Shown here one piece after another: positions 1 to 64,000 of a stretch of DNA of 64,000 bases. The notes beneath the pieces are model-generated. The model was given only the letters and a program-made list of their open reading frames with translations, made no database searches and had not been told where the DNA came from. Each line of letters opens with the position of its first letter. The first letter of the stretch is position 1. The DNA is from Candidatus Latescibacterota bacterium (lineage in GTDB: Bacteria; Latescibacterota; UBA2968; UBA8231), in contig CBDAOB010000004.1 of the NCBI GenBank assembly GCA_965197905.1, positions 1,728,001-1,792,000 on the forward strand. Reading direction: 5' to 3'. The position numbers were made by a program, and so were the translations under genes.

Positions 1-1271
1 CCCATGACGAACAAACCCGGAATATTGCTCATTAGGTTATAGTCTACCCACAATCCCCCCATCGTATAATGGACCGCGGGATAGATACGCATCGGCATGC
101 GGTACGGATTTTCGTCGGTAATCTCTTCATACATCTGAAAGAGGTTGCCGTACTTCTGGTGAATCGTATCCTCGCCATCGCGCTCAATGGCGTGGGCGAA
201 GTCCAGAAAGACCGCGCGCCCGGTGATGCCGACACCGCGTCCCTCGTCGCACACCCCCTTGGCGGCCCGCGACGCCACGTCCCGCGGTACCAGGTTGCCG
301 AAGCTCGGGTAACGCCGCTCGAGGTAGTAGTCGCGCTCTGCCTCCGGGATCTGTTCGGGAGACCGGCGATCTTGCCCTTCTTTGGGCACCCACACCCGAC
401 CGTCGTTGCGCAGGCTTTCGCTCATCAGGGTGAGTTTCGACTGAAAGCTGCCCGAAACTGGAATGCAGGTAGGGTGAATCTGCGTGAAGCAGGGGTTGGC
501 GAACAGCGCGCCTTTTCTGTGGGCTCTCCAGGTTGCGGTGACGTTTGAAGCTTTGGCGTTTGTCGACAGGTAAAAAACATTCCCGTACCCACCCGTGGCC
601 AAGAGAACCGCATCGGCTGCATGAGACTGGATTTCGCCGGTAACTAGGTTGCGTGTGACGATCCCGCGGGCACACCCGTCGACCAAAACCAGCTCCAGCA
701 TCTCATGTCGTGGGTAGAGGTGCACCTTTCCGGCGCTCACCTGCCGCATCATTGCACTGTAGGCGCCCAACAACAACTGCTGACCCGTCTGACCGCGGGC
801 GTAGAAGGTGCGTGAAACTTGGGCCCCACCGAACGAGCGGTTGGCCAGGGTGCCTCCATATTCGCGGGCAAAGGGCACCCCCTGAGATACACACTGGTCG
901 ATGATCTCGGTACTGATCTGCGCCAGACGGTAGACATTCGCCTCGCGGGCGCGGTAGTCGCCTCCTTTTATGGTGTCGTAAAACAGGCGGAAAACGCTGT
1001 CGCCGTCATTCTGGTAGTTCTTGGCCGCGTTGATCCCGCCCTGGGCAGCGATGCTGTGGGCTCGGCGCGGGCTATCCTGCAGGCAAAAGGAGTGGATGTT
1101 GTAGCCCAACTCCGCCAGCGAAGCGGCGGCGGACGCGCCCGCCAGCCCGGTGCCGACCACGATGATGGAGTGACGGCGTTTGTTGGCGGGGTTCACGAGC
1201 TTGAGCTCGAACCGATGCCGGTCCCACTTCTGCTCTAAAGGACCACCCGGGACGCGACCGTCCAGATCCAT
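1..1271 (-). CDS. sdhA: Succinate dehydrogenase/fumarate reductase flavoprotein subunit (runs off the left edge; not in the ORF track)
   Basis: Manual translation [80 protein letters not shown]; directly downstream of sdhC. Confidence 0.95.
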
Positions 1272-1279
1272 CGTCTACC

Positions 1280-1909
1280 TCATTGATTGAAGAAGATGGC
1301 CAGCGGAATGATGCCGAATCCGCCGGCGATGACAATGCCCAGCAACACACTGACGGTTTTGAGTTTGGGACGCGCGCTCCAACCCAACGATTGAAAGGCG
1401 CTGTGAAACGCGTGCCAGAGGTGGAACCCCAAGACCAGCATGGCTATGACATACCATGCCACATAAAGCAGATCGCTGAAGGTTCCAACTACGAGATCGT
1501 ACAGCGTACCCCCTGCAAGATCGCCGTATTTGAAGGTCTTCAGATGGATGACCACAAACACCAGGATGACGAGCCCCGAGTAGATCATCGTATACGAGGC
1601 CGCACTCCGCCTGCCGACGGCCTTGGTTTTTACGTAGTTGCTGTTTCTAGCCCGCTTGCTGTCTCTGCTAACGCTGATTGCCAGGTAGACGTGGAGAAGG
1701 AAAATCGCCACCAAGCCAATCTCGACTGGAATCAGCAGTGGGTGACCGGTGAGAAAATCAGAGTAGGCGTTGAACTCCGCACCGCCGTCGGTCTTCAGCA
1801 GCAGCATGTTGCCGGCCATGTGGCCAAGTAGGAAGCCGTATAACAACAGACCGGTGACGGCCATTCCTATCTTTTTGCCAATCGAGGACGAGAACAGTGT
1901 TGTTCCCAT
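1280..1909 (-). CDS. sdhC: Succinate dehydrogenase cytochrome b subunit
   Basis: SSIGKKIGMAVTG, five TM helices with haem-ligand His residues (GHMAGN, LHV, IHL, FHLWH); AGGAG before ATG at 1909. Confidence 0.92.
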   Translation of the reverse strand: MGTTLFSSSIGKKIGMAVTGLLLYGFLLGHMAGNMLLLKTDGGAEFNAYSDFLTGHPLLIPVEIGLVAIFLLHVYLAISVSRDSKRARNSNYVKTKAVGRRSAASYTMIYSGLVILVFVVIHLKTFKYGDLAGGTLYDLVVGTFSDLLYVAWYVIAMLVLGFHLWHAFHSAFQSLGWSARPKLKTVSVLLGIVIAGGFGIIPLAIFFNQ

Positions 1910-2074
1910 TGCGCTCCTTCCTATCCGCATTACCAGGCCGTATAACTAACCAATATTACCGTCCTAGTTCAAATTTTCCAGCGGCAACGACCGACAGCGC
2001 GGGTACCCCTCCTATCTTGCTAGTCAGGTTCTGAATGCGTACCCTTAGGACCTCTCATTCGCCGAGACACATAG

Positions 2075-3235
<1,161 letters not shown>

Positions 3236-3248
3236 AGCCGATTGATCC

Positions 3249-4118
3249 ATGACAATACTCGTTGACAACAATACCAGGGTACTAGTTCAGGGCATCACCG
3301 GCGGCGAGGGTTCGTTTCACGCCCGCCAGATGGTGGAATACGGAACCAATGTCGTCGGCGGCGTGACTCCTGGGAAGGGCGGACAAAGCTTTGAGAGCAT
3401 TCCGGTGTTCGACGGGGTGTCGCAGGCAGTCGACGCCACAAGTGCCAACGCGACCGTGATTTTCGTCCCGGAAGCATTTGCCGCCGATGCCATCATGGAA
3501 GCAGCCGACGCCGGCATCGCTCTGGTGGTGTGCGTGACCGAAGGCATTCCGACCGCCGATATGGTCAATGTGCACCAGTACCTGGAATCGCGACCGACCC
3601 GGCTCATCGGTCCCAACTGCCCCGGGATTATCTCCCCGGGCAAATGCAAGATCGGCATCATGCCCGGGTTCATCCACCAAGAAGGTGGCGTCGGTTTGAT
3701 CTCCCGCAGCGGCACCCTGACCTACGAAGCGGTAGGCCAGCTGAGCGAACGTGGAATCGGTCAATCTACCTGCATAGGAATCGGGGGCGATCCTATTATC
3801 GGCACGCATTTCGTCGACGCACTCACTTTGTTCCGCGACGACCCGGACACGGATGCGGTGGTGATGATCGGCGAAATCGGCGGCACGGCCGAAGAGGATG
3901 CCGCCGCGTATATCGCCGCCACCTACGACAAACCAGTCATCGGTTTCATCGCTGGCCGCACGGCGCCGCCCGGGCGTCGCATGGGCCATGCCGGCGCCAT
4001 CATCGCCGGCGGCAAGGGCACCGCTGCAGAGAAGATGGAAGCGATGACTAACGCCGGGATTCACGTCTGTGAGAGCCCGGCGGATATCGGCGCTACGGTA
4101 GAGCGGGTACTGGTCTAA
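3249..4118 (+). CDS. sucD: Succinyl-CoA ligase alpha subunit
   Basis: [29 protein letters not shown] (phospho-His). Confidence 0.98.
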
Positions 4119-4146
4119 TCCTTCACAACGTCGACTCGCCCAGCGG

Positions 4147-4980
4147 TTACGGCCGTGCCAAGCCGTAAGCCGCAGGGGACGGCAAGGGAACCAGAGTCGG
4201 TTGGCGTTTCAAGAGTAGAAGCCCGACCACGAAGATCACGCCAGCGGGAAACAGCAGAACCGCTGGCGCGGCAGCATCCCCGGCTAGAAGCTCGATCCCA
4301 AAATGGGTTTGCAGATTGAGGCCCACCAATGACACGAGATTATTAATCATGTGGGCGAGGATGGCCGGGTAGATGCTATGGGTCAGCCACACCAGCACCC
4401 CGAAGGTAAGGCCCAGTAGAAACACAGCGGGGAAATGCCACGGGTCGAGGTGAAAAGCCGCAAATAACAGGCTCGAGGCGAAAAGCGCGACGTGCGGTCC
4501 GCGGTAGAAACAAAGACCTGCAAAGACGAATCCCCGAAACGCCAATTCTTCCATAACCCCCGGCACCAGGACCACGACGGCCAACCCTTCTCCAAGTTCC
4601 CCTAAGGTCTCAACCACCTGAATCTTCAGCAGTAGCCGTTGTTGGTAGAGCGGGAACTCAGCGCCCAGGGTGTACATGAAATCGGTCAACGCGCTGTGGC
4701 TCTCCGCCACGAGCACACTGGCACTCGCCGCCACCAAAGCGCTGAGGGTTAGACTGCGTCCGGAGACGGCATTCAACAGCCAAACATCCGCCGGACTCAT
4801 CGCGTTTAGACGCATGTATCCGACGATGACGGCAAAGAAGCTGAACTCGGCGACCAGAAGCGCCAAGCGCGGTGGCACGCTGGCCACCGCCTCACTCAGT
4901 GCAACGCTTGCTACCAAGCTGGCAAGGAGGGCCGCAATATAGACTTGCAGGATCTGCCGCAGGCTCGGGAAAACGATCAT
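4147..4980 (-). CDS. CPBP/CAAX-type intramembrane metalloprotease (Abi family)
   Basis: EELAFRG, FAAFH and HMINN motifs; multiple TM helices. Confidence 0.88.
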   Translation of the reverse strand: MIVFPSLRQILQVYIAALLASLVASVALSEAVASVPPRLALLVAEFSFFAVIVGYMRLNAMSPADVWLLNAVSGRSLTLSALVAASASVLVAESHSALTDFMYTLGAEFPLYQQRLLLKIQVVETLGELGEGLAVVVLVPGVMEELAFRGFVFAGLCFYRGPHVALFASSLLFAAFHLDPWHFPAVFLLGLTFGVLVWLTHSIYPAILAHMINNLVSLVGLNLQTHFGIELLAGDAAAPAVLLFPAGVIFVVGLLLLKRQPTLVPLPSPAAYGLARP

Positions 4981-5077
4981 CTTGGGTCAGGGGAAACCAC
5001 GCACCCAGTAGCTGACTTGCCGAGCGTCCGTCGACCTCACCGGATCCCGTGGAGGGTCCCGGTCCACAGGCGCTGCC

Positions 5078-5554
5078 CTAATGGGTGTGGGTCAAAAAGT
5101 GCAGCTTGCCATTGTGACAGGTGGCGCAGTTCACCGCCTGGCCTTGAGGTGGCAACGGGAGCCGTTTCTGGTGGACCTTGTCATCAGCGGTTTTGGCAGT
5201 CAGATAGATGCCCGCCGAATCACCTTTGGCGACAAATCGGGCGGTCAGATCGGTTTTCTTCTCGTCTTCAACCAAGGTTAGCTCGATCTGCCCTTTGTGG
5301 ACGAGGCTGTCCACAAAAGCGGTCTTCATGGACCTGGCAATCTCTTTTTCGGGTGTGTTTTTCGGGTACAGAATCTTGCCACCTTCTTTGACGTGGCAGT
5401 GCAGGCATTTCACGCCGAGAGATTTCGCGACCATCTTCATCGCTTTGAGGGTCGCCTTCTTGTTCTCACCGAAGATGGTTTTTCCGTCCTGGGCATACGC
5501 CGGAGCGATTGCCAAGACGATCGCGAAAGAGATAACGGACACCGCTTTACGCAC
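5078..5554 (-). CDS. Exported dihaem c-type cytochrome (reaction-centre cytochrome c-like family)
   Basis: Signal peptide (AYA-Q); CLHCH and CATCH; M..SLGV.C..CH pattern; AAGGAG before GTG at 5554. Confidence 0.75.
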   Translation of the reverse strand: MRKAVSVISFAIVLAIAPAYAQDGKTIFGENKKATLKAMKMVAKSLGVKCLHCHVKEGGKILYPKNTPEKEIARSMKTAFVDSLVHKGQIELTLVEDEKKTDLTARFVAKGDSAGIYLTAKTADDKVHQKRLPLPPQGQAVNCATCHNGKLHFLTHTH

Positions 5555-5639
5555 GGAGCACTCCTTTCTGAAATCCGAAAAACGGTTCACAATCTACGCA
5601 AGCGCCGGTGCGAGGGAAAGTCCAAAACCACGATCCCAC

Positions 5640-6590
5640 CTACGACGAAGGATCCCGTTGTTTCTTGCGATCCATGGCGCGCACATACGCCCGCGTTCGG
5701 TGGCACCACAGCAGGTAGTCGAAGAAAATCGACGGAACGGGCCCCCGCGGTAAGCACCGAAGCAGGAGCGCAACCGGCACCTGAACAAGGGGCGAAAGCG
5801 CCAGTTGATGCGCCCACCTGACAGGAGCGCTGGGATCCATCAGAAAGCTCAATCGCAACAAAGATGCCAACTCCGGGTGTTTCTCCAGGATGAAGGGTAT
5901 CGATTCCGCCCCGTAGGCGCTCATCAGATCGCACAACTCTGCCAGGCTGCGAAGTTCGTGGTGGTTGGATATGGCGGTCGCTTCGTAATAGAAGGCAACG
6001 CCCGCGGACGACAGCCGATAGCCCAACTCCAGATCTTCACCGCCATAAGCGTGGAAGTCTTCGTCGAATAGGCCGACAGTCACCAACGACTGCCGTCTAA
6101 TCGATGAGTTCCCGGTGACGAAGCAGTTGTAGGGCACCACGCTGCCCGATTCAAACCGGTGCACGCCACGTCCTTCGATATAACGAAACAGGGCGTTAGG
6201 TCGGATACTCGTGGCAAAACGGATATTGCCGATACAGACGCAGCTGGCCTCGTGGATCTGGTGAAAGGACTTGTGGGAATGCAGAAAATCCGGCTCAACG
6301 GTCATGTCCCCATCCAGAAACACCACCACCTCCCCGCGGGCGGCGCGTATCCCTGAATTCCGCGCTTTGGCGCGCCCCTGGTTGACCTCGTGTCGTCGCA
6401 ACAACAGCTGAAACGGTTCGGCAATTGCGCGGAGCTCTTCCACCGTTAGAGCGGGAAGACTGCCGTCGTCGACCACAACGATCTCCACATCCGCCGCCGG
6501 AAACTGTTGCTGAGCCAGACTGTCCAGGGTTGCCCGCAGCCGCGCGGGTTCATTGTAGGTCGGGACGACCACGCTGAGGAACGGTTTCAA
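5640..6590 (-). CDS. Glycosyltransferase family 2
   Basis: SVVVPTYN, VVVDDGS, FLDGD, GGEDLELGYRL; probable TTG start at 6590. Confidence 0.9.
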   Translation of the reverse strand: MKPFLSVVVPTYNEPARLRATLDSLAQQQFPAADVEIVVVDDGSLPALTVEELRAIAEPFQLLLRRHEVNQGRAKARNSGIRAARGEVVVFLDGDMTVEPDFLHSHKSFHQIHEASCVCIGNIRFATSIRPNALFRYIEGRGVHRFESGSVVPYNCFVTGNSSIRRQSLVTVGLFDEDFHAYGGEDLELGYRLSSAGVAFYYEATAISNHHELRSLAELCDLMSAYGAESIPFILEKHPELASLLRLSFLMDPSAPVRWAHQLALSPLVQVPVALLLRCLPRGPVPSIFFDYLLWCHRTRAYVRAMDRKKQRDPSS

Positions 6591-6607
6591 AGCGACGGGC
6601 ACGGTGG

Positions 6608-7726
6608 TCAAAAACGGGCGTAAAGAGCGGTCAGCTTCTCCACCTCGTGCTCCCAACTGTAGGTGCGGGCCGCCACTCGAGCTGCCTCGGCATAGCGAGC
6701 CATACGGTCGGTATCCGCGATCAAGAGATTGACCTGCTCGGCAACTGCGGCGGGATCCCGTGGGTCGGCCAGGATGCCGGCGCCGCTGTTGCGAACGACG
6801 GGGCCTATTTCCGGAAAGTCACTGGCAACTACAGGCAAACCGGCCATGAAGTACTCGAACAGCTTGTTGGGCATGGAATAAAAGAAACTCTTGCCGCTGT
6901 TCTTGATCAGGCACAACCCTACATCGGCAGAGCAGGTGTACTCATGGAGCTCGGCAAACGGAACTCGGGGCAGAAAAAACACCGAGTTGCCCAACCGGCG
7001 CTGGTCGACTTTCTGCCTGAGCTCGGGCTCGCAAGGCCCGCCGCCCATAAGTACGAGCACAGACTTGTCGAACAGTGCGGCCGCATCGATCTGTTCTAGC
7101 AGGCCATTTTCGGTCAAGAACCCACCTTGATACAGGATTACCGGACGCTGGTCGTCCAATCCCAATGTTTCTCTAATGCGGTTGCTGGCGACAGGATCCC
7201 GGAACACGGGCAGATTTCGCAGGACCGTAACCCTATCTAGTCGATAACGCTTCTCCAGCGCCGCTTTGATCCCCTTGCTGACGGTAATCGTATGGTGAAC
7301 CTTTCGTACCAGACGTTGCTCCAGCCAACTCCAGAACCGCTGAATGGTGGGACGGCTGACAACCCCGGACTGTTCTGTCCAGAATTCGTGGGAGTCGTAG
7401 ACCAACAGGGAACCTTGGCGGGTTGCCACCCGCGCCGCGGGCCACAGGGCATCCAGGTCGTGGGCGTGGTAGACATCGGCTGACAGCGAAGGTAGAGCCC
7501 GTGCGGCCTGCCACCAAAAGGATGGGTACAGGAGGCGTAGGGAGCGCCTGCGGTCCACCGGTATTAGACGAGTCTCGAAACGCCGCCACGGCGCTGAGGT
7601 AATTGCACCCGAGAACGATGAAGAGACGATGGATACGCGATGGCCAGCGTCCTGCAGAGCCGTCGCCTCCCGGTAGATCCGCGCGTCGAAACGCAGGTCC
7701 GTAAAGGCGACCATACACACATGCAT
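6608..7726 (-). CDS. Glycosyltransferase family 4
   Basis: YHAHD, VYDSHE, PNKLFEYFMAGLPVVASD. Confidence 0.9.
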   Translation of the reverse strand: MHVCMVAFTDLRFDARIYREATALQDAGHRVSIVSSSFSGAITSAPWRRFETRLIPVDRRRSLRLLYPSFWWQAARALPSLSADVYHAHDLDALWPAARVATRQGSLLVYDSHEFWTEQSGVVSRPTIQRFWSWLEQRLVRKVHHTITVSKGIKAALEKRYRLDRVTVLRNLPVFRDPVASNRIRETLGLDDQRPVILYQGGFLTENGLLEQIDAAALFDKSVLVLMGGGPCEPELRQKVDQRRLGNSVFFLPRVPFAELHEYTCSADVGLCLIKNSGKSFFYSMPNKLFEYFMAGLPVVASDFPEIGPVVRNSGAGILADPRDPAAVAEQVNLLIADTDRMARYAEAARVAARTYSWEHEVEKLTALYARF

Positions 7727-7770
7727 GGTCGAAACTAGAGGGGGGACATCAAGACAAGGCGGGCAGGGAT

Positions 7771-7804
7771 AAAAAAGCAGTCCATCCGATGAAAGATGAA
7801 CTGC
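7771..7804 (-). terminator. Intrinsic terminator of the leftward ncRNA
   Basis: Minus strand GCAGUUCAUC-(8 nt)-GAUGGACUGC-UUUUUU: 10-bp stem with one G.U, then U6. Confidence 0.85.
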
Positions 7805-7986
7805 TCATTCGAGAAAATCAAGAGTGTGGCGATCGTGCGGTGTGTGATCGAGAGCCGCAGACGAGACCTTCAAACGAGGCGGTGTGGGGAGGTATTACTT
7901 TGAAGATCCCGATACCCGAAAAGGGGAATTCGAGTTCTGCGGCACTTCCCGATCATTAGTCACACGCTCAGCGGATCGCCACACTC
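7771..7986 (-). ncRNA. Candidate structured non-coding RNA, family unknown (three-way junction with C-rich loops)
   Basis: Perfect 13-bp closing stem (7822-7834/7974-7986) and four further helices whose G.U pairs work only on the minus strand; TATAAT 6 nt upstream of the first stem base; terminator downstream; no convincing ORF. Confidence 0.75.
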
Positions 7987-7992
7987 GAAGCA

Positions 7993-8011
7993 ATTATACA
8001 CTTTTTTGTGT
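7993..8011 (-). promoter_or_regulatory. Promoter P1 of the ncRNA (-10 TATAAT) overlapped by operator 1
   Basis: TATAAT at 7998..7993; ACAC-TTTTTT-GTGT at 7998-8011; no good -35. Confidence 0.7.
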
Positions 8012-8058
8012 GCGCTACGAAACGTGAACGTATTGCGACTTGCCTACGGTCGACACAC

Positions 8059-8087
8059 AATTTACACACCCCACTGTGTATTGTCAA
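8059..8087 (-). promoter_or_regulatory. Leftward promoter P2 with operator 2 in its spacer
   Basis: TTGACA (8087..8082)-17 nt-TAAATT (8064..8059); ACAC-CCCACT-GTGT at 8066-8079. Confidence 0.7.
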
Positions 8088-8128
8088 GAAGAATCTGGGG
8101 CTGATCCACTCACAACCTCAGAGAGAAA

Positions 8129-8157
8129 ATGACACAAAACTGTGTATGCCTTATTAT
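8129..8157 (+). promoter_or_regulatory. Promoter of the XRE gene overlapped by operator 3
   Basis: ATGACA (8129-8134)-17 nt-TATTAT (8152-8157); ACAC-AAAACT-GTGT at 8132-8145. Confidence 0.7.
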
Positions 8158-8204
8158 AGGTAGCGGGCATTCCTCTACATTACATAAAACCAGACGGTAG
8201 AGAC

Positions 8205-8723
8205 ATGGCATTTGCTGAAATAATAAAGAAAGCACGCAAGCGGTTGCGGCTAAGCCAAGCCAGCCTTGGTGGGGAGATCGGGGTGTGGAACACCTACGTC
8301 GGACAGATCGAGAAGGGGGAAAAGGTCCCCTCAGATGAGGTGGTCATAAAACTCGGGAAGGTTCTCGACCTCAACCTGAACGAGTTATTATTGTCAGCGT
8401 ACAAAGCAAAGGCCGACTCGGCCGAAGCACAAAGCCTGTTCACCCAAATGGAAACCGCACTCAACGACCCTGTACTGCAACAGATCGTTTCTTCCACCAA
8501 CCCCATACACCCGGGCGTACTGGCCGCTTTGAGCGACGAGAATATTCGCGCCGCCCTCACCCAAGAAACATGGAGAGAAAGTTTCTCTCGGTGTTACCGA
8601 ATAAACAGCCGCAAAAAACGGAATATTCAGGCGCTGTTGGCGTTGGTGGAAGCGATGAACGACAAACAGTATTCAGCGATGATGAATCTTTTAGAAGCTA
8701 TGGAGCTAGAAGCAGGAGAGTAA
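8205..8723 (+). CDS. XRE-family helix-turn-helix regulator with an unrecognised C-terminal domain
   Basis: IKKARKRLRLSQASLGGEIGVWNTYVGQIEKGEKVPS..IKLGKVL matches the Cro/C1-type HTH pattern. Confidence 0.88.
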   Translation: MAFAEIIKKARKRLRLSQASLGGEIGVWNTYVGQIEKGEKVPSDEVVIKLGKVLDLNLNELLLSAYKAKADSAEAQSLFTQMETALNDPVLQQIVSSTNPIHPGVLAALSDENIRAALTQETWRESFSRCYRINSRKKRNIQALLALVEAMNDKQYSAMMNLLEAMELEAGE

Positions 8724-8726
8724 TTC

Positions 8727-9257
8727 TTACGGGGTCTGGGGTGCGGCTTCTGCGGCCAAACGCGCTGCTTCTTGTGCCAATCGATCCGCCTCCCGGTTGG
8801 AAAGGACCGACAACACCTTTTCGCGAACGAACGGATTTGGATCGCGCACTGCGGAAAATAGGTACTTATTGCCGTATTTTTCCTCCATCCTGCCCAGTTT
8901 CTCGATGACTTGAAGGCGGATTCCGGGATCCCTGTCTTTGAGCGCTACGCCGAACACTCTGGCCACTTCCTTTTTGGTGCTTTCCCTATCACTCTCGCTC
9001 AGAACGCCCAAAAGCTCAATCGCCTGTGCCCGGACCGCGACGTCGCGATCTCTGAGGGCTCGAGACAGCACTTCCGTAGTGGCGATCTTCTTCTCCGCAC
9101 CAAGCAGAGGAACGAACTTTATGGGTGGCAACGTACGCAAGCTGCAGGCCCCTAGTACAAACCACAACAGGCACAGGACGCCCGCTAAACCTGGATGACG
9201 GTAAACCGGCCGCGGGCAGTTGGCTTTTCCTACTCGACTGAAACGATGCAAGGTCAT
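8727..9257 (-). CDS. HEAT-repeat protein, probable lipoprotein (start uncertain)
   Basis: Three repeats of L.D.D..VR..A/V...L; lipobox-like LGAC. Confidence 0.75.
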   Translation of the reverse strand: MTLHRFSRVGKANCPRPVYRHPGLAGVLCLLWFVLGACSLRTLPPIKFVPLLGAEKKIATTEVLSRALRDRDVAVRAQAIELLGVLSESDRESTKKEVARVFGVALKDRDPGIRLQVIEKLGRMEEKYGNKYLFSAVRDPNPFVREKVLSVLSNREADRLAQEAARLAAEAAPQTP

Positions 9258-9458
9258 ATAGTTAATATCGGTCGTTACCGTAGGTTCTAAAGTCTGGGGA
9301 ACCACGGCGCCGTCGCGAACGTCTACGGCGCAGCAAACCAGCATCGCCAGCGCTTTTGGTGGAGCGCCCAGCTGCCGGTTGGCGCCGTTTTCCTCCTACT
9401 CCACTACGACCAGCTGGCCGTACTTAGAATTAATGGCTGGTCTCCGTCACTGAGCGCT

Positions 9459-9797
9459 TTGCCGCCGCTGGTCAGCGTCCACGGGTTCGCGGCTGCGCTC
9501 TTGCTGATTCTTTGTTTGAGCGGCACCTGGAATTGTCGCGACTGGCGCCGCGACCCACGGCACGGGCTCTTGCTTTTGTCCGCAATTTCGCCGCTACTAG
9601 CCTGGCTGTTTTTTCCCGGTCAGCTGTTGATGCTCTTGTCGTTGCCGGCGCTGTTGGTACTGACTTCCATGGGATCCGACTCTACCCGCAATGGATTCGT
9701 CAGCTGCTGTGGAGCGCCCTGGTTGTGGTGTACGGCGCAGATTATTGGCGCATGTTTGGAAGCGGCTGATTTCGGACGCTCCACCTCCTGGAGTTGA
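9459..9797 (+). CDS. Hypothetical membrane protein (frame stays open further upstream; start unclear)
   Basis: Several hydrophobic segments; fills the gap before hrpA. Confidence 0.4.
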
Positions 9798-9798
9798 C

Positions 9799-12700
9799 AT
9801 GTCCCCCTTTTCCAGCTTCGACCCCATGCCCGACTCGGCTAGCCATCCGGATACCACCCTCGCTGAACTGCGCGAGCGTTTATCCACGTGTATGCTCCTG
9901 GATCGGGCTCGCATAGAACGGCGACTTCAGCGACTCGACCGCCACAAAGACCGGGCGAAGGAACTCGGCATTCTGCAGGAAAAGGTCGAGCAGTCACTCC
10001 GTTTGCTTGAGCGCCGGCGGCGGGGGCTGCCGCCAACAAGCTATCCCGAGGAGCTGCCTGTCAGCTCGCGCCGCGCCGAGATTCAACGCGCCATTGAAGA
10101 AAACCAGGTCGTGGTGGTCGCTGGCGACACGGGGTCCGGCAAGTCGACGCAGCTGTCCAAGATCTGTCTGGATGCGGGGCGTGGTGTGCTGGGAAAGATC
10201 GCCTGCACCCAGCCGCGTCGAGTAGCGGCCCTCTCGGTGTCGCGGCGAATCGCTGAGGAGCTGGGCGTAGCTTGGGGACGGGAAATCGGGAGCAAGATTC
10301 GCTTTAAAGACCACACCGCCCCCGAGACCTACATCAAGATGGTGACCGACGGCATCCTCCTGGCAGAGATACAGGGAGACGCGGATTTGTTGGAGTACGA
10401 TACCATCATCGTCGACGAAGCCCATGAGCGCAGCTTGAACATCGATTTCCTCATCGGCTATCTGCGTCTGCTGCGTCGGCGCCGTCCCGACTTGAAGATT
10501 GTCATTACCTCTGCAACCATCGATACGGAAGCGTTCTCGGAGGCATTTGACCAAGCCCCGGTAATCCAGGTGCACGGGCGAATGTTCCCGGTTGAGGTCA
10601 GGTACTGGCCCCTGGAAGAACTGCTCGAGAACCGCGAAGAGTACACCTACATCGACGCCGTGCTCACTGCGGTGGAACAGACCCTTCAGGAAACTCGGGA
10701 AGGGGATGTGTTGGTGTTCCTACCGGGGGAAAACGACATCCTCGAGACCCGCGACCGCCTACGGGACCGCGCCGAAGGGGTGGAGATTCTACCTTTGTTT
10801 GGACGCTTGTCCGCCGCCGACCAACAGCGCATTTTTCGGCGCGGAGACCGCCGGCGCATCGTATTGTCCACCAACGTCGCGGAAACCTCGTTGACAGTTC
10901 CGGGCATTCGTTACGTGGTCGATACGGGCATGGCTCGCATCAGCCGCTACAATGCCCGCACCCACACTCATCGGTTGCCCATCGAACCGGTGTCGCAGAG
11001 TTCGGCGGATCAGCGCAAGGGTCGCTGCGGTCGGCTCGAGGGCGGCATCTGCATTCGGCTCTACGGGGAAGAAGATTTTGAGTCGCGTCCCCGATTCACC
11101 TCTCCCGAACTGCAGCGGGCCAACCTCGCGGACGTGATTCTGCGCATGTTGGCCCAGCGGATCGGCGACGTGCGCACGTTTCCCTTTCTGGACCCTCCCG
11201 GGGAACAGGCGATCCAGGGGGGCATCCAGCAGCTCCAGGAGCTGGGGGCCCTAGACCAGCGCCAACGACTCACCCGCTTGGGTCGGCGTATGGCGCGGAT
11301 GCCGATTGCGCCCACTGTGGCCCGCATGGTGCTGCAGGCAGACCAGGAAGGGGTACTGGGAAGAGGTGCTGGTGGTGGCGGCGGCCATCAGCGTGCAGGA
11401 CCCCCGCGAACGGCCGATGGAGCTGAAGGCTCAAGCGGATGAAATGCACCAGCGCTGCGTGCATCCCGAGTCCGACTTCCTCACCCTGACCAACATATGG
11501 AACGCCTATCGCGGATTGGGGGGGCGGCCGACCCAGGGCCACATGCGCCGGTTCTGCAAACAAAACTTCCTGTCGTTCATGCGGATGCGGGAATGGCACG
11601 ACGTCCACCAGCAGATCAAGGAGACCCTGCGCGAGCTGGGCGGTTTCAAGTGGGGCGGGGGTAAATCGAGCTACGAGGGTGTGCACCGTTCAGTGCTTAG
11701 CGGCCTCTTGAGCAACGTCGCCTTGAAGCATGAACGGAATCTCTACCGCGCCGCCCGTGGCCGTGAGGTGATGATCTTTCCCGGCTCGGGCTTGTTCGTG
11801 CGCGGGGACGCCAAGAAATCGGCCAGTCCAGAGTGGATCGTCGCCGCCGAAATGGTCGAGACATCGCGGCTGTTCGCGCGAACGGTGGCGCGCATCCAGC
11901 CGGAATGGCTCGAAGACCTGGGCACCCACCTGTGCCGTTACTCCCACAAGGAACCGTATTACAACGCGCGCTCGGCGCGGGTGCTGGTGCGCGAGACGGT
12001 AACCTTGCATGGGTTGGAGGTGCTGCAGCGGCGCGTACCGTTCAAACGGATCGATCCCGGAGCGGCGACCGAGATTTTTATTCGCGCGGCCCTGGTTCCG
12101 GGCGTGTTGCGAACCCCGCATCGGTTCCTTGAAAAGAACCTGGAACTGCAAAACAAGGTGGAAACGTGGCAGACGCGCATACGGGAATACCACGGTCTGG
12201 ACGTAGAGGAATCCGCCTTCCAGTTCTCCGCCGCCCGCCTGGAGGATGTTTCATCGGTGCACGATCTGAACCGGGTAGTGCGCGACCGCATTTCCGACGA
12301 CGCGGATTTTCTCACCATGAGCGAGCGCGACTTGGTGGGCACTCGGGACACGGCCGTCAACAGGGTGTCTTTCCCGGATTTCCTGCAGGTGGAAGGCCGT
12401 CAGCTTCCCCTGAGCTACACCTATAGCCCCGGCGCGGAAGAGGACGGGCTGACCCTCGCGCTGCCGTATAAAATGGTGGAAGCCGTCGACCCGGAGGTGC
12501 TCGAGTGGCTCGTTCCGGGGTTTCTGGAGGAGAAGGTGGTCCACCTCCTGCGATCGCTTCCCAAAGCGCTGCGCCGGCAGCTGATCCCCATCCCGCAGAA
12601 AGCCCGCGAGATCGCCGCGGACCTGCGGCCGGACGGAGGGCTGTTCATGGAGACCTTGGCGGCGTTTATCGAGAGCCGCTACGGACTGCGGATCTCACCC

Positions 12701-13720
12701 CAGGATTGGGGTGGGGACCCGCTCCCGAAGCACTTGCAGATGAGGGTTGACATTCAGGGCGCCAATCGACAGACGTTGGTGGCGGGGCGCAACCTGGCCG
12801 GCATGGTTGACCAGCTGGAGCGCCACGATACGCCAGTGGAACTAGAAGCCTGGAAGCAAGCCTTGGAGGAGTGGGAACAAACCGAGCTGCAGACCTGGAC
12901 GTTTGGAGATCTGCCGGAGCGAATCGAGATCACCGAAGTCACCGGAGTTTCGCTGGTTGCCTTTCCCGGAATCGAGGTGGGAGATCGCGGTGTCGATCTG
13001 CGGCTGTATCGAAATCGCCGCGAAGCGCAGACGGCCAGCCGATCGGGGATCTTCCGCCTAACGCAGATTCAATTGGAAGAGGAGCTCGCCTGGCTCGAAC
13101 GAAGTTTGCGGGACCTGGATCAATTCCACCAGACAACCCGGTTCATCGGTGATAAGCAAGCGGTCCGCGAGGCGGCGATGGACCATCTGCAACGGCATCT
13201 CATCTTGGTGCCGGAGCCGCCGGCGCTGCAGGTGACTGCGTTCGAGAGCCTGGTGCAGCGCGCGGTAACCGAATCGAAAGGAATCGGACCGCGCTTTCTC
13301 GATCTGTTTGGCGCAATCATCCATCTGCGGATGTCGATTCAACGCCACCCCCATCCGTACCCTGGCATCGAGGACGATCTCCAGCGCCTTGCCGGCACCG
13401 ATTTCCTCTCAAAAACCCCGTTTGCGCGCCTTCCCCACGTGCAGAGGTATCTCAAGGGGGTTGTCATGCGCGCCGATCGCTTCAGGCTGGACCCGGCCAA
13501 GGACCGACAGAAGGTCGGCCAGCTCGAACCGTTCCAGCAGCAGTTTCAAGAACGCGTCGGGGAACGGTACTCGAGGCAGCGATCGGCAATTCTGCAGGAG
13601 GTGCGGTGGATGCTGGAGGAGTTTCGCATCTCCCTATTCGCTCAGGAGCTGGGCACTGAGCAGCCGGTGTCGGCGAAACGACTGGATCGAAAGTTCGAAG
13701 AGCTGCGGTCGTCCCTGTAG
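9799..13720 (+). CDS. hrpA: ATP-dependent RNA helicase HrpA, split by a 1-nt insertion at about 11358-11360
   Basis: [34 protein letters not shown]-terminal [17 protein letters not shown]; ORFs 9691-11442 and 11306-13720 join as [13 protein letters not shown] if one G is removed. Confidence 0.93.
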
Positions 13721-13877
13721 TGGTGTGTGGGAAGGCGGTGCTAAACTCGCGAAGATTGCTTCCGATATATCGGAGACGTCTCCTCCTGTCCGTCGAGGGT
13801 CCGAGAGACTGTTGGCTTGATTAATTCTGTGGTGGGATTATCTTTTCTCTCTACCGCGATTTAGCTGGGGATCCATA

Positions 13878-14197
13878 ATGGAAGCATTGGAAGTAATCTT
13901 CATGGTGGCGGCCCTAATATTGATGTTCGCCGCTGTGGGGGCCAAAATCTTGACGACGCAACTGATCGGGCGCATGAATCGTCATATTAGCCAGGTTGCT
14001 CAGGTCAAATCCGAGGCAATGGGTCGCTTGAAGGGTGCGCAAAATCAAAAGGCGGTCATCGAGCAGAACCAGAATGTGCTGCTTAGCAAGAAGAATAAAA
14101 TCGCCAAGAAACTCACCCGCCTGAAAAAGAAATGGGCACGTTGCAGGATGAGGAGAGTCAGCGCAAGCAGCGTTCCAGCATGCGCAAGGTCGACTGA
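13878..14197 (+). CDS. Small protein with N-terminal TM helix and coiled coil; frameshift in the A-run at 14124-14128
   Basis: Adding one A gives ...LKKEMGTLQDEESQRKQRSSMRKVD-stop (14197), ending just before a terminator instead of overlapping the opposite-strand gene. Confidence 0.65.
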
Positions 14198-14228
14198 TCC
14201 AAGTGGCTTTCTGATCAGTCTGAATCGT

Positions 14229-14256
14229 CGGCCATCACGGGCTGGCGGTTTTTTTG
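14229..14256 (+). terminator. Probable intrinsic terminator
   Basis: Imperfect GC-rich hairpin followed by a T-run (cggccatcacgggctggcggttttttt). Confidence 0.55.
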
Positions 14257-14276
14257 TGCCCGTTTCGCGCCGCGGC

Positions 14277-15116
14277 TTACAGGTTGGCCGCCATCCACTG
14301 GTAGCAGCGTGCGTACCCCCCGCCCTGGGCGGTCTCGTCCCCTTCGTATTCCGCCGTCCACACCCCTTCATAAGCGTCCAAGCAGTTCAATGCATGATCC
14401 AGGTGGATTTCTCCTTCGCCGAGGACCCGGCCGCGGTAGGCGTCGCGACTGCCGACCCCGTCCTTGAGATGGACGTGAAAGACGTAAGGTGCGAGGATTT
14501 CGTAGAAGTGGTCGACGCGGGCGAGATCGTGGCCGAACCACCGGTAGTTCATGGTATCGAGATTGACGCCGAAACGAGGTGATCCGAGCCGTTCGATCAG
14601 ATCCAGTTGCCACTGACCGTCGTTGGTGGCCAGACCGTGGTTATCGAGAGCGATCCGGACCTGAGTCTCTTCGGCGATCTCGGCGCAGCGTTTGAAGGCG
14701 CCTTCCAACATCGCATCCCACTGCTCGGTGGGCACGAGCCCAGCCCGATTCCAGCCGCCGTCGGTGCGCAAAAGATCGGTGCCCAGAATCGGGGCCAGTT
14801 GGCAGATTTTGCGATAGCGCCTCAGCTGCGCCGTCAGGTCATCCGCATCCGCCTGGAGGAAGTCGTTTCCTGCGGCGATGGCTGAAACAGGCAACCCGTG
14901 GCGGTCCAGAATCTCCCTTGCCGCTGCCGCCGACGCCTCGCCACTGGCCGTTTCTTTCTCGTTCCAGAAATCTGCCGTTTGCAGCTCGCAGTGACCGTAG
15001 CCGATCTCCACGGCTCTCTGGACAAAAGTTTCGAAGTCGTAGCCCGGCCAGTTGTAGTGGATAACACCTAGTCGGCGGATTTGGCCGTCGCTTGTGCTTG
15101 TTGTTCCCGTCGCCAC
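14277..15116 (-). CDS. Sugar phosphate isomerase/epimerase (xylose isomerase-like TIM barrel)
   Basis: LDNHG, NLDTMN, HVHLKD, AEYE metal-binding pattern. Confidence 0.85.
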   Translation of the reverse strand: MATGTTSTSDGQIRRLGVIHYNWPGYDFETFVQRAVEIGYGHCELQTADFWNEKETASGEASAAAAREILDRHGLPVSAIAAGNDFLQADADDLTAQLRRYRKICQLAPILGTDLLRTDGGWNRAGLVPTEQWDAMLEGAFKRCAEIAEETQVRIALDNHGLATNDGQWQLDLIERLGSPRFGVNLDTMNYRWFGHDLARVDHFYEILAPYVFHVHLKDGVGSRDAYRGRVLGEGEIHLDHALNCLDAYEGVWTAEYEGDETAQGGGYARCYQWMAANL

Positions 15117-15775
15117 GGTGGCACGTATCTTCCCTCGACCTTTAGCAGCTCGACCTCATAAATGAGCAGCGAGTTGGGCGGCACGATGCCGGCTTGTTTG
15201 TCCTTATACCCCATTCCCGCAGGAATAATAAACCGTGCCTTGCCCCCCTCGCGCATCTCCTTGATCGCCTTGGTAAAACCGAACGTCGCATAGATGAGAT
15301 TGAGCGGCACGGGTTGATCGTAGTAGTCGTGGAAAACAGTGCCATCCATTATGGAACCGCGATACCGCACGAGAATCGAGTCCTTTGCCCCGGGCCGTTC
15401 GCCGGTTCCCTCTTTGAGCTCCTGGAACACGATGCCGGATGGCAGTCGCCGGGCTCCCTCTTCTGTAGCGGCGTGTGCCAGATATTCTTTCTGTTTCCGG
15501 AAGCGCATCTTCTCAGCCAACGCTCCGACCTTTGGCAAATATTCGCCCAGGTCAACGGCCGCGTCTTTCTTCCGGGCCACGTCGAGGAGACCACGCTTGA
15601 CCGATTTCAACTCGTCCGCGGTGATGTAGCCCTTGAACGGGCCCAGCTTCTCCGCCAGGGTCAACCCCAGAGCGTATAGATTCTTCTCTTCTTCGGTTTG
15701 CTGAACACCCACCCCGCCGCAAGCAACGAACATCCAGGCAGCGGCAGAGGCAATGTAAATGACTGACAAACGCAT
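15068..15775 (-). CDS. FKBP-type PPIase-like lipoprotein (Mip/FkpA-like, degenerate active site)
   Basis: Lipobox-like FVAC, YALG dimerisation helix, VRYRG...PNSLLIYEVELL. Confidence 0.85.
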   Translation of the reverse strand: MRLSVIYIASAAAWMFVACGGVGVQQTEEEKNLYALGLTLAEKLGPFKGYITADELKSVKRGLLDVARKKDAAVDLGEYLPKVGALAEKMRFRKQKEYLAHAATEEGARRLPSGIVFQELKEGTGERPGAKDSILVRYRGSIMDGTVFHDYYDQPVPLNLIYATFGFTKAIKEMREGGKARFIIPAGMGYKDKQAGIVPPNSLLIYEVELLKVEGRYVPPWRREQQAQATAKSAD

Positions 15776-15789
15776 TTTCTCCAGGCCTC

Positions 15790-16467
15790 CTATTCGATTC
15801 CGAGCAGTTCAATTTCGAAGACCAGCGTAGAGCCGGCGGGGATTTTTGGCGTCGGGGGATTGTCGCCGTACGCCAGATCGGAAGGAATAACCAGACGCGC
15901 CTTCCCGCCCACCTGCATCAACTGCAATCCCTCGGTCCATCCTTTTATGACTTCCGTCACCGCAAAGACGATCGGTTTACCCCGTTGCACCGAGCTATCG
16001 AACACCGTTCCGTCGGTCAGCGTGCCGTGGTAGTGTACTTTGACACGATCGGAAACCTTGGGGTGGCTTCCCGTGCCGGCGGTCAGCTCCTGGTACACCA
16101 AGCCGGAGGGGGTCCGGCGGGCACCAGATTCGGACGCGGCTTGGTCGAGAAACGATTCTCCCTTCGATTTCTCGGGGGCGGCGGCGGCCGCCACCCGGGC
16201 TTTTTCCATGGACCTTAACTTCTCCACGCGGTCGGAGGTCAGCTCGAACAATTGGGGGTTGCCGAGGGCGGCATCTTCGAAACCCTTAAGCACCGTATTC
16301 AATTCCTCCTCCGTCAACTTACCCTTCAACTCACCCAGACTCTCGCCAACTGCGAGACCTAGGGCGTAGAGGGTCTTTTGCTTGTCCGTCTTCAGGTCGG
16401 TATCGGCTGCAAGGTGCCCTGGGACACAGAGCGCCAGCCAACCGCAGAGAGCTACCAGGCGAATCAT
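15790..16467 (-). CDS. FKBP-type peptidyl-prolyl isomerase (Mip/FkpA-like)
   Basis: VHYHGTLTDGTVFDSS, VIKGWTEGL, IPSDLAYG, LVFEIELL. Confidence 0.95.
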   Translation of the reverse strand: MIRLVALCGWLALCVPGHLAADTDLKTDKQKTLYALGLAVGESLGELKGKLTEEELNTVLKGFEDAALGNPQLFELTSDRVEKLRSMEKARVAAAAAPEKSKGESFLDQAASESGARRTPSGLVYQELTAGTGSHPKVSDRVKVHYHGTLTDGTVFDSSVQRGKPIVFAVTEVIKGWTEGLQLMQVGGKARLVIPSDLAYGDNPPTPKIPAGSTLVFEIELLGIE

Positions 16468-16555
16468 CAGTTCCTCCTTCAATCCTGCGATGCCAACGAT
16501 CGAAACTTATAATGAAGAGATTGGCGGTTGAGAGTGCAACAGTGAGGTCCCTGTC

Positions 16556-17536
16556 TCAGGCGGGTCGGTGTTCGCGCGCGTAGTGCAGGCGCAGGAAATC
16601 AACCGCGAAATCGTTTTGGATATCGCGCCATACGGCATGGATGTGGTTGGCGTCGTTCTGGGTATTGTCATACTCCGCCAGAAAATTTGACCCCCGGATT
16701 CTGTAGTAGTGTGGAGCACCCAGGTTGGAGGATCCCGCCCAGGCGAAAAGGCAGTTTTCCTGTGAACCCACCGCCACCCGGTTCGTTTCGAGTTGAGCCA
16801 GCGATTCGGGCAGTCTGTCTACGTAGATCTGCACCAGGTCAGCCAGGAGCTCCTGCTGAGCCGCTGTCATTTCCGAGGTGCGGAGCCCTTCGCCGTTGAG
16901 CTCATTCTCCACGTGGGGCAGATTGCGGGTCAGGATATCGCTTGGGGCCTCAAGGCTGAACACCGCCTTGCCGCGTTGATCCTCGTCCAGCATCGACACC
17001 AACGCCCGGCCCAGGTCCTCCTCCTCTTTGAGCGCGCGGAATCCGCTTTTCTCGCCGTGACGCACGTGGGCAGGATTGGCGCCGAAAAAGAGGGGCGCCG
17101 TCCCGAGCTCTCGTCCGTTGACCACCGTAAAGTTGAGTGAGACGTGGTGGCCCTCGAAGCGCCATCCCCAGAGCAGATCGGCCACGGGGTTACCAAAAAT
17201 GCTGACGAAATAAAGTTCGGGATCCCTGGTGAATTTTCGCCCAGGACCTTCGACTGCGGCCAGCACCGGCTCCAGGTCGATGATGGCGCAAACCTTTTCG
17301 TAAGCCCGCTCGCTGAGGCCCGTTTTCACCAGATCGTGAGCCAGCAGCCGCTGCGGAGGGTCCATCTCTTTGAGCGGCAGGCCGGCGCGGTCCCGCGGAA
17401 TATAGTGCCAATTCTTGCGCTCGGTCTCATCGTCGAAGACGAGCACCAACCTCTGCTTTTGCTCCTGGCGCAGCGATTGGATCAACGCGATCGCCGCGTC
17501 CTGCATGCGTTTGATACCGTCGCTTGTCGCGGTCAC
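16556..17536 (-). CDS. DUF3500-like protein
   Basis: WHYIP..R.GL, WGWRFEGHH, HYYRI, NHIHAVWRD; probable GTG start at 17536. Confidence 0.8.
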   Translation of the reverse strand: MTATSDGIKRMQDAAIALIQSLRQEQKQRLVLVFDDETERKNWHYIPRDRAGLPLKEMDPPQRLLAHDLVKTGLSERAYEKVCAIIDLEPVLAAVEGPGRKFTRDPELYFVSIFGNPVADLLWGWRFEGHHVSLNFTVVNGRELGTAPLFFGANPAHVRHGEKSGFRALKEEEDLGRALVSMLDEDQRGKAVFSLEAPSDILTRNLPHVENELNGEGLRTSEMTAAQQELLADLVQIYVDRLPESLAQLETNRVAVGSQENCLFAWAGSSNLGAPHYYRIRGSNFLAEYDNTQNDANHIHAVWRDIQNDFAVDFLRLHYAREHRPA

Positions 17537-17543
17537 CGGGTAG

Positions 17544-18287
17544 TCACTCCCTTCCTGCTGTCCGTCCCGCCAGATCGTCGTGCAGATCAATGGTTGAAAA
17601 GGTCTCTCCGGCCGCGGCCACCGCAATCCGCAGAAATTCCAGCTCATCCTCATGCGGATTGAAGATCCCGTGGCCCTGCTCGATCCCCTGCCAGGTGACC
17701 GAGTCGGGAGCGACTTCGAAGGTGCGATCGTCGATGGTCATCAATCCCCGTCCCCGCAGGATAAAAAAGGATTCCTCGAGCGCCTCGTGGTAATGGTAAC
17801 CCACCGACCCGCCGGACTCGAGGATCGCATGATCCAGATAGGTAAAGGTGCTGGTAAAATCCTTCGGGCCCCAGATGTGTCGTGTGGCAATGCGACCGAA
17901 GCCCCCGTGTATCGCCGGCTGCCAGCTCAGCTTCGTCGCATCAACGGTTTCCCTGGCCGGGGTTCGCGACGCAGCAGTTGCGTTCGTTTCGACGGCCACG
18001 TGTAGGAAGCTGGCTTGCTCATCTTCGCTGTTGATCGCCGAAAACTGATTACCTAGAAACAGATCGCCAGCCCCAAGATTCCCCAGCTCCTCGAGGCTAA
18101 TTCGCCCCTGCAGCACCACCAAAACGCGCTCCTCACCCGTCTCTTCCCTGCAGCAGGTTGCGCCACGGGGCAGTTCGACGTACTCCCAACGTCGCCACGG
18201 AGTCGCAAAAACGTCTGCAAATAGGGCAACGGCACGGGTTTCGCGGGCGGCCAACCGGCCGAGGACGACGTGGTCAGGCACGAGCAT
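17544..18287 (-). CDS. Bicupin protein
   Basis: GYHYHEALEESFFILRG...HGIFN cupin metal motif plus a degenerate N-terminal cupin. Confidence 0.8.
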   Translation of the reverse strand: MLVPDHVVLGRLAARETRAVALFADVFATPWRRWEYVELPRGATCCREETGEERVLVVLQGRISLEELGNLGAGDLFLGNQFSAINSEDEQASFLHVAVETNATAASRTPARETVDATKLSWQPAIHGGFGRIATRHIWGPKDFTSTFTYLDHAILESGGSVGYHYHEALEESFFILRGRGLMTIDDRTFEVAPDSVTWQGIEQGHGIFNPHEDELEFLRIAVAAAGETFSTIDLHDDLAGRTAGRE

Positions 18288-18381
18288 CAGGTCGTTTCAT
18301 GCCTCTTCGATGGTGATGGGCAGACAGCGAAGCCGCGCGGGCGCCAAACAATACTCTGTAACCGCACGGTTTGAAAAATAG

Positions 18382-19587
18382 GTGGCCTCTGTTCGAACAA
18401 CAATAGGAGAGGGTTTGCCTTCAGTTACGATTGATCTTAGGCTTCATACCGCATCTCGCAAAACCTTGAAAAACCGCCTGTCGCGGAGGGTTAGTCTGGC
18501 CAAACGCGATCCAATCGGTGTGGCAATCCTTGGCCTGGGCCGCAGCGGCTACGGGATCCATGCCCGGTGGTTGTCGCAACAGCCGGGAAGGTTTCGCATC
18601 GTCGCCGTGGCCGACCTGTTGGCGGACCGCCGAGATCGGGCCAAACGCGAGTTCGGCTGCGATGCCGTTCGCGACGGCAGAGCGGTTTTGGGCAGAGATG
18701 ATATCGATCTTGTCATAAACGCGCTGCCCTCCCATCTGCATCCGCATGTTTCCATCCAGGTGTTGCGCTCGGGGCACCACCTGGTCTGTGAGAAACCAGT
18801 CGCCAGGAAGACCGCTGAATTCGACCGTGTGGTGGTGGTGGCTCGGCGCGCGCGTCGCATCTTCGTGCCGTTCCACCAGCGTCGTTTCTCACCCAGTTTT
18901 GAGAAGATCAGGTCCGTGATCGACTCGGGGGTTCTGGGCGAGATCGTCAGCATCAATATCGCCTTCAACAGTTTTTCCCGTCGGTGGGACTGGCAGACCT
19001 TGCAGGAGTTCAACGGGGGCAACTTGCTCAACACCGGTCCGCACGTGGTGGACATGGCGTTGTGTCTTCTCGATTTCCACAAGCCGGACAAGATATTCTG
19101 TGCCGTGGGGCGCGCCAACACCGCAGGGGATGCCGAGGACCACGTCAAGCTCGTCTTGCACACGCGTCGCCAACCCGTAGTCGACATCGAGATCTCGTCC
19201 TGCGCGGCTTATCCCACAGCTACCTTCACCATCAATGGCACTCGCGGCGGCTTGACTGGCGGATCCGACGGACTCCGCTGGCAATACTTCGACGCGAAAC
19301 AGGCACCGAAGTTAACGTTGAGCCGCCAACCGATTCCGGGGCCGGCTTACTGTCGCGAAGAATTGGCTTTCACCAAGCGGAGTTGGAAAGCCCGCGGTCG
19401 ACAGGTGGACGAATTCAGCTACATGTGCGGGGCATTCTACCATCAGCTATACGACGCGGTGCGTAGTGGAGCAGCGGTGCCCATTGCCGGCCGTGAGGTT
19501 CGGGTTCTGGTGCAGGTGTTGGAGGAGTGCCGCCGTCAAAACCGGCTGGTTAGGCTGCCCGCAGAAGGCTGGCCGGACTCGGACTGA
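18382..19587 (+). CDS. Gfo/Idh/MocA-family oxidoreductase (true start probably near 18496)
   Basis: GLGRSG, CEKP, GGNLLNTGPH. Confidence 0.9.
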   Translation: MASVRTTIGEGLPSVTIDLRLHTASRKTLKNRLSRRVSLAKRDPIGVAILGLGRSGYGIHARWLSQQPGRFRIVAVADLLADRRDRAKREFGCDAVRDGRAVLGRDDIDLVINALPSHLHPHVSIQVLRSGHHLVCEKPVARKTAEFDRVVVVARRARRIFVPFHQRRFSPSFEKIRSVIDSGVLGEIVSINIAFNSFSRRWDWQTLQEFNGGNLLNTGPHVVDMALCLLDFHKPDKIFCAVGRANTAGDAEDHVKLVLHTRRQPVVDIEISSCAAYPTATFTINGTRGGLTGGSDGLRWQYFDAKQAPKLTLSRQPIPGPAYCREELAFTKRSWKARGRQVDEFSYMCGAFYHQLYDAVRSGAAVPIAGREVRVLVQVLEECRRQNRLVRLPAEGWPDSD

Positions 19588-19589
19588 GC

Positions 19590-20726
19590 TTGAAAAATAC
19601 CCCGACAATCATCGACAGTGGTGCGGCGCTGAAGAACCTGGCAGCCCGGGCCCGAGGTTGTGACCGCATAGCTCTCGACACCGAGTTCGTGTGGGAACGC
19701 ACCTACTATCCACGTCTCGGGTTGATCCAGGTGGGTTTGTCGATGGAGGAATGTTATCTCGTCGACGTGCCGGCCATTGGCGACTTGAAGGTCTTGGGCG
19801 AAGTGCTGGAAGAGCCGACCGTGCAACTCGTGCTGCACGACGCTCCCCAGGACCTGTCGATATTGCGCCGGGTTACCGGAGCTTACCCACGCCACATCTT
19901 CGATACCCGTTGCGCGGCCGGATTTGCGGGGCTTTCCTCCACCTTGTCGCTGAGTGATCTACTCGACGAGCTTCTGGATGTGAGCCTGAGCAAAGCGGCC
20001 TCCCGCACCAACTGGTTGCAGCGGCCCCTGACTGCTGCACAGCTCGACTATGCCGCGGGCGACGTTTGCTACCTCATAGCAGCGAGCGATTGCCTGCTGC
20101 AGTGCGCTCGCGAGCGGAGTTCTGAGGGTTGGCTGGCCGAGGAGATGCGCGCCTACGACCGACGCTCACTGTACGAGGAACGGGATGAGCGAGAGCAGTA
20201 TACGCGGTTAAAGGGTATTTACCGCTGCCAACCCCGGGAGCTGGCCGTGCTGCGCGAACTCGCCGCCTGGCGGGAGCGGGAAGCCCGGCGTCTGGACCGG
20301 CCGCGCTCCCATATCGTCGGCGACCGCACGCTGGTGCATCTGGCGCGGAGTAAACCGAAAACGCTGGAGGATCTCAAGGGATTTCACGGTTTGTCAGAAC
20401 GCAAGATACGCCAATGCGGCGTGGAATTGGTGGCCGCAGCCGCGGCCGGGTTGCGCGCCAAAAAGTGTCCGACCCTGCCCCCGCGTCCACGAGACCCACG
20501 GGCGCGCAAGCGTCATATCGATGCGTTGCTCGATTATGTTCGCCGGCGAGGAGCTGACGTGGGCATCGACCCGCAGCTGGTGACCTCGCGGGCGGAACTC
20601 AAGGACCTGTTTAATGGGGGGGAACAGGCCGTCACCCAACGCATTATGGGCGGCTGGCGCAAGGAATTCATGGGTGATCTGAGTACGGTGGGCGGCGGGG
20701 CCGCCCTGGGTCTGGGTGCTGCCTGA
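19590..20726 (+). CDS. rnd: Ribonuclease D
   Basis: ALDTEF..ERTYYP, FDT, NWLQRPL, YAAGDV, HRDC domain. Confidence 0.92.
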   Translation: MKNTPTIIDSGAALKNLAARARGCDRIALDTEFVWERTYYPRLGLIQVGLSMEECYLVDVPAIGDLKVLGEVLEEPTVQLVLHDAPQDLSILRRVTGAYPRHIFDTRCAAGFAGLSSTLSLSDLLDELLDVSLSKAASRTNWLQRPLTAAQLDYAAGDVCYLIAASDCLLQCARERSSEGWLAEEMRAYDRRSLYEERDEREQYTRLKGIYRCQPRELAVLRELAAWREREARRLDRPRSHIVGDRTLVHLARSKPKTLEDLKGFHGLSERKIRQCGVELVAAAAAGLRAKKCPTLPPRPRDPRARKRHIDALLDYVRRRGADVGIDPQLVTSRAELKDLFNGGEQAVTQRIMGGWRKEFMGDLSTVGGGAALGLGAA

Positions 20727-20736
20727 ACAACGGCGC

Positions 20737-21024
20737 TTACTGTCCTAGGGTTTTCTCAGCTACTTCCTGGCGTATCTCTACTCTGGTTTTCCATTCGATC
20801 TGGTAGCGTGCCCCCTCGGAGTATTTGCTGGTGATGAAGGCGTGGGCAAGCTCAGCCCCGCGCTCGCGGGCTTCGTTCTTCGTGGGAAACTCAGACTCTT
20901 CCTTGATCGGTACGTTAGCCACGTCGACGCGATCTCCGTGATCGTCTCTTACCTTGATCTTTTCCACCTTGTATCTACCACCATGCATACGCACGATTCG
21001 AATACGCGCGGTCAGTCGGGACAT
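20737..21024 (-). CDS. Hypothetical 95-aa protein
   Basis: Clean ORF with AAAGGAG ribosome-binding site and TATATT upstream. Confidence 0.7.
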   Translation of the reverse strand: MSRLTARIRIVRMHGGRYKVEKIKVRDDHGDRVDVANVPIKEESEFPTKNEARERGAELAHAFITSKYSEGARYQIEWKTRVEIRQEVAEKTLGQ

Positions 21025-21104
21025 CGCACTCCTTTCAACTCACTCCGTCATTTCGGGGAAAGAAGGGTAGAATATACAGCTTTCTTTCCTTATTCCAAGT
21101 GGGC

Positions 21105-22661
21105 TTAATCTTTCTCATGCGCCTGCGGCGGCGCAGCGATAAAGTCCTCCCCCGCTTCTCTTTGTAGATAGCGATTGAAATACGCCAGCAATGAATCCCA
21201 CATTGCTCCCAGCGATTGCGCCTCGTCTTTGATCTTGAGGTATTTTTCCTTGTGACTGATCGGACGCAGGCCGATCCGATAGCTTCCCGCCAGACCCAGA
21301 GGAAAATCGTCCAGGGTCCGGTCCTTGGCCGCCACCGTCAGGGAGCCGGCTTCGATCCAAAAATTTCTCGATCGCGGTCCGGAGTCTATCTTCTCCACGC
21401 GCCCGTACACCACGGCATCGAAATCTGCCACCTCCTCGTCCAGCATGAAGTTTACCGGGGAACCGATCTCGACCCCTACCATTTTCGCCCGCGGTAGTTC
21501 GAGACCGATTCGTTTGCGCTGGGCTCCCACCCATATCTCGGCAACGAGCTCCCCGCGTTTGACCTGCGACGTCGAGCGCGAGCCGGCCAGATGGATCAGC
21601 TCACCATGACTCCATCCCGTTTCTTTCGATCCGGCAAGTCCGGGCGGAGCAAGACCCGGTCTCGTGGCCAGCACCTCGCTGGATTGGGCGCGGTCTTTGG
21701 CCTGGCCGGGTGCCGCCACATAGGCCAGGTGGGTAAGCCACTCGCGCTGTGATTCAGTGCGGAATTTGAGAAAGTCCGTTTGCGCCTTCTCATAGCGATA
21801 CTCTTGCTCCAGCACGTTGCTCGTTTTGCCGTCCCCGAGTTCGGCGCTGAGCTGGCGTTCCTTCAGGCCGAGTTGGGCATGGGAGGTTTTCAGGCGCTCG
21901 TACTCCCGTTCGACCTCGCGATACTCACGTTTGGAGATCATGCCTCGATCGAGCAGTTTGCGATATGCCTCCAGAGTTGAAGTTTCTCCGGGCGTTTGGC
22001 CCTCGAACTGCTCCTTCTCGAATCCCACCTGCTTGCGCTCCAGCTCCCGCACCCGCAATTCGGTGCTGGTTTCGCGCCGCTCGCGCAGATGTTGGGAAAG
22101 CAAAAGGTCGACGTAGGCTTCTCGCGGTCGCACCTCCTCCTGCAGCTGGGCCAGCTCCACCACCTCCTTGGCGAAGTCGGCGATGAGCAGGCGCTCTCCG
22201 GGATAAATGGTCTCCCCGACCGACTTGAGCCGCGCCCCGATGAAGAAATCGTCCTGGGCGTAGAGTCGTACCACGTCGCCGGTGTGAGGAATGATCCGGG
22301 CCCCGTCTCCAGAAATGAACTTGAAGGTCGTGCCTTCCAGAAAACGACCGACCTTCGGCACCACCGCCACGATCTGGTAGATCACCAAAGCGACCACCAA
22401 TGCCAACAGCAACAGTCCGTAAACCGATTTCAAGAGGCGGCCCAGAAAGCGGAAACTCAGGGGGATGAGTACCAGCACCAAAGCCACCAGCGGTCGAGCC
22501 GCACCCAGGGCAATGCCGAGGCAAACGAGAACCCAGACGATCCACCAGAAGTTGCGCCGCACCAGCACATAACGACTGCCGCGGTGCGCCAGGAAGGCGC
22601 GGTCGCGAATCTTGCCGATCGCCTCTTCTGCCGACTTGGCCAGCACCCGGATCTCGTTCAT
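21105..22661 (-). CDS. HlyD-like membrane-fusion protein
   Basis: N-terminal TMs, barrel-sandwich half-motifs flanking a long coiled coil (LLDRGMISKREY), GRVEKI beta-barrel; ATGA overlap with the ABC gene. Confidence 0.65.
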   Translation of the reverse strand: MNEIRVLAKSAEEAIGKIRDRAFLAHRGSRYVLVRRNFWWIVWVLVCLGIALGAARPLVALVLVLIPLSFRFLGRLLKSVYGLLLLALVVALVIYQIVAVVPKVGRFLEGTTFKFISGDGARIIPHTGDVVRLYAQDDFFIGARLKSVGETIYPGERLLIADFAKEVVELAQLQEEVRPREAYVDLLLSQHLRERRETSTELRVRELERKQVGFEKEQFEGQTPGETSTLEAYRKLLDRGMISKREYREVEREYERLKTSHAQLGLKERQLSAELGDGKTSNVLEQEYRYEKAQTDFLKFRTESQREWLTHLAYVAAPGQAKDRAQSSEVLATRPGLAPPGLAGSKETGWSHGELIHLAGSRSTSQVKRGELVAEIWVGAQRKRIGLELPRAKMVGVEIGSPVNFMLDEEVADFDAVVYGRVEKIDSGPRSRNFWIEAGSLTVAAKDRTLDDFPLGLAGSYRIGLRPISHKEKYLKIKDEAQSLGAMWDSLLAYFNRYLQREAGEDFIAAPPQAHEKD

Positions 22662-24658
22662 GAGCGATCCTCCGGCAAACTGATAAGCTCCAGGTCGAGA
22701 CTCTGCAAGCCCAGAACGTGGCGCACGTTCTCCCGGGCCAGCGCCCTGAACTCGGGACAGGTTTTTAACAGTTCGCGGCGTTGGCCGGCGCCGATCAGAC
22801 GCCCGTTGTCCAGGAATACGAAAAAGACCTTGTCGTCCGGCAGCGCGAAGTAGGGGGCCAAGGTGTGCGCCACGACCACTACCGTCCGGTCCTGTTGAGC
22901 GAGGCCGGAGATGGTGTCCACCAGTTCGTTCTCGGAGAACTTGTCCAGACCGCTGGTCGGTTCGTCGAATAGCAGGATGGGGCACCGGGTCAAGAGCGAG
23001 AATCCGATGCTAACCCGTTGTTGCTGGCCGCCAGAGAGATTTCCAGAGAGACCGGCCATGCGGTCGAGCCCCTCGCGGCGCTCCATGAGTTCGACCCGCC
23101 GCGGCTCAAAGCCAAACAGCGTACGCCCTATCCGTTGCAGGGGACCGCTGCGGACGTCGTAGGCGGACACTCTGACCTCCTGCTCCATTGCCTCGATCTC
23201 TTCGAGCACCTTGGCCATGCGCAGCGCCTGCTGCAGGTCTTCCTCGTTGGACTTGGGCGAGAGCAGCTCTGCATTCTGCAGGATCGACATCGACAACAAC
23301 GAGATCTTCTGCGACAGGTACGCCATCAGCAGGGAAAGGCTCTTACGGTCGATCTCACGCACGTCGGTGCCTCCTAGCAGCACCGTGCCTTCGCGGGATT
23401 CAAGGTTGCCCCGCAGCAGTTTCAGCACGGTCGATTTGCCGCAACCGCTGGCTCCGCAGAGTACCGTCATCTGTCCCTCTCGAACCCGAAAGGAGATATC
23501 CTCCAGCGCTGGGCGGGCGGATTCCGGGGTGTCGGGATAACGAAAGGTGACCTGCTTGAATTCGATCTCGTGATTGGTGATGGGTAGCTGTTTGGTATGG
23601 GCTCCGTTGTTAGTCCCCTGAGCCTTATCGAAGAATTCTTCGCTCCACTGCACACTAACCATCAAAGGGATGATGTCCTGCCACGATCGAATCACCGCCA
23701 TGATCGGATTGAGAACCCGCTGGGCGTAGGCATTGATCACGATGTAGAAAGTCAACGAGATTGCCCCTTCGATCACTTGCAAACCGGCGATGAGAGCGAT
23801 ACCCACGGTGAATGTTATCGAGACGGAGTTGCTGCACGCGATCCAGGCGTTGCGATAGTTTCTTTGCTGACGTTGCTGGTTGATCATACCCTCGACCGTG
23901 GCCAGGGTTCGCCCACTCATGCGATCGACCGCGTCGAACGACTTTATCAAATCTGCGTTTGCCAGTGACTCGTTGAACATGGACATCGCCTCGTCACGCA
24001 AGCGGCTGTGTTTGCGGCGATTTGTGCGAATGCGGGAGCGAAAGAACGACATGACGAACACCTGCACCGGTAGGACCACTAATAGCAAGGTGAATATCGC
24101 CGGGGACATGAAATAGATAACAGCAAAAGTAGCGACGATGTTGATGAGATTGGTGATGAGTCCAGGGAGAAAATCGCTGTAGAACTGGGTATAAGCCGGA
24201 AGGTCGCTGCTGTAGGTGGTGTAGAGTCGGCCGAGCCCAAGTGATTCCTTCGACTCCTCGTTCATCTCTTCCATGTCGCCGAGAAAACGCCGGCGCAGGT
24301 CGTACATGAGGTTGAAGGAACCCTCGGTGGACAAATACTGATACGCCATTACCACGATCACCCGAATCACTTCCAGTGCCGCCCAAATGAGACATACGGT
24401 GATCAGCGCAAAGCTGCTCTCCTCCAGGTCGACGACCAGGGGCAGAATGCTGCCGATGATGATGGCGCTGGGGATGGGCCGCAAAAACTCGATGCCGACA
24501 TCCACCAAGGCCACGAGAATGGCGGTACAGTACCAGTGCAGACTGACCGCGCCCCGTTTCAACATAAACCAGACTAGCTGATGGCCCTTTAACCGTCGCT
24601 TTTCCTCGGTGGCCAGGCGATATTCCAGCATTCTGTCCGCAGCCGCAATTCCGGTCAT
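22658..24658 (-). CDS. ABC exporter (fused TMD and NBD)
   Basis: GASGCGKS, LSGGQQQR, LLFDEPTSGLD, VVAH. Confidence 0.93.
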   Translation of the reverse strand: MTGIAAADRMLEYRLATEEKRRLKGHQLVWFMLKRGAVSLHWYCTAILVALVDVGIEFLRPIPSAIIIGSILPLVVDLEESSFALITVCLIWAALEVIRVIVVMAYQYLSTEGSFNLMYDLRRRFLGDMEEMNEESKESLGLGRLYTTYSSDLPAYTQFYSDFLPGLITNLINIVATFAVIYFMSPAIFTLLLVVLPVQVFVMSFFRSRIRTNRRKHSRLRDEAMSMFNESLANADLIKSFDAVDRMSGRTLATVEGMINQQRQQRNYRNAWIACSNSVSITFTVGIALIAGLQVIEGAISLTFYIVINAYAQRVLNPIMAVIRSWQDIIPLMVSVQWSEEFFDKAQGTNNGAHTKQLPITNHEIEFKQVTFRYPDTPESARPALEDISFRVREGQMTVLCGASGCGKSTVLKLLRGNLESREGTVLLGGTDVREIDRKSLSLLMAYLSQKISLLSMSILQNAELLSPKSNEEDLQQALRMAKVLEEIEAMEQEVRVSAYDVRSGPLQRIGRTLFGFEPRRVELMERREGLDRMAGLSGNLSGGQQQRVSIGFSLLTRCPILLFDEPTSGLDKFSENELVDTISGLAQQDRTVVVVAHTLAPYFALPDDKVFFVFLDNGRLIGAGQRRELLKTCPEFRALARENVRHVLGLQSLDLELISLPEDRS

Positions 24659-24795
24659 GACGGCTTCCTTTCGCGCCCGAGCAGCGTTGGCCGACCAGGC
24701 GTTGAGTCCGCAGGCATATTAGTAAACTGTTGGAAATAATATATTTGTGTGCAGAAAGGGCGGCGGGCGTTCATAACGATGGTTGATAACTACTT

Positions 24796-24814
24796 GATAA
24801 ATATAGAGATTATC
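24796..24814. promoter_or_regulatory. Fur-box-like site
   Basis: GATAAATATAGAGATTATC, 14/19 match to GATAATGATAATCATTATC, in an AT-rich divergent intergenic region. Confidence 0.4.
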
Positions 24815-25000
24815 GGTCGATAAAGCCACGTTGGCGCCCGGCCAGTTGTCGCCATCTTGAACGTATTATGTGTAAAAACAAATAGTTATGAAATATGTCG
24901 TGCTTTCGGTTGGGTGAAGGCGTGCCCAGTCAGGCCGTGACAGCGTCGACCGGCGCCGAGGCAGGATCTAGGGAAGATCGACAGTTCCTCGGCGGGTTTC

Positions 25001-25861
25001 TTGCCTCCTGAAGCGTTCGCGCTGGCCATGGCCTCCGCCGTGTGCCACGCTCTCTGGAACCTCGCCGCGAGGAGGGTGTCTGGCGATCTGGTGGTTCTGT
25101 GGCTTGGATTCGGCGCCGCCGCGACTCTGATTTTTCCGTTTGCCGCTGGCTTGCTGTTTTTAGGTGCTTCGGGGACCGACCTTTCTTTGGAATCGTTCAC
25201 CTTCATGCTGGTTTCCGGCGTTGTACATACGGTATACACCCTGCTGCTTTCCTTCGCCTATCGCCACGGTGAAATCAGTGTGGTGTACCCCGTCGCCCGC
25301 GGTTCCGGAGTGGCCATGACGGCGGTGCTAGGACTCCTCCTCTTCGGTGAGCAGATGTCGCAGCCCGGTCTCCTGGGCATTCTTCTGGTGTTAGTAGCCA
25401 CGCTCTGCTTCGGAATCCCGGCGCTGCGTGCATCCGGGTCTCGTCACGGCTACCTTTTCGCTCTGGGTGTGGGTTTCACCATCTCTATCTACTCGCTGGT
25501 GGATAAGGCCGGGGTTAGCCGGGTGCATCCGGTGTTATATATCTGGGCAATTTTCACCCTGTCCTTTGTCTTTTTGTGGCCAGTGGTTGCCCGCCTGAAC
25601 GAGGGGGAACCCATCCACCGTCGAGCCCGCAGGCTTTGGCGTTATATAGGTATCGTCGGTCCGGGTTATCTGGTTTCCTATCTGTTGATGCTGTTTGCTT
25701 TATCCCTCGGCCCGGTCAGCTACGTGGTCGCATCGCGAGAGAGCTCAGTAGCCTTGGGAGCGGCGTTGGGCATTATATTTCTAGGGGAACGACTTACACC
25801 GGTCAAAGTGCTGGCCATCATCCTGATGACCGGCGGCCTGGCCTGTCTCAAGTTTGGATGA
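25001..25861 (+). CDS. EamA/DMT-family transporter
   Basis: HALWN, SVVYPVARG, YSLVDK, RE.SV..LGE; about 10 TMs. Confidence 0.88.
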   Translation: MPPEAFALAMASAVCHALWNLAARRVSGDLVVLWLGFGAAATLIFPFAAGLLFLGASGTDLSLESFTFMLVSGVVHTVYTLLLSFAYRHGEISVVYPVARGSGVAMTAVLGLLLFGEQMSQPGLLGILLVLVATLCFGIPALRASGSRHGYLFALGVGFTISIYSLVDKAGVSRVHPVLYIWAIFTLSFVFLWPVVARLNEGEPIHRRARRLWRYIGIVGPGYLVSYLLMLFALSLGPVSYVVASRESSVALGAALGIIFLGERLTPVKVLAIILMTGGLACLKFG

Positions 25862-27924
25862 TGGCGAAACGCTCACCTCGTTTCGAAACCTTGAAAGCCG
25901 CCGCTGCCGCGGTTCTCCTATCGATGACCGCGTTGGCCGCGACGGAAAACCACTCAGCCGATCTAACCCTGCTCAGCCTCGAGCAGCTGATGAATCTGGA
26001 AGTGACCATGGTCTCGAAGCGGGAGCAGACCCTCTTCCGTTCGCCGCCGGCGGTTTTCGTGTTGACCCACAGTGACTTGAAACGGTCGGGAGCCACCAGC
26101 ATCCCGGAAGCCCTGCGCCTGGTCCCGGGAATGGAAGTGGGTCGCATCGATGCCAGCAAGTGGGCGGTGAGCGCGCGCGGCTTCAACGCGCAGTTCGCCA
26201 ACAAGCTTTTGGTGTTGATTGACGGTCGCAGCGTTTATACGCCGCTCTTTTCCGGTGTATTGTGGGACACCCAGGACATTCCGCTGGAGGAGGTGGACCG
26301 CATCGAGGTTGTTCGCGGTCCAGGCGCCGCGCTATGGGGCGCCAACGCCATGAACGGGATCGTGAACATCAAAACCAGACACGCCGCTCAAACGCAGGGC
26401 AATGCGGCCACGATCGGTGGTGGAACGGAGGAGGAGGGGTTTGGATCGGTTCGCCACGGCGGCCGGCTGGGTCGTTCGGTTTCCTACCGCGCTTATGCCG
26501 CATACCACCGCCGTAGTGATTCCTCAAACGCGCTGGGGAGCACCCTCAACGACGGCTGGGATCACTGGCGTGGCGGGTTTCGTGTCGATGGTGACCTCGC
26601 CAGCCGTCGGTCGCAATGGATGTTCAAGGGAGAATATTATGAGGGCGACATCGGTCAAACCATCGTTGAGGCGCCTATCGGGCTCGACCCACCGTACACC
26701 GCCACCTACAACAACCAGATCGGCATCTTCTCCGGTATGTATCTGCAAGGCCGCTGGGTAGGTCGGTCGGAACCCCGAGGCGAGCTGACGGTTGAGACCT
26801 ACTTCGACCGCACGCGCCGGGGCGATCGGTTCAACGGGGCCGAGCACAGGAATACCTGGGACCTGGAGCTGCAGCAACATCGCCTGAGCAGTGGGCGGCA
26901 CAACCTGGTTTGGGGGCTGGGTCACCGGATCACCTGGGATGATTACCACAACACCTTCGCCGTGGCACTCAGGCCCGAGACCCGAACCTTGCATACGACC
27001 AACGCCTTTCTGCACGACGAGGTCGCTATCGCCAACCCCCGCCTCTGGCTGTCACTGGGGACCAAACTGGAGCGCCACACCATCTCCGGATTCGAGCTAC
27101 TGCCGAATCTGCGCCTGTTGTGGGCACTACGGGATACGCAGGTATGGTGGGCGGCGATGAGCCGCGCCGCGCGTACGCCGTCACGGTTTGAAAGCGACGG
27201 CCAATTGGTTTTGGGGGTTCTGCCGCCCGAGACCCTGGGTCCTGGGACAACTGTGGGTATACTCACCGCCGCCGGTGACCCCGACCTCAAAAACGAGACC
27301 ATGTGGGCGCTGGAAACGGGGTACCGGGTTCGCGTAGACCAACAGGTAACGGTGGATGTGGCAGCTTTGTACAATACCTACGACCATCTGCGTTCGACGG
27401 AGCTGGGATTGTTGACCGATGCCCAGGCAGACTCGAGTACGACCTACTTCGAATTGCCGTTGATGATTGGCCATAACCTCAAGGGACACAGTTGGGGCGC
27501 TGAGTTGGCTGTCAACTACCGCATCAGCCGATCAACGCAACTGGGGGCCCGCTATTCCTATCTGCGGGTCGATCTCGACCTGGCAGAGGATAGTATGGAC
27601 CCCGGCGTCTCGGTCGCGACCGAGGGGAACAGTCCCCGTCATCAGCTGGGTCTGGGATCTGCCCATGACCTGCGGTGGAATCTGCGGTTCAACGTCGACC
27701 TGCGGTATGTTGGAAAGCTGACCAGCCTCCCGGTCGACGGATATCTGACGGCCGACGCCAGAGCCGGTTGGCGCCCGTATGCCGAGGTCGAGCTCGCCGT
27801 GGTCGGGCGCAACCTGCTGCGTGATAAGCACCTGGAGTTTCCAGCTGACTTCAGCGGGGGACGCTCGCTCACCGAAGTGGAACGGAGTCTCTACGGGGTC
27901 TTGACGTGGCGCATTGCGCGTTAG
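25858..27924 (+). CDS. TonB-dependent outer-membrane receptor
   Basis: LSLEQLMNLEV, ALRLVPG, LLVLIDGR, RIEVVRGPGAALWGANA, C-terminal aromatic beta strand. Confidence 0.93.
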   Translation: MMAKRSPRFETLKAAAAAVLLSMTALAATENHSADLTLLSLEQLMNLEVTMVSKREQTLFRSPPAVFVLTHSDLKRSGATSIPEALRLVPGMEVGRIDASKWAVSARGFNAQFANKLLVLIDGRSVYTPLFSGVLWDTQDIPLEEVDRIEVVRGPGAALWGANAMNGIVNIKTRHAAQTQGNAATIGGGTEEEGFGSVRHGGRLGRSVSYRAYAAYHRRSDSSNALGSTLNDGWDHWRGGFRVDGDLASRRSQWMFKGEYYEGDIGQTIVEAPIGLDPPYTATYNNQIGIFSGMYLQGRWVGRSEPRGELTVETYFDRTRRGDRFNGAEHRNTWDLELQQHRLSSGRHNLVWGLGHRITWDDYHNTFAVALRPETRTLHTTNAFLHDEVAIANPRLWLSLGTKLERHTISGFELLPNLRLLWALRDTQVWWAAMSRAARTPSRFESDGQLVLGVLPPETLGPGTTVGILTAAGDPDLKNETMWALETGYRVRVDQQVTVDVAALYNTYDHLRSTELGLLTDAQADSSTTYFELPLMIGHNLKGHSWGAELAVNYRISRSTQLGARYSYLRVDLDLAEDSMDPGVSVATEGNSPRHQLGLGSAHDLRWNLRFNVDLRYVGKLTSLPVDGYLTADARAGWRPYAEVELAVVGRNLLRDKHLEFPADFSGGRSLTEVERSLYGVLTWRIAR

Positions 27925-27973
27925 TTTCGGGTATCCGCTCGGGGCTAGCCGGATTGGCACGTGTGTTGTGCTC

Positions 27974-28780
27974 TTACGGCGCCTCCATGAATTTCGTATG
28001 GCTTGTCTCCCACTCGGACGGCGTGATGTAGCCGCCGTCGACCACCAGCGAGGTTCCGGTAACCCCCGCTGAATCTTCGCAGGAAAGATACAACACGGCC
28101 CGGGCGATTTCGTTGGGCGCAATGATGATGCCTGTTGGTACCCGTTTGAGGCGGGCGGCGAGGGTCGCTTCGGGATCGGGGGTGGTGCCGATGTGAAATC
28201 GCAACATCGGGGTATCGGTGATTCCCGGGCAGACACAGTTGCAACGAACCCCGTCGGCGGCGTAGTCCACGGCGATATTGCGGCTCAGCCCGAGCACGGC
28301 ATGTTTGGAGGCGATGTACGCCGGCGTCAAACCCTGACCGATAAAACTCCCCACCGAGCCGATGTTGACAATATGGCTGCGTTGGTTCTCACGCAGGTGG
28401 GAAATCCCATGTTTGACCGCAAAGAAGATGGCCTTCACGTTGACCCCCATCAGCAAATCCCAGTCATCCTCAGAATACTCGTCGAGAGGCGCCACGTGGG
28501 CGATGCCGGCACAGTTGACCAGAATCTGCAGCCCTCCGAAGTCACCGACGGTCTGGTCTAGAGAGTCGCGCACCTGATTCTCTTTGGTAACGTCGCATTC
28601 GTGAAACCGAGCTTCCCCGCCAGCTCTTTCTATGCGCGCGACAACCGCTTCGCCGCGGTCCTTCTGCACATCCACCACCGCAACTCGGGCTCCCTCCGCC
28701 GCGAAAAGCTCTGCCGTCGCTTCCCCCATGCCCGAAGCGGCGCCAGTTATCCAGGCGACCTTGTCCTGTAATCGACTCAC
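27974..28780 (-). CDS. SDR-family oxidoreductase
   Basis: TGAASGMG, NCAG, YIASK, PG.TDT. Confidence 0.93.
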   Translation of the reverse strand: MSRLQDKVAWITGAASGMGEATAELFAAEGARVAVVDVQKDRGEAVVARIERAGGEARFHECDVTKENQVRDSLDQTVGDFGGLQILVNCAGIAHVAPLDEYSEDDWDLLMGVNVKAIFFAVKHGISHLRENQRSHIVNIGSVGSFIGQGLTPAYIASKHAVLGLSRNIAVDYAADGVRCNCVCPGITDTPMLRFHIGTTPDPEATLAARLKRVPTGIIIAPNEIARAVLYLSCEDSAGVTGTSLVVDGGYITPSEWETSHTKFMEAP

Positions 28781-28813
28781 GTTTCTTCTCCCTGTCTAAA
28801 TCACGGCTTTGTG

Positions 28814-29866
28814 TTACACGACCTGCAATCGCTTCCACTTCTCGCGAAACCCCGGTTGATCTAGAACAACGCGGTTTACCACTGCGCGGGGCATGCGGCC
28901 CATGGCCAGTTCCGCGACGCCTCGAATCGCGGCGGCCCCGACGTCACGAAACAGCTCCTCGGTCCAGGCGATGGCATGGGGAGCGAGCAAGATATTCTCG
29001 AATTCCCCGAAACCATGGGGTTCGGCTAAGGGTTCGCCATCGAAACAATCTATCGCCGCTCCGGCAATCCGCTTGGTGGCAAGGACCTCGTAGAGCGCAT
29101 CCTCGTTGATGATGCCGCCGCGGGCGGTGTTGACGAGGTACGCCTCCGGTTTCATCAACTCCAGCTCGCGCCGACCGATCAGGTCGCGGGTCTCCTCGGT
29201 GAGCGGGCAATGTACGGAGATGAAATCAGCGCGGCGCATGAGCGCATCCAGCTCGACCTGTTCGACCCCAGCCTGCGCTGCAGCCGGGGGGGCCAGGTAG
29301 GGATCGAAGGCCAACGGTTGGTTCATGCCGAAGACACTCAGCAGGCGAATCGTCTCCCTGGCGATGCCCCCCAAGCCAACCACCCCGAGGGTGCGGTCGC
29401 GCAACTCAATGCCGTGAAACATGGTGCGATCGTCCCAGGCCCCGGTGCGCACCAATCGGTCTTTCGCTTTGATATGGTGAGTGAGTGCGATCAGCCAGCC
29501 AACCGTCGCCTCGGCTACGGACCGGTCGACGGCGCCCGCGGCGATCAGCAACGCCACGTCATTTTCGGTGCAGGCTTCAACGTCGACCGAATCATAGCCC
29601 ACGCCGATGCGGCTGAGTACAAGGAGGTCGCCCGCGTTGGCCACCGTCTCTCTGGTCACCTTGCCGCCGAATACTACCATGCCGTTCGCTTCGACCAGTT
29701 GATCTGAACCGATCTCTGGTCGCGTTTCCGACAACACGAATGATTCCACCAACGGGTACTCTTCGAATACGCGAAGCCCCATGTCTTTAAACCTGAGGTT
29801 GCCGTCACCGTCGAAGATGTCGGGCGGCATGGCGATGCGGAATTTCCTGGTTCCTATTTGACTCAT
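28814..29866 (-). CDS. D-isomer-specific 2-hydroxyacid dehydrogenase
   Basis: GVGYD, GLGGIA, NTARG, D.F..EP, APH. Confidence 0.9.
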   Translation of the reverse strand: MSQIGTRKFRIAMPPDIFDGDGNLRFKDMGLRVFEEYPLVESFVLSETRPEIGSDQLVEANGMVVFGGKVTRETVANAGDLLVLSRIGVGYDSVDVEACTENDVALLIAAGAVDRSVAEATVGWLIALTHHIKAKDRLVRTGAWDDRTMFHGIELRDRTLGVVGLGGIARETIRLLSVFGMNQPLAFDPYLAPPAAAQAGVEQVELDALMRRADFISVHCPLTEETRDLIGRRELELMKPEAYLVNTARGGIINEDALYEVLATKRIAGAAIDCFDGEPLAEPHGFGEFENILLAPHAIAWTEELFRDVGAAAIRGVAELAMGRMPRAVVNRVVLDQPGFREKWKRLQVV

Positions 29867-31521
29867 TTCAGGATGTGCCTACTCCCCTCTCCTGCCCAAG
29901 GGTCGGCCTCGGCGCAGGTGGCTTCTACGACCAGGTAGCTCGATTGGGAGCCGGCACAGCCCCAGAGCATGACCACCGGCTCGGTTCCCTCGTTGGCAAA
30001 ACTGTGAACGCGTCCACGGGGGAGCAACATCGCGGCGCCTTCGCCCACCGTATAGGTCCGGCCCTCCACCAAACACCGGGCGGATCCCGCCACGACAAAG
30101 GTGGCTTCGTCCACTTCGCGCAGGTGTGCCTCGGTGCGGCCGTTTGGGCGCACGATGCCGTAGCCGAAGCTCACCTCCAGGCCGGGCATCAACTCGCCGT
30201 TGCAGTAATCCACATACTCTGCGTCGGGACCGGTGGGATACCGCGGCGCGTCGGCGAGTCGAGCTAACTGTTCGGCCCCGGGCTGCCCGCTCGCGTCGGC
30301 AGGCATGCTCCGGCGCGAAAAGAAACGCTCGTCCAGCGTTCGCTCCAGACGGGTCGTCGGTACCGCGGCATAGAGAATGGCCTCTTCGCGGGAAGACGGA
30401 TTGAAAGCGGCATGGGCCAAACCGGCAGGGATCGTGATGTTGTCCAACGGCGACAGCGCATAGATGCGCCCTTCCACTTCTATCAGTACCTCGCCCCTGA
30501 GCAACGTCAAGGTTTCAGCGTACGGATGCTGGTGATAAGGCAGCCGGGCACCCGGATGGAATGTAGACAGTCCGGTGGTCAACCCTTCGGCTCCGTTGTG
30601 CGAGCCCGTTGCGGCCTCGAATTCCACGCCCCCGACGATCTCGACCGCGGGTCGGCTGCCCGGTTTGTCGACCACCTCGGCCCGATCGGGCCGCAGTGCC
30701 TGCGGAGGACGCGGTTGGGGTTCGAAGCGCACCCGTCCAAAGGCCGGGGTCATCGGTCGGTCCCTACCTACGTGAGCCAGCGCCCCGCGAATGCTGCGCA
30801 GCAGGAGACCGCCGTCGAGCCCCAGAGCCAGCATGCGGAACCCCTGGCTTCGCCGTTGGTCGAGGTTTTCGTTGCTGGTGGCAACCACCCCACAGTTCTT
30901 GCCAGCCGCGCGGATGGCGTCTTTGGCTGCCAGGATCTGGGCCGCAACACCGGGACCTTCCCATTGTCCGGGGAATCCGGCGGTGGATGAAAAGTCGGCC
31001 GGACCAAAATAGAACAAATCGGTTCCGGGAACCTCCAGCAGGCGTTCGATGTTCTGGGCTCCGGTTACCGACTCGATGATCGGCACGACCAGGACGTGCT
31101 CGTTGGCCTCTTCTACGTGCTCGACAAAGCAGTGGCCCCTGGCGCGTTCGGCACCGATGCCGCGCAATCCTTCAGGCGGATAATGGGCGAAGCGAATGGC
31201 GGATTCGAGTTGATTCACCGATTCGATCCACGGAACCACCACCCCGTCAGCGCCGATGTCCAGCGCCCGCTTGATGAGGCCGATGTTGACCTCTGCCAGT
31301 CGCACCAACACCACCGTATCGCTGCGCACCGTGGCGCGGATGTGTTCGAGAATGTCGCGCCAATCCAGCTGACCGTGTTCCGCGTCCACGACGACCCAAT
31401 CGAGCCCCAGTGCCACCGCCATCTCCGTAATACTGGCGGATTCCAGGGTTACCCACAGACCGTACACCGGCTCGTCGGCGGCCAGCTTCTGACGCAGCTT
31501 GCGTATGGCCAGACTTTTCAC
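29863..31521 (-). CDS. HpcH/HpaI aldolase fused to two cupin domains
   Basis: VDAEHG, IIES, GPAD; then YHQHPYAE and AHLREVDE cupin motifs. Confidence 0.88.
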   Translation of the reverse strand: MKSLAIRKLRQKLAADEPVYGLWVTLESASITEMAVALGLDWVVVDAEHGQLDWRDILEHIRATVRSDTVVLVRLAEVNIGLIKRALDIGADGVVVPWIESVNQLESAIRFAHYPPEGLRGIGAERARGHCFVEHVEEANEHVLVVPIIESVTGAQNIERLLEVPGTDLFYFGPADFSSTAGFPGQWEGPGVAAQILAAKDAIRAAGKNCGVVATSNENLDQRRSQGFRMLALGLDGGLLLRSIRGALAHVGRDRPMTPAFGRVRFEPQPRPPQALRPDRAEVVDKPGSRPAVEIVGGVEFEAATGSHNGAEGLTTGLSTFHPGARLPYHQHPYAETLTLLRGEVLIEVEGRIYALSPLDNITIPAGLAHAAFNPSSREEAILYAAVPTTRLERTLDERFFSRRSMPADASGQPGAEQLARLADAPRYPTGPDAEYVDYCNGELMPGLEVSFGYGIVRPNGRTEAHLREVDEATFVVAGSARCLVEGRTYTVGEGAAMLLPRGRVHSFANEGTEPVVMLWGCAGSQSSYLVVEATCAEADPWAGEGSRHILK

Positions 31522-31598
31522 GGGATCTCGATCCTACCCATCTTGAAGCTGCTGAATATAGAACATGCAATTTGCCGGCGAAAACGGGGGTGTTTGAT

Positions 31599-32531
31599 TC
31601 AGGATTGGGCCTCGTTCCACTCGCCCAGCCAATCGCGAGGCCGCAGAAAATCGCGGTACAGCCGCGCCTCGTCCGAATCCGGATCGGGATGCCAGTCATA
31701 CTTCCAGGTGACGTGCGGGGGCAGAGAGACCAAGATCGATTCGATGCGACCGCGCGACTGCAGGCCAAATAGGGTACCGCGATCGTAGACCAAATTGAAT
31801 TCTACGTAGCGTCCCCGGCGATACAACTGGAACTGTCGATGTGCGTCGGAGTACGGCATCTCTTTGCGACGGACAAGAATCGGCTGGTAGGCGGGCAGGA
31901 AATGGTCGCCGACACTGCGCGCGAAAGCGAAGGTTGTAGCGAAATCCTGCAGTTGCAGATCGTCGAAGAACAGGCCGCCGATGCCGCGGGTTTCGTCGCG
32001 GTGTTTGAGATAGAAGTACTCGTCGCACCACGCCTTGTACCGGGGATAGAGATCGGCCCCAAACGGTTCACAGGCGGTTTTGGCGATAGTGTGCCAGTGC
32101 AGGGCGTCTTCTTCGAACCCATAAAAAGGGGTCAGGTCGAACCCGCCGCCAAACCACCAGACGGCTTCCCTGTCCCGAGGTTGGGCCATAAAACAGCGCA
32201 GATTGGCGTGGGTCGTGGGCGCAAACGGATTGCGGGGATGAACGATCAGCGAGAGGCCAAGGGCTTCGAAACGGCAGTCCGCCAACTCCGGCCGCCGCGC
32301 CGTGGCCGCTGCGGGCAGTCGCTCTCCCGTTATGTGCGAGAAGTTCACGCCGGCTTTTTCTAACACGTCACCTTCTTCCAAAACGCGGGAGCACCCACCC
32401 CCACCGTCCTCCCGCGTCAATCGGTCGGCCCCGAACTTCGCGGAACTTTCTAGGGCTTCCAAGGCCTCACAGATCCGGCTCTGGAGTTCGGTTAGATAGC
32501 GTTCTACGGCGTCGATGCGCGGGTCATGCAC
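31599..32531 (-). CDS. hemF: Oxygen-dependent coproporphyrinogen III oxidase
   Basis: [46 protein letters not shown]. Confidence 0.97.
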
Positions 32532-32691
32532 GGATGAGATCTCCGTCCTGTCGATCTAGGAGCATTACTTGACGCCCTTGAGGGGTGTGGGGATATTGAT
32601 CCGCCGTTTGACGCATAATAAAAGGGGGCGGACCGCTTTCTTCGTCAAGCAGGCTGTTCGATGGCGGCACGCTTTTGATCAGGAGCTCCCA

Positions 32692-33663
32692 ATGTCGTTG
32701 ACAATGCGCGTAGGTCTCGGTCAGTTCAAGGAACTCACCGACGAGAAGTTGCTGTTTATCAAACAGCTCGGTGCGGACGATTTTCTGATGAACACGCCCA
32801 AGCTCCCCGGGGATCGACAATGGGAGTTCGAAGACCTAGCCGCTCTCAAACAGCGGGCCGACGAAGCGGACTTGCGTCTCATGGCCCTGGAGAACGTACC
32901 TATTGGGTTCTACGACAAGGTGATGTTGGGAGCCCCGGGACGGGATGAGCAGATCGAACATATGTCTACGACGGTGCGGAATATGGGCCGCGCCGGCATT
33001 CCGATTCTTGGGTACCACTGGGTGCCGAATTTTGTTTGGCGCACGCCGAACATGGCGACCCTGCGCGGAGGAGCCCGATCGACCCGGTTCGACCGCTCCG
33101 AACACGACCCCAACGAGCTTACCCACGGACGCATCTACACGCCCGAAGAGATGTGGGAGAACTACGCCTATTACCTGGAGCGGATACTGCCGGTGGCGGA
33201 GGAATCGAAGGTTACGCTGGCGTTGCATCCCGACGACCCGCCCGTTACTGGACTGGGAGGCATTGCGCGCATCTTCTCCAGCTTCGAGGGGTTCAAGCGC
33301 GGCATGGACACCTTCGACAGCCCGCTGCACGGCCTCGATTTCTGCATGGGATGCTGGTCTGAGATGGGCGGGCAAGAAAATGTACTGAAGGGGATCCGCT
33401 ACTTTGGACCACAGGGCAAGATTATCTATATCCACTTCCGCGACGTCACGGGAACCTCCGAGTGCTTCCACGAAAATTTCATCGACGCGGGCCAGGTGGA
33501 CACCTTCGGAGTGGTGAAGGTCTTGAAGGAGGTAGGGTTCGACGGATTCATGATTCCCGACCACGTGCCCCACATTGTCGATGACACCGGATGGGCGCAC
33601 CGGGGTCGCGCCCACGCCGTCGGTTTCATGCAGGCGTTGATTCAAGCTGTAGACAGGAGTTAA
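32692..33663 (+). CDS. uxuA: Mannonate dehydratase family protein
   Basis: LALHPDDPP, FCMGC, HFRDV, PDHVP; AGGAG before ATG. Confidence 0.85.
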   Translation: MSLTMRVGLGQFKELTDEKLLFIKQLGADDFLMNTPKLPGDRQWEFEDLAALKQRADEADLRLMALENVPIGFYDKVMLGAPGRDEQIEHMSTTVRNMGRAGIPILGYHWVPNFVWRTPNMATLRGGARSTRFDRSEHDPNELTHGRIYTPEEMWENYAYYLERILPVAEESKVTLALHPDDPPVTGLGGIARIFSSFEGFKRGMDTFDSPLHGLDFCMGCWSEMGGQENVLKGIRYFGPQGKIIYIHFRDVTGTSECFHENFIDAGQVDTFGVVKVLKEVGFDGFMIPDHVPHIVDDTGWAHRGRAHAVGFMQALIQAVDRS

Positions 33664-34913
33664 CGAGCCCGCGTCATAGTCTCGTCCAACACCTTGCCAT
33701 CCTCATCCAGCGCCACGTACCTGACCTCACCGTCGGCGACGTCCACGCGCCAGAAGTGGGCTCCCGTGGCCGCTCTCTCCAGGTACCAGCGCCGGCTCCG
33801 ATCCACCTGACGGGGACCCTTTACGATGCGGGAGATCCGCCCGAAACAACCGTCGCCCAGATAGAGTGTGCCGTCTGTCGCCACCTCGCCAGCGCGAAGT
33901 AGCTTGCTCCGTTTGAGCATGTGATCGTGATTTTCGAACGCTGCTGTCAGGCCAAATTGGTCGAACAGCCACCCCCAGTGGCGGCGTCCAAGGCGCGACC
34001 TTGTCGCGTTGAACGGTCGGTAACCGGGATAGAGTGGAACGTGGTAGGCCGCAAAGCGAAACGGCACCCCACGGCTGGCTTCCAGCTGATCGGCAAGCCA
34101 GGTCGCTTGTGCTCCCCCGTGAGGCACTAGGTGGCCGCTGTCCAAGACGAACAAGGCGAGGTTCGCCCCCACCCTGCGTGAGAAGTAGCTTTCCCCTCCC
34201 TGAGGAAAGTAGCGAAAAAAGAAGGGGGCCGTCGGTGGATCCGAGCGGTTGTCCACATCGTGGTTGCCCACCGCCAGCACCATCGGCACCAATCGGTTGT
34301 CGGGTGTGACCATCTCTTCCTGCCAGTTCTTTAACCAGCGATCCCAAAGCTCGTAGTTTTCCGCAACCGCGTTGGCATAGGCCAGGTCGCCGCCCACCAG
34401 TCCGAACAGGGGAGATTGTTTAGCTGCCTGGGCCAACAGTTCCCTAGCTCCGCGGCCCACCCCCATATCTCCTCCGCTCACGAAGGTGAACGGTTGGTCG
34501 GCGCCGGGTGCCGTGCGAAAGGAGTACTCCGCACTCAGGCCACTGATCTCATCGCCGGCGACAAAGAAATAAACCGTATCGGGTAAGAGGTTGCGAAGAA
34601 CCACCCGGTGTACCCGGCGACGGTCTGCCAGTTCCGCCATCACGTAGGCGGTACCGGCGGCGGTCAAACGGTGTGGCTTCCCCGTGCGGGCCCGCGATCG
34701 TAGGTCGAAGGTGACGCGACTCACCGCGATAGGCGGAACATCCTGCTCGCCGCGTCCTTCAGTGTCTTGTCGGGAGGGTGCGAAGGTATGATAGCTCACC
34801 GTTACCGCCGTAGCTGGATCTTCCTGCCAGGTCAGGTAGACGAATCTCGGCGCCGCCATAGCTTCGGTCTGGAAGCCAACGAACGTTGCCAGAAGGGCCG
34901 CCCACCGGCTCAT
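33660..34913 (-). CDS. Purple-acid-phosphatase-like metallophosphoesterase, exported
   Basis: GGD, GGDLAY, GNHD, YH.P, NHDH; FN3-like N-terminal domain. Confidence 0.88.
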   Translation of the reverse strand: MSRWAALLATFVGFQTEAMAAPRFVYLTWQEDPATAVTVSYHTFAPSRQDTEGRGEQDVPPIAVSRVTFDLRSRARTGKPHRLTAAGTAYVMAELADRRRVHRVVLRNLLPDTVYFFVAGDEISGLSAEYSFRTAPGADQPFTFVSGGDMGVGRGARELLAQAAKQSPLFGLVGGDLAYANAVAENYELWDRWLKNWQEEMVTPDNRLVPMVLAVGNHDVDNRSDPPTAPFFFRYFPQGGESYFSRRVGANLALFVLDSGHLVPHGGAQATWLADQLEASRGVPFRFAAYHVPLYPGYRPFNATRSRLGRRHWGWLFDQFGLTAAFENHDHMLKRSKLLRAGEVATDGTLYLGDGCFGRISRIVKGPRQVDRSRRWYLERAATGAHFWRVDVADGEVRYVALDEDGKVLDETMTRAR

Positions 34914-35686
34914 TTCGGGGGCGCCACGGACAACTCGTCCAACATCGCGGGAAACTCGAGACCAAGTTTTGACTCTTGTGCCTTGGCACGCTCGCGCCAC
35001 GTCGTTTCTCGTTGGTCACCGACGGGGGTGGTGAGGCCGAGCGCAACGAAATTGCGTTTGCCGGCCACCGGCAGATGAAGTACCTGTCCGTCAAAGGCGT
35101 CCATCAGCTGGGTCTCAACCCGGGCCACCATGTCGTTGTCGGCGCCACTCCAGAGGTTAATGGAGAGTACTCCGCCGGCACTGAGCAGGCGGCGGCACCC
35201 GGCGATAAAATCGGGCGCTCCATTGGCCGAAGCCATGCCTTCGGGCGTATGCAGATCCACGAGCACGAGGTCGTAGGATGGTTCGCGGTGGCGTGCCACA
35301 AATTGTTCCGCGTCCGTTTCCAGCACCCGGAGGTTGTTGTTTTCGGGGAGTGCGAAGAATCGTCGCGCCAGCTGGACGACGGTTGGGCGCCGCTCCACCG
35401 CATCGACGAGACAATCTGGGTAGCAGTGTAGAAGAAACCGTGCCAACGAACCTCCGCCCAACCCCAAAATCAAGACGGTCTTTGGCTTTCCGTCGAACAT
35501 GACCAGGCAGATCATCATACATCGCGTGTAGGTAAGCGCCAGCTCCCGGCGGTCGCGAAACAGCATCGTGCTTTGCCTGGCCCGGGTTCCAAAGTGCATG
35601 GTGCGAGCCGTGGCCTCGTCCACTACGTCGATCCCACCTTCGGTGTCGACACAGGAATAGATCAGATTGCCGTCGTAGTGTGGCAT
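34910..35686 (-). CDS. Spermidine-synthase-like SAM-dependent transferase
   Basis: ILGLGGGSL, DA..F, YDLVLVD. Confidence 0.8.
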   Translation of the reverse strand: MPHYDGNLIYSCVDTEGGIDVVDEATARTMHFGTRARQSTMLFRDRRELALTYTRCMMICLVMFDGKPKTVLILGLGGGSLARFLLHCYPDCLVDAVERRPTVVQLARRFFALPENNNLRVLETDAEQFVARHREPSYDLVLVDLHTPEGMASANGAPDFIAGCRRLLSAGGVLSINLWSGADNDMVARVETQLMDAFDGQVLHLPVAGKRNFVALGLTTPVGDQRETTWRERAKAQESKLGLEFPAMLDELSVAPPK

Positions 35687-35717
35687 CCGTTTCAGACCCC
35701 ATACCCCTGCACGATTG

Positions 35718-36689
35718 TCAGCTCTCCCGGTTCCCCCATCGCGTAGCAATCACCGCATCCAACGCATTCTGACCTAGGTGGAAGGTGATGCACGGAATGG
35801 CCAACAACCCCTTGGTTTGCGGTGACACCGCCAGGCCGGGAAGAAAGGCCAACACCGTCATCGCCACCGGCAGGGTCTTCTGGCTGGCCATCAACACCAC
35901 CGCTCTGCGGGCCGGCTCCGGGAGACGCAACAGCGAACAGGCGCCGGCGTTAATCAGCAGGTAGAGGATGTGTATCGCCAAGCCGGAAACGATCAACAAG
36001 AGAAGATGGCCGAGGGCGATCTGGGTCAACTCTTCGGAAGACTCGCTGAACTTCATCCAGGGAATAGTGATCAGAGCAAGATTGCTGGAGGTGGTGAGAT
36101 TCTTGCGATTGTCACCCGCCCAGGTGGCGACAAACCGACGCACGATCTTGCCGGCAGTCAGCGGTAGCAGGATCGACAGGCAGAGCTTGACCGAGAGATC
36201 GGTGGCAGAGAGTTCCACCTGTCCAAGCGCTCCCAAGAGAAGTGCCAGAACAAACGGTACGGTAAAGATGCCGGCTACATTCGTGACCAGCGTCAGCAGC
36301 AGGGCGAGGGCCGAGTTTCCGCGCGCCTGACTGGTCAATGCGATGCCCGAAGACAAGGTCGTAGGCATACAACAGAACAAAGCCAATCCCAGTTGGAAGG
36401 CGGGGTCGATCGGCACCTGAAAAGCGATGGCTGTCCCGATGGCTGGGGTAAGGAAGAGGATGGAGACCGTTCCCCAAAGACTTCCCCGCCAAGCCGAGAG
36501 TGCGGCGCACATCTCTTCGGTTCGCAGCATCAACCCCGACAGAAAGAAGATGGCGCTGACCGCGACGTACTGGGTGGGCAGCGTTGCCAGATACCGACCC
36601 GGCTGGGGGAACACCAAACCGACGATCACAACCGTCAACAGACCGATCGGCAGATTCTGTTTGCTGACAAACTCGGTTGCTCGTTGCAT
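35718..36689 (-). CDS. Bile acid:sodium symporter family protein
   Basis: IFFLSGL.L, MPTTLSSG, SQKTLP. Confidence 0.85.
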   Translation of the reverse strand: MQRATEFVSKQNLPIGLLTVVIVGLVFPQPGRYLATLPTQYVAVSAIFFLSGLMLRTEEMCAALSAWRGSLWGTVSILFLTPAIGTAIAFQVPIDPAFQLGLALFCCMPTTLSSGIALTSQARGNSALALLLTLVTNVAGIFTVPFVLALLLGALGQVELSATDLSVKLCLSILLPLTAGKIVRRFVATWAGDNRKNLTTSSNLALITIPWMKFSESSEELTQIALGHLLLLIVSGLAIHILYLLINAGACSLLRLPEPARRAVVLMASQKTLPVAMTVLAFLPGLAVSPQTKGLLAIPCITFHLGQNALDAVIATRWGNRES

Positions 36690-36761
36690 GGTATCGCCAA
36701 AAAATTCGGGCCGGACAGCGGTGCGTCCGGCCCTATTCATAGTAAGTCGTGACTTGGGGCT

Positions 36762-37226
36762 TCAGTTTTTTGTTATGGCTGACAACGAGGTTGACAGGAA
36801 CTTGCGGGCTAGGTCATCCTCAGAGAACAAGAAACCAAGAAACCGGACCAGCCGTTTGCGGGCATCCGAGCTTATCAGGTGTTCCACCTTGCACGCATCA
36901 ATCTCGGCGTCATCATCATCCATACCCAACGCGTCGCTGAGAAATTTCTTTACCGCCAAGCGCGTCGCCTCGATCTCCTGCACCACCAACAGTCCTCGAT
37001 CCGTAAGCTCCAGAAAGCGGTTGTGATCCTCCTGTACGTACCCCCGTTCCTTCAAGTGCTTCATGGCTGACGAGACGCTGCCTTTGGTGATCTGCAAAAG
37101 CTGCGCAATGTCGGAGACACGAGCGTATCCGTGCTCATCCCTCAGCGCGTGAACCGCCATCAAGTGGTGAGCGGCGCTGTGGCTGAGCTCGTTCTCCTCG
37201 TACGCCTTCCAGACCTCTTCGAACAC
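36762..37226 (-). CDS. DtxR/MntR-family metal-dependent regulator
   Basis: ARVSDIAQLLQITKGSVS HTH, DACKVEH; AGGAG before GTG at 37226. Confidence 0.88.
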   Translation of the reverse strand: MFEEVWKAYEENELSHSAAHHLMAVHALRDEHGYARVSDIAQLLQITKGSVSSAMKHLKERGYVQEDHNRFLELTDRGLLVVQEIEATRLAVKKFLSDALGMDDDDAEIDACKVEHLISSDARKRLVRFLGFLFSEDDLARKFLSTSLSAITKN

Positions 37227-37430
37227 TCGTGAACTCCTGACTAGCGTGGGATAATCTTGTGTCGGGCACGCACGGTGGGAGATGAAGATGGACCGCATCG
37301 AACACCGATCTTGTTGCTTTACAGCAGTGGTTGGGCCGCTATATTGCAACCCTGATTCGATGCGAGACAGACAGTGGTAACTATATAAAGAAGTAGATAT
37401 GAATGAGCAAGAGCGGGGAGGCGGATCAGA

Positions 37431-38819
37431 GTGAGCTATAGCGCCGTAATGGATTACGTCGATGGACACGTATCCGAATATGTCGCTCAGCTCAAGCAGT
37501 TTGTTGCGTTGCCGAGCATCAGTGCGGGCGCCGATGAGGACAGCACTGCGGCCATCGACGCAGCGGCCACATTTCTGGTGGACAATCTGCGAAGATGCGG
37601 ATTAGTGGCGAACGCAGTTGAAGTCGCCGCCGGCTTGAATCCGCTCGTGTTGGCCCACCCTGCCGAGATTGTGGCCCAAAAACCCACCGTGTTGATCTAC
37701 GGTCACTACGACGTGCAAGGTGTCGACAACCCCAGATCCGCCTGGAAGCACGATCCGTTCGCCGCCATCGAGGAGGACGGTTGTCTAATTGGCAGGGGAA
37801 GCAGCGACAACAAAGGTCCATGTTTCGCACACGTCAAAGCGGTCGAGGCGATCTTGAAATCTGCCGGCGAGCTGCCGGTGAACCCGATCTTTCTGATCGA
37901 AGGAGAGGAGGAGTGCGGCAGCCGTGCCATTGGTCAGTTCGTTCGCTCCGGGGAGCTCGAACGCTTCGGTTCCATCCTCTGCACCGTCATTTCCGATACC
38001 AGCATGTATGGTCCCGAGCAACCGGCTTTGACGCTGGGTCTTCGCGGCATATTGATGCTCGAGCTGACCATCCGCGGCGCAGCTCGCGATTTGCACTCGG
38101 GTTTGTACGGCGGCATTGCGCCGAATCCTAACGTCGCTCTGGCCCGAGCCCTCGGGGCCCTGTACGACAACCAAGGAGGCATCGCCGTGCCCGGGTTTTA
38201 CGACGATGTCAAGGAGCTCACCGACCAGGAGAAGGAGCGTTACGAACGCCTACCTCAAGACGAAGAATCCTACTGCCGGGAGATCGGTGTTTCGGGCCTG
38301 TCGGGCGAAAGCGGCTACTCGGTCCTCGAACGCAGATGGACGCGACCGACCCTGGACATCAACCTACTGGAAGGGGGCAGTCCAAGAACGGTACTACCCG
38401 CGTTTGCCAGAGCTGCCGTCAGCGCCAGGCTGGTACCCGACCAGGCGCCCGAAAAAATCGGCGCCGCGCTGCGCCAGGTTTTCTCCGACAACGTCCCCAG
38501 TAACCTAACGTTGGAGTTCGGACCAGAGCACGCATCGCCGGCCTACGTGCTCCACTTCGATCACCCATTGGTGGAACCCGCAATGAACGCGCTACGCGCG
38601 GGATTCGATCGCGAGCCGGTGCTTGTTCGCGAAGGCGGGTCCATCCCGATCGTCACCGAGTTTGCGGTGCACACCAAAGCGCCTGTCTTGCTGCTGGGTC
38701 TAGGACAGATGACCGACAACTGGCACGGGCCCAACGAGCGTTTCTCCCTGCAGGACTTCCACCGCGGCATTCGGATGGGAGCGGCTTTGCTCCACGAACT
38801 GGCGGCTTTCACTCCGTAA
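37431..38819 (+). CDS. M20-family dipeptidase/metallohydrolase
   Basis: YGHYDVQ, GRGSSDNKG, EGEEE, DLHSG, HGPNE. Confidence 0.92.
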   Translation: MSYSAVMDYVDGHVSEYVAQLKQFVALPSISAGADEDSTAAIDAAATFLVDNLRRCGLVANAVEVAAGLNPLVLAHPAEIVAQKPTVLIYGHYDVQGVDNPRSAWKHDPFAAIEEDGCLIGRGSSDNKGPCFAHVKAVEAILKSAGELPVNPIFLIEGEEECGSRAIGQFVRSGELERFGSILCTVISDTSMYGPEQPALTLGLRGILMLELTIRGAARDLHSGLYGGIAPNPNVALARALGALYDNQGGIAVPGFYDDVKELTDQEKERYERLPQDEESYCREIGVSGLSGESGYSVLERRWTRPTLDINLLEGGSPRTVLPAFARAAVSARLVPDQAPEKIGAALRQVFSDNVPSNLTLEFGPEHASPAYVLHFDHPLVEPAMNALRAGFDREPVLVREGGSIPIVTEFAVHTKAPVLLLGLGQMTDNWHGPNERFSLQDFHRGIRMGAALLHELAAFTP

Positions 38820-39346
38820 CGAAACGCATCGCCATAGATAAAGCCAAGGAAAACGGGGTGGCCACGGTGACCCTGCGATCATCGATCAAACGGGGGCTGT
38901 GACCACCGACCCCGATGCCTTTCTCGAAGAACCTCGAGGCGCCATGCTGCCGTTAGGGGGGCCGGCGGCGCACAAGGGGTACTTGCCTGGGGGTGATTGT
39001 CGAGTTGCTGGGAGGCGCGCTTGGGGGAGAAGGGTGTGCTGCTGGGTTGGTGCGGATGAAAAGCAACGGGGTGCTGCTGAACGTCTACGACATCGAACAC
39101 TTCACCTCTCTAGAGGTGTATTACGAGGAAGTCGAAACCCTCATTGCTCATATCCACACCAGTCGTGTAGACCCCGCCGTGGGGGAGATTCTCCTACCGG
39201 GAGAACCTGAGTTTCGCTCGGCGCGAGAGAAAGAGACCAACGGCATCCCCATCGACGACACCACCTGGTCGCGGATAGTCACAACCGCGAAACGGTTTGG
39301 CGTGGACGCCGGTCAAGTGCCACAAGTAAGGTCTTCGGGACCATAA
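38816..39346 (+). pseudogene. Decayed Ldh_2 (malate/L-lactate dehydrogenase-type) oxidoreductase
   Basis: Fragments AIDKAKENGVATVTLR / IDQTGAVTTDP..MLPLGG..HKGY / LGVIVELLGGAL..ILLPGEPE..GIPIDDTTW separated by frame changes; N-terminus and middle missing. Confidence 0.8.
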
Positions 39347-39393
39347 GCGGCAATTGCCGGCGAAGAATCAGGTCGCCTCAACTTGTCTTGGGT

Positions 39394-39735
39394 TTATGGT
39401 TGCTCCTCCACGTTTTCTTCCGCGTCGGGAGCCGGCGTCGGCGCACCGGGCTCGTCGTCTCCCTCGATGAGCGCCTTCAAATCTTCCAGGATGACCCCCA
39501 GTCGCTCGCTTGCCTTTTCCAGACCCAGTTCGCGCCGATCGGCCCGCATGATCCCGTCGGCAATGCGCGAGATGAAGACCTCGATCTCGGTGAGCAGTTC
39601 GGCCGTCCGCTTCTCCTCGTTGCGTAGCGCCATGAACTCGGCGCGCAGCCGGCTCAGCCTGAACGCGGTACGGTCGCGCACCACCAAACAGGAGATGATG
39701 AGAACTATGCCGACGCCCAGATAGAGCTCGATCAT
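39394..39735 (-). CDS. Small TM plus coiled-coil protein
   Basis: N-terminal hydrophobic helix, heptad-rich body, acidic tail. Confidence 0.7.
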   Translation of the reverse strand: MIELYLGVGIVLIISCLVVRDRTAFRLSRLRAEFMALRNEEKRTAELLTEIEVFISRIADGIMRADRRELGLEKASERLGVILEDLKALIEGDDEPGAPTPAPDAEENVEEQP

Positions 39736-39739
39736 CGCT

Positions 39740-40243
39740 TCAGCCCTTACCCCCGGGCATCCTCTTGAGTTTGGCTTCCATCTGTTCCAAGGTCCGCTTC
39801 ACCAGCCCGGTGTCGCGCTCGATCCCGGTCAGGTTGGTGTCCAATTCCAACCGACTGTTCTTTGCTTCGATCACCAGCTGTCGGATGTCCGCCACGTCGC
39901 CATCTTCCTCGGCTATCTCCTCCTCCTCGCCGATCGCCGGTTCGGCGGTAGGGTCGGGAGTAGACGGAACCGACTTTTGGACCTCCTCCATTTCCGCTTT
40001 CAGGGGTGCGACCTTTTCCGTCCAGATGCGGTGGGCGGCTTCCAGTTCGCCCACCCGGTCGCCGGCACTGCGGCGGATATTTCGGGTCGACTCCTGCAGA
40101 TTCTGAACGTGCTCCCTGATCTTCTTGCGGACCGGAGCTTGGCGCATGCGCAGGTCATACGCCTTCTTCTGATACACCAAAAGCATCTGAATCAGAATGG
40201 CGACCAAGCCGATGGCGACGATGCCAAATATCCAGATTATCAT
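39740..40243 (-). CDS. TM plus coiled-coil protein
   Basis: N-terminal TM; two coiled-coil segments separated by an acidic/Pro linker. Confidence 0.7.
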   Translation of the reverse strand: MIIWIFGIVAIGLVAILIQMLLVYQKKAYDLRMRQAPVRKKIREHVQNLQESTRNIRRSAGDRVGELEAAHRIWTEKVAPLKAEMEEVQKSVPSTPDPTAEPAIGEEEEIAEEDGDVADIRQLVIEAKNSRLELDTNLTGIERDTGLVKRTLEQMEAKLKRMPGGKG

Positions 40244-40391
40244 CGGAAGTTGTTATTTGTACTACGGTTGCAGATGGTTAACGGCGTTCAAATAGAGTAT
40301 TCCCGGCGGCAAAGTCAAGATATTTCGATGATTCGCGGGCTGCAGGCGGGGGTCCGGCACGGAAAGACGAGGTGGGCGGCCCATGTGTAGA

Positions 40392-41969
40392 TTAACGTCC
40401 GGCGAAGTTGGTCGACGAAGGATAGAAGGGTAGGTATTCGGTGTTGGGGTTGATCCCTACAATCTCGTCCCCGCGCCATTGCAGCTGGTATTCCACCCCA
40501 TCCGTCGGTTCGATCACCGTGGCGCAAGGCAGGTTGTATTCGACGTGAATCTGGGCACCCGGACTTTGCTTCTCAACAAAGAGGAATCCACCGATCTGTG
40601 CTGTTGAAGCCGGTTTTTCGTTGACCGTCAGGCGTACCGCAGCAGGCGAAGCCCATCTGGGAATCCGCAGGAACATCGGCCGCGCGGTCTTCAGGGAGAT
40701 CTGCAGCCGCGCTTTTTCGCCCCGGGTGCTCGCCATACGCAGGAACGAGTCCTCGTAGTCAAAGTGAAAATTCACCCTCAGACCAGATTCCGTCGAGTCT
40801 ACGATGCCGTCGTAGATGTCACACAAGGTGTGCAGGTCCGCGGCGGTGATATCGGTGGTCGGCCACGCCTCGCCGTGGGGATGCCGATGCATGCCGCCGT
40901 AAGCGCCGACCGTCCTGGCGTCCAGATCGGCGTGTTCGTCCTTCCCGTCATCGTCCATGGGCGTCAAGCCCAGCGGCTCGGTAATTTGGGAGGGGAGAAT
41001 GCGGCACCGCACGATGCGCTCGGCATCGTCCAGATACTCCCCGTACCCGAGTCGCGCTAGCCACAAGGCCAGCTGCGCCGCGTCTCCCGGAGAGGATGTT
41101 TCGCCCTTGGAGTCGAGCTTCCAGTCGTGAGAAACGAATCCCGACAGTTTGACGGAACTGCGCACGGTGGCGGCGTAGGTGGTGGCGATGCGCTGGACGT
41201 ATTCGTGCTGGCACGTCATCTGGCCGAACCGTAAGAGGCCGCGATACGTGCCCAACAGCGAGTGGGTGTGGAGATAATCAGATTCGGGGACGGAGCCGTC
41301 CGGTCGAGTGGCCACCTCGAGATGAAACTGGGCTAACCTTGTTGCCAGTCGCAGGGCCTTTTCACTTCCGGTGGCGGCATAGAACTCCAAAACGCCTTCC
41401 AGAGCGCGGCCGAGACTCTCGGTGAGTCGTACCCCTTTTTTTTCGCGTTGACCGGGCGTATTTCGATCGACCTCGAGCCCCCCCCGTTGGGCGAGATCCA
41501 CCATCAAGTCGTAGTTCCAGTGCCCATCTTCGCCCACGTAGCGGTCGAGCGCTTCGATTAACGTAGAACCCTTGTCGACCGCCCATTGACTGTCGCGCCA
41601 GCGCGCCAGGCAGGCGAGGGCGAGCAGGATTTCCCGCTGGGAATGTTCGTCGACCCAGCCTGGCGGCCGGTGTTCGAGCGGAAGAAGCAGACCGCAGACC
41701 GACAGCGGATTGGACATGCAGCGCTCGAGGTTCTTCAACATGGCACGCTCGAGCTCAGCAGGAATGGTGAATCCGGTGGTTGCTTCCAGACGCAACATCG
41801 CATCCCACCAGCGACCGATATTGTGGGCAGGATAGTCCATTTTGCACCGCGCCTGCAGGGTCTGCCGGTCGATCTTGACATTCCAAAGCGGCATATGGGC
41901 ATACGCCGGGGAGAGCGTATGGAGCAGATTCCTACCTGCCAGCTCCATCGATTCCTTCAACCTCAGCAT
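40392..41969 (-). CDS. Hypothetical protein, possibly GH127/GH146-like (alpha/alpha)6 hydrolase
   Basis: LHTHS, GETSS.GD, LDDAERIVR, C-terminal LRIPRWA beta-sandwich. Confidence 0.55.
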   Translation of the reverse strand: MLRLKESMELAGRNLLHTLSPAYAHMPLWNVKIDRQTLQARCKMDYPAHNIGRWWDAMLRLEATTGFTIPAELERAMLKNLERCMSNPLSVCGLLLPLEHRPPGWVDEHSQREILLALACLARWRDSQWAVDKGSTLIEALDRYVGEDGHWNYDLMVDLAQRGGLEVDRNTPGQREKKGVRLTESLGRALEGVLEFYAATGSEKALRLATRLAQFHLEVATRPDGSVPESDYLHTHSLLGTYRGLLRFGQMTCQHEYVQRIATTYAATVRSSVKLSGFVSHDWKLDSKGETSSPGDAAQLALWLARLGYGEYLDDAERIVRCRILPSQITEPLGLTPMDDDGKDEHADLDARTVGAYGGMHRHPHGEAWPTTDITAADLHTLCDIYDGIVDSTESGLRVNFHFDYEDSFLRMASTRGEKARLQISLKTARPMFLRIPRWASPAAVRLTVNEKPASTAQIGGFLFVEKQSPGAQIHVEYNLPCATVIEPTDGVEYQLQWRGDEIVGINPNTEYLPFYPSSTNFAGR

Positions 41970-42127
41970 CTCACGTTTCGTCCTTGGATTTGAGTGGCTC
42001 GTGCTCTCAAACGTCCTCCTGGGGGTCTTTCTTTCGCGACCGTTCCCAGGCTTCCTACTTCCTCTTGGAGGTAATCAGGCTTCTTCCCCAATGCAGCAGA
42101 GCGCAGTGTAATTCAGCCAAATGCCGA

Positions 42128-42161
42128 ATCATACTCATGTCCCCATCATACTCATGTTCCC
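42128..42161. repeat. 17-bp imperfect tandem duplication over the stop codon of the panE-like gene
   Basis: atcatactcatgtcccc / atcatactcatgttccc. Confidence 0.8.
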
Positions 42162-43126
42162 GCGACGCGCGCCCGCTGCTGGATCAACGGCAGTAGCACG
42201 TCGATGGTGGAGGTTTCGACCTCGACAAGACGTCCCATTTCCTGGACCACGGTCACCAGCGCGTCGACTTCCAGGGGTCGGCCTCTCTCCAGGTCCTGAA
42301 GCATGGAAGTTTTGTGTTGGCCCACTGCGGCAGCTCCCGCGATTCGCTTGTCCACATCGACGCCAAATCTGACACCCAGTCTTTCCCCGATGGCCTGCGC
42401 CTCCAACATCATGGCGCGGGCGACGTCCCGCGTTCCCGGGTCGGTCGCGATAACATCTAGCGTAGCGTGGGTGAGGGCACTGATCGGGTTGAAGCAAAGA
42501 TTTCCCCAGAGTTTGACCCAAATGTCGTTGCGAATCTCTGAGCGGATGGGTGCTCGAAGACCCGCCTTTCGGAGCGACTCGCTGAGTTTGACAACGCGCT
42601 CCGATTTTTCGCCGCTCGGTTCCCCCAGGCTGAGCCGATCGCCATCCTGGTGCAGGATGACACCGGGCTCGGACACCTCCGCAGCGGGGTAGACGACACA
42701 TCCGATGGCACGCTCCGGCCCGATTTTACCCCACAGCGTACCTCCCGGGTCCACACTCTCCAGGCGATGGTCGGCCCACGGACCCTTCAGGCGGTAGAAG
42801 TACCACCAGGGGATGCCGTTGGTGCCCGTCACGACGGCCGTCGTGGGACCGAGCAGGGGCTGCATCGCGTCCGCAACTCCGGGCAGCGAATGGGCTTTGA
42901 GGGTAACGATGACGATGTCCTGTGGCCCGATATCGGCAGGATCGTCCGTGCAACGCGGGTGGGCAACGCGCTCCTCATCGTCGATGATGAGTTTGACGCC
43001 GCTCTTCTGCATCGCCTCCAGATGCGGTCCCCTCGCAATGAACGAGACATCCTCGCCCGACAGGGCGAGCTGAACGCCGAGATACCCACCGATGGCGCCG
43101 GCGCCAAAGATACAGATGCGCATCAC
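42152..43126 (-). CDS. 2-dehydropantoate 2-reductase family protein (putative oxalyl-CoA reductase, PanE2-like)
   Basis: GAGAIGG, NGIPWWYF, WVKLWGN..FNP, HKTSMLQD..GR.LE; overlaps the ligase stop codon. Confidence 0.85.
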   Translation of the reverse strand: MMRICIFGAGAIGGYLGVQLALSGEDVSFIARGPHLEAMQKSGVKLIIDDEERVAHPRCTDDPADIGPQDIVIVTLKAHSLPGVADAMQPLLGPTTAVVTGTNGIPWWYFYRLKGPWADHRLESVDPGGTLWGKIGPERAIGCVVYPAAEVSEPGVILHQDGDRLSLGEPSGEKSERVVKLSESLRKAGLRAPIRSEIRNDIWVKLWGNLCFNPISALTHATLDVIATDPGTRDVARAMMLEAQAIGERLGVRFGVDVDKRIAGAAAVGQHKTSMLQDLERGRPLEVDALVTVVQEMGRLVEVETSTIDVLLPLIQQRARVAGT

Positions 43127-44655
43127 CCGATTCCGAGCTTCTCGGCGAGGCCGATCCGTTGGAGCTTTCCCGTTGCGCCTTTGGGGATCTCCTCGAGGAA
43201 AAGTATTTTGCGCGGGACCTTGAAGCCCGCCAGGCGCTCGGACGCGAATGACCGAATCTCACCTTCGGTGGCCTCGGAACTTTCGCGCAGGACAACGGCC
43301 GCGGCCACATCCTCGCCCAGGCTCTTGTGAGGCATGGCGAAGGTCACGACCTGCTGCACGGCGGGGTGATCCATCAAAATGTCGTCCACTTCACGCGGCG
43401 AGATCTTTTCGCCCCCGCGGTTAATGATTTCCTTGAGGCGACCGGTGATCGTCAAGTAACCGTCAACGTCCATCGTGCCTTGATCACCTGTTCGGAACCA
43501 TCCTTCGGTAAAGTTTTCGGCGTTGGCTATCGGGTTGTTCTCGTAGCCGGGAGTCACGTTCGGCCCCTTGATGACGACTTCGCCGACCTCCCCCTGTGGC
43601 AACAACGTGGGACCCGACTCGTCCATGATCGCTACCTCGGGACCGGCCGCCGGACCGACCGTACCGGGCTTGCGCTGCCCCGGTGGCAGGGCGTTACAGG
43701 TCATCTGATGTGCCGCCTCGGTCATTGCATAGGCCTCGACGACAGGGGCGCTGAACGTCTTTTCCAGCTCTTCCATCACCTGAGGTGGAAGGGAGGATGA
43801 AGAAGAGCGGATGAACCGGAGGTTCGCGGAGGAGACAATTTCGGAGTTCCGTTTGGCTCGGACGAGGATGGTCTGGTGCATCGTGGGAACGGCGGTATAC
43901 CACGAAGGTTTCGCCTGATCGAGCAAAGCGAAGAATCTGAGCGCATCGAAGCCCGGCGTGCAGAAGACGCTGGCACCCGCGCGCAGGGTCGACAAAATGG
44001 CGGCCATCAGTCCGTGGATGTGGAACAGGGGCATGACGTTCATACAGCGGTCGTCGGAGGTCAACTTCAGTGTCGTCCCGATATTGTGGGCAGAGGCGCA
44101 GACGTTTCGATGCGTAAGGGGAACGAGTTTCGGCCGTGAGGTGGTACCAGAGGTGTGCAGAACCAGCACCACATCATCTGGTTCGGCCGGGCCTCCTGAT
44201 TTGGGTTCGGTTGCGTCCATCTGTGCAGCCGGCGTGAGGTCGAAAACGCCGGCCGGTCGATCATCGCCGGTTGAGATTTCCAGCACGGGGATGTCGAGCT
44301 GAGTCGCGGATTCGATAGCGGGTGACGTGGTGCCGGTTTCGACGAGGAGTGCCTTTGCATCCAGGTCTGACAGGTAGAAGTCGTACTCTTCTCGCTTGTA
44401 TGCCGGGTTCAGAGGCGCTGTGGTGGCGCCGGCGGCGATCGAGACGAACGCCACGGCCATCTCCGGGCCGTTGGGCAACACGATGGCAACGCGGTCGTTG
44501 CGACCTATCCCGAGTCGGTTCAGGGCGGTAACCGTCCGATCGACGTGAGCCCGCAAATCCCCGTAGGTCAGTGAAGCGCGGTCGACGCCGTCTATGGCGA
44601 CGGCTTCGTCACTTCCTGAATTGATAATCTTTCTTAGCGTACTAATTTCTGCCAT
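43123..44655 (-). CDS. Acyl-CoA synthetase, oxalate-CoA ligase type
   Basis: LHTSGTTSRPK, MPLFHIHGL, WYTAVPTMHQ, RSSSS, EAYAMTEAAHQM, PKGATGKLQR. Confidence 0.88.
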   Translation of the reverse strand: MAEISTLRKIINSGSDEAVAIDGVDRASLTYGDLRAHVDRTVTALNRLGIGRNDRVAIVLPNGPEMAVAFVSIAAGATTAPLNPAYKREEYDFYLSDLDAKALLVETGTTSPAIESATQLDIPVLEISTGDDRPAGVFDLTPAAQMDATEPKSGGPAEPDDVVLVLHTSGTTSRPKLVPLTHRNVCASAHNIGTTLKLTSDDRCMNVMPLFHIHGLMAAILSTLRAGASVFCTPGFDALRFFALLDQAKPSWYTAVPTMHQTILVRAKRNSEIVSSANLRFIRSSSSSLPPQVMEELEKTFSAPVVEAYAMTEAAHQMTCNALPPGQRKPGTVGPAAGPEVAIMDESGPTLLPQGEVGEVVIKGPNVTPGYENNPIANAENFTEGWFRTGDQGTMDVDGYLTITGRLKEIINRGGEKISPREVDDILMDHPAVQQVVTFAMPHKSLGEDVAAAVVLRESSEATEGEIRSFASERLAGFKVPRKILFLEEIPKGATGKLQRIGLAEKLGIG

Positions 44656-45012
44656 CGATTGCTCCAAATTGGAATTTGTGCGATTGGTCGTTTTGCGATC
44701 TGGCTACCGGTTGATGAAAGGAACCAGGGATGCCCCGCGGACAGGAACTAAACTGATTCTGACACGCACGTTATGCAAGACGAAAACATCCACCGGAGCC
44801 TTGAAGCAAGACGGTCGATTCCGGTCGTATGAAAATCAGCCGTGGACGGCGCGGGAGGTCCAGCTCTTCGGGACCGTTTGCGGCTGTCGAGATTCGTGCA
44901 CAATAAGCTTTGTTAGCCAGCCAATGGCACAAACGCGGCCTGATGCCGTGTCAGTGTTGTTTCTCTAGCGGGCAAAAAGATAGGGTTGTGGCGGCAACAA
45001 GATGGCCTCAAT

Positions 45013-45108
45013 CCATTGTCTTGCAACATTTTATGTCAGTGGCGGGAACATGTGGGAATCGAACCCACCCAGCGACGCTCTCGCGCCACCGCAACGGATT
45101 TGAAGTCC
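45013..45108 (-). repeat. att copy: 3' part of tRNA-Sec plus about 27 nt of downstream sequence
   Basis: 96-bp direct repeat of 58552-58647 with one mismatch; identity starts at the anticodon stem. Confidence 0.95.
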
Positions 45109-45212
45109 AAATTGAGCAGCTATAGTGCCTTGTTACTACTGCACTTACAGAACCCCGATTTTTCTCTAAAAAACAGGTGTCCATTTGTGCCCAGCGGTCC
45201 TCTGAGCTTGTC

Positions 45213-45673
45213 TGACCTGCCCCCACCTATGTATCCACATCCAGAGTTAGGATGTGGCTGCGATGAGCGGTCCTAGCGCCGCTTCCGGCGCCGGTGATTT
45301 ATAGCCGAGTGAACTGTGTGGGCGGATCTGATTATATTCCCGACGCCAGATCCGCTCCACTCGCTTGTGGTTCACTTGCCAGCCGTCAGCCTTCAGCAGG
45401 GCCGTGATCCTACGGTAGCCAGCCCATATTCTCTGGCCAGAGAGACGATGTTGGCGGTCAGAACCGCCTCATCGTCTGCCATCCTGGACGTGTATGGCTG
45501 GGAGCGTCTCACCTGTCCCAGCACACGGCACGCCCGACGCTCGGAAACACTCAGCACCTGGCAGACGAGCCCGACCGCCTGACGTCGACGCGTCGGGCTC
45601 AGAAGTTTTCCCGGGAGGTTTCCTTCAGGATCGAGATGTCCAGAGCCTGGTCGGCGACCAACCTCTTCAACCT
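45213..45673 (-). mobile_element. IS3-family (IS407-like) remnant with internally deleted transposase
   Basis: orfA end RLKRLVADQALDISILKETSRENF; orfB SERRACRVLG..GYRRITALL..NHKRVERIWRRE joined to YNQIRPHSSLGY; terminal TGACCTGCCCCC at 45213. Confidence 0.9.
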
Positions 45674-45849
45674 TCAGGGCAAAAAAGCAGTTCAACAACG
45701 GCATTGTCGAGGGGCTAAACCTGAAATGGAATCTTACGGTGAGAAAAGCATTCGGATTCCGCACCTTCAACGCACTCCAAATCGCTTCATTCCATCAGCT
45801 TGGCGATCTACCCGAGCCACAGTTCACCCACGAATTCTACTGACGAGCC
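45674..45849 (+). mobile_element. ISL3-family remnant (transposase C-terminus and right end)
   Basis: FNNGIVEGLNLK..RKAFGFRT..LGDLPEPQFTHEFY-stop, ending in GAGCC next to an A/T run. Confidence 0.85.
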
Positions 45850-46496
45850 TATTTTTTTAACGGCCGCGCCGGCACGCCTACGACCGTTACATGCTCTGCT
45901 ACGTCTTCCACGACCGACGCCCCGGCGCCGACAATGGCGCCGGGGCCGACGGTCACCCCTTGTTTCAAAACGGCGCCAATGCCGATGTGCGCGCCCGTCC
46001 CCACCCGGACATTCCCCGCCAGGCGGGCGCCCGTTGCCACATGGGCGTGATCTGCGATAATGCAATCGTGTTCGATCACGGCACCGCTGTTGACAATGAC
46101 GTTTTTCCCCAAGTTGGCATCGGGGTTGACGATACTTCCGGCCAACAACTGGGCCCCGGCACCGATCGCGGCCCAACCCGATACTATCGCGCTCGGATGG
46201 ATCACCGACATAGGCTCCAACCCATTGGCAACTGCCAACTCGAAAAGGTTGCGCCGCGGTCCGTTGTTGCCCACCCCCCCGACCCCGACGGCAAAATAAG
46301 GAAATCCTTTGTCGGGCCAAGACGCCAGATCCGCGTCTCCGCCGGCGACGGGCGCATCGAGCACCTTGCCACCCCACAGCGCAGGGTCCTCGTCCACTAC
46401 CACGCACTCCAACCCGGGCAAGTGCAATTTCAGGGTTTCCAGCACCACTTTGGCATGCCCGCCCCCGCCGAGTACGACACATCCTCCACCCAACAC
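45849..46496 (-). CDS. NeuD/PglD-type sugar acetyltransferase
   Basis: LGGGGHAKV, IHPSA, IEHDC, hexapeptide repeats, VGVPAR. Confidence 0.9.
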   Translation of the reverse strand: MLGGGCVVLGGGGHAKVVLETLKLHLPGLECVVVDEDPALWGGKVLDAPVAGGDADLASWPDKGFPYFAVGVGGVGNNGPRRNLFELAVANGLEPMSVIHPSAIVSGWAAIGAGAQLLAGSIVNPDANLGKNVIVNSGAVIEHDCIIADHAHVATGARLAGNVRVGTGAHIGIGAVLKQGVTVGPGAIVGAGASVVEDVAEHVTVVGVPARPLKK

Positions 46497-46497
46497 G

Positions 46498-47688
46498 TCA
46501 CCGCTCCTCGCTGCGGGCCCACTCGGACGCCGCTCCTGTTAGGTCCTTGAACTCCTTGCGCAACAACTGGTCACCCAGCGCGACTTGCCGCAAACGATCG
46601 ACGATCTTTTCCGCCGCCAGCCCGTCGCCATAGGGGTTTGTCAACCGCGCCAGACCCGCGCGGAAATCGGAACTGAGGGCTCGGGTGATTCCGCGCGCTA
46701 TCTCGGCTTTGGTGCAGCCGACGTCGATCACATTTTCAGCGCGCGTCCTGCCGTCCTGGCGCGTGCCGATATTGACCACGGGCAATTTGAACGAGGGGCT
46801 CTCTATAATACCGCTCGAGGAGTTGCCCACCATCGCGGCGGCGACCGTCATCACGCTGAAATAACCCTGCATACCCAGGTTGTCGACGATTTGGACGTTG
46901 ACGCGGTTCGCGGCGAATTCCGCAACTCTTGCCGCGATTACCCGCCCCCCGGTGTCGGCGTTGGGCTGGGTAAAGACCATCGGCATGTCCCAATCCGCCA
47001 AGGCGTCGAGCAGTTCGCCTATATGGCGTCTTGTCTGCTCAAATTCCAACGTCACCGGATGGAAGGTCACCAACAGCGGCGGCGCGTCCAGGTGCAGTCC
47101 GTAGCGTTGTTCGACCTGGCTGCGATCCAACAACTCGACCGTTCGCAAGTTGTCCAGGGCGGGCGCGCCAGAGACCACGACCTGCGCCGGATCCTCGCCC
47201 AGTTGGACCACGCGACGCCCGTATTCGTCCGTGGCGACGAAATGCAAGTGGCTGAGCTTGGTCAGCGAATGCCGCAACGCGTCGTCGATGGCCCCTTGCG
47301 TCACTTCGCCGCCGTGGATATGGGCGACGGGGATCTTGAACGGCAGCGCCGCCAGCGCGGCGGCATGCATCTCGAAACGGTCGCCCAGCGTCAGGAGGAT
47401 ATCCGGTCGCGTGCGGGCGTAGGCCTGCGCATAACCGATCAACCCCAAACCCATGGACTTTACGATGCCCTCAGGCGAATCCGACGAGAGCAGCATCTCC
47501 ACCCGCTCCCCGACTGCGAAACCGTCCGCTTCGATCGCCTCTACCGTCATCCCGAACTCGGGCGACAGGTGCATCCCCCCGGCGAGGAGATGCAGATCCA
47601 ATTCGGGATCGGCCTGTATCCCTTTCAAGACGGGCAGGTAGATGCCGTAGTCCGAACGGGCCACCGAGACCACGCCGATCGTCCTCAA
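46498..47688 (-). CDS. neuC: Hydrolysing NDP-N-acetylglucosamine 2-epimerase (NeuC/LegG type)
   Basis: RSDYG, LGDRFE, HIHGGE, RHSLTKLSHLHF, GNSSSGIIE, IGTRQ, NPYGDG. Confidence 0.93.
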   Translation of the reverse strand: MRTIGVVSVARSDYGIYLPVLKGIQADPELDLHLLAGGMHLSPEFGMTVEAIEADGFAVGERVEMLLSSDSPEGIVKSMGLGLIGYAQAYARTRPDILLTLGDRFEMHAAALAALPFKIPVAHIHGGEVTQGAIDDALRHSLTKLSHLHFVATDEYGRRVVQLGEDPAQVVVSGAPALDNLRTVELLDRSQVEQRYGLHLDAPPLLVTFHPVTLEFEQTRRHIGELLDALADWDMPMVFTQPNADTGGRVIAARVAEFAANRVNVQIVDNLGMQGYFSVMTVAAAMVGNSSSGIIESPSFKLPVVNIGTRQDGRTRAENVIDVGCTKAEIARGITRALSSDFRAGLARLTNPYGDGLAAEKIVDRLRQVALGDQLLRKEFKDLTGAASEWARSEER

Positions 47689-48746
47689 ACGAGCGCCTCC
47701 AGCGACAGCAACTCACCCCCGACCAGCGCCCTAGCCGTCGTCCGCCGGACCACGTGGGACAAAAGGTCCGGCGGCAACCCCGTTCCGGGCCGCTTGATCT
47801 CAATCATATCCTTCCTGAGCACGGTCCCAGCTGGCAGATCCCGCGCGACGACCAGGCTCTTGCGGGCGACAGCCGCGGTCTCGAGCTCGGCTGTGGTTGG
47901 CTCTTTGCGGCCGTGGCCAAGCGCCGATTCCACATCGCGCACACCCCTTACCAGACTTTCCAGCTCGGCGGGTTCCAGCGAGGCGGCGTGATCGGGCCCG
48001 AGTAGCGAGCGGTCCAGGGTGAAGTGCTTCTCCAACACACAGGCTCCCAAAGCGACCGCCGCCAGCGCGACCTCGGTCCCCGTCGTGTGGTCTGAATACC
48101 CCACTGGCACGGAGAAGGCCCCCGCCAACGTCGCCATCGCCCGCAAGTTGGCGTCGCCGGGGCGGGTGGGATAACAACTCACGCAATGCATTAGCGCCAG
48201 CCGCTCGTTACCGGCCGCCGCAATCGCCCGCACGGCCTTTTCAACCTCGCCGATATACGACATCCCCGTGGAGACGAGGAGTGGCTTGCCTTTGGCGGCG
48301 ATATGACTGAGCAGGGGAAGATTGGTGATTTCGCCTGAAGGCACCTTAAAAACGGCAACCCCCAAAGCATCCAGAAAATCGACGCTATCCCCGTCAAAGG
48401 GGCTCGATATGAAAATCATGCCGTGGGACTCGCTCCGCGCTTTCAACTCCCGGTAGCCCTCCAACTCCAACTCCAGTCGCCGCAGCATCTCATAGGACGA
48501 TTCCCCCGCATCGGTATTGTCCTTCTGATAACCCGCCTTGGGCGCTGCGCCCGTGACGAGCTGATCGGCCTTGAAGGTCTGGAACTTGATGGCGTCGGCA
48601 CCGGTCTGTGCGGCAATATCGACCATCTGCCGGGCGCGCTCGAGGTCGCCGTTGTGATTGACCCCCGCCTCGGCGATGATCAGGCAGGGATGCCCCGGAC
48701 CCAGCTTGCGGCCGGCGACGGCGAATTCAGTTACCACGCCGTCCAT
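47685..48746 (-). CDS. neuB: Nonulosonic acid synthase (NeuB/LegI type)
   Basis: IAEAGVNHNG, KFQTF, KVPSGE, GYSDHT, EKHFTLD, C-terminal SAF domain. Confidence 0.95.
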   Translation of the reverse strand: MDGVVTEFAVAGRKLGPGHPCLIIAEAGVNHNGDLERARQMVDIAAQTGADAIKFQTFKADQLVTGAAPKAGYQKDNTDAGESSYEMLRRLELELEGYRELKARSESHGMIFISSPFDGDSVDFLDALGVAVFKVPSGEITNLPLLSHIAAKGKPLLVSTGMSYIGEVEKAVRAIAAAGNERLALMHCVSCYPTRPGDANLRAMATLAGAFSVPVGYSDHTTGTEVALAAVALGACVLEKHFTLDRSLLGPDHAASLEPAELESLVRGVRDVESALGHGRKEPTTAELETAAVARKSLVVARDLPAGTVLRKDMIEIKRPGTGLPPDLLSHVVRRTTARALVGGELLSLEALV

Positions 48747-49537
48747 CCTCCGTCGACCACCACGTTCTGCCCCGTCACGTATTGGGAAAGGTCGCTGGCC
48801 AGATAGGCCACCGCTCCTTTGACATCTTCCTCGGTAGCCATCCGCTGCAGCGGAGTCCGCTCTTTATAACGCTGGTGGAACTCCTCGTGTTGGCCGCGCC
48901 ACACGCCCCCCATGCTGATGGCGTTGACCCTGACCTGCGGCGCCAGGGCGGTGGCCAGCCAGCGGGTCCATTGCACCAACCCGCCCTTGCTGGCCGCATA
49001 GGCCCCGGGCACCCCACCCATCGGCGTGCCTTCGTATAGGCCGGGGTCGGTGCCGACGATGCCGTAAATCGAGCTGATATTGATCACGCTGCCGTGTCCC
49101 GACTCGGCGAGCGCCTCGGCGCAGGCCTGGGTCAGGACGAAGGGCGCCGTCATATTGACCTCCAGAGCCTTGCGCCAGGTATCGGCGCTCTGCGCAGCGA
49201 AGGGCACGCCCCAACCGCGCAATTCCGAAGTCCCCACCAGCGCTGCACAATGGACGAGAATATCCAGACGACCGAAACGGTCGAGAACCTTGTCGGCGAC
49301 GGAGCGCAATTCCTCCTCGTCCTCCATATCCACCACTAGCGGCAACGTCTTCACCTGGCATTGCTCGGCGATGCAACCGGTGACCAGCAGACATTTTTCG
49401 CGTTGGATATCTAACAACGCGATATTCGCCCCCAATTCGGCGAGCGCCTCCCCTATCGCGGAACCGAGATATCCGGCTCCGCCCGTAATCAGCCCAACCC
49501 GGTCCCGCAAGTCGATTAGTTCGCCGACCGAACGCAT
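48731..49537 (-). CDS. SDR oxidoreductase (PtmA-like)
   Basis: TGGAGYLG, SSIYG, YAASK, located inside the neu cluster. Confidence 0.85.
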   Translation of the reverse strand: MRSVGELIDLRDRVGLITGGAGYLGSAIGEALAELGANIALLDIQREKCLLVTGCIAEQCQVKTLPLVVDMEDEEELRSVADKVLDRFGRLDILVHCAALVGTSELRGWGVPFAAQSADTWRKALEVNMTAPFVLTQACAEALAESGHGSVINISSIYGIVGTDPGLYEGTPMGGVPGAYAASKGGLVQWTRWLATALAPQVRVNAISMGGVWRGQHEEFHQRYKERTPLQRMATEEDVKGAVAYLASDLSQYVTGQNVVVDGGWTAW

Positions 49538-49541
49538 CGCG

Positions 49542-50279
49542 TTATCCTCGGACGTTCCGAGCCAGGAGGAATTCGGCAAAATCCCAGTCGAGTGGAGTAT
49601 CGATATCGAGACTGCGCTGCCTGGGCACTTCCACCGCCTTGACCCTACTATTATAGATATAGTCCTCCTCCAACACGTGTTTGGGCCGCGCCGCATAGGC
49701 GACCGTGGAAATGCCGTAGACCCCGGGCGTATTCTGGCGGGAATGGGGCTCGTCCCCCGGCCCCGGCGGAATGACCATCCGCGCGAAGTTCCGTTCGTCC
49801 AACTCGACCATATTGTAATAGGGGCTTCTCTCTGCTGGGCTGACTGTGATGACGATGTCTATTTCACCTTGCTCGTCTTGCAATAAGGCGTCGATGCACT
49901 TGTCCAGATCCCCGACGGTGCGCAGCGGGGACGTCGTGGGCACGCTGACGAAGATATCAATCGGTCGGTCTGCTTCGAGGTCCTGTATCGTCCGGAGCGC
50001 GTGTTGCCAGGCGGCCCGCTCCGGCGCATCGTCACTGGCCAACTCCGCTGGTCGGACAAAAGGCACTTCGGCGCCGTATTCGCGGGCGACAGCGGCGATT
50101 TTATCATCGTCGGTCGAGACGATAACACGGTTGATAAATTCGCTTTGCTGGGCTATTTCTATGGAATAGGCGATCAGCGGCTTGCCGTGTAACGGCCGGA
50201 TATTCTTGCCCTGGATTCCCTTAGATCCGCCCCTAGCGAAAATAAACGCGGGTATATTCGGCTTGGCGTCATTTTTCAT
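49542..50279 (-). CDS. neuA: Acylneuraminate cytidylyltransferase (NeuA/PtmB type)
   Basis: FARGGSKGI.GKN, VSTDD, TSPLR, DIDT..D. Confidence 0.93.
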   Translation of the reverse strand: MKNDAKPNIPAFIFARGGSKGIQGKNIRPLHGKPLIAYSIEIAQQSEFINRVIVSTDDDKIAAVAREYGAEVPFVRPAELASDDAPERAAWQHALRTIQDLEADRPIDIFVSVPTTSPLRTVGDLDKCIDALLQDEQGEIDIVITVSPAERSPYYNMVELDERNFARMVIPPGPGDEPHSRQNTPGVYGISTVAYAARPKHVLEEDYIYNSRVKAVEVPRQRSLDIDTPLDWDFAEFLLARNVRG

Positions 50280-50316
50280 ATTGTTTCACTGCTTCTACAA
50301 TTGCAACAAACGCCCC

Positions 50317-51315
50317 TCATACCCGCTCTTCCCGGCCTTTAGCCGCGGATCGTTTGACAGCCAAGGCAATCTCCAGCGCGCGTTGACCGTCCTCACCTGT
50401 GACCGTGGGAATCGCCCTGTTTTTCACGCAATCAATGAAATGGCGTAATTCTTCGACATACATCCTGCGGCTGCAATCCCCACCCGCATCGTGGTACAGG
50501 CCGGACCAGTCGCCCGTTGCGGCGGAGTAATGGTCGACCTGGTGTTGGATACCATCCCACAACAGCGTCCCTTCCGAGCCGATAACCCGGCATAGACGTA
50601 CCGGCGAGCGTTGCACCATGTCCAGATGCGCGCTGCCAATTGCGCCGCAACGGAATTTAAGCGCGACTTCCGCTATGTCCTCGACATCAATCTCCAGATC
50701 ACTCACCTTGTCGGTGATTGCGCTGACCGTTTCAATCTCGCCGATCAGCCAGCGCAAATAATCCAACTCGTGGCTCAATTCCATCACAACCCCGCCCCCC
50801 AAGCCCTTCCGGGCGCTGACCGTGCCCCGGTAATCGACGCCGAGCCGCCAGTCGGGCAGGAACTGCCCGACCTCGGCTCGCACCCCCAGTACGCGACCGA
50901 TCTTCCCGTCGGCCAACGCCTCACGCAGGCTCAGCATCGACGGGCAGAAACGAAAATTATAACCGACCATCAGTACCAGGGAACGCCTGCGGCACTCGGC
51001 GAGCAGTTCATCCACCCCGTCCAGGGAATCGGCCAGTGGTTTCTCGATAAAAAGATCGATCCCCTGCCGGGAGAGGGCCAAAGCGGTCTCGACATGCCGA
51101 GTCGCGGGCCCGGTGAGCAAGGCCACCTCCGGCTCCTCTGCCAACGCGCCGGCCAGGTCATAGACGACCTCGTCGGCAGCGGGAATCGCGTCACCCTGCT
51201 CGCGGCGGCCGGGCGATTGACGCCAGACTGTGATATGGGCATCCTCGGCGATGCACCGCAAATTATCCAGGTGGCGACGGCCGATACTGCCCAGACCGAC
51301 GATAAGTGCCTTCAT
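50317..51315 (-). CDS. Gfo/Idh/MocA oxidoreductase (PtmF-like)
   Basis: GLGSIGRRH, IEKP, GGGVVMELSHELD. Confidence 0.88.
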   Translation of the reverse strand: MKALIVGLGSIGRRHLDNLRCIAEDAHITVWRQSPGRREQGDAIPAADEVVYDLAGALAEEPEVALLTGPATRHVETALALSRQGIDLFIEKPLADSLDGVDELLAECRRRSLVLMVGYNFRFCPSMLSLREALADGKIGRVLGVRAEVGQFLPDWRLGVDYRGTVSARKGLGGGVVMELSHELDYLRWLIGEIETVSAITDKVSDLEIDVEDIAEVALKFRCGAIGSAHLDMVQRSPVRLCRVIGSEGTLLWDGIQHQVDHYSAATGDWSGLYHDAGGDCSRRMYVEELRHFIDCVKNRAIPTVTGEDGQRALEIALAVKRSAAKGREERV

Positions 51316-51602
51316 GGCGCTATGATCGGCCTTATAAAGATGACTTTTGCGAAGGGCAGCCTAACAAATCTCATGGAGTCCACCTTAACCCCGCTGCCCG
51401 ACTGTCCAAAGGATGGGGTCCACTTCTGAGTAAAACGGGAAATTTCTTAAATAGTTCATAAATAAACGAACGTATATTCATCGTTGGTCACATCTCAATC
51501 GATACTGTTCGGGACAAGTAAGGGTGGGCTGCGCCTTGAAGTTCCGCTTAGACGGCCCTTGACTCACTACTGTGTTGGAAAGTGTGGAGGGGAGAAATAC
51601 GT

Positions 51603-51983
51603 TCAAGACGATATACGGGACCCAGTATATAGTGCCATTGGAATGAATGCTCGGGATCGAGGACGGATGGCCCTTGGTCGCGGGTTCGCAAGCGAATAAT
51701 GGTCGCCTCCTGGGTGTAGTTCGGAAATATAGGCGTGACGGTCGCCGGGTCTATTGATTCCAACCGTTATTTCCGTCGACTCGTATCTGCATCGACTGAA
51801 GTAGTCACTGTATTCGCGATTGCCGGCCCCGGCATCGAGCACGCGATCAGACGGCTTGACGCCAACGGCCGACTCTTGCACGAATATTTCCACTCTCCAC
51901 CGCTCGGCGTTGAGCCGCTTGATGGTCTCCCGCCGCATGCTCTTCAGGAATTCCGGTACTAGCTTACTAATTATCCTCCTCAT
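51603..51983 (-). pseudogene. Truncated class I SAM methyltransferase
   Basis: RVLDAGAG motif I present; later motifs absent and the ORF runs into unrelated-looking sequence. Confidence 0.6.
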
Positions 51984-53347
51984 CCCCAATCTCCGTGCGA
52001 AGCCCCACCCTCGTTGCAGTGCCGACGGTGCCGCAGCAAAATCGAGTCTCTTTCGGGCTATATCTGACAGCTCCGGCGCCCCAAGCTTCAGCGAAATTCT
52101 CGTTGGCGCTCTCAATAGCCTGCCTCCGCCCCGCGCCATCGCGTAGACTGCGTAGCAATGAGGTCATATACTCCCCCATCCTGACGCGGGCCTGGCCGTC
52201 CCGAAAGGGGTCCAGGTCGTCGGCGATAGGCCCCCAATCCCCGAAGCCGGGCACCGCATTGGGGTCTGCGCGATATTGTGCCACTGCTGCAAAGATCTCT
52301 GTCCAGTTTGCAAACACTACCGTATCCTTGCCCCAGGCGTAATAAGGGTGCGCGTCCATGTCCATAGCGTCGATGAGTAACGACGGCACCCCGGCCAGAT
52401 AGGCCTCTAGCCCCGCAGTAGTACCCACCAATTCGCCAATCGCGACATCCGCCATCAAACCGGCCACAGCGGGATAGGTCCCCAAATCGTCGCATATGAG
52501 CAAACGGCCCGTCGCCATAGCTTCTTCCAATAGGTCCTCGATATCGGCGAGCCGCTTGAAAAGGTCTCTCGCTTTGGGCTTGCACACCACACCGACCGTA
52601 TCATCGACAAGCAGCAGCTCTATAAGACCGACATACACGGCAGTGGTATCCGCGTTGGAGATAATGGCATCCCTGCCAGGCGTAGAATTTTCGTCGAAAT
52701 AGGCGATGATAAAACCGCGCCCCTTTCGCCCGCAGCCGTTCCCGCTCCGCTCTCGACTCGGCCTCGACCTCGACCTCGCGAAATATACCGTCGAAAATGT
52801 ACCCGGTGTATATCAGGGATTCCGTTGGCAACCTGTGTGGGGCCCACAAATCGGTGAAGAGGGGGGAGTAGGAAAACAGCACGTCCGACGTCGGCGTCAT
52901 ATCCAGCGAGGCGTCGTATAGATTCGAGCCCTGGTAGGAGACGCTGACCCCGCCCGAGCGGCGTAGCGCCATAGCGCCGCCAATGCCCTTGTAGCTGACG
53001 AAACCGCTGTAATCCACATTCGCCTTGATACCCTGGGTCTTGAAGAAATCATGCCAAAAGGCGATATCGAAAACCAGGGCGTTGACATATTGCGTATAAG
53101 CTGCCACCCGTCCCCCCTCTCGCGACAGGCTGCCCATAAAGGCCCAATAATCGACCTGTACGACCTGAATCTTACCATAGCCCAATACAGCGAGGACCTT
53201 TAAAGCCCATCGAGCCGACGACGATACCTCGTCAAAATACCAGATCTCCTGGGGGGCGTCGGCTTTAGGCCGCAACCGCAACAACCAGTATACGAGGGCT
53301 GCCAGGGTGATATTATCCATATACGTCCTGGCGTTATCCGCTTTCAT
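51967..53347 (-). CDS. Putative surface-carbohydrate transferase (GT-B-like), frameshifted at about 52711-52714
   Basis: ORFs 52601-53425 and 51967-52638 join as ARFIIAYFDENS if one T is removed; CKPK, TTAGLEA..AGVP, DPFRDG. Confidence 0.55.
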
Positions 53348-53366
53348 ATCCGGCACCGCCTCACCG

Positions 53367-54029
53367 CTACCCCGCGACAAAATACGTATCGCGCACTTTC
53401 CTGCGCGCCGGCTTGCAGCGCACATCGGGATATTGGCCGAAAATGACTTGGCCCTCGGGAAGTTCCGAATCTATGACGACCGCCCCCACCGCCAGCCAGC
53501 TATTGGCGCCGATATGGCACCGGCCCGCGATCACGCTGCCCGCGTGCATGGCGACTCCCTCGCCCAAAACGGGATATTCCCCGTCGTAGTTGGCCCCGAC
53601 GGTACAGTTGTGGTGGACCATGAGATAATTGGCATATTGAGCCCGCCCCAGCACTGTGCCCATACAGTGGTTGAAGAGAAATACGTCGGGCAACTCGACT
53701 TGATAAAAGACATCGATGGCGTGCAGGTGCTTGTTGAGGCCATATATTCGGGCTGCCAGTTCCTCGTTTTCTTCCACGCTCCATGCCGTATTCGACAATA
53801 AATACAAAAACATGGCGTACTGATCGGAGTGGAGGTGGTCGAATACTACATCTTCGCCGTCGGCAAAGTATTTATCGCGGATCCTGGAAAAGCAGTATTC
53901 GACGCGCTCCATGGTTTGGTTGAGCGCAGGCGCAACCCCCGCAGCACCCAGGGTATAATCAGGAAAAGACGCCGCCAACTGGTCCGCCACGTACGCCGAG
54001 AGCCGGCCTTGGGGCAGTGATAGCCTCAT
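53367..54029 (-). CDS. Serine-acetyltransferase-like hexapeptide acyltransferase
   Basis: HLHSDQYAMFLY, H..GTVLGRA, CTVGAN...PVLGEGV. Confidence 0.8.
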   Translation of the reverse strand: MRLSLPQGRLSAYVADQLAASFPDYTLGAAGVAPALNQTMERVEYCFSRIRDKYFADGEDVVFDHLHSDQYAMFLYLLSNTAWSVEENEELAARIYGLNKHLHAIDVFYQVELPDVFLFNHCMGTVLGRAQYANYLMVHHNCTVGANYDGEYPVLGEGVAMHAGSVIAGRCHIGANSWLAVGAVVIDSELPEGQVIFGQYPDVRCKPARRKVRDTYFVAG

Positions 54030-54036
54030 GGCTGCC

Positions 54037-55377
54037 CTAATACAAACTTCGCGCCGTCTGCGTTCCCGCGTCGATATCATCGACGATGACGTAGACATTT
54101 CCGGCGCGGTCGCAGCTGGCTACTCCGACCGCTGCGAGCTCTTCGCGCGGCACGGTGTGTTGGTCAAAGGCGTAGGTCCACTCGTGGAACGGGACCTGGA
54201 AGTCGAAATTGTCGTGGAAGTAATGTCCGCTTTTGGTTTTCAGAGCCAGAAAGGGTTGCGGCCCGAAGGTCGGTGTCGCGGTCCGCACCCGCAATCCGCC
54301 GCCCTCGATCTGGACCTCCAACTCTAGCGCGGGTTCGGGGTCTATAGCCAATGCGTCGCGCACGGCGCTTCTCGCCTCAGAATATTTGACCTCGACCTCG
54401 GGAAACCTCGCCCTGGCTGAGGAAAGCATACCGCGGACGGTGTCGATATCCGGACGCATATCCCTGAAATCGTGGTGCGTAAAGCCCAACACCACGGGTT
54501 TTTCGGCCATCGCCTCGGCGAACGCCTGATCGACATCCGCCTGCTGCAGTAAGCGCAACCGCGTGCCGAAGTTGAGGCAGCGCATGGTCCACCGCCGGCA
54601 ATCGCCGGGCACCTGGTAGTCCTCGTGCGCCGGATGGTAGGGCTGCCAGTTGTGCGGCGCTCGGCGCCAATCGCCGAAGCGGCCGGCGTCGAGGTCCGGA
54701 TGCGGCTCCGCCACGGGCGCGCACGCCTGGTTGGAGAAGTCGAACGGGATATACTGCTCCAAAAACCAATGGCTGTCCGGCCGGATCACATTAAACCCCG
54801 GACGAAAAGTGCATGGGAACCAGGCTCGATCAATAATTCTCCGCGCCAGCGACTGATACAGGGTATCCGCGTAGCCGAAATAGCTAGTCGCGCAGTGATG
54901 GGCGCTGCGGCTGATTGGCATGGGATGGTAGTGGAAGTGTATCCCGTCGGGCTTGGTGCCGGTGGATTCGGCCAATGCGACATAGCGGTCGAAAATCTTG
55001 TGATAGCCTATATCGCGGCGACGCGGATTGGCGGCGTAACCGACGTGGTCGACGCAAAACCAGGAATAGATCCAGCCGTTGCCGAACGAATCCGGGACCT
55101 GGTTCCGGTACTCGGCGCTGGCGATCTCTGCCAGCATGCCGTTGAGTTTGTCCCAATCGTCATTGTAGTCCAGCAGGTTGGACGCCACCAACTCGGCGAC
55201 CGCGTTTTCGTGGCCGCCGAGATCGATCTCCTTATCGCGCAGCCGCTGCAGGTTTTCGCTACTCGGTTCGATGCTGATGCCCCAGATCGCCTCAATCCTC
55301 CCAAACGTGGCCTCGAGAGATTCGTAGAGCGGCCCTTCGGTATCAATGCAGTGGACGACGTGGACGACGGATGCCAT
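54037..55377 (-). CDS. Hypothetical protein, possibly with a polysaccharide-deacetylase-like fold
   Basis: HCIDTEGP, HFHYH, FRPG, HHDFRD. Confidence 0.55.
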   Translation of the reverse strand: MASVVHVVHCIDTEGPLYESLEATFGRIEAIWGISIEPSSENLQRLRDKEIDLGGHENAVAELVASNLLDYNDDWDKLNGMLAEIASAEYRNQVPDSFGNGWIYSWFCVDHVGYAANPRRRDIGYHKIFDRYVALAESTGTKPDGIHFHYHPMPISRSAHHCATSYFGYADTLYQSLARRIIDRAWFPCTFRPGFNVIRPDSHWFLEQYIPFDFSNQACAPVAEPHPDLDAGRFGDWRRAPHNWQPYHPAHEDYQVPGDCRRWTMRCLNFGTRLRLLQQADVDQAFAEAMAEKPVVLGFTHHDFRDMRPDIDTVRGMLSSARARFPEVEVKYSEARSAVRDALAIDPEPALELEVQIEGGGLRVRTATPTFGPQPFLALKTKSGHYFHDNFDFQVPFHEWTYAFDQHTVPREELAAVGVASCDRAGNVYVIVDDIDAGTQTARSLY

Positions 55378-56492
55378 CTAAAAATAGCTCTCGAGCGTAC
55401 CTTCCCGGACCGTATCGAGCGTGCAGCAGTGAAATGCACCCTTCATCAGGAACTGGTTGGGGTTTTTCAGCGGGATGACTGTGAACCCGTGCTGCTCAAG
55501 CTTCTTGATCAGCGGCGTCTGCCGCTCGTCGACGATAACCGTCTCCGCATCCAGCGACAAGCGGTTCATGCCGGTCCAGACGGTGGTCATATAGGTCAGG
55601 TCGCTTTCGACGCCGAGTTCTTCAAATTGCTTGTTGATCGGCGTCCACACTTTCTCGAAGAAGTCTTCGACCTCCTCGGGATAGGGCTGGATATCGTGGA
55701 AGTAGATCTTGTCCCAGCTGTCGAAGAGCGACGGGCAGTTGTCCTCGCTGACGCGTTCGCCATTGACCAATACTAAACCGGGTCGCAGCACGATCAGCGT
55801 CGAATCGATATGGGCCGAGCGGTAGATCCCCTCCGTGGTGTGGACCTTGTATTCGTCGCCGAGGATCGACTGCAGCCACTTGGCGCCGAGGTAGTTGCCC
55901 GAACCGGACACCAAGTAAATCAGATCGCGCCCCATGCGCAGCGTATTGGCAGCCTCGAACAGAATCTCGTCCTCGCTCAGTTTGTGGTATTTCTTACCGT
56001 CTTCGAAGAACGGAATCCGATAATTTCCCTTCAGCCTCGGTTTCGGCGCGGCGATCCAGCGAAAGCCCTCGTCCATATACTCTTCGAGAAAAACGTTGTG
56101 CATGCACTGGGCCTCGAAGTAGCGGTGCTTCATATGCGACGGCGATTCGATCACCGTGTTGCCGGCGATCAAGTGCAGGTCGCGGGCGTTATAGGCGTTG
56201 ATGCCGGTCGAACACCAGTACCCCGTAGAATGGAAATTGTTGATCCCGGTGCTGTCCGGTCGAAACACCTTGGCACCGTATTCCCTGCTGACGTCGCACA
56301 GTGCTTCGAGGTCGGCGTTGACATCGTCGATAAGCGATTGCGGGAACGCCTGGGCGGCGAGTTTCTCGATCTTTTCGCGCTTGTCGGCGGGGACCCACTC
56401 CTCGTCGGGAAATGTCAAGAACGCCTTGGTATCGGCAACCCCTACGATAACTTCCTTAAGGGGTCCCATTCGTTGTGACTACAGATCTTCAT
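55378..56492 (-). CDS. Amidinotransferase (glycine/inosamine-phosphate amidinotransferase family); 1-nt frameshift at about 56460-56463
   Basis: MKICSHNEWDP + LKEVIVG, ARD, FEAAN, HID, GAFHCCTLD. Confidence 0.88.
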
Positions 56493-56555
56493 AGAGTGTT
56501 GCTCCTTTGTCGCTTTGCTATAGGTTGGTCCGGTGTCGTCGGTGTGCGCCCGACG

Positions 56556-57473
56556 TTATTTTTTGACGGCCAGGTACTGCACCATGCCCTGGCCATAGAG
56601 CGCCTTCGAGACCGGATGGTCTGAGTGGTAATGCAGCGGCGCGCTGAATTTACGCACATCCGTCCGCTTGACGTAAAAATGAAGGCGAGTTACGTCGGTG
56701 AAGCCGTTCTCCTCGTACAGCGACTCGACGAATTCCGGCGTGCACTGCGAAGACAGCTCGTTCGGGCGCTGGATATAGTTCTGCAGGAAGATACAGAATT
56801 CGATGCCGAACAGCGGCTTGACCGCCTCTGGGTCGACCGCCTCGCCCGTGCGCTCGTGGTGCTCGCCGAGGGCGAAGTCGATCGTGTCGTGGATCACCTC
56901 CGGCGTGATCGTGTCGATAAACTCCTTGAAATACGCGTTCTCTTGATAGTATTTCTGCAACGCCGGAAAGATGGCCGCCATAAAGGCGCCGCCGGCGATG
57001 CCGTAGGCCGTGTAGTAATACCCACCCGGCTTCAGCACCCGCACCCCTTCGCGAAAGGCTGCGCTGACTTCGTCGAGATTGTTCATCAGGGTCAGCACGC
57101 CATTGATCGTCACGAAGTCGAAGGTTGCGTCCAGGTGCGGGATCTCCAGGACATTGCCCGGCTTCAAGTGCAGCCGCGACCGATCCACGCCGCGGCGCTC
57201 GAGGTTAGCGTGCAGCTTGTCCATCCACGCATCGCCCAGATCAACCCCGTGCACCGTCTCGATGCCTTGGTGGAACAGCCATAAAATAAAAGGACCGGCG
57301 TTGCCGCAGCCGGCGTCGAGCGCGACCTTGCCCTTGAACCACTCCGGCGGAATCGGAATCGAAGCATTATCGTACATGTCGTAGAGTCGGCGGAAGGCGA
57401 CCTCGTCGGCGGCGACCATCTCGTGCTGGGCGTCGTAGACGGCTCGCGTCAGTTCCGAAATATCTTCTGCCAT
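56556..57473 (-). CDS. Class I SAM-dependent methyltransferase (copy B)
   Basis: ALDAGCG, TFDFV, RVLKPGG. Confidence 0.9.
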   Translation of the reverse strand: MAEDISELTRAVYDAQHEMVAADEVAFRRLYDMYDNASIPIPPEWFKGKVALDAGCGNAGPFILWLFHQGIETVHGVDLGDAWMDKLHANLERRGVDRSRLHLKPGNVLEIPHLDATFDFVTINGVLTLMNNLDEVSAAFREGVRVLKPGGYYYTAYGIAGGAFMAAIFPALQKYYQENAYFKEFIDTITPEVIHDTIDFALGEHHERTGEAVDPEAVKPLFGIEFCIFLQNYIQRPNELSSQCTPEFVESLYEENGFTDVTRLHFYVKRTDVRKFSAPLHYHSDHPVSKALYGQGMVQYLAVKK

Positions 57474-57530
57474 GACTGGCGTACTCCTTTGCCACAGATA
57501 GATGTTGTGATTGAATTTTCGCGTTTGGGG

Positions 57531-58448
57531 CTACTTCTTCACGGCGAGGTATTGCACACCGCCCTGGCCGTAAAGCGCCTTAGCCACCGGGTGGTCCGAG
57601 TGATAATGCAGCGGCGCGCTAAACTTGCGCACATCCGTCCGCTTAACGAAATAATGCAGCCGGGTGATGTCGGTAAAGCCGTTCTCCTCGTACATCGATT
57701 CGACAAACTCCGGCGTGCACTGCGAGGAGAAGTCGGTCGGGCGCTGGATATAATTCTGCAGGAAGATACAGAACTCGACGCCGAACAGCGGCTTGATCGC
57801 CTCCGGGTCGACCGCCTCGCCCGTGCGCTCGCGGTGCTCGCCGAGGGCGAAGTCGATCGTGTCGTGAATCACCTCCGGCGTGATCGTGTCGATGAATTCC
57901 TTGAAATAGTCGTTCTCATTGTAGTATTGCCGCAACGCCGGAAAGATCGCGTCCATAAAGGCGCCGCCGGCGATGCCGTAGACCGTGTAGTAATAACCGC
58001 CCGGCTTCAACACCCGCGCCCCCTCGCGGAAGGCCTCACGGATCTCGTTCATATTGTTCAAATGAATCAACACGCCGTTGATCGTCACGAAGTCGAAGGT
58101 TTCGTCCGGGTGCGGAATATCTCGAACATTGCCCGGTTTCAGCAACAACTGCGAACGGTCGATGCCGCGGTGCTCGAGGTTGGCATGCAGCTTGTCCATC
58201 CACGCGTCACCCAAATCGACCCCGTGCACCGTCTCGACCCCCTGGTGGAACAGCCATAAAATAAAAGGGCCGGCGTTGCCGCAGCCGGCATCAAGCGCGA
58301 CTTTGCCCTTGAACCACTCCGGCGCGATCGGGATCGAGGCGTTGTCGTACATATCATAGAGTCGGCGGAAGGCGACCTCGTCGGCGGCGACCATCTCGTG
58401 CTGGGCGTCGTAGACGGATCGCGTCAGTTCCGATATATCTTCGGCCAT
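57531..58448 (-). CDS. Class I SAM-dependent methyltransferase (copy A)
   Basis: Same motifs and length (305 aa) as copy B; AAAGGAG before ATG at 58448. Confidence 0.9.
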   Translation of the reverse strand: MAEDISELTRSVYDAQHEMVAADEVAFRRLYDMYDNASIPIAPEWFKGKVALDAGCGNAGPFILWLFHQGVETVHGVDLGDAWMDKLHANLEHRGIDRSQLLLKPGNVRDIPHPDETFDFVTINGVLIHLNNMNEIREAFREGARVLKPGGYYYTVYGIAGGAFMDAIFPALRQYYNENDYFKEFIDTITPEVIHDTIDFALGEHRERTGEAVDPEAIKPLFGVEFCIFLQNYIQRPTDFSSQCTPEFVESMYEENGFTDITRLHYFVKRTDVRKFSAPLHYHSDHPVAKALYGQGGVQYLAVKK

Positions 58449-58536
58449 GGCTGGCGTACTCCTTTGACGCGGGCAGGCGTTGTGATTGGATTGGCGTTGA
58501 ATATAGAATTGAACCGCAGGACTGGGCACAATCCAG

Positions 58537-58548
58537 GGGGGCAGGTCA
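58537..58548 (-). repeat. Isolated IS3-type terminal inverted repeat
   Basis: GGGGGCAGGTCA is the reverse complement of TGACCTGCCCCC at 45213-45224. Confidence 0.7.
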
Positions 58549-58578
58549 AACCCATTGTCTTGCAACATTTTATGTCAG

Positions 58579-58677
58579 TGGCGGGAACGTGTGGGAATCG
58601 AACCCACCCAGCGACGCTCTCGCGCCACCGCAACGGATTTGAAGTCCGCGGAGGCCACCAGGCACCCTTCCGCTCCC
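58579..58677 (-). tRNA. selC: tRNA-Sec (anticodon UCA)
   Basis: GGGAGCGG...GCGGACUUCAAAUCCGU...long variable arm...GUGGGUUCGAUUCCCAC...GCCA. Confidence 0.95.
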
Positions 58678-58808
58678 ATCAACGATGTATAACCGAGCGC
58701 GTTAACCGACGCGCTGGCACCCGGTGCGTGTGCTGTTCTAGGCACCCCTGGAATAACCCCGCCATCTGGGATCAGAGGCGAGATTTGGCACAAAATCGAA
58801 GGCTGCTG

Positions 58809-59252
58809 CTATTCTTTGACCACCCAAAGCTTTACCGTAGCGGCGACTTCGGCGTGCAGACGAATCTCGATATTATACACCCCTAATGCTCGTATCGGTT
58901 CGTCGAGAACGATCTTGCGACGATCGACCTCGTACTCTTTTTCTCCCAGCAAATCCGAGATGTTCTGAGCCGTGACCGAACCGTACATCTTGTCCTCTTC
59001 GCCGACGCGGACTACGGCCGTCAGTGAATCCTTTTCCAAAGCCTTCGCCAGAGTGGTCGCCACCCGCTTTTCCCGCTCGGCGGTCGCCTCGTGTTGTTTG
59101 CGCTGGGATTCGAAGCGCGCCACGTTGGCATCGGTGGCCAACAGCGCTTGCCGCTGGGGAATTAGGAAGTTGCGCGCGAATCCGTCGGCGACCTGGACGA
59201 TCTGGCCGGCGCGACCCACCCGGTCGACATCCTTCAGTAGAACTATTCTCAA
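58809..59252 (-). CDS. rplI: 50S ribosomal protein L9
   Basis: IVLLKDV..G..G..V.VADGFARNFLIP, YGSVT, IRALG. Confidence 0.97.
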   Translation of the reverse strand: MRIVLLKDVDRVGRAGQIVQVADGFARNFLIPQRQALLATDANVARFESQRKQHEATAEREKRVATTLAKALEKDSLTAVVRVGEEDKMYGSVTAQNISDLLGEKEYEVDRRKIVLDEPIRALGVYNIEIRLHAEVAATVKLWVVKE

Positions 59253-59277
59253 GATTCCGCCTCCTTATTCACACTGC

Positions 59278-60111
59278 TCACAACGTTGATGTGCCGTCTG
59301 CGTCACTTTCGGGTTGCGGCTGTGGTGTACGCAGATGGCGCCAATCGAACCAGGTATCGAGGATCCCCACGGCGCCGAGGATGGGTATGGAAATTCCCAT
59401 CGTGAAGACCAATGACAGGTAGACAAACACTTCCACCAATGGCGGAACACCGAGCCGAGCCATGTAGAACCGCACGACGGCGGCGCCATGGGTGGCGTAG
59501 ATCGCGGCGACCACGACCAGCGCGTTCAGGCCTAGATCGAGTAGGATACCGCCACCGACCAGCACCAGCACGAGGCTGACTATCAACACCCAGATAAGTT
59601 CGTCCCAAGGTCGCCATAGCCGGAACGCGGTTGCGGTCGGCAAATCCAAACCGAAGCGCGGAGCCAAGGATTGACCGAAACGATAGGCGAGGACGAGCGA
59701 CAGAATCCCCATCACGCATTCCATGCCCGGTTGCAACCGAAGCGCCACGGTCGCGATCTCGTGTATCGAGTACCCTTGGTCTTCCATCTGCAGACCCATG
59801 CTCTCTAGCTGAGTCACGAGCTGCCCGAGCTCCTCTTCCGGTATCAGCTCCTGGGCAAAAAACACCATTGCCACACTCTGCAGAACGGCGGGAAGCGCAC
59901 CACCGAAGATCGCAACTCCGTATGCGAAGCCGCGTTCCAACAGCATCCCTGCCACCAAACCGATGACCACAGCCACACCCACGGTTGTGCCGGCTGTTAG
60001 CGAAACCCCAAGGGTGGTGAGCAGGGCGAACGGAAGTACCCGCTGGCTGCCGAAACGGCGGCAGGTCAGCAGTACGACGGTCGCCAGAAGGACACTACTT
60101 AGGAGCGGCAA
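59278..60111 (-). CDS. DUF2232/YybS-family membrane protein
   Basis: Multi-TM protein, GILDTWFDWR tail, usual position before rplI. Confidence 0.8.
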   Translation of the reverse strand: MPLLSSVLLATVVLLTCRRFGSQRVLPFALLTTLGVSLTAGTTVGVAVVIGLVAGMLLERGFAYGVAIFGGALPAVLQSVAMVFFAQELIPEEELGQLVTQLESMGLQMEDQGYSIHEIATVALRLQPGMECVMGILSLVLAYRFGQSLAPRFGLDLPTATAFRLWRPWDELIWVLIVSLVLVLVGGGILLDLGLNALVVVAAIYATHGAAVVRFYMARLGVPPLVEVFVYLSLVFTMGISIPILGAVGILDTWFDWRHLRTPQPQPESDADGTSTL

Positions 60112-60116
60112 GACAG

Positions 60117-60629
60117 TCAGCTGTCGCCTTCTTCAGACGCGGTGCTGGGCACCGCTTCGTCGGCGGCTGCGTCCTTGGTTTGGCTGTCTTCTTCTGCCGT
60201 CGGTTCTGCGGCGCGCCGAGGTCGTTCCTCTTGCCCCTCACGGCCGTCTCGATTGTCGCGCCGAAAGCTGTCCCGCGAAGGCCGTTCGGGGAACAGTGCG
60301 CTCTCCGGCAACAGCTGGGGCACCCGCAAAAACTCGCCTTGGATACCGACAACCAGGTGGCGAAGAACCTCTTCGTCCAAGGAAAGCTCGCGCTCCAAGG
60401 CCGAAATCGAAGTCGGATCCGCGGTAAACTGAAAAAGCACATAATACCCTTGTTGTCGCTTCTTCAAACTTGCCGAGGAGTAGGACAATTTGCGCAGCCC
60501 CCAATGGTCGGTGTGAGCAACCTCGGCAGAACCGGACTTCAAGTACTTCTCGTACTTCTCCGCCACCTCGCCGAATCTTCCGTCGCCAATCTGAGGATCT
60601 AGAATACAGACCAGTTCGTAATTCTTCAT
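60117..60629 (-). CDS. rpsF: 30S ribosomal protein S6 with long charged C-terminal extension
   Basis: YELVCILDP, WGLRKLSY, GYY, VLRHLVV. Confidence 0.93.
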   Translation of the reverse strand: MKNYELVCILDPQIGDGRFGEVAEKYEKYLKSGSAEVAHTDHWGLRKLSYSSASLKKRQQGYYVLFQFTADPTSISALERELSLDEEVLRHLVVGIQGEFLRVPQLLPESALFPERPSRDSFRRDNRDGREGQEERPRRAAEPTAEEDSQTKDAAADEAVPSTASEEGDS

Positions 60630-60666
60630 ACGTTGTTCTCTTTAGGTTTGCGCCGACGTCGGTGCT

Positions 60667-62709
60667 TCATACCAGAATTGGCACGAGTACCAGGGATAAA
60701 ACGGACATGAGCTTGATCAAAATATTCATCGACGGTCCGGTGGTGTCTTTGAAGGGGTCACCGACGGTATCGCCAACGACGGCGGCTTTGTGTGAGTCAG
60801 ATCCCTTGCCTCCCAGGTTCCCCTCTTCGATCCATTTCTTGGCGTTGTCCCAAGCACCTCCGCTATTGGACATCAACAGGGCCAGTAGAACCCCACTTAC
60901 CGTGGCCCCAGCCAACATCCCGCCTAACGCGACAGGGCCTAGAAGGAATCCCACCACCAAAGGTGCGAGGACGGCAAGCAGACCAGGCAGGATCATCTCC
61001 TTGAGAGCAGCGGCGGTGCTGATATCGATGCAACGTTTGGTATCGGGTTTGCCGGTGCCCTCCATGATACCCGGAATCTCCCTGAACTGACGTCGCACCT
61101 CTTCGACCATCTTGAATGCGGCGCGACCAACGGCGGTCATGGTCATCGCGCCGGCGAGATACGGGATCGCCGCCCCGATGAATAGTCCTATTACGACGAT
61201 AGGCGAAGTGACATCGATTACGATAGGAGCACCTGTCTCTACCTCAACGGCGGCTGTAAAGGCTGAAAACAGGGCCAAGGCCGTGAGCGCGGCAGAACCG
61301 ATGGCGAACCCCTTGCCAATCGCTGCGGTGGTGTTTCCAAGTGAGTCGAGACTGTCGGTAATCTTGCGGACATCCTCGCCGAGGCCGGACATCTCGGCTA
61401 TGCCTCCGGCGTTGTCGGCGATCGGACCGTAAGCATCCACGGACATGGTGATGCCGACGGTCGACAGCATGCCCACCGCAGCTATGCCGATGCCATAGAG
61501 GCCGGCCGCATCGTGGGCCAGATAGATCGCCAGCACGATTCCAAGAACTGGAAGCGCCGTACTCTCCATGCCTACGGCAAGGCCGGTGATGATATTGGTG
61601 GCGGAACCGGTCTTGGACGCCTCGGCGATGTTGCGGATCGGTTTTCCGCCGGTGTAATATTCGGTGAGCAGTCCGATGATGATTCCCGCGAGCGCTCCAC
61701 ACAAAACAGCCCAGAAGGTTCCCAACTCAAGATTGAGATTGACCGTGATGTAATAAGCGCCGACAAGCATCAAACCCGCGGCGACGAAGGTGGCATATCG
61801 CAACGCCGCACCCGGGTCCCAGTTCTGGAGAATCCGAACGGCAAAGACACCAACGATCGAAGCGACCAACCCGACGATAATGACCATGAGCGGATAGGCC
61901 ATGAGTGCCAGCCGGGCATTCGCCTCGGTCAAGTTGGGTCCGAGGGTGGATAGCATCGCGGTAGAAGCCGTTGCGGCGATGGCGATACTGGCGATGACCG
62001 AACCGACATAGGACTCAAAGATGTCCGCGCCCATACCGGCCACGTCGCCGACGTTGTCGCCGACGTTATCAGCGATAGTCGCCGGATTCCGGGGATCGTC
62101 CTCTGGGATACCCGCTTCCACCTTGCCGACCAGGTCAGCCCCCACGTCGGCGGTCTTCGTGAAGATGCCACCGCCCACGCGGGCAAACAAAGCGATAGAA
62201 CTTGCCCCCATTGCGAACCCGCTGATCGCTGACGCGTTGGACGAATTTCCCCAGATGCCGAAGGCAAGTGCCAGGCTCGAGATGCCGAGCATGCCGAGAC
62301 TCGCAACCGCCAACCCCATCACCGCACCACCGCTAAAAGCCATGCTCAAGGCGGGTCCCTGGCCATGTTCGCTGGCGGCGTTTGCCGTGCGCACGTTGGC
62401 TCGGGTCGCCGCCTTCATGCCGGCGAACCCGGCCGCGATCGAACAGGCGGCACCGGTGAGAAACGCATACGCCGTGCGCTCGTTTACGCTGGTGTAGAGC
62501 AGTGCAAAGACGACGATGATGAAAATCAAGAGCATGGAATACTCACGGCGAAGAAACGCCATCGCGCCTTCGTGCACACTGGCGGATATTTCTGTCATTA
62601 AGGCGCTGCCTTCAGGCTTCCGCGTGATGGACCAGTAGAGCAACAGGGCAAGGATCAACCCGGCCGCTGCTACATACGGAGCCATCGAAACCCAAGAAGA
62701 AATACTCAA
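60667..62709 (-). CDS. hppA: K+-dependent membrane pyrophosphatase, probably Na+-translocating
   Basis: [54 protein letters not shown]. Confidence 0.95.
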
Positions 62710-62750
62710 CTGCGACCTCCCTTAGTCTGTGATATGTGTTTCACTCACGC

Positions 62751-63308
62751 TCAATTGTTAAACGAGTTCATCGCTGAATCGATGCCGTCGGCCACGAAAA
62801 ACTTGAGGGCATCGCAAGCGTGTTCAGTGGTCGCCTGCAGATCGTCCCCAGGGGCGAAATCCCCCAATACGTAGTCGGAGAGATCCGCTTCCTCCGGTGG
62901 CGGGCCGATGCCCAGCCGTACTCGTGGTATCTCCTGGCTGCCCACTTCTTTGATGATGGAGGCGAGACCGTTGTGGCCTCCGTCTCCGCCTCGTGGTCGA
63001 ATACGCAAACGGCCGAACGGTAACGCCGCGTCGTCGAGGACGACGATCATGTCCTGGGTTTCGAAACCCAGTCGATCGCGCAGACGGGCAAATGCGAGAC
63101 CGCTGCGATTCATATACGTCTGAGGTTTGACCAAAAGCGCGTTGAGCGTGCCCCGTTGCAAACGAGCGACAATGCTTTCGGCCGCGTCGTCGGTGTGCCA
63201 CGTTCCAGCGGCTTCCCGCGCCAGTCGGTCGAGGACCATAAAGCCGATGTTATGGCGGGTGGACACGTATTTCGGCCCGGGATTACCAAGACCGAAGATG
63301 ACCTTCAC
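62751..63308 (-). CDS. pth: Peptidyl-tRNA hydrolase
   Basis: GLGNPG..Y..TRHNIGF, KPQTYMNRSG, GGHNGL; GTG start at 63308. Confidence 0.96.
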   Translation of the reverse strand: MKVIFGLGNPGPKYVSTRHNIGFMVLDRLAREAAGTWHTDDAAESIVARLQRGTLNALLVKPQTYMNRSGLAFARLRDRLGFETQDMIVVLDDAALPFGRLRIRPRGGDGGHNGLASIIKEVGSQEIPRVRLGIGPPPEEADLSDYVLGDFAPGDDLQATTEHACDALKFFVADGIDSAMNSFNN

Positions 63309-63321
63309 CAGACTCGACCAA

Positions 63322-63996
63322 TCACGCCCCCTCTCCGGCTTCTTCGTCAGCGCCTTCGGGAGCGGCGTCCTCTGCAGCGGCTTCACCCTCCTCACCTTCG
63401 ATGGCCTCTTCTTCTTCAACAACGTCCTCTTCTATCACTCGCGGCGCCAGGACGGTGAGAATCGTCTGCTGTGGCTCGGAAGTGATGCGCTCTTCGTGCT
63501 CCAACAGGTCGCTGACGCGCACGCTGTCTCCGACCTCCAGCGGCGTGACGTCGACCTCGATGCGACTCGGCATCTCCCCTACGGGACATTCCATCTCCAC
63601 CGATTGCTGCGTTTGCTGCAAAGCGCCGCCCGAGCGCACACCGGCGGCAAGGCCAGTCATGGTTACTGGTACATTGACCCGCAGCACCTCCTCGGGATCG
63701 ATCCGCAGAAGGTCGAAATGAAGAATCTCACCCCTTACCTTATGGTACTGGATCTCGCGGACGATGGCCCGTTCGGACGCCCCGTTGTGGCGCACCAGGA
63801 AAATAGCGTTCGAACCGCCGGTACTCATGGCGCGTTCCAGGGTCAGGGCTTCCGTCTTCAGGTGATACGGATCCTGCGTGTGGCCATACAAGACCCCGGG
63901 AAGCATGCCCTGCTCGCGGCGCAATTTGCCCACGGCACCCTTGCCTTGCTCTTGGCGATCCTCTACCTCGAGGCCGATCTCCTCCCTTTGGTACAC
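63322..63996 (-). CDS. rplY: 50S ribosomal protein L25/Ctc (start at the window edge, uncertain)
   Basis: GKGA..KLRR..PGVLYG, H.DL, C-terminal Ctc domain and acidic tail. Confidence 0.93.
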   Translation of the reverse strand: MYQREEIGLEVEDRQEQGKGAVGKLRREQGMLPGVLYGHTQDPYHLKTEALTLERAMSTGGSNAIFLVRHNGASERAIVREIQYHKVRGEILHFDLLRIDPEEVLRVNVPVTMTGLAAGVRSGGALQQTQQSVEMECPVGEMPSRIEVDVTPLEVGDSVRVSDLLEHEERITSEPQQTILTVLAPRVIEEDVVEEEEAIEGEEGEAAAEDAAPEGADEEAGEGA

Positions 63997-64000
63997 TTGC

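Follow-up and report, generated by a model that had tools for sequence, protein, structure and literature searches.

What is encoded on the minus strand between a glycosyltransferase gene and a divergent regulator gene in this Latescibacterota genome, and how might it act? The window that we analyzed is a 64,000-nt stretch of Candidatus Latescibacterota bacterium (GCA_965197905.1, contig CBDAOB010000004.1, 1,728,001-1,792,000), and all coordinates refer to it unless a genome or locus is named. The host genome is designated G000 and its family f1. A preliminary description, made from the letters of the window, had proposed a trans-acting repressor sRNA with two exposed C-rich loops, possibly of a new family, and had named an atypical 6S RNA and an attenuator leader as alternatives.

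The RNA core folds into a Y

The core consists of a closed rod that ends in two arms:

7822-7986, minus strand: Y-shaped RNA core of 165 nt, with closing stem, variable rod and three-way junction (folding, covariance model, covariation)
7986-7974/7834-7822, minus strand: 13-bp closing stem (folding)
7914-7935, minus strand: short arm, a 7-bp hairpin with C-rich loop 1, UUCCCCUU (folding)
7862-7911, minus strand: long arm, a 13-bp stem (7911-7899/7874-7862) with the 24-nt loop 2 (folding)

Inspection of the sequence and refolding placed every stem, loop and terminator of the preliminary description at the same minus-strand positions as before. The minus strand has a minimum free energy of -99.1 kcal/mol (z -9.0), and none of 200 shuffled sequences folds equally well; on the plus strand the energy is -86.7 (z -5.3), and the three-way junction disappears. 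A covariance model built from 19 sequences, R1, likewise gives the minus strand 163 bits and the plus strand 29. Among 53 distinct homologues, loops 1 and 2 are predicted to be unpaired (means 0.86 and 0.85). The closed rods of the homologues are 154-173 nt long, with a junction that has a hairpin on its 5' side and leaves 0-2 bases unpaired 3' of it, and most of 17 correctly trimmed homologues form the Y when refolded individually. The Y-shaped fold is real. Two homologues (L103:3022-3190 and L104:2951-3130) carry an 11-nt tandem duplication within the 3' arm of the closing stem.

The element is single-copy, covarying and confined to one lineage

Using blastn, we found the element in 18 of the 36 further f1 genomes compared and in none of 24 genomes from the other families of the class. 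The exact loop pattern retrieved 41 records among species genomes, with one match each and labels that include Latescibacterota and Gemmatimonadota. Of 63 other f1 genomes, 46 have exactly one match to model R1, as against none of 86 genomes from 13 other families. Some of the misses are assembly gaps, as at one locus cut by a contig end; several near-complete f1 genomes also give no match, including all three of genus g16, in which the neighboring HEAT-repeat gene was likewise not found. A phage origin was considered and set aside: the exact pattern had no match in viral contigs, and the 80 loci listed for a looser pattern, out of at least 120, all failed R1.

The 53 distinct cores combine 45 sense rows of the R1 search with 12 further rows, less 4 identical ones. 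The search behind the 45 rows took 26 of the 41 pattern loci, with 15 apparent duplicates left out and 11 antisense rows dropped. About half of the 53 homologues belong to one genus, so the counts given below are not independent.

In the 19-row alignment 95.1% of the cells are paired, compared with 39-47% in slid controls. Double changes occur in 10 of 42 pairs and amount to 26 cells against 9.9 in shuffles, a value reached by 0 of 500 shuffles, in a type of control that relatedness inflates and with a structure derived from the same 19 rows. Conservation is concentrated in the closing stem and the loops. GUGUG at the 5' end of the core and its CACAC partner are present in 53/53 homologues, and CCC in loop 1 and UCCC in loop 2 in 52/53 each. 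The full 18-nt core of loop 2 (7892-7875) is kept in 38/53. The ten most divergent members preserve only the closing stem and the short words UCCC/CCC and CUC, and the idea that G.U-compatible loop variation signals one long target was not upheld, as these members retain short words only. The check by homologues and covariation proposed in the preliminary description thus came out in its favor: the stems covary, each genome has one copy, and the element is found across f1.

A non-functional repeat, a MITE or an unannotated small protein gene is highly improbable. G000 does contain many unrelated hairpin repeats of 165-170 nt, which would give such a reading some ground, but this element has one copy per genome, fixed synteny and covariation. 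Dispersed copies, which the preliminary description had named as a sign of a MITE, were not found. The longest ATG frames in the 53 homologues range from 1 to 77 aa and have no common length, which argues against a small protein gene; no reading frame is conserved. We conclude that the locus encodes a single-copy, covarying structured RNA element restricted to one Latescibacterota lineage.

The RNA is new with respect to Rfam. At gathering score, a search of the whole window gave nothing at the element, its sole match being a distant tRNA-Sec (58583-58677, minus strand), and at E up to 10 only one chance fragment appeared; the suggestion of a new family therefore passed the Infernal-type check against Rfam. 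A literature search for a prior description, or for small RNAs of this phylum, returned nothing relevant in a scope of mainly openly accessible papers. The RNA belongs to no known family that we tested, and the motif lists of comparative surveys may bear on this.

A conserved promoter, a terminator and a divergent XRE regulator

The core is embedded in the following features:

5640-6656: GT2 gene after the GT4 gene (Pfam)
6608-7726, minus strand: GT4 glycosyltransferase gene, the downstream neighbor, which follows the RNA in 51/53 homologues (Pfam)
7770-7806, minus strand: intrinsic terminator, hairpin 7806-7775 followed by U's (sequence scan and homologues)
7987-8052, minus strand: non-conserved 5' leader, possibly trimmed (homologue comparison)
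7996-8013, unstranded: O3, an operator-like palindrome of the leader that lies about 66 bp from O2 and overlaps TATAAT 7998-7993 (motif scan)
8059-8087, minus strand: sigma70-type promoter of the RNA, TTGACA-17-TAAATT (consensus scan and homologues)
8064-8079, unstranded: O2, an operator-like palindrome within the RNA promoter, between its -35 and -10 elements (motif scan and homologues)
8129-8157, plus strand: predicted XRE promoter, ATGACA-17-TATTAT (consensus scan only)
8132-8147, unstranded: O1, an operator-like palindrome of the ACAC-N8-GTGT type with one mismatch, inside the spacer of the predicted XRE promoter (motif scan)
8205-8723, plus strand: XRE-family (HTH_3) regulator of 172 aa, divergent from the RNA (Pfam)
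8727-9344, minus strand: HEAT-repeat gene convergent on XRE (Pfam)

A promoter of the form TTGA..-17/18-TAnnnT precedes 52/53 cores, with 4-125 nt from the -10 element to the stem. The preliminary description had instead chosen the TATAAT at 7998-7993. That hexamer is indeed located 6 nt upstream of the first paired G, but it is found within 20 nt of the stem in only 2/53 homologues (the host genome and a congener) and overlaps palindrome O3, and we rejected it as the conserved promoter, which lies 72 nt further upstream. The TATAAT may be a second, genus-specific promoter. From the sequence we infer a transcription start near 8052. The closing intrinsic terminator, by contrast, was called correctly: the terminator region forms a self-pairing hairpin here and in 53/53 homologues, with a U4 tract in 47/53.

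The XRE gene adjoins the RNA in 40/53 homologues. In a structure model of its product (pLDDT 82), only the HTH matches known structures, those of P22 c2/SinR-type repressors, and the all-helical C-terminal part has no clear structural match. Three ACAC-N8-GTGT palindromes, a set that had gone unreported when the non-conserved promoter was chosen, are spaced about 62-68 bp apart in the intergenic region between the RNA and XRE. Among the 52 loci that have the promoter, O2 retains at least 7/8 matches at 37/39 loci with an adjacent XRE and at 0/13 without, for a motif that was defined on XRE-bearing loci; four XRE-less loci retain 6/8. Because a 28-row GT4 tree requires only about three changes of the XRE label, this association represents approximately three events rather than 52. 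An XRE query found nothing in genera g6, g18, g11, g14, g8 and g2, where the RNA persists. The same palindrome also precedes a gene for an XRE-methylmalonyl-CoA mutase fusion that has no RNA beside it, which indicates that the palindrome follows XRE and not the RNA. From the position of the sites, we suggest that XRE is likely a repressor of the RNA and of its own gene. In the fusion, seen in genus g22, the XRE HTH lies N-terminal of the methylmalonyl-CoA mutase domain (L141:444-2297, minus strand, and L142), and 14/14 genomes of this genus have an N-terminal-only XRE match inside a long frame.

We also considered a global or SOS role for XRE and rejected it: LexA-type genes are present, and a matrix of the operator yielded no convincing regulon in G000. 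The best intergenic site outside the locus precedes a ribonucleotide reductase gene and resembles the consensus of the NrdR box. The palindromes at the RNA locus lack the AT-rich center of that box and track XRE.

A second scaffold in families f2 and f4

We examined 20 XRE-related loci, nine of which come from families f2 and f4 (L126-L131, L133, L137 and L138). At these nine, the same promoter and palindromes lie divergent from the XRE orthologue and are followed by a five-hairpin element of about 220 nt, with folding z-scores from -3.5 to -8.7 at the seven loci folded. This RNA has no closing stem. It contains an invariant CUCCCCA in its first loop and both f1 motifs, whose order is unchanged, and it has three exposed C-runs. 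Its own covariance model, R2, finds a single match in 24/30 f2 genomes and 2/18 f4 genomes, in the genera that have a full-length XRE, and in 0/63 f1 genomes, and 18/50 pairs covary in an alignment fitted to that model. Rfam gave no match for the three loci compared.

Are the two RNAs related? Models R1 and R2 do not cross-detect. An nhmmer comparison of f1 with f2/f4 placed the motif region correctly, but only at E 0.2-4. A joint pattern occurs in 32/75 cases for f1 and 3/31 for f2 and is absent from a reversed control; it was built from both groups and is therefore partly circular. Formal homology was thus not established, since the profile searches stay below significance, and position and motifs are the grounds for it. 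Should the two scaffolds prove homologous, they represent a natural case of an sRNA that kept its seed words while its fold was rebuilt, and one that covariance models miss.

The downstream gene and the leader hypothesis

The second scaffold bears on whether the RNA is a cis-acting leader or attenuator of the gene that follows it, GT4 in f1 and a small uncharacterized gene in f2/f4. The GT4 gene follows in nearly all homologues, as listed above, and remains downstream where XRE is missing; at such XRE-less loci the HEAT-repeat gene is the direct upstream neighbor of the RNA. In f2/f4 the 5' arm of the last hairpin has its complement in the CUCCCCA of the first loop, and pairing between them could switch this hairpin; the second motif is paired within the last stem. 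The f2/f4 form may thus be a switch for the small gene that follows. In f1, however, cross-pairing between core and terminator is possible in only 3/53 homologues, blocking the terminator costs 18 kcal/mol, and neither an alternative fold nor a conserved antiterminator was found; two homologues have no GT4 downstream. Between the families, moreover, the downstream gene changes to one for a small protein that has no Pfam family and is not GT4, while XRE and the promoter are kept. The attenuator alternative of the preliminary description is weakened by these observations, and we regard a cis-acting leader as improbable. The start of GT4 (window 7727-7760 and homologues) shows a pyrimidine-rich upstream region with no SD at nearly all loci inspected, and GT4 may have a leaderless transcript of its own.

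Comparison with known RNA families

We compared the RNA with described families. The 6C RNA of Actinobacteria (RF01066) likewise exposes two C-rich loops, for which chaperone-independent pairing with G-rich ribosome-binding sites is proposed; it differs in having six C per loop, whereas here the C-runs are of 3-4, on two arms of a closed rod and in another phylum (PMC6486639). A run of six C occurs in 4/53 homologues, and RF01066 had no match in five genomes at E up to 1, with a weak control (2/14, none above the cut-off). AbcR1/2 of Rhizobiales resembles our RNA in having two distinct C-rich motifs and an adjoining transcriptional regulator gene; its motifs, CUCCCA and GUUCCC, are similar, but its neighbor is of the LysR type rather than XRE, and here both motifs lie in loops (PMC5461406). 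The exact AbcR motifs are found in 0/53 (CUCCCA) and 1/53 (GUUCCC) homologues. LhrC of Listeria and other UCCC-motif sRNAs, including RsaE, are similar in that they present UCCC in loops, use redundant CU-rich sites and are Hfq-independent (PMC4132741). The conserved unpaired UCCC that marks these anti-SD sRNAs is the one found here in loop 2. Unlike LhrC, the present RNA is single-copy, longer and a 5'-3' closed rod with a three-way junction (PMC4132741). The cuckoo RNAs of Alphaproteobacteria share conserved C-rich loop words on variable stems, and their layout is resembled by the multi-hairpin f2/f4 form; they consist of 2-4 adjacent like hairpins, in contrast to the branched rod with two differing loops described here (PMC4615179). 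The cuckoo motif CCUCCUCCC is present in 0/53 homologues.

Identity with SRP RNA, RNase P RNA or tmRNA was rejected, as all three were found elsewhere in the genome. Bacterial Y RNAs go with a Ro60 (TROVE) gene in the same genome, which in most cases is their neighbor; Ro60 was found in 0/5 genomes tested.

Targets and proposed mode of action

Loop 2 shares ACCUCC with the 3' end of 16S rRNA in 41/53 homologues, and AGGAG/GGAGG are the commonest words before gene starts in G000, by heuristic start calls. Pairing of the loops with ribosome-binding sites is therefore possible, as the anti-SD word is shared and the genome uses SD sequences. Hfq was not found in G000, a genome that is 91% complete, and 6C and LhrC RNAs are described as pairing through such C-rich loops without a chaperone (PMC6486639, PMC4132741).

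No preferred target emerged. When loops 1 and 2 were matched against G000, start regions paired no better than coding controls, and loops of shuffled sequence performed equally well or better. The best single candidate is the start of an SDR gene (G000:C3:814682), with a 15/16 nt match where shuffles give 0.05 expected; a close orthologue exists in 1/70 other f1 genomes and the pattern in 2/121 genomes of the class. We rejected this gene as a target because it was chosen post hoc and is not conserved. The complement of loop 2 occurs before an ATG in 126/131 genomes of the class, whether the RNA is present or not, and no target recurs among the 150 rows listed out of 457, none of which come from f1. 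A long conserved complement of loop 2 was also rejected, since the best non-self match in the genome is 14 nt and bears no sign of a ribosome-binding site. The absent target preference fits either many short-seed targets or a protein partner.

We favor, at somewhat better than even chances, an XRE-repressed trans-acting sRNA that pairs its two C-rich loops with G-rich ribosome-binding sites, as 6C, AbcR and LhrC do. The original proposal of a trans-acting repressor is partly supported: the new single-copy covarying element, its promoter and terminator and its exposed C-rich loops hold up, but a conserved target did not emerge. In the scheme that we suggest, XRE would bind the three palindromes, whose spacing of 62-68 bp would suit a looped multi-site complex, until a signal relieves repression. 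Transcription would then run from the sigma70-type promoter of the RNA, starting near 8052 and stopping near 7770, and the product might be trimmed to the closed rod. The exposed loops would pair through short seeds, independently of a chaperone, with the ribosome-binding sites of several mRNAs. With regulator, operator sequence, promoter, RNA and terminator, the locus forms a complete module that can be tested, in an uncultured and apparently Hfq-less group.

Protein-binding alternatives

With its closed rod and a terminal stem of invariant sequence, the RNA looks less like a typical pairing sRNA than like a stable RNA that binds a protein. CsrB, for example, titrates its protein through GGA loops. 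Could the stable rod be a decoy that titrates an RNA-binding protein, such as Rho, a KH/S1-domain protein or a cold-shock protein, through repeated C-rich single strands? The short repeated motifs kept while the scaffold changes, the three exposed C-runs of the f2/f4 RNA, the invariant closing stem and the absence of a conserved mRNA target are all consistent with this. No partner was identified, however, with Ro60 found in 0/5 and CsrA in 1/5 genomes tested, and the published C-rich-loop sRNAs compared here pair with mRNA. We consider a protein decoy unlikely.

An atypical 6S RNA, or a 6S stand-in that binds RNA polymerase, is quite unlikely. In size, closed ends, single copy and own promoter and terminator the RNA resembles 6S RNA (RF00013) and Ms1, but it departs from both in lacking a central unpaired bubble, the feature that mimics an open promoter, and in having a short apical arm with a conserved loop and no model match (PMC9130861). 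The apical arm is only 13 bp, and the element has no match to RF00013 by E-value. Other families of the phylum have 6S-like RNAs that do not resemble it, a 6S RNA would not fit into the short zapA-rny gap, which lies elsewhere, and the f2/f4 counterpart has no closing stem. In favor of a 6S role, the class has no recognizable 6S RNA: RF00013 found nothing in 63 f1 genomes or elsewhere in the class, with a model that matches only 4-5/14 control genomes, and model R3, made from the phylum's own weak 6S matches, found nothing in five genomes (no positive control). A de novo screen of the genome put the RNA at the top of 22 units made up of promoter, rod and terminator. Its length, its closed ends, its single copy and its variable leader would suit a housekeeping RNA, and it shares a long 5'-3' closing stem with 6S RNA, which measures about 160-200 nt. 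Inspection of zapA/rny, model R3 and the de novo screen revealed no better 6S candidate. Thus the 6S alternative of the preliminary description fares poorly on structure and gains from the vacancy in the class.

These two ideas can be combined. The RNA could be a new kind of stable decoy in the empty 6S slot of the class. A protein would grip its invariant closing stem, and its two anti-SD-like arms would act globally by binding to RNA polymerase or the translation machinery; it would be switched on under the control of the XRE repressor, and the sister families would have the same loop words re-mounted on an entirely different scaffold. This combination is rather unlikely. The locus is the first place to look for what replaces 6S RNA in the class.

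Other observations in the genomes

Loci L107-L112, in two other families of the phylum, carry 6S RNAs that are convincing although they fall below the Rfam cut-off. G000 has four ZapA-family genes (C5:2225509, C4:1440572, C3:625898 and C4:1095060) and two RNase Y-family genes (C4:1095406 and C5:1426728). Its dispersed MITE-like hairpin repeats of 165-170 nt end in CTAG (for example C4:425912-426080, C4:363989, C5:2067336 and C3:724792), and a CRISPR-like array with 32-nt repeats spans G000:C4:2144484-2146220. Another single-copy unit of promoter, closed fold and terminator, 154 nt long, lies at G000:C4:1234277-1234430 on the minus strand and is a candidate RNA.

Follow-up and report, generated by a model that had tools for sequence, protein, structure and literature searches.

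The locus described here raises the question of what three closely spaced palindromes, lying between a gene for an XRE-family regulator and a divergently transcribed RNA (RNA1), might control. A sequence-only reading of the window (the whole 64,000-nt stretch of Candidatus Latescibacterota DNA that was analysed) had reported three copies of ACAC-N6-GTGT, each reading GTGTAT on one strand, and all three are present (Table 1). On balance we favor the view that the XRE protein represses a trans-acting small RNA which would pair with the leader of a distant tal/zwf/glk operon and thereby alter read-through into it. The palindromes themselves are unlikely to be fortuitous: three copies in the window compare with an expectation of 0.46, a count of three anywhere was reached by 1 of 100 shuffles, and among the 43 copies located by a genome-wide scan of the 6.69-Mb genome (G000) only the window's three lie less than 500 bp apart. 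A scan of the genome with a matrix, proposed with the earlier reading as a check, ranked the window sites 1, 2 and 4 when the matrix was trained without the window genus, on 43 sites from other genera. With this matrix, 48 of 59 XRE loci carried two or three sites in the 330 nt upstream, three carried one and eight none, as opposed to 0 of 59 control stretches; since the matrix was trained on those loci, the count is circular for the relatives, but not for the window genus. The motif is thereby conserved upstream of XRE orthologues across the Ca. Latescibacterota class, and the three palindromes are very likely operators of the XRE protein.

Table 1. Coordinates of the features at the XRE/RNA1 locus, in window positions.
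Feature	Position	Strand	Remarks
RNA1 intrinsic terminator	7771-7806	-	13-bp stem and U-run
RNA1 core, 165 nt	7822-7986	-	closing stem, irregular rod, three-way junction, two C-rich loops
RNA1 loop 2 seed, 18 nt	7875-7892	-	complement is in the tal/zwf/glk leader (G000 C4:635739-635768), beyond the window
RNA1 hairpin bearing loop 1 (short, C-rich)	7914-7935	-	by folding and covariation; no long complement found
Operator 1	7998-8011	.	in transcribed RNA1 leader; overlaps genus-specific TATAAT (7998-7993)
RNA1 promoter TTGACA-17-TAAATT	8059-8087	-	scanner 10/12; predicted start ~8052; in 38/38 RNA-bearing loci (L039 matched via a second TTGAC)
Operator 2	8066-8079	.	palindrome fills spacer of RNA1 promoter; >9 bits in 37/38 loci
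Predicted XRE promoter ATGACA-17-TATTAT	8129-8157	+	scanner 10/12
Operator 3	8132-8145	.	covers -35 and spacer of XRE promoter
XRE-family repressor, 172 aa	8205-8723	+	HTH_3 at residues 7-61; all-helical C-terminal domain, predicted dimerizer

Each palindrome had been placed on a sigma70-type promoter. This stands for the leftward TTGACA and the rightward ATGACA promoters, but not for P1 at the first site, which had been taken as the promoter of the RNA. P1, whose -35 is merely TTCGTA, was not called by the promoter scanner, and a -10 of 5-6 matches out of 6 recurs at its spot in just 2 of the 13 long-leader relatives; it is genus-local, and site 1 usually falls within the transcribed leader. 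In 24 loci a gap of 4-13 nt separates the leftward TTGACA-17-TAAATT promoter from the stem of the RNA, so that this promoter belongs to RNA1; an operator-like site accompanies it in 37 of 38 RNA-bearing loci, G020 being the sole exception. Among the 51 loci where a site is present, loose thresholds place a rightward promoter over the last operator in 36 and next to it in 12, leaving 3 with none. The conserved promoters predicted at the locus, which the DNA contigs of three sequencing runs cover piecewise, are these two only.

Repression by a dimer is the standard reading of operators over divergent promoters for XRE repressors, and we consider it highly probable that an XRE dimer represses both promoters here; seated on the three 14-bp palindromes, it would turn down both its own gene and the divergent C-rich RNA1. 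The operators and their placement over both promoters can be read directly in the DNA, and from these we infer binding and repression. Genomes that have lost the regulator are instructive in this regard. In all 11 genomes that keep RNA1 without XRE, the best upstream operator score is -13 to 4 bits, as compared with 16-20 bits upstream of RNA1 in G000, G004 and G008, and the RNA1 promoter is mostly retained in these genomes despite the operator decay. In G020 the XRE gene is in pieces with stops and operator 2 is decayed, and in G043 and G044 the operator is kept and XRE is found on another contig. The proposal that XRE represses itself and the RNA is thus well supported by comparative genomics, given operators that are found at orthologues and lost without XRE. 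A wider XRE regulon is unsupported; the candidate at C5:2246546 of G000, a palindrome overlapping the TTGACA-17-TACAGT promoter of a 174-aa unknown gene in a layout like that of the XRE promoter, scores below 12 bits by the matrix.

The protein itself matches HTH_3 with 41.2 bits against a Pfam cut-off of 23, and has homologues, nearly always in single copy, in 94 of 132 class genomes; the titles at the 59 XRE loci are mostly Ca. Latescibacterota, the remainder being Gemmatimonadota or unclassified. Its AlphaFold model is all-helical (pLDDT 91.6), and residues 1 to ~85 alone match solved folds, the best being P22 c2 (Z 12.1, rmsd 2.0, 65 aligned); in the structure search the HTH resembles both P22 c2 and 434 repressor domains (Z 10-12 over ~65 residues). 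A match to the capH model is confined to residues 1-94, and DdrO aligns structurally over the HTH only. The remaining C-terminal domain had been suggested as a sensor, with structure modeling as the means to check it. The modeling yields a dimer interface instead and leaves the sensor role unsupported: the predicted homodimer scores 0.57 versus 0.00 for the best control (20 of 30 solved pairs attain this mark, as does 1 of 23 single chains), with contact agreement of at least 82%, pLDDT of at least 79 and interface residues mostly in the C-terminal domain. The model thus supports this domain as the dimer interface and is neutral on sensing. The domain has no family in Pfam or NCBIfam; its best structure-atlas score of 0.80 is a lead only, a PDB profile search returned a designed helix bundle (E 2e-7) and non-significant STI1/DP-repeat matches (E 0.15-0.26), and folded alone from a single sequence it reached a pLDDT of just 46. 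Longer homologues were not found, which is weak evidence.

The direct neighbors of XRE encode a GT4 glycosyltransferase and a HEAT-repeat protein, neither of them the cognate metallopeptidase expected beside a protease-cleaved repressor of the DdrO/CapH/ImmR type, and the earlier statement that no toxin, phage or integrase gene is adjacent agrees with the eight proteins scanned around XRE. Other arrangements of the regulator exist. In genus g22 (L084:5001-6785, also L026 and L089) the N-terminal ~95 aa of XRE continue in frame into a complete methylmalonyl-CoA mutase domain; a single operator lies upstream, and RNA1 is absent. Open frames of 609-672 aa occur at the XRE match in 15 of 15 g22 genomes, translated only for L084, and the gene is possibly a repressor-enzyme fusion. 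At L077, L078 and L079 are distant XRE homologues whose C-terminal domain has an additional helical repeat and which lack upstream operators. Elsewhere in the window, an HrpA-like helicase (9691-13720) is split across two frames near 11306-11442, a possible assembly frameshift, and a tRNA-Sec gene lies on the minus strand at 58583-58677.

As for the divergent transcript, folding and covariation establish RNA1 as a real structured RNA. The minus strand from 7986 to 7822, followed by the terminator, folds into a Y shape with z = -8.2, and in an alignment of 29 of the 38 distinct copies found, 98% of cells are paired and 12 of 37 pairs show double changes, a level reached by 0 of 500 shuffles; sliding the alignment lowers pairing to 40-48%. 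Frequent G-U variants fix the strand. Rfam gave no match at gathering score for the locus and none meaningful at E 10. A model of RNA1 detects it once per genome in 57 of the 132 genomes of the class and in 53 of the 140 of the phylum, always within the window's family. The compact repressor-sRNA module of the sequence-only reading is not self-contained, in that RNA1 persists at the same locus in the 11 XRE-less genomes and has a predicted partner in trans. In families f2 and f4 a differently built RNA occupies the place of RNA1 (L011:2140-2400 and 18 other loci; ~215 nt, with several hairpins, two C-rich loops that are invariant, and an operator within it), having the promoter, the operators and the two kinds of C-rich loop in common with it. 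A search for a long complement to loop 1 of RNA1 or to the f2/f4 RNA, in 76 and 17 genomes, turned up no second site that is conserved; candidate short Shine-Dalgarno matches exist.

Two other identities for such an RNA deserve consideration. Its size, long closing stem and single copy across the family would suit a highly diverged 6S RNA whose terminal loop has been co-opted, particularly as Rfam annotates no 6S in G000 and 80 other genomes from the four families of the class, nor does one lie downstream of the four zapA-like genes. We find this very improbable: RF00013 fails to match the locus even at E 10, or five diverged copies at E 1, and the three-way junction, with short arms of 6 and 12 bp, contrasts with the central bubble and long apical stem of 6S. 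The 6S-like matches that do occur, confined to family f11 (L242 and L243), differ from RNA1. (The ZapA-family genes of G000 are spread over contigs C5, C4 and C3.) More remote still is the idea that RNA1 acts in cis, as leader or attenuator of the GT4 glycosyltransferase operon, which lies directly downstream at most loci, XRE-less genomes included. The RNA1 core is closed upon itself ahead of a separate terminator with no antiterminator seen, the downstream gene is a different one in G004, and a cis role would leave the distant complement unexplained.

That complement belongs to loop 2, which is near-invariant over its 18 nt. Its best non-self complement in the genome (Table 1) scores 24, a value that none of 12 shuffled loops approaches beyond 22, and lies 1.1 Mb from RNA1 on the same contig, between a sigma70-like promoter and the tal-zwf genes, whose families were confirmed on relatives' proteins. 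No other long complement of loop 2 was found genome-wide in G000. A second complementary site is likewise present in 31 of 31 g13 genomes and 7 of 8 g15 genomes. The 41 leaders compared, which were selected for carrying the seed, have the layout promoter, seed ~6-11 nt past the predicted start, hairpin, U-run, and then tal, zwf or glk. The seed often sits within a small hairpin; the leader hairpin proper is conserved, with double changes in 5 of 14 pairs, and, of the 39 leaders that were parsed, 33 have at least 6 U in the 9 nt after it, weak U-runs being those of five g12 genomes and G018. A leader peptide was rejected, its AUG not being conserved, and no conserved toxin ORF of a type I/III toxin-antitoxin system was found beside RNA1, nor is a short ORF in the leader hairpin conserved. 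At G000 C4:635620-635770 (L094) there is a second hairpin followed by a U-run, conserved among long leaders; the 5' arm and AT-rich loop of this hairpin could also serve as a DNA promoter. The zwf gene at C4:632907-634401 is split, possibly by an assembly frameshift.

The predicted RNA1-leader duplex is one stretch of 17-24 bp, with a calculated energy between -34 and -47 kcal/mol in every one of the 32 genomes that have both RNAs. Cofolding gave no binding, but the cofolding model is unable to represent loop-linear pairing, and for this reason sums of opening energies were used: opening loop 2 costs 0.3-3.1 kcal/mol, leaving a net binding of -12 to -26 in 21 of 21 genomes. In G004 and G020, of one genus, a C-G pair is replaced by U-A through changes in both partners, a compensatory exchange that constitutes a single event. 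Eight further copy differences were noted, of which six keep G-U pairs and two do not, these being an A-A mismatch in G000 and G002 and a bulge required by one subclade of g13. The conserved fold of RNA1, its complementarity to the seed, and the order of promoter, seed, hairpin and U-run in the leader are again features of the sequence, from which we infer pairing in vivo and its output; that RNA1 does pair with the leader we regard as probable.

It could be argued that the shared 18-mer is instead a DNA site of another protein, or a relic duplication, and that the RNAs do not pair. A shared motif would likewise change in step within one genus, and the leader copy lies just past the predicted start, a typical repressor position. 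The 18-mer, however, is non-palindromic, has two copies only, is oriented antisense between the transcripts, and maps precisely to the open loop of a hairpin that covaries; with six of the eight other copy differences G-U compatible as well, we hold this explanation to be improbable.

The fate of loop and seed in related genomes bears on what the pairing is for. In 12 genomes the leader is syntenic but has no seed, and 10 of these also lack an XRE match (G001 and one piece of G006 being uninformative in this survey); loop 2 is decayed in G008, G003, G007, G009, G010, G021, G083, G086, G087 and G088; the two appear, from these comparisons, to decay together. Loop 2 is almost intact in G012 and G015, where the leader lacks the seed, and six genomes, 58-89% complete, have the seed and no match to XRE or RNA1. 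A search of five XRE-less genomes for a relocated partner produced merely scattered one-mismatch matches. On a GT4 tree of 28 rows the loss of XRE takes two changes, so that the co-loss counts amount to ~2-3 independent events.

Pairing alone would also be compatible with a sponge, in which a terminated leader of ~55-60 nt titrates RNA1, or vice versa, and the operon is outside RNA1 control. A leader made of seed and terminator has the shape of a stand-alone small RNA, RNA1 survives without the leader seed with its C-rich tracts retained, and the g15 operon has a promoter of its own downstream of the terminator; there is precedent in RosA-RoxS (PMC8216469) and in IspZ and ChiZ, derived from 5' UTRs (PMC7815308). 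A leader that served only as a decoy, however, predicts that loop 2 would be kept for its true targets once the seed is lost, and loop 2 decays in 10 genomes. G000 contains no other long complement, and in 12 genomes of one g13 subclade zwf starts ~19-28 nt after the leader U-run, which leaves it scant room for its own promoter (four of these have a weak promoter candidate). We judge the sponge unlikely, albeit by no means negligible; given that the loop decays when the seed goes and that another long complement is absent, we favor the leader as a functional target of RNA1.

Were the leader such a target, the open loop of RNA1 would pair with its 5' end and thereby set the amount of transcription that continues past the leader terminator into the pentose phosphate operon. 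We lean toward more read-through (antitermination) over less, since the paired stretch generally runs as far as the 2-3 G residues closing the terminator stem, with up to 5 nt of stem overlap in the window genus; the U-run in 33 of 39 leaders and the closeness of zwf in the aforementioned 12 genomes incline us the same way. Against antitermination, invasion of the terminator base is not favored, being no better than sparing it in 20 of 21 genomes by equilibrium energies, and the duplex of G006 and G018 stops short of the stem base without overlap. Many long leaders have a second hairpin and U-run beyond the reach of RNA1, g15 has its second promoter, and G008 and G023 keep the leader hairpin without the seed. 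Duplex-triggered decay is a possible alternative outcome. As to the inducing cue, our guess is a metabolic or redox one. The most specific form of the circuit, in which release of XRE allows RNA1 to capture the nascent leader, block the last terminator pairs and switch the operon on in trans as a natural chromosomal counterpart of small transcription activating RNAs (STARs), we regard as rather doubtful.

Taken together, the three-part circuit is apparently real and undescribed, and is made from known kinds of parts. It would provide, for an uncultured lineage, a repressor with its operator motif, a small RNA and an RNA target, along with two structured RNAs absent from Rfam and a predicted trans RNA-RNA pair backed by natural compensatory change. 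All of its parts are short and testable in E. coli or in vitro. No account of an XRE-RNA1-leader circuit or of a natural STAR was found in the literature, searched mainly in non-subscription texts without supplements, and an unnamed motif in a survey table may already cover these RNAs. The available part of a 2026 review gives small RNA effects on termination via Rho only (PMC13501541), and the kinds of attenuation given in the accessible text of another source are tRNA, protein and antisense (PMC7430163).

By homology the circuit belongs to none of RosA-RoxS, the leader-derived sponges or the STARs, and its parts nonetheless have evident likenesses among known systems. With P22 c2, 434 and DdrO/CapH the regulator shares the HTH_3 fold, palindromic operators over divergent promoters and, as modeled, C-terminal dimerization. 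Unlike phage-type XRE repressors it is a chromosomal core gene with phage, peptidase and defense neighbors not seen, and unlike these and DdrO/CapH it has a C-terminal domain without a family match and no wide regulon found by the matrix. The antisense systems of IS10 (RNA-OUT/RNA-IN) and of pIP501/pT181 (attenuation) are cis-encoded on mobile elements. There a stem-loop RNA uses its loop to pair with the start of the transcript that it targets, as is predicted here, whereas the present pair is not encoded in cis, its members being separated by 1.1 Mb of one contig.

In Bacillus subtilis, RosA is a G-rich sponge of the C-rich small RNAs RoxS and FsrA. Repressor control of a small RNA with C-rich loops, a partner RNA rich in G and a connection to central metabolism are traits that are observed or predicted here as well; the partner there is a stand-alone gene, and here an operon leader (PMC8216469). 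RNA1 shows the unpaired C-rich regions with G-rich complements by which the RoxS/RsaE type is recognized, and no homology of RNA1 to RoxS/RsaE was detected by sequence or Rfam at E up to 10. It also differs from RoxS/FsrA in its predicted duplex, one stretch of 17-24 bp, and in its probable regulator, XRE as opposed to Rex, Fur or CcpA. Closer in the origin of the partner are the 5'-UTR-derived sponges of E. coli, IspZ for OxyS and ChiZ for ChiX, of which IspZ likely arises from intrinsic termination; these too are prematurely terminated leaders that pair with a small RNA, but they are Hfq-associated (PMC7815308), whereas here the seed lies directly against the terminator stem and its loss is accompanied by loop decay. 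The nearest likeness in mode of action is perhaps to the STARs, which are synthetic: these act in trans on a linear stretch just 5' of an intrinsic terminator that precedes a gene (PMC5648800), as RNA1 is predicted to do, with the difference that the engineered RNAs extend over the entire 5' half of the hairpin and RNA1 over at most 2-3 nt of the stem, or up to 5 in the window genus. If it is true that RNA1 acts on the intrinsic terminator, it would be a natural counterpart to these engineered regulators.
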